Part shown: one piece after another, positions 1 through 61,408 of the stretch
How the letters are laid out: every line of letters begins with the position of its first letter
Numbering within the stretch: the stretch's first letter is position 1
Source: Girardia tigrina
Taxonomy: Eukaryota
NCBI GenBank assembly: GCA_001938485.1
Contig: MQRK01180317.1
Location: 89,499-150,906 of the forward strand
Direction of reading: 5' to 3'
DNA length: 61,408 nt
The notes under the pieces: generated by a model
The model's database searches: none
What the model was told of the DNA's origin: nothing
Seen by the model: only the letters and a program-made list of their open reading frames with translations
Translations under genes and position numbers: made by a program

Positions 1-1135
1 TACGTGGCATAGACTCAATAAGCGAATTACAATACTCATTAGTTATTTTTTTCCAGCATGTTTTAATACCTTCAATTAAATCTGATTTTTTTATTTCCTC
101 TGATTTAATCAAGGTTTTAGGCTTGAACCAAAGGTTTTCAATTGGGTTTAGATCCGGACTTTGGCTTGGTCAGTCTAAAACTACAATATTTTTTTCTGGT
201 GAGATACTCTTTCACCTTTTTGTGTGCTTTGGATCATTATCATGCTGGAATATGCAATTATCTTTAAATAAACGAGCTGATGATGGAATCATGTGCTGAG
301 AAAGCATTCTGATATACATATTGGCATTCATTATACCTTCTATTATATGTATATCACCAACACCAGCTGAACTGAAACATCCCCAAGCCATAACAGAGTC
401 ATCATGATTGACTGTTTGCTTCACATGTTTTGGTTTAAGAAGTTCTCCAGGTCTTCTCCAAGTACAGACCTTTCCATCCCTGCCTCTTCTATTTAATTTT
501 GTTTCGTCTGAGAACAAAACACGTTTCCAATCTTCAACTGTCCAACTTTGGTGCTTTAAACCAAATTGTTACCTTGCTTTAATATGCTTTTTGGTCAAGA
601 GCGGCTTTTTCAGTGGTGCTCTGCCATGAAAACCTGCTTCGTGCAGTCTTCTTTGAACAGTTTTTGCACTCACATGTGCAATATTTGTTTTTTTTGGCTT
701 TACAGCAACGTCTGCAGCATTTGACTGATTTGATTTTTCAATTAAATCAAGTATTTTCTTGTCTATCTTTGCTGTAGTCACCCTGGGTTTTCCTGTTCTA
801 GGCTTGTTCTGATAAGTTCCAGCCGTTTTAAACCGTCTTAATGTATAATTGACAGTGGAAAATGGAACATTCAGCTTCTTTTCAATTTCCCGACTTGAAT
901 AACCTTCGTCTTTAAGAGTTTTTATTGAAACTCTAAGAGAAAAGTTAATTTCCTGGGTTTTCGTCATTAAGGCTCTTGGAATAAAATTTTATATAATATA
1001 AGATTAAAAAACCAACTTGACTCTCAAATAATAATTTTATTGATTGATTCTACGATTTTTTCTATAAAATTATAACTTTAATTTTTAAAAAAGTCAATAA
1101 TTAATTCTGAGCAAATACTTTTGTCCATCGACTTT
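1..1135 (-). mobile_element. Tc1 (DD34E) DNA transposon, transposase pseudogene, running off the window edge
   Basis: ORFs 569-967 and 212-517 are in one frame split by a stop. Motifs: HTH, GKPR, FSDE, VMAWGCFS, FQHDNDPKH, then D*PSQSPDLNPIENLW at ~135-180. Confidence 0.93.
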
Positions 1136-1349
1136 TCGAATTTTTCTTGTTTAATAAATAAAAATTAACCAAAATTAAAATTAAGNNNNNNNNNNNNNNN
1201 NNNNNNNNNNNNNNNNNNNNNNNNNNNNNNNNNNNNNNNNNNNNNNNNNNNNNNNNNNNNNNNNNNNNNNNNNNNNNNNNNNNNNNNNNNNNNNNNNNNN
1301 NNNNNNNNNNNNNNNNNNNNNNNNNNNNNNNNNNNNNNNNNNNNNNNNT

Positions 1350-1672
1350 ATATATACATGGAATTTAGAAACCTATTTCTGAAGGTCTTTTATTCAATCA
1401 ATTTTCTCCAAACTTGGTACTCTTACTCATTTTCAATGACAATAAATGTAAAAATGATCATAAAACTTTCCAAGGTAGCAGAATGGAAAAAACGGCCAAA
1501 TCGGAGTTCCTGAACAATAATAAAAGAAAAGGTCTACTTATAAATTATAAGTAGTTTATATTTAGCAAAAAAAGTAAAGATAAAAAAGTAAATGCAATAC
1601 TAATTTTCCATTCTACAAAAGATAACAAAAGAAATCCCTTGGCCAAGCAGAGTTCTGCCAGGGAATATTATT
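1350..1672 (+). repeat. Dispersed non-coding repeat, possibly Helentron/DINE-like; related pieces at ~10825-11110 (mostly minus) and 21770-21850
   Basis: Shared CATGGAATTT...AATCAATTTTCTCCAAACTT block that follows a TA/TATG microsatellite. 3' hairpin CCCTTGGC..GCAGAGTTCTGC..GCCAGGG at 1637-1663. Confidence 0.5.
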
Positions 1673-3050
1673 ACGGTTATTGACTATTGTAGCATTTTGC
1701 AATTTGATAAAATTTTTTTATTTATTTAGAGTTCTTATAATGAAATGGCTAAAATTTTATATATTATTAAATATATTTGGAAATTAAAAAATAACGAATA
1801 TTTTAGAAAGATTTAAAAAATTGTTTGAATAATGATTTTTATAAAGATAAAAAAATTAGAAGGATGTAAAATTGGGAACGATCTTCGAGAGTTGTGATGA
1901 CTCTAAATGTGATAATTATAAAAGTTATAATAATAATTGTCTCAATGCTATCAACATTCGTAGTAAGGAAACTTCTCATTTCAGATGTATGTTAAATCTT
2001 TTAAATCCTTTAGAATATGAAATCTTTTATCCTGAAAATTCGTATGTCTTAAATTTAATATTTTTTCACAAGATTTATAAAATAATAAATAATATTTCTG
2101 GTATTATTTTAACATTTATTCAGTACTTTTTCTTTTCTTTAATATTTTTTCTTAATTTTGATAATATTTCATTAAATATTTATAATAAAGATTGATAATT
2201 ATTTTGATCCGGTTTGACAAAAAAATGATTATTTTCATTGATTTATTAAAATTAATTTGACCTGATTTCATTTTTAAATTTGATCTATTCATATTTCGAG
2301 AATTTAATGTAATTTTAATTACAAAATATTTAAATTTTTTTAATAAATTTTATTAAAATACTTTTAGACCCATTTGGTTTGATGAAGCGTTTTTCAAAGT
2401 AAAATATTTTAAATTTAATATTTTTTTTATTTTGGATTATTTAATTCGTAACTTTTCTAGAGTGTCTTTTTTTTCTTTGATGTTTCGAATGAAACTTTCT
2501 AGTTTCTACTGTTACAATAGAAAATATAAAATTATTTATTCTTTTAAAGAATAAAATAAAAGTGAAGCATGTTAAATGAGTTTCCTCTTGAGATTAAAGT
2601 TTTACAGTTTTTTTTATTTTTTAGATTTTTTTTATTTTTGATTGATTATTTAATGGCCAACATTTTTCTTTCCTCTTTTTTAAAAAAAAAACACTTCTGT
2701 TTAAAAGCTGACGATTGAAAGTTTTATAAATGTCCAAAACGATAAACGCTTTCTACGACAATATTAACTTATTTAAAAAAAGTTACTTCTTTAAAGTATG
2801 TAAAAATATAAGAACTGTACTTTCAAAAAGTTGTTGGTTACAACTTAACAGAAACTAAAGCTCATTTTTTCAGACTTCTTCTAAGGTAACAGTTGTAAAG
2901 GCAAAATCTGTATATTTTAAAATTGAATTAATAATATATCTAAAATAAGAATTGAATATAAAGAAAAAAGTAAATAATTCTGATTGGTGCATGTGTCGAT
3001 TACAAAACATTTCGTCATCCTGTAGTTAGTCATTATTCTACCATAGTCAT

Positions 3051-3568
3051 TGTGAGGAATATTTTAAATTTGGTATGTTGAATTTTGTATGTTGAGTTTA
3101 GTATTTGGAAATGTGTTTCTCCCACCCAGATGGAAAATTGATATTTTAGATGTTCACGATGAATAATTATTCGAGTATAATTTGCATTTTAAAGTACAGC
3201 ATAAGATGTTTAAAAAACTTTAAAAATATTAAATCGTTTCAAATTTTCATATTAAAAATTTAAATAAAGTAAATAGCTTTTAACTAAACTTTAAATAAAT
3301 AAATGTTCTTTCTTTACATAAAATCATTTTTAAAATAAAATTAATATGTAGATAAAATTATTACTAAAATTACAAAATAAGAACTTTAAAAATAAAATCT
3401 GAAAATAATGAAAAATTTGATCGAATAATTGTTTATTAAAAACATTAACTAAAATTTATTAATTTAGAACGATGTCGAATTACGAAAGCTTTGCTGAGAG
3501 TTGTCCAAAAGACAATTCTAATTGTATTGAAAATAAAAGTTCGGAAACCCATGTTGATGTTCTTAATA
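3051..3568 (+). mobile_element. Solo-LTR-like element (TGTGAGG...TTAATA family), copy 1
   Basis: 5-bp TSD GTCAT (3046-3050 and 3569-3573); homologous to five other copies in the window. Confidence 0.85.
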
Positions 3569-3599
3569 GTCATGAAATAGCTTCGAGACAGTATTATCA

Positions 3600-6245
3600 G
3601 ATTTTCGAGAATGCATTACACGAAAGGAAAAACCTTCGCCGTGAAGCACTTCTTAGAAGAGGGATTTCTTACAAGACTACAGATGAATTTAGATGTATCT
3701 CACAAGCCAGCAAGTCGTGGACATAATAAGAAACTGACAAACACCCGACGATCCAGCATCTGTCGATGACCAGTAAACCAAAGGGGTGTGTCACTCCCAC
3801 AAAAAGCTAGGAGGCACATTTTGAGTCACCAAACCATCAGAAATGATCGTTGATGTTATAAACGAAGTAAAGCTCAACAGTCCACCTTTGAACAAGAAAA
3901 GATTGCACAGCATCGTGCAGGAAAATTACTTGAGGTTTTGAGAGGAAAAATGATTTTCGTGGAATGCGAGTGTTATTTCAATCTCAAATCTGATCATCTA
4001 CCCGGAAACGATCACTTTTACGACTCGGACATTCTAACCACTCCCCCTCTGGTGAAATATTGAGCTAACAAGAAGTTCCACATTCAGTTGATGGTCTGGA
4101 TCCGTGTTTCAGAGGACGGAAAGGTTAGTGAACCCGTGTTTCTTGAACGCCCCAATAGTATTAAAGCCAAATTTTATCAGGACTGTTGAATACAGAAGAT
4201 GTCCTCAATCTACATAAATAATAATCCATGAAAAGAAATAAAAATCCAAATTTATTCTGTATACAACTTTAATTCTAACAATTAATCATAATCCAATAAT
4301 AATCAATTTCATACATATTATAGTTAATAATATAAATAACAATAACTAGTAGTGCACTACAGAAGTCCCTCTATTGCAAGTGGAGCGTTAATGTAATGAA
4401 AATAAGAAGGGTGAAATTTTGATTTTACTAAATTTGTAAGTTCTTTGTCTAATGTTAAATTAATTTCTTCAAATGACGTTTTGGAAGAAAAATTATTCTT
4501 TTCTTGTTGACTAAGGTTTGTGTGCCTTCGATCTCAATGATGAATGATTTTTTTTTGTTGACTAATGATTTGTATGGTCCATCGAAACTGTCGTTTACAT
4601 TGTCCTTGATAAGTATTAAAAAGGTCAGCAAATATTTGAGTTTAATTTTATTTCTGGAAAATTGTGGTCCGTGATTTTGGTTTTAACCTCCTCCTTGAAA
4701 GTTTTGATTACATTTGCATGATTTGATACGAACGTTTCATCGTTTTCAATCAGGAATTTGTCATTTGTTTGTGTTTCTATGTTAATGTAAAAAACTGTAT
4801 TTGGTGTAGTTTAGGTAATTTATTTAGTAATGAGATATCTGTTTGAGTCTATTCATCGATCATCATTGTCCTGTTGGTTGAGATTTCTCGGTTTGTTGTC
4901 CTCACTTGATTTTGTTTTGTGAATTCGGTTTGTATTGTCTTATTCAAGTTTTTTGTTTGTGACAGTTTCCTACTTGTTTGAGTTTCGTTATCCATTATTT
5001 CATATGAGGTTTTGTGATCAGTTATTGATAGTATGTGATTACTTTTTATTTGTGGTGGTTTAAATGGTATTTTACAATCACTATTTTCATCATTGGTGAC
5101 TACTTTATTTTGTAAAGGTTTTTCTTTTAAGTAAATTTTCTTTGATTTTATAGTTTCGTTGATAATGATGTAGTTAATTGATAATTGTAGTTTCTTAGTA
5201 ATGATGATTCAGTGTGAATGTCCTTGTTGAAATATTTTTGTTGTATATGTTTTTCTGTTGCTTGAATTTGATTATACGTAAATATGGAAGTATTGCTGTG
5301 ATTGTTTTCTGAATATGTAATGTTTTCTTGAATTTCTGTTGGTTTTTTCATTTCCAAAAAATCTGATTGACTTATTCTGTAGTTCGATTTTGAAAGTAAA
5401 ATTTTTCATTTTTTTGTCTGAGTTATTAAATAAGTGACGTGATTTTTGTTAAAATCATTTTTTATTTTTGAGTTATAAAAGGTACGCAATTTTGATTTTT
5501 GAAGAACACGGGTATTGACATTTAAAAGCATTTTCGTTAAAATTCAGGTGATACCAACATATGTTTCTTTTTGCTCCAGATGTTGTTTTGTAAATGTCAT
5601 TTGAACGTATTTGATTTGTTTCCTTTTGTTGTTTCTTGAGTTCTAAAATTTTTGCCTTGAGGATTTCGTTTTCATTATTGATGCTTTCAATTTTTTTAAT
5701 AAATAATTGATTAGATTAATATTTGTGTTATTGCTTGCTGTTTCATTATGTATTACTCTGTCATCGTAAACGTTCTGAGATTGATTTGTGTTAGTTTGTG
5801 ATATCTGAGAATTCTTGTAATTTATGGTTAGGTTATTTACTTGGTTTAAAATTCTATTTATTTGTGTTAGGATTGGATTTGTGATTTTAAAATTCAATTG
5901 TTTGTATGTGTGAGGACTTTGTATGCAGGCATTGTAGTGTTTGTTGTTGTGTGAGTTCGTCTCTTTTTCTGACACCAGTGTTTGAAGACAGAAGATGTCA
6001 TCAATCTATATAAATAATAATCCACAAAAAGAAATAAAAATCCAAATTTTTTCTGTACACAACTTTAATTCCAACAATTAATTATAATCCAATAATAATC
6101 AATTTTCTTATATATTATAGTTAATAATATAAATAACAATAAGTAGTAGGGCACTACAAGGACCATTACATTAACAATGCACTGGTTGGCTTTATTGAGG
6201 AGCAGCGCCGTGAAAGCAAACATTATGTTCTAGTCAGACTACTTA
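3600..6245 (+). pseudogene. Degenerate IS630-Tc1-mariner transposase split by the LTR element at 4184-6158
   Basis: Translated pieces MIFVECECYF..GNDHFY..KKFHIQLMVWIRVSEDGKVSEPVF..KFYQD | HYINNALVGFIEE rejoin across TSD AGGAC. Confidence 0.7.
4184..6158 (-). mobile_element. Non-autonomous Gypsy-type LTR retrotransposon (~1.97 kb)
   Basis: Direct LTRs 4184-4361 and 5979-6158 (TG...CA) and 5-bp TSD AGGAC. PBS TGGTGTCAGAA (5967-5977 minus; fits the tRNA-Leu 3' end). Purine-rich tract before the 3' LTR. Integrase-tail remnant ILIKDNVNDSFDGPYK near 4570-4615. No RT seen. Confidence 0.9.
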
Positions 6246-7152
6246 TCAATATAATTCATATAACATTTTTTCGCATTCCCCGAAGGGTTTGGTAAAAAAC
6301 TTTGATATTTCCTTTTTCATTAAATTATTATGCATTATTTATTTTTTCATTTCGATTGTATTTATTTAGAGAAAGAAATAAGGGATACGTAGACGAAAGG
6401 AAGTTTGGCGAATAAGGTTGTTGGGTCATAAATTCTTATTCAAATTCCATAGTTTTTTGGGTGGTTTTTTTACAATAGAATTTAGTGTTATCCTGGAAAA
6501 ACAAAACTTTCTTTTTTATCAATTGGACATGAAACTTGTATCAGCTGTTGTGGCTTCTATAACCTTTACGTGTTTTAATTGTTTATAACTCTGACAGAAG
6601 TTCTTTAGATCCATAATAAATGTTTTATTATTAAATGTGGTTTGAACAATTGTGGTGTTGGATCCTTTGACGGAAACCAGTTGTGGAACTTCTTCACATT
6701 CAAGTAAATTATTCCTTTTCCACCCCAAGGTGAAACTCAATAAAAAATTCACCATATGGCGAAGTAGAACATAAACGGAGTAAAGATAGTCAATCAATTT
6801 TTTTGCTCAATTTAGGTGGCACCCATCTGCTTAGTTTCCATTTGTAGTGAATTAAAATATAATGTTATGGTTATATCACTTGTATCAAGTGTCGTGGAGA
6901 AATTTTCATACTCCTCAGTTTAAAAGTTATGAAGTTGCTGGGTCTGTAAGAGTTTCAACGTTATCATCCTTTAAGTTTTGAAAATTAAAAATAAATAATT
7001 AACAGTTTCATAATCAAATAAAAATTATTTGTATTTATCTAAATTAAACAACTGCATTAGACGAAACAACTTATTGAATATAAAATTAATAATTTATATT
7101 TAAATATTATTTATAAAATAATTCGTATGCTAAATAGAAATGCTCTTGCGTA

Positions 7153-7842
7153 GGGTCACTGGGTCACAATGCATAGATACCTTTCTTCAGCGACTCCTGG
7201 ATTTACGTATCTTCCTAAATTGTAACATTGTCTTCTTACAGCAATTATCGTCGCCAGAATGTGGCGGTGTTCTTTTTTTGGTTCACTCTTCTTTTTTATT
7301 AATGATCTACAACGTATAACAAATTTCCCTTTCAATTTTCTCCGTTTTTTATTGTCGCCAAAAATATTTTTGTCCTTTTTTCTACAAAACACTTCAAAAA
7401 CATAATGAAATTCTTAAGAGTGACGAGTTCAACTTCCGAGATTTTTTATGTCGGGACGTTTGGACTTTTATGTTCTTTGAAACATTTGTACTAAAACCGT
7501 CATCTTATTCAGCAAATTAACAGTTATGTGATAAGTGTCCGGATTGAAGCAGATGTACGTAGACTGGTGACTTGAGGAACAATACAATCGCTGTTTTTCC
7601 TAAAGTAATCAATTTTTTTCTAATTAATGCAAATAATGTATTTGAATTTGAGTAATTTAATTTTAGTTTTTAATTAATAACAAATTTATTAGAAAAGAAT
7701 TGTCATTATCCGTTTAATCTGATACGAGGTCTATAATTCTTAAACGACTTAAATGTCCTTCTATATTGGTCACTTTTTAAAAGCTAAAGCATTGTAATAC
7801 CTTTGACTTACAGTTCAGTACTTGTGACCCCAACGTGACTTG
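7153..7842 (-). mobile_element. Possible MULE remnant with FLYWCH-like zinc finger
   Basis: Imperfect inverted ends GGGTCACTGGGTCACAA / TTGTGACCCCAACGTGAC. Minus-strand FHYVFE..FWR..RRKLKGKF..EHRH with frameshifts. No TSD found. Confidence 0.4.
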
Positions 7843-7952
7843 AGATCGCATTAAAAAGAATGTATTCAAATGACCTTTTATATATTATGAAACTTTGGAA
7901 AGGGTCCTTTCACATTGAAATTTTAACAAAAAATAAATAATAATCACATATA

Positions 7953-9180
7953 CAGGGTTTGTAAAAAGGAACTATCGTATTTTAAAATTAATTATTCTTT
8001 AAAAATATCCACAGTAAACCTATAAAATTTTGATAAAGTAATATTTATTTACATATATTTAAGATTTTTCCACAGAATGTCCATTAACACTGATGCATCA
8101 ATGTAATCGATGATATAAAGAATTCATGACATTTTCACACATTTCTTGTGCCATTTCAGATGCTTCAGCTTCAATCAAATCTTTCAGGTCGTGGAGATTC
8201 TTTGATTTTATTCCATTTACCTTTGTCTTCAGATGTTCCAAAGAAAAAAGTTCAGCAGTGACAAATCAGGTAACCTTGCATCCCAAATAAATCATCCAGC
8301 TCTTAGAATCCATCATTCTGGAATTGTTGTTACTTTTTAGTTTTCTAACTTGGCGCACACAATGAGCGTCCGCTCCATCTTGTGGGAAAATTATTTTGGA
8401 TATCATTCTGCGATCAATTTGCGGCATGAAGCAAGATTTAAGCAAATATGAATAATTTTTACCCTTGATGTTTCCGTGAAAAAAAATGAACCATTAACAT
8501 GTTAAATAAAACACCCATCCTAATATTCACTTTTGGTTTAGATTGAAATTGAGGAATAACTTTGCAAGGAGCTTCAGTGCTCCAAATTCAACAGTTGTGT
8601 CGATTAACAAAACCTTTTGCGTAAAACCTTGCTTCATCAGAGCAAATGAGGTTTCCAAGAAAGGATGGATCGTTGTCAATCTGATTAATTAACGTCTTGC
8701 ACATCTTATATTGGTAAAGTTTAGGATTCAAATTCTTCATCTGCTTTTCTTGCCAATGTATTAGGATTGTTTTCATAAATTTTACATATTTTTTCAATTT
8801 TTTCCTCATCAAGTAATGACTTCCGTGACTTCTGAAAATCATAAACACTACCAATTTCTTTAAACTTTAAAAAATGCTTCTCATAGTCTCTTCAGGTGGT
8901 ATATTTTCTCATTTGAACTTTTGTAAATACTTTCGAACCAAAGTTTCTGATTTTAACTTCGCCATCAGCGACACAATTTCTACAAATTCATTAATGAATA
9001 GCATAAGCACAATTTAAATTAACGCTATAAAAATATAGCAGACATTAATTTAGTAAAACAAATGCATATATAAATGTAAAGGAAATAAATTTTCGTATAA
9101 AATAAAACCGATTAAATTATATTTATTTATATTTGTTTAACAGGACTTTAAACTATGGTAGTTACTTTTGACACGCTCTG
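7953..9180 (-). mobile_element. rosa/Visitor-type (DD40-41D-like) Tc1/mariner element, decayed
   Basis: TIRs CAGGGTTTGTAAAAAGGAACTA / TAGTTACTTTTGACACGCTCTG with TA flanks. Motifs ICSDEARF..VNRHNC, QDGA, PDLSLLNFF. Confidence 0.88.
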
Positions 9181-11267
9181 TATTTGATACATATATGAAA
9201 CTAATGATTTTTAAAGAACACTGTTACAAAGAAATATGATTCTTTTTAGTTACTTAAACGGCATCCCCAGTGGTATTGCCATTCAAATGAACCTATTTGT
9301 CAATGTTTTATATTAAAAATATTTTGTCTCTATCTTATGGCATAATTTTATCTTTTTATTGTCAATCAAATGAAATTAGGCATCAAAGTGTATTATTATA
9401 ACTTTTATGAATGCCGAACTTTGGATATTTCTTTTATAAAATATATTGATATTTTATTTTCCGTCTATGACCTATTAATGATAAATAGGGTAAAAAATTT
9501 TAAAATTTTAATGCGAATTAAAATGTTTTAATAAGAACTAAATTCATCCATTAAAATATATTTAGAGACAACATATTTAAATAGATCAATCTTCATCTTT
9601 AAGTCACCGATTAATAATTTAATTCACCTGTTTATCCTATTAATTATCAAAATGCTTACATAGAATCTTGAAATTATCAATATTAATTTCACATTTACAT
9701 ATTATATTACATTGATATTAAGTTATTGAGAGAACAAGTAGCGTGAAACATTGTTAGTTAGGTCTCGTTGCCATAAAATCAATCGGTGGTCTCAATCAAC
9801 TTCTTGATAATTTTAGAGCAGCCTTTTACCGCAGTCGAGTACATAGTCATTATTTTTGCACTTTTTTATAGGTGTTGATCCGTCGATATAAATTATCTCA
9901 AAATATATTTTTTAATGGATGAATTTTGTTCTTATATTTTCAAATGCTTTTGTCTTTTTGATACTTTTGTTTACCTTCAGAAAATAGATTTTAATTTTAT
10001 ATTTTCAGATTATTTTTACTTTTGATAAATTTTCTTTTTTCCATTAATTGAAAAATCGGGTCTCTCCGAATAGGCATAAAACAATGCCTCCCTTAATAAA
10101 TCATTTGATTCATAATACTAAAACGGTTTTAAATCTTTTTTAAACTCAAACAAAAATTATTTTAACATTATAATTTCTATTATAAGAATGAACGAAAATA
10201 GAAAGTATACTACTCTTATATTCTCATTTATATCAAAATCTTTTTCATTTTTAAAAATATTTTTCATAGGGTCACTTGTAACCCTTAAGCGACCACCGAT
10301 AAGCAACCTCTCAAGTACGTAAAAAGAATATAATTGTACAATAATAATTATTAAAATAATTAAAATTAAAAATAAAAAATTGATCAAGCAATCGATATAA
10401 ACATTACGATAATATAACTTGAAACCAATTATTTTTTAAATTTCCGAAGAAAATGTTATATTGGAAATTTCTTTGATATTTTAGAAGACCGAAAAATCCT
10501 TTCTATTAAACAAGAAACGAAATTTGTTAAACTAACTTAAATCATTCGGATTAAATATTATTTTATCTGAAAATTTCCATTTTTTGTCATTTAAAGTCAA
10601 ACCACGGATTTTATTTATCTAATAAAATTCCGAAATACCTCATATATGTATATCAAAGTATGTCGTAAAAAAATCTATTTATTTTGTTAATAAAATATAC
10701 TAGTAAATCAAAAGAAAAATTTTTATATCCATTCTTTATGCAGATAGAACTGTACTTCGCCTACAAAATTTTAATTAAAAAATATTTTCAAAAAAACACG
10801 ATTGAAAATTTAAAAATTCAGTTCGTCAAGCAGAGTTCCGCCCACATAAAGTATGGATATGAAAAAAATATTTTTTTTTGATTAAGTAGTTAGACTTTAA
10901 GTCGGTTTTCGGGACTTTATTTATTTTTCAATTTATTTTTTGCATAATATAAACTACTTATAATTTTTAAATAGATCATTTTCTACTAATATTGTCCAGG
11001 AACTCAGATTTGGCCGTTTTTTCCAATTCTGGGTATTAAAAAGTTTTTTTGAACAGATTTTTACATTATCATTTATTGTCATCGAAAATTTGGAGAAAAT
11101 TGTGACAAAATTTCAATTTAAAATATGTAAAGATATCCTGAGATAACATTGAATGCTCAAAGCTGGTTGCATGACAATTGCGTAAAGACAATTGCGTACA
11201 TAAAAATTTATAACTTAAAAAATGAATTATTTTATATCATTAAATAAACGTAATCCTAATTAATAAT

Positions 11268-11352
11268 CCTAACCCAAACCTTAACCATAGCTCTAACCTT
11301 AACCCTAATCATAACCCTAACCTTAACTTTAACTTTAACCCTAACCCTAAAC
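11268..11352 (+). repeat. Degenerate (CCCTAA)n telomere-like tract
   Basis: About 13 hexamers, e.g. CCTTAA CCCTAA TCATAA CCCTAA ... CCCTAA CCCTAA. Confidence 0.75.
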
Positions 11353-13042
11353 CATTACAGAGTGAAGTCAATGAATACAATATTGAGGGGGGTAAACACA
11401 AGTATCTGGGGAAATTTCCAAATAATTTAATAAATATGTTTTTCAAAAATTTTAATGAAATTAATTTTATCAATAATTTTCAATAAATGATTAATGATTC
11501 TTTTTATTTATTTAATTTTATATTTTATATTTTAAATTTTAAATTTGTTCAGTAATAATAAACTGATTATATTCAATTATTATTTTGTATTGGAGTAAGC
11601 TTACAAATTAATCTGTATTTGTCAGCTCACTCAAAGGAATGAAAATAAAAAAAATAAGAGAATTTTAGTAAAATTTTTCAAAGTTTAAAACAAAATATTT
11701 TTTAAGAAAATTTAGAACGACATCAGTAAATTTGTTTAAAGCAAGTTTTTATTTAATTATTTATTTCAAATGATCTGCAATGTGTAAGATAAATTCTCAT
11801 TATTCGAGATAAATTTATAAATACTTCAAAAGAGGATCAAAAGTAGAAAATGATTTAGAAAAAAAGGAATTTTCAAACAATAAACATGCACGTACAATTT
11901 TTACTGTTAGAAAAATACAAAACAAAGTAAACTAAATTAAAATAACATATTGCAAAAATAAATTTATAACTGTAAAAAATTCATTAAAGCTATCTCTAAA
12001 TGTATACGAAAATCGACTTATTGTATATTTGCATATCATTTTAATGCATATACATTTACGTCCTGTCTTAATTTTGAATGAATGCATTTTTATATTGTTC
12101 TTGATCTGATCTATTCCTTTGACATTTTCTAATCAGAATTCTTTCTTATTCTTCAATCGTTTCTGCAACGAAACGACAGTATTTTTACGGTACAGAGTCT
12201 CTCCGCTTAAAAGTAAATCATAAGTTATATTATTCTATATTTTACAATTATATTATGGTCCAACATCCATCAAAAAACGAAAATTTTTTGTATATTCGAA
12301 TAGACAGCACCTTTTAGTAGAGTTACCTTCCTTTGGTAATATTAAGAACACTACAGTCCGATGAAATACATTTATTCTTAAAAAAACAGTTGTTAACTTT
12401 AGGGTACACATTTCAAAAACTGCGCAATAATCAATATTAAAACAAACTGTTTCATATCACGTTACTGTTATTTAATTTTGTAATTAAGTTTCTTAGATAG
12501 TTTGCTATTATGGATTGAGGGGGACAGTGTGCATAAACATGCATAAACAAAACATTACACAAAATTTATCATACATAAACACAAAATAATTTCATACAAC
12601 CGAAAATCAACAATTATCCATTACTGGTAAAATACTAACAGACAATTGAATTATATAAAAGTAAAACTAAAATTCTTTTACCAATAAATATGCACTGAAT
12701 TTTTGATAAGCATTAAGCCTCCATGCAATAATTAATTAATTAATAAGACAATTTGAGAGGCTTTGGATATTAAATTGCGAGGAATGATTCAGATATTCCG
12801 GATATTATTTCAAGCAACCAAAACCAAATTTACAATAGAGAGTTGTGATTTAGCGACGGTCCTCAGACATAGAGCAATTTTTACACAAATTATTTAAAAT
12901 AATTTTTTATCTATTCAAAAATTTTAAAAATGTGTTTTTAAATCTTCTTCAAGTTATTAAAAAAATAATATTATTAATAAAAAAAATTTTATAAAAACAA
13001 CCACGTTTTTCAAGCATTACCAATGCACTAAAAAGAGGAAAA

Positions 13043-13222
13043 TAATTTTTTTCTAGACATGTGAGAAATTTTATACCTAACCAAAAACGTGGGGCGGATT
13101 TCTGAATTACTGCTATTAGTATTTGCTATTTCCTCTTTACTGCTTTTTAGTAACAATCGATCATTTCTATGCCCCACGTTTTTGGTTAGGTATAAAATTT
13201 CGCACATGTCTAGAAAAAAATT
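13043..13222. repeat. Inverted repeat, ~50-bp arms (MITE or fold-back)
   Basis: TTTTTTCTAGACATGTGAGAAATTTTATACCTAACCAAAAACGTGGGGC ... GCCCCACGTTTTTGGTTAGGTATAAAATTTCGCACATGTCTAGAAAAAA. Confidence 0.85.
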
Positions 13223-13419
13223 TTAATTTTAATGATTAAAGAATTAAAATGTAATAATTTAATTAAAACCCTTACTTTTTCGTTTGTCTAAAATTTATTT
13301 ATTGTTTTTTAAGAATTGTTTTTTCAAGAACTTAAATTTTGATAAGGCTTCATCGAAGGTGCGTTAGGTAAGACAACTTTTTGTTAACTTTGTATTGAAA
13401 TACATAGAATGTTTATATA

Positions 13420-13882
13420 AATAGTAAAAGATGGGAATAATTTAGCAATGCTTCACATGATACTCTCTCCCAATAACTATCAAAATACGTAGACAGAATC
13501 TTAAAATTATCAATATTAATATCACCTTTACATTTTTTTATGTTCTACAATGTTGTTCTTATCCTCTTCTCGACCATGTTCTTGAATTCGTTTACAGAGG
13601 TAACGGGCAGTCTCTCCAATGTATGTGGCATCGCACCCATTACATTTATATTCATAAACAATATCAGAACAAAGTGTTAAAGGTGTAATATATTTATTAC
13701 TGAACATATTTTTACTTTTATAAGATACAATTTTTCAATTCAAAGATACTTTTTTCAATTTAAGATACGATTCCTGATACAATTTTCAAATTTAATTCAT
13801 TGTTAGTTGTTTTTAACACTGCAATTTTAAAGTTTTTAAATCCTTCAGAATAATGTGCAATTAAGCAATACTTAGGCATAAT
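13420..13882 (-). mobile_element. Penelope-like element fragment (GIY-YIG endonuclease)
   Basis: IVYEYKCNGCDATYIGETARYLCKRIQEH; same family as 25130-25900. Confidence 0.88.
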
Positions 13883-13914
13883 TAAAAAGTGAACGCCATT
13901 TTTCACAATTTATT

Positions 13915-13958
13915 TTCGTAATTAATTTCGGCGGATTACCCGTCATCTTCAGACTAAA
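13915..13958 (-). ncRNA. Minimal type I hammerhead ribozyme
   Basis: CUGAAGA-UGACGG-GUAAU-CCGCC-GAAA followed by palindromic AUUAAU; one mismatch in stem II. Confidence 0.8.
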
Positions 13959-14294
13959 TAATCACTGACTTTTTGCAGCTTATATATGAGAAAGGTGATT
14001 ATACAATCAATCATGTAATAAATGCTCTATTTGAAAATGTTTAACAGAGAAGTTGAGTGTGAAGCTTGGATCCATGGATCTTATTAATAAGGCCTCACAC
14101 GTTACTCTCTCCCAGTAATTTTTAAATCGATTACACAGAATTTAAAATCATTTTCTCCGATTTTCTTTTTCCATGGATCCAAAAATTAATATCCAAGCTT
14201 CACACTCAACTTCTCTGTTAAACATAGAGCATTTATTACATGATTGATTGCACAATCTCCATTCTCATATTTAAGCTGCAAAAAGCCAGTGTTA

Positions 14295-14342
14295 ATTTAG
14301 TCTGAAGATGGCGGGTAATCCGCCGAAATTAATTACGAAAAT
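14295..14342 (+). ncRNA. Minimal type I hammerhead ribozyme
   Basis: CUGAAGA (14302-14308), stem II GGCGG/CCGCC, GAAA (14325-14328), palindromic stem III. Confidence 0.85.
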
Positions 14343-15822
14343 AAATTGTGAAAAATGGCGTTCACTTTTTAATAATGAATATCAATTACCACTATTTTTT
14401 AAATTACTTAGGCATAATATTAATATTTTAAAAAAAATTATTCATAAATTAAGAAAGAAATAAAAATATTTATTTTTCTTGAAAAAATAATTATCAGAAT
14501 ATAATTTCATATTTTCAAACGACTTGTTCCATTGTTCATTTATTTTCATTGAATTTCTAATTTATTTTTCATTTAAAAAATTATAATTAAAATGTATTTT
14601 TTTAAACAAATAATTTTAAATGAATTTTTTTTCTTTTTATAAAATTACTTTGTAAATATATCTGCAGGTTAAATTAATTAATAATTAAATTTTCGATAAT
14701 TAAATTCTGAATTTCAAAGAAAAAAATTAACACAAAAATTTCAATAGAAATTCTATTATTGAAAATTAAATTTATTTGTGATAAAAATAAATCAATGAAC
14801 TAAATTTAATAAAATATTAATAAGTTTTCCATTTATGAAAATACAAAATTGATTTTATTACAATAATATATTGAAAATTATTTTTAATATCAAATTTTAT
14901 TTGTTAGAATAATAAAGTTTTTTTAAAAAATATTATATTAATTAATAATAAAAAAGCCTTGATTAAAGTTTAATTCTATTGTTGAAGTCTTTTGAACTCA
15001 ATAATTTTGTTAAACTATTTCACAAATATTAAAACAAAATTTTTTTAAATAAATAAAAAAAATTTTCTGTTATATTTTTTGTGAAGAAATATGAAGAATA
15101 AATTATAAAATATTATTATTTATGAATCAATTAATTTTATGAAAAAAAAGGCGTCAGTCTTCGATGTATTTTAATAATATTTTGATCAATTTATTTTTAA
15201 TTTTAATTTTAGAAGTAAACAAAATTTTAATTAAAATATATTTCACATTATTTTATCAATAAATATTTTTAAGAAGCTAAACAAAAAAAATATATTTTAC
15301 AAAAAATACAAAAGAAAATAATGAAAATCGCTTCCATTTTTATAAAAAAGTTAGAATAAGAAAAGCAGAAAAAAAATAAAATAATAATTTAAAAAATCAA
15401 ATGAAATTTAATTATAATTTTCTAAAGGATTTTTTTTCTTTTTATAAAAAAATATTATTAAAAATAATTTATTATTTATTATTTATTTTTTAAAAGAATA
15501 TTCTTATTTTGAAATAGTTAAAAATAAATAAAAAAAACGTCTGTGTAGATAGACTCAATTTTTTGACAGTTCAGATTAATTCGTTGATAAAATCAAATCG
15601 ACAATTAGTCAAAAGTAGCAGTAAAAATAATATTTTCTTTGGAATTATTTTATTTTGTTTATAAACGAAGACGTTTTTTATATAATTTATAGTATTTTCA
15701 ATAAGTGAATAAAGATTTCAATTAAAATTCACATTAAAAAACATAAAAATAGTTATAATTTAGCACTTTTCAACTTATTAACTGTTAATTTTCAGATCAA
15801 TAAAACATCGTTGGTTATTTAC

Positions 15823-16376
15823 TGTGAGGAATATTTTTGAAAGGTGCTTATTATATGTTGTTTGGTTTGTTGTTTTAGGATTGTGTTTCTCTCATTTAGA
15901 TGGAAGATTGATATTTTAAATATTTTAAAACGTTGGATTATTTAATCCATTATTCAAATTTAAACCACCAATTTTAAAATTAAATTAATATTTCATAAAT
16001 AATATTTTAATAATAATTTTCTTAAAATAAATAAATTTATTTTAATTTAAAGTATAAATTATTTTCGTAATAATTAAATTGTAATTTAAATTTATTCGAA
16101 TAATAGGACGTTAAAGAATATTATTAAAAAAAATATCAATCAAGAACGATGACGAGCTACTCATGCTTTACGGAGAATTGTTCTGGTGACAATTCAAATT
16201 GTGATGCAAATAAATGTATTGAAAATTCAATTAATGTTCTTAATATTAAGGATACATTAACAAAATTTTATCAATTTAGCGAGATGTCAAATTACGAAAG
16301 CTTTACTGACATTCCTAAAAACAATTCAAACTGTGATAAAAATAAATGTGTGAAAACCATATTCGTGTTCTTAATA
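15823..16376 (+). mobile_element. Solo-LTR-like element (TGTGAGG...TTAATA family), copy 2, with duplicated 3' end
   Basis: Starts TGTGAGGAAT. The terminal ATG...GTTCTTAATA block occurs twice (ending 16245 and 16376). No matching TSD. Confidence 0.7.
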
Positions 16377-17144
16377 TTCAGGATTGATATTAAAATATAA
16401 ACAGGCTTTCCAGAAAGTCTTTAATGAAGTTTTGTAGAAAATAGAAAAATGAATTTGACACGCTACTATATTCGGATTGCGATTTTATTGTTTGGAAATG
16501 AATATTTGAAGACATATCCAAGAACTCTGACTGATCAATTTCAAAACACTGTACGACACTGTTAAAACTTTATAGAAGGCAAGAAAAAACAATGAGACGA
16601 AATATAAGAAGCTGAAAGAAGAGATCAAAAAGCAGCATGAAAGATTGACAGTTTGACTGAATACTATTGTGATGGGTTACTTGGGTTCCTGCCCGAGTGA
16701 AAACGAAACAATTCTCAAAACGTCAAAGCTCTCAGAGACGACAACAAAGAATCTAAGACGCATGTGTATTGTCTCCAATCTCAAGTATTATACTTTGACA
16801 TGGAGCAAACACAACACCGATCACTGGAATCCCCTCATGTCATATGCAGCGACTGATGCTCCTGTAACGGTCGCGGCAGATGCACCAGCAGCATGGTAGG
16901 AAGAAGAAATGAGTAATGCACTCCAATGAGCTACTCTAGCTCGGTGTGTTCCCCTGTTATCCGAAGATAACTCTAAGTATTCCTAACAGGAATGTTTTTT
17001 TAATTATAAAACTTTTGAAATTATTTAAAATTTCGAAGTTGTAAAATAAAAAATTTAATTTGGTTAATGTTTTAAAAGTAAAATTAATCAGATCACTACA
17101 AGTATAAAATGCTTAAAAAATATTGAAAAAATTGAAATAAAAAC

Positions 17145-17185
17145 TAAACAATTTCGACAGATCATCCGTTATCATCAGACTAAAC
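17145..17185 (-). ncRNA. Degenerate hammerhead ribozyme in a Penelope pLTR remnant
   Basis: CUGAUGA-UAACGGA-UGA-UCUGUC-GAAA. Confidence 0.6.
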
Positions 17186-17344
17186 TAACAATGACTAACA
17201 TATTCGCGTTTATATATCAAAACAATGTTTTTTGTAAAAAAAATTATTACATTAAATCATAAAATTATTTTCAATAAAGTTGAAGATGGTGTTTGCACAT
17301 TGATTTTAGATTTATAGATAGATTTGAGATTTAATAATTAAATT

Positions 17345-18400
17345 TTTATTAAAAACTTAACGACATTTTTCAAAATTTATATTTGTAATTAATTTCGGCG
17401 GATTACCCGCCATCTTCAGACTAAATAATCACTGACTTTTTGCAACTTATATATGAGAAAGGTGATTTTGCAATCAATCATGTAATAAATGCTCTATTTG
17501 AAAATGTTTAACAGAGAAGTTGAGTGTGAAGCTTGAATATTAATTTTTGGATCCATGGATCTTATTAATAAGGCCTCACACGTTACTCTCTCCCAGTAAT
17601 TTTTAAATTGATTACACAGAACTTGAAAACCATTTTCTCCAATTTTCTTTTTACATTTTTAATTATGTTCGGTAATATTGCTCCCATTATACAACCTACT
17701 ATGCTCTTTGATCCGTTTGCAGAGATGACGAGATGTCTCTCCAATGTATGTGGCGTTACACCCATTACATGTATATTTATAAATAAGATCGGAGCACAAA
17801 CCGAGAGGAGTGGGAGATTAATTACTGATCATATCACGAATTTTATATGATTGGGAAATAATTTTTAGATTCATGGTATTTGGGATCAAACTTTTCAAAA
17901 TCGATGATTTTAAATGTTTAAAGCCATCTGAATAAGGAATCGATAAGATATACCTTGATTCAAGTGGGCTATATAAATTTTTTTACGAATAAAGTTTCTA
18001 AGTTTAAAACTGTATTTTGGACATCAAATTGAAAAACACCAAATAATTTACGAAAATTTATTAGTTTTTTATTCTGTGAATCGATTTTATTTTTTAAAAG
18101 ATAGATACATCAATAGAAACCTTAGAACATATATCAATTCAAAAATCATCACTTACATCATACAAAGCCGCATGAACCAATGCAAATTCATTCACAATTT
18201 TATTCCGTAAGAATTTTCAAATAGAGCATTTATTACATGATTGATTGCATGATCACATTCTCATATTTAAGCTGCTAAAAGCCAGTGTTGATACAGTCTG
18301 AAGATGGCGGGTAATCCGCCGAAATTAATTACGAAAATAAATTTTGAAAAATTGCGTTCAGTTTTTAATAAAGAATATAAATTGCCATTATTTTTTACAT
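17345..18400 (-). mobile_element. 5'-truncated Penelope-like element with inverted pLTR (18215-18400, plus); hammerheads at ~17383-17425 (-) and ~18293-18338 (+)
   Basis: LIYKYTCNGCNATYIGETSRHLCKRIKEH; pLTR sequence near-identical to 13883-14404. Confidence 0.88.
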
Positions 18401-21135
18401 TCCTTAATTAATTTGTTTAAATAATCCGATATTAAATTATCAATTAGGACCCGTGGACCAAAAAGACTATTAAGAAGATTAAGACCCTTTACCCATTTCA
18501 TTGGAACCCTTCGCTTGATAAAATTAATTTTTAAAATTAAATATTGTTAATGAGTAAACTATTTTTCATTTGTTTGTTCACTATTTTTAGTTTGTTTTAT
18601 TATTTCTTATCTAATTGATCAAATATATTTAATGAATGTTTTTTTCTGATAATTTCTAACAAAAATTCTTTTTGTAATTAATATAATCTTTTGTTTTTTA
18701 AATTACAATTATAATTCTAAATATAAGAATGAATATTTTACTCCTCTCTTTTGCATATTACTTTCACTCGGTTGCGTTCTAATTGATGGAAAACTCTATC
18801 TAAAATGACACAATAATCTATAATGATCTCGAGAGCTCTGATTTTGACAATAAATATTTTTTAATAATTTGAGCTTATTAAGATTCATTAGCAATTAGAC
18901 ATTTTGTTGAGAGAAAATTTATGAAGGATGTTGTTCGGAGGAAACTCGACTTTATCATATTTTATTCTCTCACTCATGTTTTTCTTAGATGTCTTTTGAA
19001 CGTTTTTATGAATGTTGTTTCATGCATGAAAGAAATAAAAATCGTTCAAAGAAATATAAATTATAATTAAAAACACATTTGCGGATGATTAACAGAAATT
19101 CTGTTTTTCATATGGCATCGGTGGGGGTCGTCTTTGGTTAGATTGGTGATTGTAATTTTATTCACAAAAAAATGTTTTTTCTTTATTTTGAATACAAAAT
19201 ATAAAATTAAGAATTTATTACTCAGATGAAAAGTTCTCTTTTTCTAGCCTTATCTAGTCAGACCTTGTTCTTAAAAAACCTTAAAATTCACGATAATGAA
19301 GTTTTCCCTCTTAAAAACTGTGAATAATTTTATCGGAGTACTTGGTGGTGAACAGTAACGCGATCGCCGTACCGTTGAGTCGATCGGAGAGCATAACGGT
19401 CCATCACCGTTAGAGCTATTGCAGATTTTCAGTGTCAACATCACTTGGGATTTTTGGATTTTGGATATTTTGATTATTTGCTAGCGTTCTGCAAAATTTT
19501 TAAGAAATGTGGGGTTAAGAAAGGAATAAATGAAGAATACGATACTTGATACATTTTCGACGAAAAAAATATTTGGAACAAATCTTAACACTCACAAATA
19601 AATTTCGTAACAGGTTCAGCTATTCTTCCCTAATTATTTAGACCGACCAGATTTTTTATTATAAAAAAATGATTAGGGACCCTTCTTTTCATGATGTTAC
19701 ACCTTATCGCGCTTCGATTATCAAACAAACTGTGATGAATTTTACATAATATAAAATAAATATTTTAAACTGAAAGTTAAATTAAAATTTAAAATAAAAT
19801 GAAAAGTTAATAATTTTTAAACAAATACAATATAAATAAATATTGAGTCTTGAGAACTTTAATTTAATATTGTTAAAAAATCATTTTGTTAAAGCTTTTT
19901 TATATAAATCCTGTTTCGGAATATTCTCCATCATCTGCAAAGAAAGACGCATTTGAGAAGTAATTCGCTAATGAAAGCGGTAATATCATATTTGTGGACA
20001 TTGTGCTAAAAGTCTTGATGCTCATGATTTTATACTGAAAAATATAACTGGAAGGAAGCATGAAGATGCTGTCTCCAAAATATATCAAGTTTATGTTTTA
20101 GGATAATGCATTAATTCACAAAAGTTTTCAAACAAAGAACGTAATTTCTGAGATCACAATCTTGGGCCTAATGACTTTTACTTCTTCAGACAATGTAAAA
20201 GATATTTTTGAGGAGAAAGTCTGAAAATTGTTCCTTTGGTTTTTATCAAACAGTCCAAAAAGTTCTTCGAAGATCAGATTTTAAATTAGTAGGATGCTAG
20301 AAGAAGTGTACACTGAAGCATGGATCTTACATTGAAAAATACTTATTTTATATCCTAAAACAATTTTGTATTTTCTTATTGTTGTATTTTTAATAATATT
20401 TCTAGTATAGGTAAAGTTTTGAAAACAAATAATTATTTATGTCAAAAATATCACAATAGATTGCATTATCGTGTAAACAAAACAAATTTTTTATATTGTT
20501 GATCAAAAGAAGGAAGATTATTTTCTGAATTTATGAGAAAAATTATTTTTAAAGAAAACTTTGAAAATCTTCTTTTAATTTGACAAAAAAATTAGGAAAA
20601 TAATTTAAATTCCAAATCCAAAAATAAAGACATAAATAAATAAATTAATACAAAACATACTTTAAAGAATCGTGTTTAAATAACATGAACTTAAATTTTA
20701 AAAAATAAAATAAATGATAAATATAAAAAGGTGCAGTCCATTGGAATGGAAAAGTTAAGCGGCAAAAAATATTTTGTTTTAATGGCGTCGTAAATATTAT
20801 GGCTTGATATTATTATTTATTTTTTTCAGTACAGAAAGGAGAGACAAATTTGTATAGAAACCACTCGACAAATAATTAATTTATATTTTTATGCCTTTTT
20901 ATTTAACTATTAAAATATAAATAAATTATTATCGATTTGTTGATAATTTCATGGATATTATTTATATTAAACATCGTTGTATATTCTTCTGTGTCTTGAA
21001 ATATAACTTACTAATATTATTAAAGTTCAATAAAAATTTATAAAATAAAAAAATATTTATTAAATAAAATTATTACATTATTGATAAAGGATTTTAATTA
21101 TCTTCATATTTGTTATTCTATTATATTATATATAT

Positions 21136-23410
21136 CAATGGCGAATCCAGGGGTGTGGCTGAGGTGGCTAACCACCCCCTCTTGTTTTTTTTCATAAAAA
21201 CAGGTTAACCTTTTTGCATCATAAATAAACGAACAAAAAGGAATGTAAGGAAGTGTGCTGAGAAAATCTGTTTTATTGTTTACATAAATATTGATTCAAG
21301 ACAAGAAATAAACGTCAACTTCATTGTGGAATCCTAAAACAAAACCAATTGTGCTTAGCGTGTGATGCCGGTATTATTACAATGGGTGCTTTTACTAATA
21401 GGCAAACCTAAGCAACTGTTTAGGGGCGCCAATCAAAAAAGGGCACTTAATTTTTTTTCGAAAATTTTATCACATAAGTAACTGTTCCGCAGAATGCAGT
21501 TTTTCATTTTTGAAAAGATTAAAAACATATTTAAGATCAACTATAAAAGAACAACGCTTAAATGCTTTATCGATTTTATGATTAGAAATAGATTTTACGT
21601 TAAATTTAGATTCTTCCGAAATAATTGATGATTTTAGTGGAACAAAATCAACATAAAAATTTTAATATGTTAAAGAAAGTAAAGGAAAAGAATTTTTTTC
21701 AAATAAATTAACAAAAATCACCAAAAATAATAAGTTTTTTCCATTCTTTTTATTAGCTTACTTTCTTTATATGTATGTGTATATATGTATCCATGGAATT
21801 TAAAAACCTACTTTTAAAGGCTCTTTACTCAATCAATTTTCTCCAAACTTTAATAATGCATCTGTACATCTATTGTCCCATGCATTATATTTAAATTTTC
21901 CTCTTGCTTCACTCTCAATTTATCGAAATTTCTGACGAAAAATGGGTCATATTATTTTCAAAAAAATGAAAAGATAGTTTTCTGACATTTAGGTAATGAT
22001 AAAAATGGTATTTAATAAAAATGTTTTATTCCTTTTGTTTTTATTTTTTGTTTTAGCATGTCCAGGTGTCCACCAAACAAGCGTCTTAAACAGTTGTGTC
22101 TTAGTTTCGTACGTATTTCCTCTACAGCTCTGCAAAACAATCATTCTGGCGACTGTTTGAGTGTCAGTATCCCACTTCATCAATCAATAGGTCTTTTTGA
22201 GACAAGTTTATCATCTGTATTACATGATACTATAGTGAATGTCTCCTTAGTAGATTCAGAGTGTGTCTTACAACAGCCATTAGATTTTGTTAATTGCACT
22301 GACATAACTTCAATTCTTGATGAAAGTATTCTTCGAAAAACGAGTGATTAAGAAAAAAAGAACTTCTTAAAAAAATTGTTGGAAACCATTAGTTTCAAAT
22401 TTCAAATTTGAAAGGAAAAGCTTCCCAATTCGCGAAGGTATGGCTAAAATTATTTCTTTTCAATCAAAATGGCTTGATAATTACAAATTATCACATACAT
22501 TAATCAAAATGGTTTAAAGGGTGGACGGTGTCTTCCGTGTGTATTATTCTTGAGCATTTCTGAAAAAGAGAAGTTAGTTTCTTTTGTCAAAACACCCTTT
22601 TCAAACTATTACAAATCAAAGGAACTTATATGGCCACGAATCAAAAACTTATCATTAAATGACAATGAAATGATTTTCAACTACTAAAGCACACTTAGAT
22701 AATCCAGCATTGCGTATCGACTCAGCAATTAATTCATTGATTGCTGAAAATATAGAAAAAATCAAAAGTTGTTTCCAACAATTATCGAAACTGTCATGTA
22801 TTGTGCACGCAAAGAAATTTCAATGTGAGGCCATCGAGATGAAAACGCTCAATTTGCCGAAAATCCGTCAACAAATGAAGGTAATTTTATTGCCTTGCTC
22901 TATCTTTTAGCAAAGCAAAATGGTATTTTAAAGCTTCACGTACGTAATGGACCAAAATACCATATACACCAGCAAAATTATACAAAGCAAGATTATAAAC
23001 ATTGCTACAAACCTCATTTGTGACTATTTTCGTAAGTGTCTAAAGGCTTGTCCACACTTTACAATAATTGCAGATGAGACAAACTCACATGGCCGAGAAA
23101 TTATTTCAGTCTGTATTCGTTTCCTTGACACATTTCAAGAAAAGCCTAGAAAAATTGCAAATTTGTTCATTGCGTTACATCCACGTAAGATGCAAGCGCA
23201 ATCACATTTTTTATGACTGAGTTTTGTAGTTTCTATTTAACAAGTGCTTCTATAAATATACTGTGTGATTTGAAGTTTCTTATCTACGAAACATGGAACA
23301 TACTCTTAATTTCGTAAAAGTAAATGCTAAAATATTTCAACGTAAAATAAAACTTGTTTCAAATCGTAGCCACCCCCCTTTCAAAATCCTGGATCCGCCN
23401 NNNNNNNNNN

Positions 23411-23412
<2 letters not shown>
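21136..23412 (+). mobile_element. hAT transposon (ZMYM/TTF-type transposase, deleted and decayed)
   Basis: TIRs CAATGGCGAATCCAGG / CCTGGATCCGCC(N). Motifs CLPCVLF, YTSKIIQSKII, FTIIADETNSHGREIISVCIRF. Flanked by (TA)n. Confidence 0.85.
21365..21670 (+). pseudogene. Nested second hAT fragment (C-terminal dimerisation domain)
   Basis: ISNCSAECSFSFLKRLKTYLRSTIKEQRLNALSIL at 21474-21578, out of order relative to the surrounding element. Confidence 0.75.
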
Positions 23413-23458
<46 letters not shown>

Positions 23459-25129
23459 TGCTCGAAACGCGTCGTCTTCTTTTTATTTTTTGTATACAGA
23501 TTTTACTTTTCAATGCTTATATTTCGACGATAAAATCAATAATTTTGGGAACGATTTAGAAAGAACGAAGATATTCAAAACAAAATCTATGTTGTTGGTG
23601 TGTGATTGTCCTGTTATTGTTATACTGATTGTCGCTAGTCTCAAACCTGGGACAGTTGAGAACACACTATTTTCTCAGATTGACATTTTTTCAGACTCGT
23701 CAGCTGATTTTCATTGATTAAATTTCATATTGTTTTTGGTTTTATGTGAAAAAAAATTAAGAAAATAACATTAAGGGTGAGAAGTTGCATCTTAATTATT
23801 TCTTTTTAGTTGGTTGTCAATTGTAATATTTATATTGCCTCCATTACCTTCTAAAATACGAAATGATAGAGTAAACGTATCGTTTTCTCAAAAGGTAATC
23901 GATAGCTGCCAAAGATTGATTTGCGGAAATGGTCTTCATCGCGTTTATTGTACTTTTACCTAATTGTTAAATAAAAAGAAATAAATTGCTTTTCATCCAA
24001 TAATTTATAGGTTAATTGTTTTTTATTGTTATTTTATAGTTCCGTCTTCACATAGTCCAAGAGACTCCTGATACAAAAGAGTCATAGGGGCACTGGGTCC
24101 ATTTTTGAAATAATTCTGAGTTCATTTTTTAACTCATTTCATTTTGCTCTGAATTCTTTCTAAATTTGGTTTTGAAAATATTTGGTATTCGGAAATCACA
24201 AAATAATAAAAAAATGAAATCCCGTAATTTCAGTAATTTGATATTCGAATAAAACAAAGAAATCGTGAAAACGTCTTTTAGTAACAAAAATTAGTTTATC
24301 GGAAAAAAGTCAATAAATCAGAACATAACTTTTGAAATTAATATTTAATTCTCGTCCACAAAAGATAATCAGTGATAAAAACTTTTGCCCCTCGCTGGAA
24401 CAGTAATACTCACTCTCAGATTTTCTTCAATATTAGAACTTGAAATCATGATCGTACAAACTTTTATTCTTTGAAAAATTTTGAATTCAAAATACTTTAA
24501 TTATTGTATTGAATATATTTTTTTCAAGTGAAGTATTCTTAAAATAATACACAAATTCTTTTTGTGGTTCTATAGTTAAATAAAATTATTAAATATTTTT
24601 AAATATGAAATATAAAATCGAAAAATTTCATTTAAGAAACAAGTGACGCAAAAAGTTGTAGAATATATACTGAGATATCGTTATATAATTTTGTAATTAT
24701 TGTTCTATTTTTTATAATTTTTTAATGTATTACTGGAGATAATTATATTTTATCTATTTGTTATTGAATTTTTTTTGAGAATTATTAATCAGAAAAAATA
24801 ATAAATATGTATAAAAAATATATTTTTAATTTTAATTTTAGTTTAATAAGAGAATAAAATAAATATAATAAGGGAAATTATTTTTTTATTTATTGAGACA
24901 AAATCAATAGTGTTAATTATCGAAATTTGCGAGAATTTACTTTAAGTTAGAAAAAAATTATTTATAATGTAAACATTCTTTTAAATATATTTATTAAATA
25001 AAATAATGAAAAACATATTACATTTTTAATATTTTAATTTAAAAAATATAAACTGTTTTATTACGGAAAATTACAAAGTTAAATTTTTAAATTTTATTAA
25101 TTAATTTTCAATATTAATTTATAAAGGAA

Positions 25130-25900
25130 TTAATTTAATAAAGGAAACAGTAGATAAAATACCTTTGAAAGATTTTACGAAAAATCAGAGTTTGGCTTCT
25201 CCTGATGGATCTAAGAAAGAAGTCGAAGGATCATTAGATATTAATAATATACCTAAATATTGTTTCATTGTACCTTATTCTGAAGGATTTAAAAACTTTA
25301 AAAATGCATTGTTAAAAGCAACTAACAATGAATTAAATTTGAAAATTATATCACGATCTCATAAAATTCAAAATATGTTCAGTAATAAATCTATTACACC
25401 TTTAACACTTTGTTCTGATATTGTTTATGAATATAAATGTTATGGGTGCAATACCACATACATTGGAGAGACTGCCCGTCATCTCTGTAAACGAATTCAA
25501 GAACATGGTCGAAAAGAGAGTAAGAGTAATATTGCAGAACATAGGAAAAAATGTACATGTGATGTTAATTTTGATAATTTCAAAATTCTGTGTAAGCATT
25601 TTGATAGATATTGGGAGAGTGTCGTGTGAAGCATTGTTAATTAGGTCACGTTGCCCTAAAATCAATGTTCAATCGGCAGTCTCAACCAGCTTATTGAGAA
25701 TTTTTGATTAGCATGATTTCATGCAATCGATTACATAATCATCATTTTTGTATTTATATACAGGTGAATTGATTATTAATTAGTGACCTGAAGATGACGG
25801 TAGATCCGTCGAAATATATTGCCTTGAAATATATTTTTAAATGGATGAGTGTTGTTATTAAAAGAAGATTTTCGTCCGGATTTTGTTTTATCAAAAATCA
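25130..25900 (+). mobile_element. Penelope-like element 3' part (GIY-YIG) with pLTR
   Basis: ORF 25165-25629: VPYSEG..IVYEYKCYGCNTTYIGETARHLCKRIQEH..NFKIL, frameshifting to EALLIRSRCPKINVQ. Confidence 0.92.
25781..25824 (+). ncRNA. Minimal type I hammerhead ribozyme
   Basis: CUGAAGA (25788-25794), GACGG/CCGUC, GAAA, palindromic AUAUAU. Confidence 0.82.
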
Positions 25901-26099
25901 TAATGTTTATTGAATTTAATTGTCAACGGAAAGTTTTATTAAAAATAATTATTTATTGAATATTTTAAAATCAAGTTCTAAAATAAAAATCATAATGTTT
26001 TATTGAATTTAATTGTCAAGGAAAATTCTCATTAAATAATAATTTATTATTGAATTTTAAAATTAAAGAAAAATTATTTAGGAATTGAATTTTTACAGG

Positions 26100-26800
26100 A
26101 CATTTCCATTAAAATAATTTTAAAGATCTAAATTTATATTTCAAATTAATAAACATTGTAAAAATTAATGAAGAAAAACAAAATAGGATTTATGCAAAAT
26201 TGAATATTAGAATATAATAATAATACATCGATATTATTATTTATATTGAGAATTTGAGAATCTGGTTTATGTAACTGAAATATTGTTCCTCATAAATTTA
26301 TTTGAATAATGAAAGTTGTATTAGAAATAAAGTTTGCAAATATTGACTTTGGATTTCAATCACGAACTCAATACTTAATATTCTTAGAAAACGTTTCAAA
26401 AATAACATACCCAAAAAGGAAAATAGAGAGTAACATAAGGCTTATGTTGGACAGAGACTACGCTAACGAGACCAAGATGGAAGATGAAGGGGAGCGCATC
26501 AACATTTTAAAAGTACCACATAAAGAAGGATTCTGAAGATTTAAGAATAATTTATAAAAATATCGATAATGTTAAAGTAGTTTTAGATAAACATGGTGGA
26601 AGCTAATAATTTGTGAAAATTCCATTGTCATGGGTTTAAAAACTCGTACATTCTAGAGATAAATAGTCATTCTAAAACAAAAATTAGTGAAAGCTCACAG
26701 TCGAATAAATCGAATAAGATTGTTGATCATTGTAAATGTTGCTTATTAAATTTCAGAAGACGAGTTTTCTATTCTTCGGGTGAATTTCGAATCAGATTAC
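26100..26800 (+). mobile_element. Highly decayed Penelope-like fragment
   Basis: LKVPHKEGF, HCHG..NSYI.EINSH, DEFSIL remnants homologous to 34740-35720. Confidence 0.6.
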
Positions 26801-26964
26801 AAGAGGTCGTATTATAAAATTAATCGTAAAATAATTAATAACTAAAATAATCCTTATTATCCAGTAAAATTGTACTATAACGAGTGCTTTAAAACATCTA
26901 TTCATATATAATAATTTATATTATTATTTTTCTTTGATTTTGTAACCTTTTCTTTTCATTTCAG

Positions 26965-27372
26965 TCCTTTGATAGTGGAAAAAAGAAGATTAACGACCTG
27001 TATCGAATAGAAAATATTTTTGAGCTCAATCCTGATTTTCGGTCAAATCATTACGACGTGAGAATGAGAGAAAACAGATATAAAGATGAGGAATTCAACG
27101 AAATTCACGGGCGATTCCATCAGGAAAGATTTATACAACACAGAAATTCAGATAGTTATGACGACGATTCTGGCTTTGGATGGAGTTTAGAGAACTTTTA
27201 TGTTGATGAATACGAAACTGAGAAGCCACTGACAGACGTCAATTGTAATGGCAAAGAAGATGTATACAATTATTTCGTAAAAGAAGAGGAAAATAATGAC
27301 ACATATAATGAGAACAACAGCAATGAAAATATGGAACTGTCAGAACAATATTCCTACGAGCCGTGTGATGAT
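26965..27372 (+). CDS. Candidate host exon, acidic/Asn-rich, unidentified
   Basis: Polypyrimidine tract + CAG acceptor (TTTTCATTTCAG), 136 open codons (SFDSGKKK...EPCDD), donor GTCAGT. Possible next acceptor at 27773. Confidence 0.4.
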
Positions 27373-28602
27373 GTCAGTTTAGTTATTTTTTATAATTTTT
27401 AATTATAATTAAGTTATAAATTTTTATCATATTGATAAGTTTTGAAAATTTTTATTATTGGAAGATTATTTTCTAAAAGAATAGTGGTATTTATTATTTA
27501 TTTATTCTTTAATTAAAATTAGCTTTAAAAAAGTTTTAAAATAACTATTTTATAATCAACATAATTTATGAAAGTTTTATTAAGGGTATTACGATTATCA
27601 AATGTCATAAAAATGTAATATTTATTATTCTCAATAAAGATAAACTTTAACATTGCAAAAAAACATCTTTAAAAATAAATTCAAAAATTTAATTCAAAAA
27701 AAGCTGTTTTTTTTCAATTACTGTACTTAAACGTTTATTCTTTCATTTTTCGAAAACTTACTTTTATATACAGTTCCAATGATAAAAGCAATGCTGTAAC
27801 ACTTATATTTAAATTATGGACAAGCCTCCATCGACTGTAACGGATACCTGTGTATACATAGTAAACTACGGAACTCAGCACTGGCGCACAGGGTAGGGCA
27901 TCATAGACTACATATCGGTCGGAATCGAAGCTTCGTTACGATCCACTGAATTCAAATATTTATAAGTTGAAAACAATGAGTTAGTGAAAAGTTTAATATT
28001 TTCTTTCATTTTTTCTGTTTTCAGTCGTTTTTATAAATAAAGTTTTAAAATATGGTTCAATAACCTTTTATCAAACATTTCTAGAGTTTGGCGTTCAGCT
28101 TAGTTATCCTGCTGAAGTACCCATTTAGAATGGAAGAAAACTAAATAAACTTCTTCTAAATTTTAAAAACTCTAAAATTATTCTCCGATGATGGAAATGT
28201 TTCTCTTCGTCTCTCCTTTTATTAACAAAGTTAAATCTGCAAAACTAAAATATTGTAGAATTTTCATCAAGGGTTATTTATGAATTTCTGTTAACAGAAA
28301 AGCATTAATTTAGGATGAGATTCAGTATTAATAAACATAAGTACAAGTACAACAACGAGGAGAAAATAAATTCAATTCACCAAATGATTTATAAAAATTT
28401 TTAATGTGAAATTTTAACAAAAATTAAATAAATATTTGTAAACTTTTGCTTCAATTATTATTTTTTTTAAATTAAAAGGACGATATGTCAAAGTAATTAA
28501 ATCAAAAAAAAAGAATAAAGGAAGGTAGAAGAAAGACATTGAAATTTTCCACCCGTCAATATGAAATTTATAATTATCATTTAATTATAATTATCATAAT
28601 TT

Positions 28603-28769
28603 ACTGCGGATATCCCGAGGGTAAAGACGAAGTTTCGAAACATTTATGGATGCGGGTTATACATGGGTTCGAGTTTTATACTAAACTTTATTTTCAAAAG
28701 GTACTTAATGACATAAAATTGAGATGCGGGTTATACACGGCTGCGGGTTATCCTCATTAAATAAAGGTA
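28603..28769. mobile_element. pogo/Tigger-like MITE, decayed
   Basis: Degenerate TACCG..TA / TAAATAAAGGTA ends with internal GCGGGTTATAC repeats typical of this MITE class. Confidence 0.55.
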
Positions 28770-29284
28770 TAAATATGATTTAAAATTGCAAATTAAATGA
28801 AATCGAATGAATTGAATATCAATTCAGAAATAAATAAAATTTCAAATTAGAAATAAATAATTTAATTACCGAACATTAACTCAGTCCATTTACTGAGGAA
28901 TAATTCATTTCACTTGGGAAAAGAATTACAATTAACAATTTAACCCCCTACTGAAAAGAATTTGAAAAAGTTTTTTTAAAGAATAAAAGAAAACAAAATT
29001 TATCTTTCGATCAACCAAATACAACGCCAACGAACGATCATTCAATCACATACTACAGTCGTCAGATGAAGTCACATTTGGTCAAGTTACTTTAACTATT
29101 TGACTCGATCTCTTTGGTAATAAACTTAATCTTATCTTTCATACTTTCCGTTTTAGAGTTATTTATTGAGATAATTAATAACAAACTGAATCATAATTTG
29201 GTGATTGCTGTTTTAATTTAAGTTATCTCAGTAATTTAATCATATTACTGATACAAAATCATTTAGCCAATTTCTTATATGACT

Positions 29285-29642
29285 TACAGAACTACTGACA
29301 CCTTTGGGCCGTGGGTGCACTCAATTATGCACAAGCATATGGCTTGGGTTTTGAGTGTCTCAGTAGACAAGGAACCTGGAGGCGCCTATCTCCTCTCCAG
29401 GTATGGATGGCCGTTGGCTCCAAGGAGTTCATCCGCCCTTTGCTAGGTTTTGTTTTTCCCCCTGCTAGGTTTCCACACACCTCTTCACCCAGGTTGCTCT
29501 GGGTTAGGCAGCCGGTTTAGTCGCCAACCTGTAGCAGACAGATTGCCTGACCTGACATGTAGTCAATGGCCCCACGATTTCCCTATCGGTTCCCCAAATA
29601 AGTACTAACGCGGCCGTTGGTTGCTTGACATCGGAGATCGGA
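29285..29642 (-). mobile_element. 5S rRNA-derived SINE (SINE3-like), 5'-truncated
   Basis: Minus-strand head TCCGATCTCCGATGTCAAGCAACCAACGGCCGCGTTAGTACTTATTTGGGGAACCGATAGGGAAATCGTGGGGCCATTGACT aligns to the 3' two-thirds of 5S rRNA (boxes A, IE, C). GC-rich ~275-nt body. TSD TTATATGACT / TTATTTGACT. Confidence 0.8.
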
Positions 29643-31231
29643 TTATTTGACTATATAAATTGACTTAATAAATTAATATTATGTAAAAACAAAAAAATTC
29701 ATATAATTTAAAAATCTAAAAAGTAAAAAAAATGATTTTAAGAAAAACTAAAAAACTGTAAAAAAAAGTTAAAAATTAATTGAAACCGATATATTTTTAA
29801 AAGAAAATATTTAGTAAAAAATTTAAAATTAAGAAATAAAGAAGATTTTTACGATAACAAAAAATTGCCGAAAATTTATAATGTAGAACTAAATTATTTT
29901 GAAAGAAATTAAAGTTAGAGTAAATTAAATATTTTTTAACGAAATTATTTTGAATTTAAATAATTATTAAATTAAAAATAAGTTAAATATTTTTTAAAGT
30001 TTAATAAATTAATACAAAAGTAGAAAATTGATTTTAAAGAAAATTTAATAAATCGATTTTTGGGAAGTGAGTAAATTAAAGAGGAAATTGGTTTAAATTT
30101 TTGTGTAATTTTCATAAATACATTTTTATGTTAAATTATGAATTCTAATCTTGAATCAAACATCATTGAAGGTACCTTTAATTCAACTAACAATAACTGT
30201 TATATTTTGAAAGCTAAGTAAAATTTATCTTTCCTATTTTTCATTTGTTTGATTGAATGAAAATGATTTTTTTAATTATTTTATTATTTTAAATTTTCTT
30301 GATTTAATAAAAATCTTCTTCATATTAATAACAAATTTAATAAAATAATAATTAACATTCTATATATTCAAAAAGAACTTCATATTTTAGAAACGTTGTT
30401 GATGATCTTGATATTTAAAAAAAGCAAGGATCAAATGAAACATTAAATAAAAATGAGACAAATTTGATTTTAAAAATTAAATAACACAGGACAAATTTTA
30501 AATCAGATTTTCCACAATGAAGACTTTCTGTAAACTAATTTATGATGAAAGGAAAAACGATTCCCCAGAGAATTTAAAAGGAATAAAATTGTTACGTTTA
30601 ATTTTTTTTTAAAGTATAAATTTTATACGCAATTCGAAGAGTAAATAACATTAAAGATAAAGCAGAAATTTACTATTCTTTTTAATAAGTATACATTAAA
30701 AAACTTTATGTATAATTTATATTTACTCCAAATAATAATTAAATTATTATTAAAATGAATATGTGTTTTGACGTTATATTGCATACAAGATTTACTACAA
30801 AATATAATCTGTGATGAGCAAAGTATAACTTCGTGGATAATATATTAAATCAACCGTAAACAATTCAAAATATAAATATAAAAATGGATCCTCAAGAATT
30901 TACTATGCATGCAATATGGTTTGACTGTAACCAATGTTGTTTTTAGATGTCTTCAACGGGGATTTTTCCCGTATGATAGTACATTCTAGAAAGGTTACAA
31001 TAATTTTAGTTTTGGGGCTTTAAGTAGTCTTTCGGTCTATAAATGTTTCGAGATCAGTTGATTTTTTGTTTGCGAATTGATTATAAAGTTTTGGAAAAAT
31101 TCCGTTTAATTAGTCTGCTTCCAACATCATACTAATATCACAATAATTTAATAATATCAAATACCAAAAGTTTTAGAAGTCATATAACAAATATAAATCC
31201 ATGACGCATCAGTTAAGTCTGAAATTGATAT

Positions 31232-31452
31232 ATGTTTAACAACAGATATTCCTGAACCTTTCCTTGAAACTTCGTCATGGTATTGTATAGTTATTTGAGA
31301 AGTGGAATATTTTTTTAAAATATTTTTATTAAAAGCTGAATGTTTAACAACAGATATTCCTGAACCTTTCCTTGAAACTTCGTCATGGTATTGTATAGTT
31401 ATTTGAGAAGTGGAATATTTTTTTAAAATATTTTTATTAAAAGCTGAATGTT
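31232..31452. repeat. Perfect 108-bp tandem duplication
   Basis: 31232-31339 is identical to 31340-31447; ATGTT microhomology at the junctions. Confidence 0.9.
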
Positions 31453-31639
31453 AGGTTCACGAAGGATTTCCAATTAAAACTCAAATGAAGACATTTTTAT
31501 TATTTTTGTTTAATATGAACAATATAACATAATATTTAAACAATACTTACAGTTTTGTTTAAGGAGCTTCCAGAGGAAAACTTTTTCATTTTTCTTAGAA
31601 AAGTCAAGAATATCAAAATAAATTGTAAGTATAAATATA

Positions 31640-32549
31640 AAGTTTTATTCAATTTAAATTTCATTTTTTTTGAAATATTGCTTGTTCTTCTTTTTCCGTT
31701 TATTCTTTCTTGTGATTTCCACGAATTGGCTGTAATAGGCAGCGTTGATAGTAATGCCTTTATCCGCGAAATCCATGAGAATAACACATTTACGATTCCA
31801 GAAAATGGAAAGCATGATTGTCACTCGTCCATGACTTGTCACCGTTCGCATCTTCAAAGATGGTTTCTCCCCAGGCAGGTTAAACTCTTCTGACGCTCGC
31901 TTTGTTTATATTCTCCATAATTATGTTTGCCAGGAAAGTCTCACCATGCTAGTCCCATTGGTCTAGGTTGTTCGGACTGCACTACATAGAGTTCTGCATC
32001 ATTTCATCAGTCAAGAAGAAGGATACAAATCTAGAGCACTTTTTTCTGATACCCCTGGATTTAAATTTGACACTGAATGTACCAACGCTGATGTTGAGCT
32101 TTACTGACTACATGGTAATGGTAATTCAGCGCTATTCTTGGACCTTCTTCAATTTTTAATCAACTGTGTCAAAAATTTCTGATGACCAACTTGATATGTT
32201 TTTGTTTAAAAACGGAGGCGCGACCACCTTAAAACTCTCTGACCCAATATTTCATAGTTGTCAGAGATGGGGAGTCATGTAGGTAAGTCTACTGTAAAAG
32301 ATCATAGATTTCACTGCACACCTTTTTTCTGCAACACTAAAAACTTGATAAAGCTGCAATATTCGACGTTTGAAGTAATAGTACTAACGAAATTGGAAAA
32401 TGTAGCAATAAAAAATTTGATGCATTTGATAAAATAAAACCAATACTGAAATTAAAACCTAAATTAATTTATTTAATCACACTAAAAAAGTAAAAATTGG
32501 TTTTACATTTCTTTTATCTTTTGTCGACTACTTATTGAACGCACCACAT
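31640..32549 (-). mobile_element. mariner (DD34D) element, 3'-deleted
   Basis: TIR-like GTGGTGCGTTCAATAAGTA; EYCSFIKFL; GRVTIMLSIFWNRKCVILMDF..GITINAAYYS. Confidence 0.85.
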
Positions 32550-32825
32550 CATTAAAAATATTTTCAAATGCTTTTTTTATTAATTATTATAAATATATTT
32601 ATATTTTCATTGTGATAATTATTTATAATTTTATTTTAAAATAAAATTATTAATTTTTATATCTTTTGCGCTAAGTAATTATAATTTGTTTATATTCTTT
32701 AAATAAATAATAGTAAGATTTTCATTTATTTAAATTTTAAGAAATATTATATTTATATTATATTTGTATTACGTAATGCCACTTGCATTACAACGAAGCA
32801 AGTACAAAAGAAGATCGCTCAAGCA

Positions 32826-32865
32826 GAAGACCTGAAGACGCCTGTGAAGGTGAAACATTTTGTCA
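32826..32865 (+). ncRNA. Minimal hammerhead ribozyme (different Penelope family)
   Basis: GAC-CUGAAGA-C-GCCU-GUGA-AGGU-GAAA-CAUUUU-GUC; stem I GAC/GUC. Confidence 0.7.
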
Positions 32866-33879
32866 AAAATAAATCTTAAATCGATAAATGGCGTTTTTGT
32901 TACTTATCTTATATGTTTAGTTTTTTTTCTTTTTTTAGTTGATAAATAATTTTGATAATAATTTTAGTTTGTACATCAATTAATTAATGAAATATCTAAA
33001 ACAATTTTTAACAATAATAAATATGTTATAAAATTACTTAAACAAGGGGGCTCAGTTATATCCGATATAATAATTGACATTTAATCAAGTGTAAAATATA
33101 TTTTTCGTAACAAAGGAAACAAAAGAATGATTTTTTTTTATTATTATTTTGCTAGTTTATCATTTTGTATAAATTAAAATTAAATGATCACTTTCATTTT
33201 CCCTATACATTTAGAATTTCGGTAACGGAAAAAAAGAATTGTTGAAAATTTTAATAAAATTAAATTTATAACATGACTTTTACAACAATATTTTACAACA
33301 ATATTAAACATTTTTAATATACATTAATAATAAATGTATTTTTTCTATTTTTATTATTTATTTATTAAGCATTTTCCATTATTCTATAAACTATAAATTT
33401 CATCAAATTTATTTATACGTACATCAGGATGTTTTGGCGTTACAACATCAAATTAATACATTTTATTTTAATAATAATAAATAATAAATAACTTCATTCA
33501 CAAAAATCTTATGTTTTTAATGCAATAATTTCAAATGTTTACTAAATAAAATCGAATTTCCAAAAACTAAATAAACAATTACATCCGTTTTTAATTTGGA
33601 TACATAAACAGTTTTTTGTATAAATAGAATCAGTTCTTTACTCACGATTGCAAATAAATAAAAATAATGTTTTTTAAATTCAGTTTCATTTTTAAAAAAT
33701 TTAAAAAAAAACATTTCTTCCTCATAAATATTTTAGTATTAAAAATATTTTAGAAAACAACTTTTTCAAAAACTAATTTAGAAAATTGGTTTCAATAGAG
33801 GAAAATTACGACTTGTAGGAGAGTGGTTCAATTAAATTTTGAAACGAGCAACTTGAAACAAGTTGAAAATGCAGAGTGG

Positions 33880-33905
33880 ATAATAATAATAATAATAATA
33901 ATAAC

Positions 33906-33958
<53 letters not shown>
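33880..33958. repeat. (AAT)n microsatellite
   Basis: About 26 units. Confidence 0.95.
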
Positions 33959-33959
<1 letters not shown>

Positions 33960-34383
33960 TCATTTAGGTAAGTACTCGTTTTACACAGTCAACATCTTTT
34001 TAAATTTCTCTAAAATTCATTTATAATAAGAAATAATATTTTTAAATAATACATAAATGTTTTCAAGAGATTTATATTTTTAAGTATTCTTTATTCTCAA
34101 ATTATCTTTCCAATGATGAAAAAATAAGTTATACAATTATGTTTATATATTTATTCTATAATTTAAAAATATTATTTTTTGATTGAAAAAATAGGAGAAA
34201 ATAAATACGTATTTTATATCAATATATAATTATTTTAGCATAAATATAAAACATAATTATTTCATAAAAATGAAGTTAATTATTTAATTATTTTTCCATG
34301 TGTTTTTTACTGATAAAAATACTTAATGATTATAATATTATTTAGTTTTAATTACATACTTTACTTTTATAGAAATAATATGG

Positions 34384-34423
<40 letters not shown>

Positions 34424-34739
34424 CTTTTTTTGTAAAATTTATTGTTATTAATTTCGGTGGATTACCCGTGTTGGGTTCGACATCATTAATTGAATTCATA
34501 ACACGAAAAATATTTATTTTTTTATAACAATAAAGATTTTTAAAACAAATTTCTGAGGAACTATTTTTCTATTTTGTACGAATCAGATATGAATAAGTAT
34601 AAATATAAATATGATTTAATAATCGTCATAAATTTTTTTTATTAAAATTTCATCACAACTTGTTAATTTTAGTATTATTAAATTCTTATTTTTTATTAAA
34701 AACTTATCGTAACTTAATTAATCTTAATATTATTTGTTT

Positions 34740-35720
34740 CTTTTTTTCATTTTTGTGATTTGCAAGCTAATCTGGTATATAAATTTAATTGTCACGGGTG
34801 TCAAAACTCGTACATCGGAGAGCAAACACTAAGACTGTTGCTACCTCGTCTGAAAGAACACAGCTGCCCGATGGATACCTGTTACAAACAATATGCGGAA
34901 GTGAAGGAGTTAAACAGGCATCTCAGAAGAGATCACGAAGGAGCAGAGCTAATCCCGCGGAAGAAGAGAGAGAAGAAAGCCCAGCCACGTCAGAATAAAG
35001 GAAAATATTAATGTCAACAATGTCCGAGGGAATACAAGACCGCTGGTTTCCTAAGGATTCATATTCAGAAGAATCATCAAGAAGCGCCAACATCCAACGC
35101 CCAGAGAGAAGAAAACTTGGAAGAAGAGAACAAGGAAGAGCCGACATCAAACCAATCCAATCCTCAGTTGTCGGACGCAACTGTGAGTATGCCGAGGATA
35201 CAGCCGAACGACGATGCCGAAGAGACGCACCTATAATACCGACTACCAGCCGATTACAAGACTGCAAAAGGACAATTCAAGTGCCCATTTCGCGGTTGTT
35301 ACGCGTCCACCGTAACTGTCAACGGCATGTACGGCCATGGCACCAAGTTCCATGGTTGGTCCTTCGTTACTGGCCAGCCGACTGCTCAGAGGCGGAAGGC
35401 CTCTGACCCCGTAGGAGGCCTATCGGGGGGCCCTTAAGGACTTTAGTTTGGGTGGACCCTCTAAAGAGCCTTAGGCTCAATACCATTACAGAGAAGGGAG
35501 GCCCACATCGGAGAGACAAATCGTCATCTCAAAACCCGGATTAGCGAGTACTCGCAAATGAGTCGATCGAGTAAGGTTCTTGATCATTGGTTATGTTGTA
35601 AGGATAGAACCTCATCCATTTCAAAAGATGAGTTTTCTGTTTTACAAAAGGGTTTTGATTCACATTACGAACGACAGTTTTGTGAATCTATATTATTGAT
35701 CTAAATTTCTATCTATTAAA
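34740..35720 (+). mobile_element. Penelope-like GIY-YIG fragment interrupted at the YIGE codons
   Basis: NLVYKFNCHGCQNSYIGE | TNRHLKTRISEYSQ..DEFSVLQKGFDSHYERQFCES rejoin after removing 34823-35515. Confidence 0.88.
34823..35504 (+). mobile_element. 682-bp retroposed insert encoding three C2H2 zinc fingers (probable 3' end of a non-LTR retrotransposon)
   Basis: 11-bp TSD ACATCGGAGAG (34812-34822, 35505-35515). One frame with two internal TAA stops: CPMDTC..HLRRDH, CQQC..HIQKNH, CPFRGC..HGTKFH. Final stop at 35434-35436. Confidence 0.8.
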
Positions 35721-37429
35721 TTTCAATACTTAAAATTTTTAATTAAAATATATTTGCCATTATTACCCAATAATACTTTAATAAATAATAATAATTATTT
35801 TTTTCGTTACCTTTTAAAGTAAATATATCTGTTAAAATTGTATTATTCAAATAATTCAATATTCATATACTAAACATCCGATAATTTCTGATGATGATGT
35901 ATGTAAACATCGAAATATGTCCAATAATTATATAAAAAAAAGCTTTAATCAAATTATATTTTTGAAATATATATATATATATATATATAATGATAAAAAT
36001 AAAATAAGAAACAGAATGTATAAATACAAAACTTATTCTTTTACAATTTTGAAACAAATAATGTAAAATTTATTTTTTTTGTATTTTTCTTTAACAATAA
36101 ATAAAAAGTAACATTAAAATCTTTCCTAAAGTAAAAAAATTTAACTTGAAAATTGAAAATGCAATTATCCCATCTTAGTAACAAGATGGAAGATTCAATT
36201 TTTTCCAGTTACAATTTAGACAAATTCAGTAAGTGAAATTGTTACTAATTTTTTCTTTTTTCTGGTAAATTTTATATATTACAGTTTTGAATTATAATTT
36301 AATTTATATTTTATAAAGATTTAAATGGTTATAAAATACTCCATATTTCTAAGATATTGGGTTTTTTTATTATTTCGTTTAGAAAAATTAATAAAAAAGA
36401 CAATAAAGAATTTACCCCCTTCAGAAAATCATTTCTCGAATTTATTTTTTTCTATTTTTTAACGTTATTTTTTACAAATTCGCGGCAAACATTCTATTAA
36501 TTTTCCTTTTCAAACAAGAATTTATTATTAAAATAAATAAATTTATTATCGCGATATTTTTAATGAAATTTAAAGTAATTAAATAAATATTAAACATTGA
36601 AAATAAAATAGTTATATTTACAATTTTTAAATTAAATTTTTTTAATTTGTATTATAATTGGCTGATTATTAAAAGGGGCCGATTTACCATACTAAAGAGA
36701 AGTTTGAGCGAAAAGGGTTCAAAGTAATTTTAGTTTATAAAATAAATATGACTTTAAAATATAAAAATAATATTAAATCATTATTATTCAAAATTTATTT
36801 ATGTGAGTTATATTTCATAGATTTCGTGAAAACTTTTATTTATTTGCTAGAAAATGATTGAGTCTATAACGATAAAATATTTCTCCTAATTTTTCAACCC
36901 CGACCGAGAGATTCTCCGCTAACGCCCACCAGCCGCAACTACGCAGCAGGGTTATAAACCCTGTCACTATAATATATTATAGTCAAATAACTTTTTTCAA
37001 CCTTTTTATCAAAGATTTTTTTTAAATATGCATTTGTAATCAAACGAAATTATTGAATAAAACTGAATTTTTCCGATAGTTTAAAATTTTTTAATTACAC
37101 AGCTAGTTGGGGGCCCCTCGTCGAACGTTAAAGAAACGGTAATCTATATTCTGAAATAATAAAATTGCATTGTTTTTTTTATTTTAATCTCTCAGCTTAA
37201 TAATAATTAAGTGAATTATCCCATTAATGATGTTCATCGGCTGCGGGTGATCTTAACTGCCTCCTATTTCACCAGATATTTTAATTGCAGGATTTAAAGA
37301 GATTTAAAATAAATCTGTTGGAAAAAAAATGAATTATTTTTTTAATTCTTCAAGAATTTCAATTGTTTATATTTTTAAAAATCACATTTTCAATGTTACC
37401 TTTTTATCAAACTTTCTCCTTGTTCAAAA

Positions 37430-38460
37430 GCTCAGTAAAGATAGGACTGGGAGCCTTACTTTTGATTGATAAAACATGTCCTTTTATGCTCTCATTCAAG
37501 TAAGTCTTTTTGTAAATGAATAAAATGGACAAAGATCGTAATCAAAATATTACGAAAAAACGTAGGAAGTCTCTACCTTTAATTGTTACTGATACTATTT
37601 TAACATTGTCGATAAAATTGTCTTGAAAATTTAAGTATATATCGTCAACGTACCTTTTATACACAGAAAGATGATTTTCGGTATATTCATCCATGCACTC
37701 TTTGATGAACTGCATTTAAATTAAAATCAGTGTTGAACAGAGTCTAGTATCTTTTAAAAATACTAAATTTATGGTTTTATTTGACGTTGCTAGTCTATTT
37801 ATGAATGTACCCTATTAGCAACATCTCAATTTGCGTGAACACATTTATTTAGAACACAAACAGATTCATTTTCAGCATCACTTTCTGCGGGAAGCATCGT
37901 TTAGGATTGTTATATTTTTGTAACTGTATTCAAATATTTGATTAATGAAGGAGATATTAATAACATTAACTTTTAATTTTCCAAAATTTTATTTAATAAA
38001 AATGCATTAAGTAAATTTTACAATAAACATTATATGAAATTTAATAAGCTAAATTGTTTACTGAAAATATTATTAAAATTTATAACTATAAAACTTTTTT
38101 TAATTAATTAGTATTTAAACATTAATCTCATTAGATTTAAATGATTAATCAAATAACATATCAATCCTATCTGAGTGGGAGAGTCACCAATCTAAACAGC
38201 ATACAAACAACAAACTTACAACACTCAGAACTTTCCCTCACATACCTGTCGATGAAACTATTTTATTGGTTTCGGAATTTTTGGAAAGAAAAGAAGATTC
38301 TCAGAACATGAAACAAATGCATCTAAAGGTTGAGTTTGAACTACTGATGTTTGTTTCAAAAATGTTTCGTATCTCTTCAATGAGAAATGATACTTTCAGA
38401 AGGCAGAATGGCAATGGATTCACCCCAACACTGGCTTTAACCTTCTTGCAGTCATCGAAT
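37430..38460 (+). pseudogene. Decayed Penelope-type reverse transcriptase
   Basis: VLFDVASLFMNVP (~37770-37812) and MAMDSP (~38407-38425; degenerate GxxMGSP). Confidence 0.7.
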
Positions 38461-39104
38461 TTACTTTTAATAGGAAAATTTAAAAAATTTTGAAATATTG
38501 AAAAAAAATATTGAAACCAATGAAATATTGATAATTAAATGTAAAGAAATTTATTTTTCTTATTTTTTTATTGTTTCAGGCAAAGAATCATTAAGAATTA
38601 TAAATCAAGAAAGATCAGTAATCCAGGAAGTGTTTGAGAGAATTATCATATGAACGATTCTAATTGTAATAATAATAAATGTTTCAATAACAATCTTGAT
38701 GTTGGGAATACTTGTTTGAAAAAGCGCATATATTAAAAAATAATAAAGCAAAGAATAAAGAATATGTATATTTTTATACATATTTTTAGAGGATTTCCTT
38801 GTTTTCTGTGTTTTAAGATGTAGCAACATGAAGAAATGAATGTAAAACGTAGATATTTATTTAAATATCATTAAATAAAATAATGCTGTCAAAATAAATA
38901 ATTTTTATACATTCATTTTTTTCATATGACCAACACGTTATTATTAGTGATTATCAAAAAAATATTATATTATTTGTTTTAATTTGCAGAAGTGATTTTA
39001 TAAAAAACTTCAACTTTTATTATATTAAATTTTTAAAAGAAAATTAATAATAATCATTTTTTTTATTAATTTTAGCTTTGATAATAGTGGCAAAATGTTT
39101 TCAA

Positions 39105-39860
39105 ATTTAATTAAAAATTTTACAATTTGAAAGAGGTTTACGTTGTTCATTTTGAATTTTTATTAACGGGTTGTAGTGGCTTATTAATGATAATTTACAG
39201 AACTGTCTCTCAAAATGTGAATCAAAGCCCTTCTGTGAAACAGAAAACTCATCCTTTAAAACCGAAAAGATTATACTTTTACAATGTAAACAATCATCAA
39301 GAATCTTACTTAATAAACTCAACTGTGAATGCTCCATAATCCGGGTTTTGAGATGACGATTTATCTCTTTAATACAGTGGTTTCCAACCTGTGTTTCGCG
39401 AGACTGTTGCAAGGGTGGCATGCAGCTGTTTCCAAAATATAATTTTCGAAAACAAATCAAAAATATCGAATATGTATCACAAAAAATGAATCGTCAATTT
39501 GTTTTTTAAAGGTAGGCGCACAAATTTGTTTAAAAGGGGGGACGCCGGTACAAAAAGGTTGGAAACCCCTGCTTTAATGTATCAGATTTTTTACCCGTAA
39601 CAATCAAATTTATCAACCAGATAAGTTTGCAATCATAAATTGTTTTCGATTTATTTGAGAGGAAGCTTTGAAATTTGGATGTATTGAAACCACTTTGACA
39701 CTTCCTATATTCTTACAGATAATTTTCTTAAATGTTTTAAATCCTTCAAAATATAATATTTTGATGATTTGTGTCTGCTGTTTAATGTTCTCTTCATTTA
39801 ATCATTTCTTAACTCGTGTTTGGGTACATAATTTGTCCAATGTATCCCTAATGTTGTAAT
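39105..39860 (-). mobile_element. Penelope-like GIY-YIG fragment, same family as 34740-35720
   Basis: EINRHLKTRIMEHSQ..DEFSVSQKGFDSHFERQFC..YNPLIKIQ. Confidence 0.85.
39375..39571. mobile_element. hAT (Charlie-type) MITE
   Basis: TIRs CAGTGGTTTCCAACCT / AGGTTGGAAACCCCTG; 8-bp TSD CTTTAATA / CTTTAATG. Confidence 0.9.
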
Positions 39861-41413
39861 CTTAATTTAAACTCCTATTGGCGCTTAGTGTAACGCATGG
39901 TTGCGCCCCATTCATTAGCTGACAATACAAACTGCTAGTCATACTTGAAAAACTAGTCATGGGCCAACGATATCTTGCTAACAAGGTTTATCTTTAATTT
40001 TTTTTAATATAAAATGATCTAAACCGGCTCCTAGATGTTTCAAATTTCTTGGTATGTGTAGTTGCAAAGAAGAAGTTTAATTATAATTTGTACAGAAAAG
40101 CATTGGTTTTATCGATATTTTAAATAGAAATTTTTCAATATTTATTGCATTATCATCAGTACCACTATGCTAATTGTTTAGGTCTACAATTATTTATTCT
40201 CTTCAGTACACTCAATGATAGAATAGAATATTTGTAATTTTTTTCACTCATGTCAGGAAGAAAAAGAAGGTCCCAAAGGAAAAATGAAAGCCGAAATTGT
40301 ATCCAAAAAATCTAGTATATTACTTGCTGATTTTTAAAAAAAAGCCAAAAAAGAAGCTGAACTCTCCAGTTCTTTAGAACCAAAAGACAGTAATTATCAA
40401 CCACCCGTTTTGACGACTCGGAGAAAAACATGATTTAAACAGATATTACTTTATGTGCTGATAAATACTCCGCAAATACTAAAGACCAAGAGGTCTAATA
40501 TAAGGAAGAGCTTGTTGAAAGTAACGGGAAAGATGAGACAGAAAAAAACCTTCTTAAAGTGAATCTGTAAATAAAAAATACTCAATATGATATAGTTTTA
40601 GCTGTACTAAAGTTTAACGATGTTGGTTATTTAGAATTTGAAGAAATGGACCAAACTATCGCGAGTTTCAAAGTCTCTTAGCAATCAAATTATTACTCTC
40701 GGACCCTTAGCTTTTCAACACACAAACAATATAGCATCCTTTTACCACGACGTTCGATTATATCGGCATGGTTTAAACTTCAACTAGTGAATGGAGAGGA
40801 AGTACATCGTTTATGGCTCTTAAATATATCAATCAATAAAGCTGCTTACTGTTTTTGTTGTCTACTATTTACATCATCGACTTCAAACTAAGGAATTTCT
40901 TTAAAACTAAAAAACGGTCCTCAAAAGGGGAGAAAGACTAAAATCTGATAAAAACAATTGTAGCCATCTCATGGTCACCCGACAAAAGCGCCTACCGAAA
41001 AATGCGCTCACCGAAAACTAAGTCTCGGAAATTAAAATTTCAGAAACAATAAAAAATTCAAGTGAATTTCAGAAAAAAATGAAAGGGTCAAGTATGAAAA
41101 GGTCAAAAAATGAAAAAATGAACTAAAATTTAGAAAATATCATTTTATTCTAAACTTCACTGGTGTTTATCAGTTTTTCTAATTTTTATTTGAATTTTTC
41201 AGTTTTCCTAAATTTTACTTGAATTTTTCATCTTTTTCTAATTTTTATTTGAATTTTTCATTTTTTCTAAATTTTATGTTACATGTTAAATTTAAAAATT
41301 AAATGAAATATTTAACATGAAAAAATATGGATAATTATTTGTTTAAATAATATCTATTTAAAAGTATTATTTGTTGAAAAATAAATTTTATAGATTTGTT
41401 ATTAGTTGTTACA

Positions 41414-41425
41414 AGCTATCCGGGC
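41414..41425 (+). promoter_or_regulatory. Atypical primer-binding site complementary to tRNA-Lys(UUU) nt 1-12
   Basis: AGCTATCCGGGC abuts the LTR end. Its reverse complement GCCCGGATAGCT is the conserved 5' end of metazoan tRNA-Lys(UUU). Confidence 0.78.
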
Positions 41426-41426
41426 A

Positions 41427-42163
41427 ATGATAAGCGATTTAAAAATTATACTCGATCATTTGGAGAAATTTAATGGAAATGGTAGTTTTGAAATTTAGAA
41501 GAAAAAGTTCATGATGATTATGAAAATCCAGGGGATTTTGGATCCGGCCCCATATCTTCCTTTTTTGTTGACGGATGTTCCGTTAAATATATACATGGAA
41601 TTGGACGAAAAGAAACAAAGCTACTGTGAAGAAGTACTGCAAATCTTGGACAATTCATATGGATTAACCAGACGATCTGCGTACAGCCAACTGATTAATT
41701 TGAAATATTACGAAGGACAAACTATTGACGATTACGTTTCTAAAGTAAAATATTGGCATCAAAAATCTACGATATGACCAAGGCAGCTTTTATGGCAAGA
41801 TTGCCGTTCGAGTTGCAATTGAATTTAGAGCAAACCGGCGATCATGATTTAACCGAAATGGTTGAATATAGTCGTAGGTATTTAGGAATTAAAAAGTGCG
41901 TCATACAAAGTTTAATGTCAGCGGTACAAAACGTTGGTGATGGCAAGATCGTTTCTAAAGAACGAGGTGCGGTAAGCGGCGGTAGAAGGAGTTCCTTTAC
42001 AAAACCTCGTATGCCACATAACGGAAATCTGGTACAAACAAAGGTAAACTGTTATGAAAATTCTCAGCGACAATCTGATGGACAAATAATTTGCTATAAA
42101 TGTAAGCAACTTGAACATGTAGCAAAATATTGCAAGTCGGGAAATGGTCAGGGGAGTTTGTAG
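41427..42163 (+). pseudogene. gag: Gypsy gag
   Basis: MISDLKIILDHLEKFNGNGSFEI*KKKF..., one stop and one frameshift; zinc knuckle CYKCKQLEHVAKYC. Confidence 0.9.
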
Positions 42164-42197
42164 GTGCCGGCACTCTCCCTCTGACATTTCCGGGGCG
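42139..42197 (+). promoter_or_regulatory. -1 ribosomal frameshift signal at the gag-pol junction
   Basis: G GGA AAT in gag phase with pol in the -1 frame. Stem GGGGAGT/ACTCTCC 5 nt downstream; loop CCGG could pair with CCGG at ~42190. Confidence 0.7.
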
Positions 42198-44134
42198 ACC
42201 GACCATGACTGTCATTGTTAACAACAAGTCGGTTACAGCTTTGATAGATTCGGGTTGCTCAAAAACTCTTGTTTTGAAAGGGTTGATCAATGGAAACTCA
42301 TTACAGTCAAATGAGCAACGAATTGTTTTGGCTAATGGCGATGATATATGTGTGAGGATTAGTGACGTGGAATTGACTATAGATAATAGAAATATGAAAG
42401 AAGAATGTTCTGTTATGAAATACTTACCCTATGATTTGAGAATTTTAATTGGTATGGATGTTAAAAGTGAACTTTGGGGTGTGAAAATTAATAAGGGTGT
42501 TATCAAATTTGGTGTGTGTGTAGGAGAAGGAATAAAGAAAGCTGGTGAAAAACTGAGTTGTGTTGCGGGTGTTGTGCCAAGTGTTAGCCTGAATTGAATT
42601 TAAGGATAATTTGACGGTTAAATGGAAGTGGAAAGATGAGGCGCCGAGTTATCTACAGATTCGACCTTTAAGGATGACAAATCGAAAGACATAGCCACAA
42701 GGAAAATCCCTGAGGAGTGGATGAAGAAGGGCTATTTAATCGAATATGACGAGAAGGAAATGGGTAAATCGATATGATCTATACCCATATTTGGAATATT
42801 GCAAGTTAACAAATCCAAGATAAGACCGATCTTTGATTTTAGGAAATTAAACAATTATGTAGACGTGTACAGTTTTTCAGCATATATATTTTTGGAAAAA
42901 CTTCGTACCTGGCGGCGAAAAGGATCAAGATTTTCCATACTTGATTTATCAGAGGCGTATATGCTGATTCGCGTTCAGAAGGAAGTGTAACGGTATCAAT
43001 CATGTATCATTAATGGCAAAAATTTCGCTCTAACCAGGATGGGCTTTGGTTTAAATATCCCTCCGACCATTATGACTGAAATTGTCAAGTGGATTTTAAA
43101 TTCTGATCCTAGAGCACGTGAAAACACTGACTCGTACATCGATGACATTTACGTTGACGAAACTACAATTACAGTTGACGAAATTAGAATGTTGTTCGAG
43201 AAATTTAGTCTTAAATGCAAAAAACCAGAAAATCTCTCAATGGATAAAGAGGTGTGAGTGTTGAGAGTTAAAGTCTTTAAAGATAAGAATTCGGTGATAT
43301 GGATGAGAGATAATAATTTCAAGGATGAGATACTTACCGAATCAATATAGCGTCGCGAGTTATATTCGTGGTGTGGTCAATTAGTAGGAATCCACCCTGT
43401 TGCTGGTTGGCTACGTCCATCATGCTCCTACATAAAAAGGCTCAGTGAAGGAAAATGGGATGAGAAAATAGATGTCAAATTATTCGAGAAAATCAAATTT
43501 GTTTTGAAAAAAGTTAAGGATAAGTTAGAAGATCCTTGTAGAGGGATATGGAGTATTGATGATTGTAAAGACGGCCTCATATGGTGTGAAGCCACTTCGA
43601 GAGCCATTGGGGCAGCATTGGAAGTTAAAGGAAATATTATAGAAGACGCATCGTGGTTAAGGAAAACTGACGATTATAGGCAAATAAACGTAACAGAACT
43701 AGAAGCAGTTGTAAAGGGTCTAAATCTGTGTATTAAATGGGGACTAACGAATGTTGTAGTAAAATCAGAGAACAAATCTGTAGTTTCTTGGATAACTGAG
43801 GCACTATCAGAGCGAAATAAATTACACACAAAAGCCTCTTCGGAGCTTTTGATAAAGCGCCGATTGTCAATCATTAAGTAGTTGTGTCAGGAATACGAAA
43901 TAATTTTGAAAAATGAGTTTGTTAATAGTGAAGACAACAAGGCTGATGAACTGACAAGAATACCCAAACAATTAAAACAAAGCATTTCCCTTTTGTTTGT
44001 AACAGATGACCTATTCAAACTACAGAAACTTCATGACATATGTCATTTAGGTACAATGAGAATGTGACATCAGTGCGATAAATTGGAAATAAATGAGTCA
44101 AATGCGGATATAAAGGATTTGATCTCGAAGTGTC

Positions 44135-44493
44135 TGTGAGGAATGTTTTGAATTGTGTATTGATATTTGTGTATGTAGAATGTTGATTCGGATTGTGCCT
44201 CTCCTACACAGATGGATGATTGATATTTTCTTTGATTCTTAATTAAAAATAATTTAATTTAATTTTAAAGTAAAAAGATTTAAAATAATTTTTGAATGTA
44301 TTATTTATTTTTTAATGTAATTTAATTTTAACCAATTAGATTCTTTATAATTTAATAATTNNNNTTAACAGATTTTCATTTATTGAAAATAATTAGTTTG
44401 AACTCAGAAAAAATTGATCAAGAGAGATGTCAAATAGTGAATGCGCTTGTAATATTAATAAATGTTGTAAACCTCATATTGATGTTGTTAATA
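44135..44493 (+). mobile_element. Solo-LTR-like element (TGTGAGG...TTAATA family), copy 3, inside the Gypsy integrase
   Basis: TSD GTGTC; excision restores the KCQSC of the HHCC finger. Confidence 0.9.
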
Positions 44494-47099
44494 GTGTCAA
44501 AGTTGCCAATCTATTTATCCGGCGCCAATAAAATGGGAAACTAGCAAATTAGCTGTCAATGAAAACTGGACAAGAATTGCAGCGGATGTCACAAAATTTG
44601 ATCAACAAAAATTCTTAAGTATCATTGATTGTGGACCCTCTCGATTTGCAGTATGGAAACTAATCAAAGCTGAGGATGTCAAGACGATTGATACAGAGTT
44701 TTCAAATTTGTTTTGCGAGCGTGGATCTCTAAAGGAGTTGATTATTGACAATTATACGACATTTCATTCAGCCAAATTCAGCAAGTTGATGGAGAAGTGG
44801 AATTTACATATCTTATACCGCACTATTAATCGACCAAAATGCAACGGAATAATAGAGAGAAATCATAAGACAATCAAGAGAATCGCGTCTAGATCGAATA
44901 TCAGTATCATGGAAGCCTTATGGTAGTATAACAATACACCGTCCGACGGAAAGGAGACACCTAGTTCAGCATTTTACAAGTAAATTCCAGTCGGTTTGGA
45001 GATAATCGAAAGAATTAAAAAAGAGCCGGTTTACAATATGGTAAAGACAGACTTCGTAGAGCAACAGTTAGTCTGGGTAAAACCTGAAAATAATATGCCA
45101 TGTACAAAGCAATGGTCAAGAGGTGTTGTCGTTAGAAAATTGGATCAAAGAAAGTACTAAATAAATTGTGATGGTTTTTGCGGTCCACGGCATATAGCAG
45201 ATATTCGACCAAGGCAACCAGACCTGTCGCGAAACTCTTACTCGGATTACATGTTGGAAAATTACAACGAATCAGCTTCGAGTGTTAAGCAAAGTGAATC
45301 GGGAATCAGCAACAAACTCCAAAGAGAAAGACGAAAACCGAATTATTAGAACGAGTATGTAGTAGATATAGATTCTTGTGACAAAGAATCTGGGGGTGAG
45401 TGTTACATGTTAAATTTATTTATTAAATGAAATATTTAACATGACAAAAATATGGATAATTATTTGTTTAAATAATATCTATTTAAAAGTTATTATTAAA
45501 AGAAAATTAAATTTTATATATTTGTTATTCGTTGTTACATTTTACTTGAATTTTTAATTTTTTTCTGAAATTTACCAAAAATTTTCATTTTTTAAATTTT
45601 AATTTTTGAGACTTATTTTTCGGTGGGCACTTTTGTCGGGGCGCTTTTGTAGTGGGAGCTTTTGTCGGTGTACCCCATCACATGGCTTTTAATTTATCGA
45701 AGGAAGTCAAACGATGACTAGTTGGTGGAAGAGGAATTGACTCAAACATTTAAATGCATATTATTTTTGCAAAACTATGCTGGTAGAATATTTTGCCAGG
45801 AATACTCAACTGTATTATGTTTTTGGTTTCACAAAATTTTGCATTGCATGCCTATGAAGAAACCTTGAATGCCGAAAATGGTAAAATGTTGAAAACTTTC
45901 TAGTGCTTATCAAACCCGTTGCTAAGTATGATCCACTACTACTCAGTAACCCAACTGAAGCCCTAACAGAAACTCCTTTGGATCTTCCTAGTTTTATTAT
46001 TTTTTATGGAGATGGTGAATTTCCGAATCTGAGAATTTCATAACGGATTTTGTTAATATCAGCAGGTTTGATTGCAAGCTGTGAGCGGTCGTTCAGGAAA
46101 TGGAAACTTATTTTGTGTCATCTTTGGTCGTCTCGGTGATCTTGCTCTTCTTAGCGTTCAAATCGAATTTCAGTTTTTTATAAGACAAAGTATGGCATTT
46201 GAAAAACATTTCTTAACAATAACAAATTAAAAAAATATTAATTAATATAAATACTAATTAAAGATTATTAGTAATAATAATTATTTATTACATAGAAATA
46301 TTTTTTTAATATAATAATTTTTTCTGTTGAATATTATTTGTTAAAAGTGAAATTTTTGTATATAAATTAATTAATTTAATTGATTATCTAATTAATTTTT
46401 CAAATTTATATTTTGTATATAAGCATTAATTTGTCAATGAAATTTCTTCAATTAATTGAAAAATCATTGAATAAATATCTTTGTAAATAAATTATTAATT
46501 ATTCTTTCGATTTTGAGAATAAAAAATTATTTGGGTTTTATTTTTTAAATTTTTACATATTTCTATTATTATTTTCTAGTGAAAATTTTAAAAAATTATT
46601 AATAGTGAAAAATCTTCCATTTTATTTTTGTTAAAAAGTATTTTGTTTTAAATAACAGGAAAATTGTTCAGAATTTATTTAAATTGAAAATATTTTTTAT
46701 TATATTATATATAAATGTATAAATTACGTTTTTCCTGAAATTAATTATTATTTATTGATTTATTTAATTAATAATATTAAATCGAAGATTTTTTTCTTGT
46801 TTAAATTTCTATGTTAAATCGATTTTTCTTGATATTAAATATTTTTTGAAGATTTTTTTTCAAAGATTTTTGAGATTGAGTGATATTATTTGAAAATTAG
46901 TTATATTTTTGAGACCATTTGAATCGATTTTAATACATATTAGAATGGAACGAAAGTTTTGTCAGTTATTTAAAAAACTGTAAATAATTTTTTATTTAAT
47001 TTATCTTTTATGTATTATGTATATAGTGTATTCTTAAAAGCATTTTGATATATTATTCGTATTTTATAATCTTTTCTATACAAAGTTATTAATTTTAAC

Positions 47100-47830
47100 A
47101 AAACAAGTTAAAATCATAAAAAGCGTGAAAAACTCTGCAATTCGATTTTCCAAGAATTTAAACTTGGTCGTAGAGCAAAAAAAGCGATAAAAACATTTGC
47201 TAAATTCCACGACTGAAAAAGCATATTTCTGATAGTATACGAAATTCCATCTTGTAACACACATCCCTAAGACAACGCGCTCCTGGACGCCTTCAGAAAC
47301 TGAAAATAAAGAAAAAATAAGCGTGGTAAAGAGGTACCGCACAATACTCAACGAAATGCAAAACAATCGGTGAATCACTACTGCTTTCAATATTGCACAA
47401 ATTCAGTCGTAGTGAATTTTCACTGATTTAGACGTATGATGAGAAATCGGTTGTCTACGATAATTTGAAATGAAAAACCCAATGGTTGAGTTCAGGTAAA
47501 CTTGGAAAACGGACACCTCGAATTGATCTGCATCAAAAAGGTGATGTTGTGCATTTGGGGGATGTCATCAGGACCTGTTTACTAGGAACTCTTTTCGCAG
47601 AATCAAATTATCAGCTTTGAAGTTTACTGCACTCAAATAGACCGTGTTCAAGCAACTTCCATGTTTGTGGTATCAACACGCCTCTTGTTTGTTTTCAAAA
47701 AGACAACTCTAAGACGCGCCAAAAGCTTGAAGATTTAGATTGGGATGTTCTTAAGATTCTACCATATAGTCCAAAATTAATTACCTCCTCATAATATTTA
47801 TACCTGTTTAGATTTATAAAACAAATTGTT
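47100..47830 (+). mobile_element. mariner (DD34D) remnant
   Basis: HQKKVML..W, LFSQNQIISFEVYCTQID, DLDWDVL..PYSP. Confidence 0.8.
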
Positions 47831-48127
47831 TCCCCAAAAAATAAGTTTGTTTAAATATTAGTGTTAATCGAACATTTTTTTTGAAATTTTGTATTTTGAA
47901 TTAATTGTTGTAATTAACGTCCAATAATAATTCTGAGGTTGTTCCAAGAACATCTAACATTCACTCTGTGCCATTTTATATCCGAAGTATCAATACTGGC
48001 TCATTTTCTCCCTAACATATTTCAAACGTTTTTTTGGGAGTAAAAAACAACTGCTTCAAGAGAAATACTGTATGCTGTGTTTTACAAATTTCTCTTTTTT
48101 ACCACAGTATTAATAGCTATTTCTTTT

Positions 48128-48541
48128 TGTGAGGAATGTTTTGAATTGTGTGTTGATATTGTTCATGTTGTATGTTGATTCAGATTGTGCCTCTCCTACA
48201 CAGATGGATGATTGATGATTTCTTTGATTCATACTAATTAAAAATAATTTAATTTAATTTTAAAGTAAAAAGATTTAAAATAATTTTTGAATGTATTATT
48301 TATATTTTAATGTAATTTAAAATTTGAATATATTAATTTAATATGTTCTTTTTTAAAAAATGTTTAGATTTAATTTCAACCAATTAGATTCTTTATAATT
48401 AATTATTTTTACTAACAGATTTTCATTTATTGAAAATAATTAGTTTGAACTCAGAAATATATTGATTAAGAGAGATGTCAAATAGTGAGTGCGCTTGTGG
48501 TATTAATAAATGTTGTAAACCTCATATTGATGTTGTTAATA
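48128..48541 (+). mobile_element. Solo-LTR-like element (TGTGAGG...TTAATA family), copy 4
   Basis: TSD CTTTT; closely similar to copy 3. Confidence 0.9.
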
Positions 48542-48620
48542 CTTTTATTAAATGTACGCTCTACTTTGTTTCATTTTTAAGTCCATAGAATATTCACGTA
48601 CTATATGTCATCCATAATTA

Positions 48621-49693
48621 CAGGGTGCGGCAGCTATTTGAGAACAAAATGACATAAAGTTCAAAAAATGAATATACATCAGAAAAATAACATTTATTAC
48701 AATTTAAAATTTTACATATATTAACACGTACATAAAGNNNNNNNNNNNNNNNNNNNNNNNNNNNNNNNNNNNNNNNNNNNNNNNNNNNNNNNNNNNNNNN
48801 NNNNNNNNNNNNNNNNNNNNNNNNNNNNNNNNNNNNNNNNNNNNNNNNNNNNNNNNNNNNNNNNNNNNNNNNNNNNNNNNNNNNNNNNNNNNNNNNNNNN
48901 NNNNNNNNNNNNNNNNNNNNNNNNNNNNNNNNNNNNNNNNNNNNNNNNNNNNNNNNNNNNNNNNNNNNNNNNNNNNNNNNNNNNNNNNNNNNNNNNNNNN
49001 NNNNNNNNNNNNNNNNNNNNNNNNNNNNNNNNNNNNNNNNNNNNNNNNNNNNNNNNNNNNNNNNNNNNNNNNNNNNNNNNNNNNNNNNNNNNNNNNNNNN
49101 NNNNNNNNNNNNNNNNNNNNNNNNNNNNNNNNNNNNNNNNNNNNNNNNNNNNNNNNNNNNNNNNNNNNNNNNNNNNNNNNNNNNNNNNNNNNNNNNNNNN
49201 NNNNNNNNNNNNNNNNNNNNNNNNNNNNNNNNNNNNNNNNNNNNNNNNNNNNNNNNNNNNNNNNNNNNNNNNNNNNNNNNNNNNNNNNNNNNNNNNNNNN
49301 NNNNNNNNNNNNNNNNNNNNNNNNNNNNNNNNNNNNNNNNNNNNNNNNNNNNNNNNNNNNNNNNNNNNNNNNNNNNNNNNNNNNNNNNNNNNNNNNNNNN
49401 NNNNNNNNNNNNNNNNNNNNNNNNNNNNNNNNNNNNNNNNNNNNNNNNNNNNNNNNNNNNNNNNNNNNNNNNNNNNNNNNNNNNNNNNNNNNNNNNNNNN
49501 NNNNNNNNNNNNNNNNNNNNNNNNNNNNNNNNNNNNNNNNNNNNNNNNNNNNNNNNNNNNNNNNNNNNNNNNNNNNNNCATTCGTAAGAGTAGCTTTTGC
49601 CATGTCTACCAGCAAAAATAAAATTATGTAATTATAACACACAAAAAGATATGGTGTCTATATTACGTGTTCTCAAATAGCTGCCGCACCCTG
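48621..49693 (-). mobile_element. Young Tc1/mariner-superfamily element, interior in an assembly gap
   Basis: Perfect TIRs CAGGGTGCGGCAGCTATTTGAGAACA with TA flanks; MAKATLT start on the minus strand. Confidence 0.85.
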
Positions 49694-51344
49694 TATAAAT
49701 TCATCCTAAAATTCATGGATTCAGAATTTCCTTTGTTTCTCCGAGCAAATTTGCTGAAATAAATAATATTTTACATTTTTGAATGCATCTGTGATGTTAT
49801 TTTCTTGAAGTTGCTTCAGTACCTTTATTAATTTATTTATTATTTAAACTAAAAATTAAAAATTTATCCTTTATTTCAGATAAAAATACTTTCTTCAGTG
49901 TAATTATATTAAAAAATATATAATATTTGTCTTTGAAATTCTATAATATTATTTTGCCGGGACGCTTCAGTACGGTTTTCATTTAAATATACGTTTTGAA
50001 CATTTAAGAATGACTCTCCATTTAAGAGCTTCTTTAAAAAAATCTTTAAATTTAAATAAAATTCCTCCGTGTTTCAATTTTTTTTGTCAAGAATTCCTTA
50101 TTTACGTTTATCCAAATCTCACTTTACCAATTGCATCGGAAACTTGAGCGTTTTGCCTACCCCATCAGCAGCCCTACATTTCTTATAATAATTACAATTA
50201 TCAAAAAAATCCGTATAAATACAATTAACTCTGTAAAAATAATATCTTAAAAATTCTAAAAAAATATTAAAATATAGTTTTAAAAATTATAAAAATAAAT
50301 AATTTAATTTTTTTTGGAAAGAAAAATGATAAAATAGTTTCTGGTGATAAAAAACCGTTTTCATTTTTTTGCTAAATTTTTAAATAGAAGAAAATCGACT
50401 TTAGTTTTTTTATATTTTTGAAAAACAAAATTCTCTTCTCTCTCTAAATCATAATCTCTTCATCAAATCGGAAATAATTTCATTTTCATCCTGGCTGACC
50501 AAATACGAACTGAGGGATGATTTGAGTCTGGCATATCGTTGGATAATATCTATAGAAATTAACACATCAGCTATGTTACTTTTATTCTTTGATTAAAACC
50601 TTTGAAAAATACGGTATTTATTTTTATTTATTGTTTATCGTTTTGATTTCAAAGCCTCTAGACGCAGACCTAGCCGCCTGTTGATGAGGATCTGTGAAGC
50701 TGTGACTCTGGATTTCCCTGTTTAGCGTCGCCGGCCGGTAAACCCATCATAAATTGGCTGACATTTTTGTCTGTGTGTTCATTATTTAAATTTTCTTTTT
50801 ATTTTGGGTATTAATTTTAAAATGAAAAATTTCCCGAGATTAGTTGATATCATAATTTAAATAGACTTTCCGTTAGGATAAGAAATAAAATTTCGCGACA
50901 AATAATAAGTGTTTCGTTTTTTTTTCTTAAAACAAAAAGAAGGAGAGAAACGACGATGAAAGAACTACTAATCAACATTTTATATTTATTTTATATTTTT
51001 GTAAAATATAATCAGGCTTCAATGACAGTTTGTCATATTGAGGCTGGATTTCGATATTTTGTTGATGTTGAGAAATTATTGAAAAATAGTTATTAAATAT
51101 AACAAAAAGATAATCAGATTTGAAAAATTTTAATATCATTAAAAAGTATTTTTTTTATTTTAAAACCCTAAAAAACGTAAACGTTATTAAAGTAATTTTA
51201 TTTATGGTTCTTGGACAATTCGACATATTTCTAATTTCGACACATAATTGAAATGAGAGATTTTCATTGTAACTACTCATTTTTTGTAACTAGATTTTCC
51301 TTATGACTTTATAGTTTAAAATTATACTTATATATATTTAAATA

Positions 51345-51773
51345 GGGGAAAATTGGCATTCTGTCCATAAGACCACCCCGGGGGGTTACTCGTTGCCATG
51401 GCAACGGTTACCATGGCAACGGTCGCGGTTACCATAGCAACGGTCGCGTTCACTCAAGCAACGGTCGCGTTCACTCAAGCAACGGTCGCGTTCACTCAAG
51501 CAACGGTCACGGTTACCATAGCAACGGTTCCGGTTCACTTGGAAACGCTTCTGATTGGTTCCCAGTACCTTAGCCTAGGCAGCAACGCTTCCGAGAACCA
51601 ACCAAAAGCGTTTTTGGGTAATCGCGACCATTGCTATGGTAACCGGAACCGTTGCTAGAGTGATCGGAACCATTGCTATGGTAACCGCGACCGTTGCATT
51701 GGTAACCGAACCCGTTGCCATGGCAACGGGTAACCATCTGGGGTGTCTTGTGGGCAGAATGCCCATTTTCCCC
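51345..51773. mobile_element. Palindromic MITE carrying an array of X-box (RFX) motifs
   Basis: TIRs GGGGAAAATTGGCATTCTGTCCATAAGAC / GTCTTGTGGGCAGAATGCCCATTTTCCCC with TA flanks; 21-22-bp internal repeats containing GTTRCCATRGCAAC. Confidence 0.85.
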
Positions 51774-51786
51774 TAATTATTCATAC

Positions 51787-51829
<43 letters not shown>

Positions 51830-52001
51830 TATTTTAAAATTTTTATTCAATTTTTTTTTATTTAGAATGTTCTTATAAATATTCCATTCCAAACTTATTA
51901 AGTTTATTTTGATTTCCATAAGTCTTTTTATCAAATTTAATTATCATTTTTTGATTTAAATTATCTTATAATAACTCTATTTTTTTAATTTAAATATATA
52001 T

Positions 52002-52524
52002 TATTAAGAACACCAACATGACTTTTCGAACTTCTATTTTCAATACAATCAGAATTGTCTTTTGGACAACTCTCAGCAAAACTTTCGTAATTCGACATCG
52101 TTCTAAATTGATGAATTTTAATGTTTTTAATAAACAATTATTCGAACAAATTTTTCATTATTTTCAGATTTTATTTTTAAAGTTCAAATTTTGTAATTTT
52201 AGTAATAATTTTATCTACATATTAATTTTATTTAAAAAATGATTTTATGTAAAGAAAGAACATTTATTTAATTTAAAACTTAGTTAAATTAGTTACTTTA
52301 TTTAAATTTTTCATATGAAAATTTGAAACGATTTGATATTTTTAAAGTTTTTTAAATATCTTATGCTGTACTTTAAAATGCAAATTATACTCGAATAATT
52401 ATTTATCATGAACATCTAAAATATCAATTTTCCATCTGGGTCGGAGAAACACATTTCCAAATACTAAACTCAACATTCAAATTCAACAAACCAATGACAT
52501 ACCAAATTTAAAATATTCCTCACA
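52002..52524 (-). mobile_element. Solo-LTR-like element (TGTGAGG...TTAATA family), copy 5
   Basis: Close to copy 1; TSD TATAT / TGTAT. Confidence 0.85.
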
Positions 52525-52999
52525 TGTATATTGACTTATTTTATTTTAATCATAAAATTTATATATTTTAATTTATTATGTTTTTGAAATTTATCTTTTT
52601 ACATTTAAATCAAACTTTCTAGTTGAATTTGAGGTACAAAATATTTTGTTTATATCTTCAGCAATGCGCTGACTCTTTAAGACTGGTATGCGAAATTTAG
52701 TTTAAAGGAAATAAAATCAAAAATATTGAGTACAAAAGTGACAAATCGATCTTCTTACATTTTATTGAACTGATAAACATTTAATCTTAAAAATATAATA
52801 CGATAAAAATAACAACCCATAACGTACCCTGTGCATCACAAATTTGTGTTCATTTTTTTCAAATTATCGATTGAAAAAGACCATTTTAGTTTCAACTTCT
52901 ATTTTTATTGATAAATATCATTTATCTATTAGCGAGTATTTATTTTTACGTTAATGAAGCATGTTTGACTCATTTCACTCACGACAATGTCAATGTCCA

Positions 53000-53482
53000 C
53001 GAGAGAAATATTTTCTATTGATATTTATTGTATGTTATTTTTAGGAATGTTTCTCTCATCCAGATGAAAAATTGATTTGTGGAATGTTTTGAACTTTCGG
53101 ATTATGCTGACAATTTTACAATGTAAAGAACAACTTTAAAATTAAATTAATATATTTTAATCAATAAATAAATAATTATATTTTAATCAAAATATTAAAA
53201 ATCTATTTGAAAATGAATTTAAATAATTTATTATTGGACTATAACGTAAAAATTTATTTAATCACGAATAATATATTTAAAATGAATTAAAAATATTTTT
53301 TAAGTTATTTAAGTAAAGAACCGTAATTTAAATTTGAACAATAAGAGGTTGAGAAATAAAATAAAAAATTTATCAATCAAGAACGATGTGTAACTATGAC
53401 TGTTTTGTGTAGAATTGTCATAGAGGCAATTCGAGTTGTGATGTCAATAAAAGTATTGGAAAATATGTAAGTGTTCTTAATA
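53000..53482 (+). mobile_element. Solo-LTR-like element (TGTGAGG...TTAATA family), copy 6, diverged
   Basis: TSD GTCCA; shares the TTTCTCTCATCCAGATG core and the GTTCTTAATA end. Confidence 0.78.
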
Positions 53483-54854
53483 GTCCAAAAATACTTTAGC
53501 TGTTTCGAGACAGTGACTTTTCATCAATCCATGTTTGTGAAGGATATCTAAAGTTTAAAAAAACCGATATTTGCTTAATCGATTTTAACTAATTTAGTAT
53601 GTCTCATGTTCATAATTTTCATAGCTTTTTAATTTTAGTTTTTCAAAGTTAGAATTTGGTTTGAAGGCGTTACCTGGTGAGTAACTCAATCTTGATCTGT
53701 ACGTCACGCTTTCTTTTCGAATAGGTCTTTATGTTTGTTTGTTTTAAAGCTGTACAAAGGGGAAACAAAATATCTTTTAAGTATATGCAGGGATGTATGG
53801 AAGGATGAAATGTTTTTACTAATTCTGACTGATGTAACAATTTTAATAAATTATAAAAATTAATCTTAATTCATCGAGATTATTTTATCGTTTTTCACTT
53901 TTATAAATTACTTTGGAAATTGTTTCTATAAAATTTTGTTATTTTACCTTGTGGTAAAACACGTTCAGACGACGTAGAGATGGAAAAGTTGTTTGAAAAA
54001 GAATATAAACTCTCCTAGAAATACTTCTTTTGTTTCTTTTTTAATACTTTCAATTACATTTTAAAATTTCTTCTTTTAAAATAATTAAGTCTAGAAACGA
54101 TTATTATTTTTCAGTTCAAATAATAATATTATTGAAATTTTATTTATTTATTTGTGTTCGCAATATAAATTAAATTTTTAATTTTTTAATGTAAAAAATA
54201 TATAAAAAAATAAAACGTTAATAATTTTCTTGTATTCAAATAAAAGACAAAATGTTTCAAAAGAATATCGATTTATTTTTATTAAACTTAATTTTCAAAT
54301 CGATAAACTCAACTTTCAATTCGATAATGAATATGACTTTGTCAAAAAATTGGAGAGTGAAGAACAAGAAGCGATTGATAGGGCCCGTCGATGTGCCGAT
54401 TTGAATGATCGATCGTCTCACGGAATTAATCAATTCGAGCGTTCTCAATACGAAAGCCGTCCGAATCGTTATCGTTTCCCGATACGACGAAATCAACGCA
54501 AAAGAAACCGACGATTTTCTCTCGAAATTGACTACAATCGAATAAATCAAGCGCCGTCGAATCGAACAAGAAAGTCGCGTGTTTCAATTGATCGTAACGA
54601 CTGCCGAGTTCGGAGAGAAGATCAAATTGGTTTTCGGGAAACTTTCCGACGTGAAATTCGAGAACATCGTCAATGAAAATAGAATCCGATTACAAGGACT
54701 TCGAATAGTTATTTTGGGACAATTGAAAATGAGTGGAAACGATGAATTGACTGATGGAACCAATTCTCAATTGATGATATCACGATTTCTTGATTTCGAT
54801 GTGGAATTTACAGATTTTCTTTGATCTCTTTTTCTTTTTTTTCTTTTTTTTTCG

Positions 54855-54945
54855 ATGGTCAAAGAAACGAAATACTATGATATTCTGGGCGTCGGAACGA
54901 GATCTGAGAGAGGCCTATCGCAAATTGGCATTGAAATATCGATCC
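54855..54945 (+). pseudogene. DnaJA (Hsp40) J-domain N-terminal fragment
   Basis: MVKETKYYDILGV / (deletion, frameshift) DLREAYRKLALKY; breaks at the HPD motif. Confidence 0.8.
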
Positions 54946-54962
54946 GTGTGTGATGTTATCGA

Positions 54963-55116
54963 TTTTCCGTTGATTGGGAGCCTCAAAATCAGACGACTTC
55001 TGATTGGGCGGGAGTTAATCGATTTGTTTGATTTTTGTCTCGAACATTTGATAATTTTTGTAACAATTGAATTCGATTTTGTTTTAATTTATTATTTTTT
55101 TATTCGATTGGCGCGA
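54963..55116. promoter_or_regulatory. Promoter-like cluster (three reverse CCAAT boxes, GC box, E2F-like site)
   Basis: TGATTGGGA, CTGATTGGGCGGGAG, GATTGGCGCG within a CpG-retaining island. Confidence 0.4.
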
Positions 55117-55254
55117 GAAGAAAATTTTATATAGTCGTTGAGTGGCCATTGTTGAATTGTTCTTACGGCCAATTCTTTTTTTAATTGTTTTCTTTTCTTG
55201 AAAAACGAATAAATTTTGTGGTGCAAATCTTTTCTTTTCTTTAAATTGTGGCAG

Positions 55255-55700
55255 ATAATTTAACATCGATTATCGAGAAATCGTGGAATTTGGATAATTG
55301 TTTTTGTTCTACAAAACATTTTCCTAAATTAACAGAAAAAGATCTGATTTCAGTTAAGTCTATTGATTACGATGAAAATAAGATCCAAAAAATTGGAAAT
55401 ATAAATCATCGTCTGAGATTATCGAAACATAATCGGTGACATGATGTGGAGTTCCATCAGCGATTGATAATTAAAGTGGCTTCAGGGGGAAATAAAGAAA
55501 AAGTGCTCGAACTTTTTTTCCACGATATGTTACTCGTCGATCGTGTGGAACTGACAACTCTTTTGATTAATATCTTACTGAAGAGCCTTGTCAATCTTGG
55601 TGACCATAGCGAAGCGGTTTTTGAGATTTTGATAAAAATCAAAGGAAATCAGAATGAGTCCAACTCCATCGACGTATAGCCTGGTGCATCGGTTGGGAAA
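55255..55700 (+). pseudogene. Pentatricopeptide-repeat protein fragment, PTCD1-like
   Basis: ORFs 55248 and 55446 share one frame with one stop: HDVEFHQRLII..KVLELFFHDMLLVDRVE..INILLKSLVNLG..EAVFEI, then shift to PTPSTYSL. This fits PPR periodicity. Confidence 0.55.
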
Positions 55701-55950
55701 ACGTGAGATTCAAATTTTTTACTCTCCCCGACCTGACACTCGCTCCCCGTCGCCGGAGCGCCGCAGCCACAAAACCGCTGCGCCCGCTCTCGTATCACCA
55801 ATTTGTTTTTATCAAAGTATAAAAAATAATAATAAATCTTTTATTAATTCATATTTTAAAATATTCAGTATTTATTTCGTTACTTTTTATTTATTTGTTT
55901 TAGATTTTATAATTAATATTTTATTTTGCTATAAAAACGAATATGTTATA

Positions 55951-57246
55951 CAGGGTGTCCCAAAAATATGTATACACATTAAAAATTTAATTTTATTGAA
56001 TTTTATTGAATTTTATTTATGTTTAACTTTCATTATATTTAATATAAATAGTTTTTTTAACATAAATAGGTTTTTTGTAGATTCAGTCCCTATCATAGGA
56101 ATGGCATGCAGGCTTAACTTCGAAGAAAGAAAATTTATTATGAAATACTATTGGAAATATGAAAATGTACATGAAGTACAAAAACAATTCAGGAAGGAAT
56201 TTAAAAAAGAACCTCCAACGCGATTTACCATCCCTCGAATTAGAGATAAGTTCGAAGTTGATGGAACTATTCACAATGTTCACAAACAGCATGCCGGAAG
56301 ACCCCGAACATCATCAAGTTCAACTGAGGTAGAAAGAGTTCTGGAAATGTTTCAGAAAAATCCGAGAAAGTCTCTACGACAAGTATCTCGTGAGGTTGGA
56401 ATTTCCAAGTCTACTGTCCAGCGCATAATGCAACGTTGTAANNNNNNNNNNNNNNNNNNNNNNNNNNNNNNNNNNNNNNNNNNNNNNNNNNNNNNNNNNN
56501 NNNNNNNNNNNNNNNNNNNNNNNNNNNNNNNNNNNNNNNNNNNNNNNNNNNNNNNNNNNNNNNNNNNNNNNNNNNNNNNNNNNNNNNNNNNNNNNNNNNN
56601 NNNNNNNNNNNNNNNNNNNNNNNNNNNNNNNNNNNNNNNNNNNNNNNNNNNNNNNNNNNNNNNNNNNNNNNNNNNNNNNNNNNNNNNNNNNNNNNNNNNN
56701 NNNNNNNNNNNNNNNNNNNNNNNNNNNNNNNNNNNNNNNNNNNNNNNNNNNNNNNNNNNNNNNNNNNNNNNNNNNNNNNNNNNNNNNNNNNNNNNNNNNN
56801 NNNNNNNNNNNNNNNNNNNNNNNNNNNNNNNNNNNNNNNNNNNNNNNNNNNNNNNNNNNNNNNNNNNNNNNNNNNNNNNNNNNNNNNNNNNNNNNNNNNN
56901 NNNNNNNNNNNNNNNNNNNNNNNNNNNNNNNNNNNNNNNNNNCCTAACACCACTAGATTTTTTCTTATGGGGATACTTAAAAGACAAAGTCTACGCTAAG
57001 AAACCTGCAACAATCGCTGAATTGAGAGAAGCAATTGAACATGAATGCAGCAAAATACCAATGGAAATGTTTGTTGATGTGTGCGATTCCATTGCTTCGC
57101 GTTGTCAGAAGTGTCTGGATCAAGATGGACGTCAGTTTGAGAACAAACTGTGACCAATATAAATAAATATTACTCGTACTTATTTTTACTTTTTTAATCA
57201 ATAAAATTAAATTTTTAATGTGTATACATATTTTTGGGACACCCTG
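55951..57246 (+). mobile_element. Young rosa/Visitor-type Tc1/mariner element; transposase 56101-57153 spans a gap
   Basis: Perfect TIRs CAGGGTGTCCCAAAAATATGTATACACATTAAAAATTTAATTTTATTGA with TA flanks; GRPR HTH region and LTPLDFFLWGYLKDKVY. Confidence 0.95.
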
Positions 57247-58035
57247 TATTGTATAAAGTAAATGATGATGATTACTATTATTGTAAATGTTTAATCCACC
57301 TTTCGTGGAACTCCTTGCCGACGAGCCGATTCATTCAACCAGTTGCCGATTTTACTTATTTTGGTAAAGATTTTATTTGAAAATGATAATAAATTCGATT
57401 TTGGAGAAAATTTGAGGCAGGTAATAAATAGTTTTGAAACCACTGTTTTCTTCTTTCAAAATCAAATGTTTCGAGTGTTTGATGGTTTCATTCGAATGTT
57501 TTTTTAATGCTTTCCGTCATGAAGTCAAAATGAATATAAGAGAACTTTTCACGGTTCAATTGATGAGCTCAAATGCGATACAGGGAATTCAATGTGATCG
57601 AAACAGTGATATGCTTTTCAAAAGTTCCGAACGAGATATCAGACAAAAAGATAATTTACTTTTATTTGAATTATGCTCGATACCGGTGGAAATTTGATTA
57701 TCGGTATTGCTGAATTCAATTGGAAATCTAGAGAATAGCTCCCTCCAAGTAAAACAACACCAAAATACCCCTAAGCAACGTTACTATGCCGTAACTGCAC
57801 ACGCGCTTCTAATATCACCGATAATTATTATTATTGTGCTGCCCGAGAGTACAGCAAAAAACTAATTAAAAAAATCAATAACAACAAATTGCAAGGCAAA
57901 AAACTTTTGTTCTACTGTATAAAAATGAAAATATGAAGGATTTAAAAATTTCGAATGAAATAAAATGTTGTAGAAAAACAAAGAAAGAAAAATTATTATT
58001 ATTGATTGTGCGTTCTTTTTGTCATTCAATTTCAT

Positions 58036-58369
58036 CGTGAAAATGTAGAGTCCGCCGAACCCCACTATTTCACGGCGGGTTGACTCAATCAAGTTGAACT
58101 CAACATCAGTACGTTTCGACCTGGTACACGTTACTTCAGCGACGGGGCAAACCGGTGTTGTGTGAGGGGATTGAAGGTGCTGCTCACCGTTCCGAGCGGT
58201 ACCCATCACTCCGCAATTGGCGATGCACTCCGGAGAACTGACCTTCGAGCTTTCACCGTACGGCATTCCCGCTTGACATCGAGGTGGTTGGCCACCCTTT
58301 TCCTCCGGAGACTTTCTGCACGAAAAAGGAGTGTTGGCCGTCACAGCTCGATCCGATGGCCGCCACTTC
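58036..58369 (-). ncRNA. GC-rich structured RNA candidate with RNase P/MRP-like motifs
   Basis: Long-range helix AGUGGCGG/CCGUCGCU, motif GAAAGUCUCCGG, several hairpins. The P4 partner strand is non-canonical. Confidence 0.3.
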
Positions 58370-59319
58370 AATTATAATTATTGTATTTTTTATTGCTATT
58401 ATAATTAATTTGTTTAAATTCCTAAAAAGATTTAATAAAAAACACTTTTAATTATAAAGCCATATAATAAAATTATAATTACTATTTTTCAAGGAATAGA
58501 GTAAAATTTTAAAATAAAAATTCCTCTCAATTTACCTTAGGTATAACAGTCACAAAATATAATTTCATAATAACTTTCGAGCATAATTAAATTTTTTTAT
58601 AACTCATTCCTCAGACGACTTTTTAATTAAAATTTAATTAAATTAACGGATTTTCGAAATGATATTTCTTAAGATGATTTATATTTTAACACAAAAAAAA
58701 GTCATAATGAAAACACATCAGATTATATTTTATTAATTAAGTAAATATTAAATGAAAACGCTTTTTAATATTCTTTTTTCCCTTTATTCCAAAAGAATGT
58801 TTTGGAGTATTTATTGGCGTTTTTTTCTGTACAAAAAAATTTGTATTACTTGTTCTGGTAAAAAAGGATTTGGTTTCCTTTTTCCGGCTTAACCGATGAA
58901 CTTTCGATTGTATTTTTGTAAAGGACGATTTGATAAAAACTGTTTTAATATTAGCGTGAGGAAACGTTATTGTGAATGGAAGTGGTCTTCTAATGATGTT
59001 AATATTTATTTTGATGGATTTCTGGTTAAGATTATTTATTTATTTTTTGTATAAATATTAAAAAATATACATGAAGCTTTTCAATCCAAATAAGATATAT
59101 ATATATATGATAAATCAACTTATCTGTCTAAACAAAAGAAGTTGCAAATATGTTGACTTATCCATTATATGAATACCAAGCTAATCAACCACTTAGTTTG
59201 ATGAACTTGGTAGTATTTATATAAATAAACTTTATATCAAACTGTATTGTTTTATAATCAACAAACTAACAAATAAAATATATTCCAAAAACTGACCAAA
59301 CGTTAATGAAAATTCAGTA

Positions 59320-59600
59320 ATATACTTTTGGTTAGTAGATGAAAAGACCCCGATAACGATGTGTCTAATAATCGAAGAAACTGACTCTGATTTTTCTTTA
59401 ATCACTGAGTTTACAAAAATTTCGATTCAATCAATGGGTATTTTGTATATCGAGCAATCATGTCAAAATGTAATCTTCGTTCTTCAATTTTGTCAGAGAG
59501 ATGGAGTAATCGTCGAAATAAATAAAAGCAAATTCAGTCACATAAAATTATCAGTCCGTAAAATAATTATGTCTGAACCACGAATTATAATTATTTAATT
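59320..59600 (+). pseudogene. Merlin/IS1595-like transposase remnant
   Basis: GVIVEINKSKF resembles the GxxVEIDESKF motif. Confidence 0.45.
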
Positions 59601-60379
59601 GTGATTGAAGCGATTGATTTTTTAATTTTAAATTCAAATTTTCAATATCGCTATCAACGACCATTAATATTATAATTCATGATTTCCGTAATTAAATAAT
59701 AATTAAAAAAATAATTTAAGAAATAATAAATAAATAATCCAACATAAATAAATAAAAAAATGAATATAAATCTCAACAAACAACATCACCATTGTCAAAT
59801 CAAGTTCAATACATTAATAAAACTGAATACCAAAAATGCATTCATATTGTTGGGGTTCCGAAAAATATAAATAAAAATGTTAAAATCTAATAGAGAAATT
59901 AAAAAAAATACTCTGGTGAAAATTAATAAATTTTTGATTATCATAATAGTTATTGTAATAAAATTTGTAGAATATTTATAAATATTTTGAGATTTGATTT
60001 AGTTATTCAATTTTCAAGGTTAGAAAAACTAGTATATAAACAATAATTATTTCAGTATTATTCACAACAAAAGTTTCGGACAAAAATGATATTTGCTGAC
60101 CCTATTAAAGTTTTAAATTTCATTATGATTTACGGTAATCTTTTTCATTTAATTTTTGTTAACAAATCTAGTATCATGTAAAGGAGAAAGATTAAAGTGT
60201 AATTTTCAGATATTGCTCGGTCTAAATCAATATTGGTTTGTGTTGATTGAGTGTGCTTCAAACAATTGATTTAGCGATAAAGTTTCGATTTAAGTTTTGT
60301 GCTAAAGTTGTCTTTTACAAATAATGTTTACTAAAAGATTTGTGTTCATTCTTCATATATTATTGTTGGAAAAACCTTT

Positions 60380-61019
60380 TGGTTGATTTGGAGTCAGATT
60401 AGCAATTTAATATAAACAAAGATATAAACGAGTTTTAATTGTAATACCCAACAATATTCACATAACAATAAAAAAATTATAATATATAAATGAGGAGAGT
60501 AATACCAAATTAAAAAATGATTTAAAAAGATCACTGAAAATTATTTGTTAAAAAATAGTAAAATTAAATTAAATGAGGAAAAAATAGTAAAATGTTTATG
60601 AAAGAAAAGCAATGAGATATGTGTTTCGAAATTTGACAAAGGTAAAGGAGTATATATTCAAAATAAATCTGAATACATTGATAAAGTGTTCCAGTTGATA
60701 AAAAATGACAAGTTTTCCAAAATTAAATTGTATAAAAACAGTATTCCAATCCTTTGAAAAACGAAAAACAATTAAATGATTTAGTAAACTCATTAATTAC
60801 GAGTAAAGATTTAAATTCAACATTTAAAAAGGAATTTTTAAGCCAAGGGGATCAACCAGCAAAATTATATGGGTTACCCAAAATTCATAAAGATGGAATC
60901 ACAAAGCGTCTAGTTCTTTCAATAAGTACAGCACAATATAATGTTGTTCAAACTTTGGAAAGATTATTGAAGTCATTAATTAATAACCCCATAGAATGTA
61001 AAGATAGTTTGAGTTTGTG

Positions 61020-61022
<3 letters not shown>
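60380..61022 (+). pseudogene. Penelope-type RT N-terminal fragment
   Basis: KFDKGKGV, PAKLYGLPKIHKDG..RLVLS..YNV..LERLLK. Confidence 0.85.
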
Positions 61023-61059
<37 letters not shown>

Positions 61060-61109
61060 NNNNNNNNNNNNNNNNNNNNNNNNNNNNNNNNNNNNNNNNN
61101 NNNNNNNNN

Positions 61110-61400
61110 TTCCTGATAAATTTGGGAACTGGCTGAATTCCCCTCGTCCAAAGTTTCGTTTGTACAGAAGAAGTTTTGTCAGAAATGCAGAAATAACAGA
61201 TTTTGTTTTTATTAAATTCACAGCATCATCTTGAAGCTGAAGATTGCTTTAATTAAATTTTTGAAACAAGTCTGTCAAGTAAGCGATGTCACTTTTGGAA
61301 TGAATTAAATTGGATCGTAAAGCATAATTTTTATCTTTCAAGAACTTTAGCACTGAGTTAAACAGTTTATAAAACCTATCTAAACAGGCACCCTTTAATC
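61110..61400 (-). pseudogene. hAT Buster/Charlie-type transposase fragment
   Basis: KGACLDRFYKLF..DIAYLTDLFQKFN*SNLQLQ..NLIKTKSVISAF..FSQFPNL. Confidence 0.85.
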
Positions 61401-61408
61401 TTTGTTGA

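What the first reader, a model, noticed from the sequence alone, without database searches (positions are those of the whole stretch)
41414..41425. Gypsy primer-binding site matches the 5' end, not the 3' end, of tRNA-Lys(UUU): candidate new priming mechanism
Seen: the 5' LTR ends ...GTTACA at 41413 (boundary fixed by the 3' LTR and TSD). It is followed with no spacer by AGCTATCCGGGC, then A and the gag ATG at 41427. There is no TGG-starting PBS, and this 12-mer is the only GC-rich patch nearby. Established: metazoan tRNA-Lys(UUU) begins GCCCGGAUAGCU, the exact complement, so the match starts at the LTR edge and ends at tRNA nt 1. Modes known to me are tRNA 3'-CCA priming, anticodon-cleaved half-tRNA priming (copia, Ty5) and Tf1-type self-priming, where 11 nt of the element's own 5' end is cut by RNase H. 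The LTR has no complement of this 12-mer, so self-priming is not supported. Inference: the primer is a 10-12-nt 5' tRNA fragment, either host-made or cut after annealing (a trans version of Tf1 priming). I do not know of a description of this, but cannot check the literature.
Basis: partly seen in the sequence, partly recalled or inferred. Interest (0 to 1): 0.92.

Follow-up and report, generated by a model that had tools for sequence, protein, structure and literature searches.

The report
PBS matching tRNA 5' ends
A dead 4.3-kb LTR retroelement carries, directly after its 5' LTR, a 12-base site complementary to the first 12 bases of tRNA-Lys(UUU), and about 60 relatives carry the same kind of site matched to other tRNA 5' ends, which points to a way of starting reverse transcription that I could not find described.

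Summary
The element spans 41277-45539, with 137/139-bp LTRs, a 5-bp TSD and a purine tract. AGCTATCCGGGC (41414-41425) follows the 5' LTR end with no spacer, and gag's ATG starts at 41427.

The site is a family trait, not chance:
- In 58 of 86 related loci (metagenomes, sequencing-run assemblies, a barnacle and an argonaut genome) the LTR end ...ACA is followed directly by AGCTA-NNNN-GGC. Four of these deviate by one base or an indel.
- A gag start codon follows 0-66 nt later.
- The four variable bases fall into about 10 discrete classes.
- Published 5' tRNA probes and primers end or start with exactly three of these classes: Lys(UUU) (the window), Lys(CUU) and Phe(GAA).
- Complementarity always stops at the LTR edge (tRNA nt 12) and at tRNA nt 1.

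Rivals fail. No element carries its own complement, so Tf1-type self-priming is out. Intact relatives have the same site, so a decayed TGG site is out. One distant relative does use a normal TGG site.

My reading is that a 12-nt 5'-terminal tRNA fragment primes minus-strand synthesis, possibly cut after annealing as in Tf1. This is inferred, not shown. The host's own tRNAs could not be checked. The "Gypsy" label is not supported. My paper searches found no description of this. The window copy is broken and about 95% identical to an intact contig.

The parts
41272..41276 (+). Target-site duplication, left copy (TTTTA)
   Evidence: The same 5 bases follow the 3' LTR. The joined flanks restore a unit of the local 30-bp tandem repeat.
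41277..41413 (+). 5' LTR (137 bp, TGT...ACA), very A+T-rich, with AATAAA at 41380-41385
   Evidence: Direct repeat with 45401-45539 at 91% identity.
41414..41425 (+). Primer-binding-type site AGCTATCCGGGC, the exact complement of nt 1-12 of tRNA-Lys(UUU)
   Evidence: The tRNA identity comes from published probes. The same site type sits at the same place in 58 related loci.
41427..42163 (+). gag (broken), with one CCHC zinc knuckle
   Evidence: Pfam zf-CCHC on an ORF piece. It is 88-89% identical in protein to the intact partial gag of L197. The ATG lies 1 nt after the site, as in relatives.
42205..45397 (+). pol (broken): protease, RT, DUF7047, RNase H (RVT_3/RNase_H type), integrase
   Evidence: Pfam on ORF pieces. 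tblastn outer bounds against intact P0151 cover 944 of 953 residues at 87% identity. The domain set comes from intact relatives.
45392..45400 (+). Polypurine-tract-like run GGGGGTGAG directly before the 3' LTR
   Evidence: L003 has a comparable purine run before its LTR start.
45401..45539 (+). 3' LTR (139 bp)
45540..45544 (+). Target-site duplication, right copy (TTTTA)

Best explanation
The 12-mer is the minus-strand primer-binding site of a compact (about 4 kb) LTR retroelement clade that pairs with the 5' end of a host tRNA rather than the 3' CCA end. Nucleotides 1-12 of the tRNA are the 5' strand of the acceptor stem, U8, A9 and the first three bases of the D stem. They anneal to the genomic RNA directly next to U5. 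The tRNA is cut between nt 12 and 13, so that U12 carries the 3'-OH paired to the first base after the LTR, and reverse transcriptase extends it into U5. When the plus strand later copies the primer, it runs off at tRNA nt 1. That explains why complementarity ends exactly there and why the site is always 12 nt long. The window copy used tRNA-Lys(UUU). Relatives use Phe(GAA), Lys(CUU) and other tRNAs that share the same first three bases and the same bases 8-12. Shown here: the position, the exact complementarity, both boundaries, the family-wide conservation with discrete class switching, and the absence of any self-complement or TGG site. Inferred: that it primes at all, and who cuts the tRNA. 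The cut could be made by the element's own RNase H at the end of the 12-bp duplex, as Tf1 does on its own 5' end, or by a host nuclease that leaves a 3'-OH. The window copy itself is a dead fossil of this system.
For: The 12-mer starts at the first base after an LTR edge fixed by the TSD and the 3' LTR. The same holds in L011, L014, L027, L036 and L077, where the edge was set by LTR-to-LTR comparison. In 58 of 86 related loci, LTR ...ACA is followed directly by AGCTA-NNNN-GGC, counting four loci that deviate by one base or an indel, and a gag ATG follows 0-66 nt later. In 50 distinct contexts the three LTR-end bases and 8 of 12 site positions are at least 96% conserved, while the flanks run at 30-60%. 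This is partly by construction of the pattern. The variable bases form discrete classes. Three classes equal the ends of published 5' tRNA probes or primers: Lys(TTT) in zebrafish and human Lys19, Lys(CUU) in Triops, and Phe(GAA) in Drosophila and human. The probes continue ...CTG before AGCTA, whereas the elements have ACA, so pairing stops at nt 12. The barnacle and argonaut genome copies carry the Phe class. The classes are not monophyletic on a pol tree but follow sample series, as expected if the host tRNA sets the site. Predicted duplexes are -19 to -25 kcal/mol. Intact elements carry the site: L001 has the window's 12-mer, and dozens of loci have open gag and pol. A distant relative, L002, has a conventional TGG... 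site 3 nt after its LTR, so the 5'-end site is a derived trait of this clade.
Against: There is no biochemical or small-RNA evidence, so a primer has not been seen. The window holds no tRNA gene and the host is unidentified, so the host's tRNA-Lys(UUU) 5' end is assumed from zebrafish and human. Five of the ten classes were not matched to any documented eukaryotic tRNA. They occur as nt 1-12 of tRNA genes only in viral/prokaryote-type contigs. A 12-nt primer needs a precise cut inside the D stem, for which no enzyme is shown. G10 is often modified in eukaryotic tRNAs (my own knowledge), which could weaken pairing. Four loci deviate by one base or an indel.
Confidence: 0.7

Rival explanations
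1. The 12-mer does bind the tRNA 5' end, but for another purpose, and minus-strand synthesis is primed by something not yet recognised. The other purpose could be control of gag translation (the start codon is 0-20 nt away), genome packaging or dimerisation, or acting as a target or decoy for host 5' tRNA fragments.
For: The site abuts the gag ATG (median about 4 nt), so tRNA binding would block scanning or initiation. No primer has been observed.
Against: The site occupies exactly the place where every LTR element has its PBS, with zero spacer. It has a fixed length bounded by the LTR edge and tRNA nt 1. No other conserved candidate site lies between the LTR and gag, because there is no room for one.
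Confidence: 0.12
2. The primer is some other host RNA whose 3' end happens to carry the same 12 bases, not a tRNA fragment.
For: Only complementarity is shown, not the identity of the molecule.
Against: Ten classes would need ten such RNAs. Three classes equal nt 1-12 of three different tRNAs exactly. The fixed positions are those shared by the three documented tRNA 5' ends.
Confidence: 0.05
3. Tf1-type self-priming: the first bases of the element's own transcript fold back on the site and are cut by RNase H.
For: The duplex length (12 against 11 nt) and the start at RNA nt 1 resemble Tf1 and Tj1 (PMC4600332).
Against: The window has no complement of the 12-mer within 2 mismatches on either strand, and its LTR is almost pure A+T. 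In 48 of 51 relatives there is no complement anywhere in the locus. None of the three exceptions recurs in other loci of its class.
Confidence: 0.02
4. Chance, or a decayed canonical TGG-type site in this dead copy.
For: The copy is old (LTRs 91% identical) and heavily mutated.
Against: L001 has the identical 12-mer upstream of an open gag. About 60 relatives have the same site type. The only TGG-type site seen is in the distant relative L002.
Confidence: 0.01

Closest known systems
Tf1/Tj1 self-priming (fission-yeast LTR retrotransposons)
   Same: The PBS pairs with the first 11-12 nt of an RNA, counted from its 5' end. The primer must be freed by a cut at the end of that short duplex (PMC4600332; in Tf1 the cut is made by RNase H, from my own knowledge). 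Plus-strand copying of the primer would end by run-off at nt 1.
   Different: Here the RNA is a host tRNA acting in trans, not the element's own 5' end. No self-complement exists. The proteins are not chromovirus-like.
copia / Ty5 'half-tRNA' priming
   Same: The primer would be a fragment of a tRNA rather than its 3' CCA end. For copia it is a 5' fragment (review PMC5371799; details from my own knowledge).
   Different: From my own knowledge, copia and Ty5 pair with the anticodon-stem region of initiator tRNA-Met and use a fragment of about 39 nt or the anticodon stem-loop. Here pairing is with nt 1-12 of elongator tRNAs (Lys, Phe and others), and the fragment would be only 12 nt.
Canonical retroviral / LTR-retrotransposon tRNA 3'-end priming (for example tRNA-Lys3)
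   Same: A host tRNA is selected by base pairing to a site directly after U5. The same tRNA species (Lys-UUU) is used by some retroviruses.
   Different: The opposite end of the tRNA is used. The site is 12 nt and starts AGCTA, not 18 nt starting TGG. A cut inside the tRNA is required.
Cigr-1 of Ciona (about 4.2-kb Gypsy-like element), recalled from memory as similar in size and layout
   Same: Only a lead: a small two-ORF LTR element of marine invertebrates. It is listed as a small Gypsy clade that also occurs in molluscs (PMC6238403).
   Different: Not tested. No sequence of it was available through the tools, and the original paper is not held.

Membership tests
LTR retrotransposon (structural definition) | Two LTRs with TG...CA ends, a target-site duplication, a purine tract before the 3' LTR, and gag and pol between them | tested here: met
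Ty3/Gypsy (Metaviridae) | pol order PR-RT-RH-IN | tested here: met
   Pfam on intact relatives. BEL/Pao elements and retroviruses share this order, so it does not discriminate.
Ty3/Gypsy (Metaviridae) | Gypsy-type RNase H (Pfam RT_RNaseH / RT_RNaseH_2) and a strong RVT_1 match | tested here: not met
   None of 12 members hits these families even at E up to 1. The RNase H hits RVT_3/RNase_H instead, and RVT_1 is weak (best E-value 4.5e-08).
Ty3/Gypsy (Metaviridae) | RT groups with Ty3 rather than other lineages | tested here: inconclusive
   A profile search against PDB puts retroviral IN (MMTV) and foamy-virus and HIV RT on top. Ty3 matches only through its integrase. No reference RT phylogeny could be built with the tools.
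BEL/Pao | Pfam Peptidase_A17 / DUF1758 / DUF1759 / DUF5641 | tested here: not met
   No such hit in 12 members.
Tf1-type self-priming elements | The PBS is complementary to the 5' end of the element's own transcript (in the 5' LTR) | tested here: not met
Tf1-type self-priming elements | The primer is released by the element's RNase H cutting an RNA duplex | not testable with these tools
   This needs biochemistry. It is only an analogy here.
copia/Ty5-type tRNA-fragment priming | The PBS is complementary to the anticodon-stem region of initiator tRNA-Met | tested here: not met
   The site equals nt 1-12 of Lys(UUU), Lys(CUU) and Phe(GAA).
Canonical 3'-end tRNA priming | A TGG-starting site complementary to a tRNA 3' end, 0-5 nt after the LTR | tested here: not met
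   Absent in the window and in the clade. Present in the distant relative L002.
Proposed 5'-end tRNA PBS clade | The site class equals nt 1-12 of a tRNA of the same host | not testable with these tools
   No tRNA gene lies in the window or in any eukaryotic locus fetched. Only cross-species probes from papers were available.

The most novel reading that the evidence does not exclude
A widespread clade of compact metazoan LTR retroelements starts reverse transcription from a 12-nt fragment cut from the 5' end of elongator tRNAs (Phe, Lys and others), a trans form of Tf1 priming. This would be a fourth mode of LTR-element priming. It would be invisible to standard PBS finders, and it would give abundant 5' tRNA fragments a direct line of interaction with retroelements.
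Probability: 0.5. Interest if true: 0.9.

Novelty: new variant of a known kind. Interest (0 to 1): 0.82.

Why it matters
Primer choice is a defining step of retroelement replication, and a 2017 review names only these modes: the tRNA 3' end, copia's half-tRNA, and Tf1's tRNA-independent priming. A site that reads the first 12 bases of a tRNA would add a mode that joins two of them, tRNA-dependent like copia and a short 5'-terminal duplex like Tf1. It would show how primer systems can evolve, since a distant relative still has a TGG site. On the practical side, annotation tools that look only for tRNA 3'-end complements will call this whole clade 'no PBS'. It also makes a question testable with existing data: whether 5' tRNA fragments, which are abundant in animal germ lines and of unclear function, pair with retroelements in the way 3' fragments pair with canonical PBSs.

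Tried and rejected
- **Self-priming.** I searched the window on both strands with up to 2 mismatches, and 51 relatives for their own complement. It is not there.
- **Alternative genetic code as the cause of the many in-frame stops.** Rejected. All three stop codons occur, they replace many different residues, and substitutions relative to the intact copy are GC-to-AT biased.
- **tRNA genes.** None were found in the window or in any of the 89 related loci, by ARAGORN or Rfam.
- **Assigning the five other site classes to eukaryotic tRNAs through the literature.** Searches in RNA letters, DNA letters and both orientations, plus one supplement, found no tRNA.
- **A scan of viral contigs.** It found the classes as nt 1-12 of Phe, Thr, Ile and Asn tRNA genes. 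These are not host tRNAs, so this only shows that the strings are tRNA-like.
- **Host identification.** A search with a Tc1-like transposase fragment gave no named hit.
- **Search for a prior description.** Searches found nothing. The Cigr-1 lead could not be checked.
- **Longer queries.** Every query was a single ORF piece given by reference.

Full report
**Observation**

The window is A+T-rich (about 26% G+C). At 41277-45539 it holds a 4263-bp LTR element.
- The LTRs (41277-41413 and 45401-45539) are 91% identical, start TGT and end ACA.
- TTTTA flanks both ends. Joining the flanks restores one unit of the surrounding 30-bp tandem repeat. The LTR edge is therefore fixed without reference to the 12-mer.
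- GGGGGTGAG lies directly before the 3' LTR.
- AGCTATCCGGGC occupies 41414-41425, then comes one A, then the gag ATG.
- There is no TGG-type site.
- The 12-mer is unique in the window, and nothing complementary to it exists within 2 mismatches.
- ARAGORN and Rfam find no tRNA or other known RNA in the window.

**State of this copy**

ORF pieces give a CCHC knuckle, an aspartic protease and an RNase H of the RVT_3 type.
- An ENA metagenome contig (L197, sample ERZ2271576) is 94-95.5% identical in DNA and has an open partial gag and an open 953-residue pol.
- Against that pol, the window's pol has 15 in-frame stops.
- At the DNA level, gag and pol together have four frame-shifting indels and one in-frame indel relative to L197.
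- One short repeat is nested in the integrase part.
- gag shows at least one frame change and no stop in the part that can be compared.
- The substitutions are GC-to-AT biased, and all three stop codons occur in place of many different residues. This is ordinary decay, not a variant genetic code.

The copy is dead, and its site is a fossil of what the active family used.

**The family**

A phmmer search with the RNase H piece found 890 relatives.
- Intact members have a gag of about 250 residues and a pol of about 950 residues, or one fused ORF of 1160-1201 residues.
- The domain order is PR, RT, DUF7047, RNase H (RVT_3/RNase_H type), IN.
- Most contigs are 3.5-4.5 kb, and full insertions measure about 4-4.6 kb, so the whole element is unusually small.
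- Named hosts are a barnacle and an argonaut. The rest come from metagenomes and sequencing-run assemblies.

**The site is a family trait**

I scanned 86 related loci: two more by protein look-up besides the intact sister contig L197 above, 80 from a metagenome scan, and three from two named genomes and the closest relative. Three further loci were fetched afterwards.
- In 58 of these loci the pol strand shows an LTR end ...ACA (rarely TCA or ATA) followed directly by AGCTA, four variable bases, and GGC.
- A gag start codon follows 0-66 nt later, with a median near 4.
- Most of the other loci appear to be fragments without a gag 5' end.
- In five further insertions the LTR edge was set by comparing the two LTRs. 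The 3' LTR ends ...CTACA followed by unrelated flank, and the 5' LTR is followed directly by the 12-mer.
- Across 50 distinct contexts, the three LTR-end bases and eight site positions are at least 96% conserved, against 30-60% in the flanks. The pattern used to find the sites fixes some of these columns, so the five LTR-defined cases and the consistent position before gag are the independent support.

**Classes and tRNA identity**

The classes, as they stand in the loci:

| Site | Where found |
|---|---|
| AGCTATTTCGGC | 15 metagenome loci, the barnacle, the argonaut, L199 and L200 |
| AGCTATCTAGGC | 12 loci |
| AGCTATCGCGGC | 11 loci |
| AGCTATCACGGC | 4 loci, plus L198 |
| AGCTATCCCGGC | 4 loci |
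| AGCTACCTCGGC | 3 loci |
| AGCTATCCGGGC | the window and L001 |
| AGCTAGCCGGGC | L041 |
| AGCTATCCGGAC | L070 |
| AGCTAACACGGC | L078 |

Four more loci deviate by one base or an indel.

Published oligonucleotides complementary to tRNA 5' ends identify three of the classes:
- A zebrafish 5' tRF-Lys(TTT) probe ends in the window's 12-mer (PMC4688932). A human 5' fragment 'Lys19' begins with its complement (PMC3710361).
- A Triops 5' half tRF-Lys(CUU) probe ends in the L041 class (PMC4501094).
- A Drosophila tRNA-Phe(GAA) 5' probe ends in the commonest class (PMC7038984). A human Phe(GAA) forward primer begins with its complement (PMC10505166).

In all three probes the bases before AGCTA are ...CTG, whereas the elements have ACA. 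Pairing therefore stops at tRNA nt 12 on one side and at nt 1 on the other.

The other classes were not found as eukaryotic tRNAs in the papers searched. In viral contigs they do occur as nt 1-12 of tRNA genes for Phe, Thr, Ile and Asn. That shows they look like tRNA starts, but it says nothing about the hosts.

On a neighbour-joining tree of 26 intact pol ORFs the classes are not monophyletic. They do follow sample series, which fits a site set by the host's tRNA.

**Mechanism**

The simplest reading is that nt 1-12 of a tRNA anneal next to U5, giving 12 bp at -19 to -25 kcal/mol. The tRNA is then cut after nt 12, and U12 primes minus-strand synthesis. A primer that begins at tRNA nt 1 also gives a natural run-off end for plus-strand strong-stop DNA. 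That explains the fixed 12-nt length.

The nearest analogue is Tf1/Tj1, where the first bases of the element's own RNA pair with the PBS and a cut at the duplex end makes the primer (PMC4600332). Here the RNA would be a tRNA acting in trans. Copia's half-tRNA (PMC5371799) is the other relative.

What cuts the tRNA is unknown. An RNase H-type cut leaves the 3'-OH that is needed, and this clade's RNase H is of the cellular/retroviral type rather than the Gypsy type. That may or may not be relevant. All of this is inference from sequence.

**Rivals**
- Self-priming fails: there is no complement in the window or in 48 of 51 relatives.
- A decayed TGG site fails: open-reading relatives carry the same site type, including L001 with the identical 12-mer upstream of an open gag.
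- A tRNA-binding element with a different role cannot be excluded, for example control of gag translation, given the adjacent ATG. Its position, zero spacer and fixed bounds are nevertheless those of a PBS.
- A distant relative, L002 (5.8 kb, fused gag-pol of 1416 residues), has a normal TGG... site 3 nt after its LTR. The 5'-end site is therefore derived within the group.

**Classification**

The order PR-RT-RH-IN fits Gypsy, BEL/Pao and retroviruses alike.
- None of 12 members hits the Gypsy RNase H families or the BEL/Pao families.
- The best solved-structure matches are retroviral integrases and foamy-virus and HIV RTs, with Ty3 matching only through its integrase.

I therefore do not file it under Gypsy and leave the clade unplaced. 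Cigr-1 of Ciona, which I recall as a 4.2-kb element, is an untested lead.

**Novelty**

Searches of the open-access and preprint library for a PBS complementary to a tRNA 5' end found nothing. A 2017 review lists only 3'-end (bipartite), half-tRNA and tRNA-independent priming. Subscription literature could not be searched, so an earlier description cannot be ruled out.

**Limits**

The host is unidentified. No host tRNA could be read. Five classes are unassigned.

- I wrote and printed these before I treated it as a break, and I do not repeat the place here.
- One search printed, without places, which residues of the intact relative stand opposite the stops.
- In my own reasoning I recalled several tRNA strings from memory. 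Every string searched came from the window, from the loci, from the finding's tRNA quote or from a paper.

Queries from the broken copy were single ORF pieces given by reference. No contig taken for human was met.

Noticed in passing
window 48128-48541, 3051-3221, 52344-52524 (-), 15822-15917: A short A+T-rich dispersed repeat (about 170-410 bp, 68-81% identical between copies). One further copy is nested inside the element's integrase region. It could be a MITE-like or SINE-like family.
   Followed up: partly
window 41150-41276 and 45540-45600: A 30-bp tandem repeat array into which the element inserted. The repeat unit restores the empty site.
   Followed up: yes
window 51395-51549 and 51618-51722: Two G+C-richer arrays of a 21-bp tandem unit that look like reverse complements of each other, that is, a palindromic pair of arrays.
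   Followed up: no
window 569-967 (-), 55654-57153 (+), 25165-25629 (+): Other mobile-element remains: a Tc1/mariner-type transposase N-terminus, a DUF4817/HTH ORF that is open only because it spans an N run, and a weak GIY-YIG ORF, possibly Penelope-like.
   Followed up: partly
window 48704-49642 (-): The 312-aa and 286-aa 'ORFs' here are artefacts of the 841-base N run at 48738-49578. Other N runs lie at 1186-1348, 23400-23410, 56442-56942 and 61060-61109. None was filled or looked up.
   Followed up: yes
window 41380-41385 (5' LTR) and the matching place in the 3' LTR: AATAAA (ATTAAA in the 3' LTR) lies only about 30 nt before the LTR end. This suggests a very short U5 and hence very short strong-stop DNA.
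   Followed up: no
L002 1-6593 (ENA ERZ25070786): A distant relative with 694-bp LTRs, a long 5' leader, a fused 1416-residue gag-pol and a conventional TGG-type PBS 3 nt after the LTR. It is a useful outgroup for the origin of the 5'-end site.
   Followed up: partly
L197 1-3599 and L001 1-3589 (ENA ERZ2271576): One metagenome assembly holds both a copy about 95% identical to the window element with open reading frames and a second, roughly 73% identical family member with the same 12-mer. The window's host or a close relative was probably in that sample.
   Followed up: partly
L054 1955, L063 68, L058 1927, L005 231: Site variants that break the AGCTA-NNNN-GGC rule by one base or an indel, in front of open gag ORFs. 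They may be mutated copies or may match tRNAs with unusual starts.
   Followed up: no
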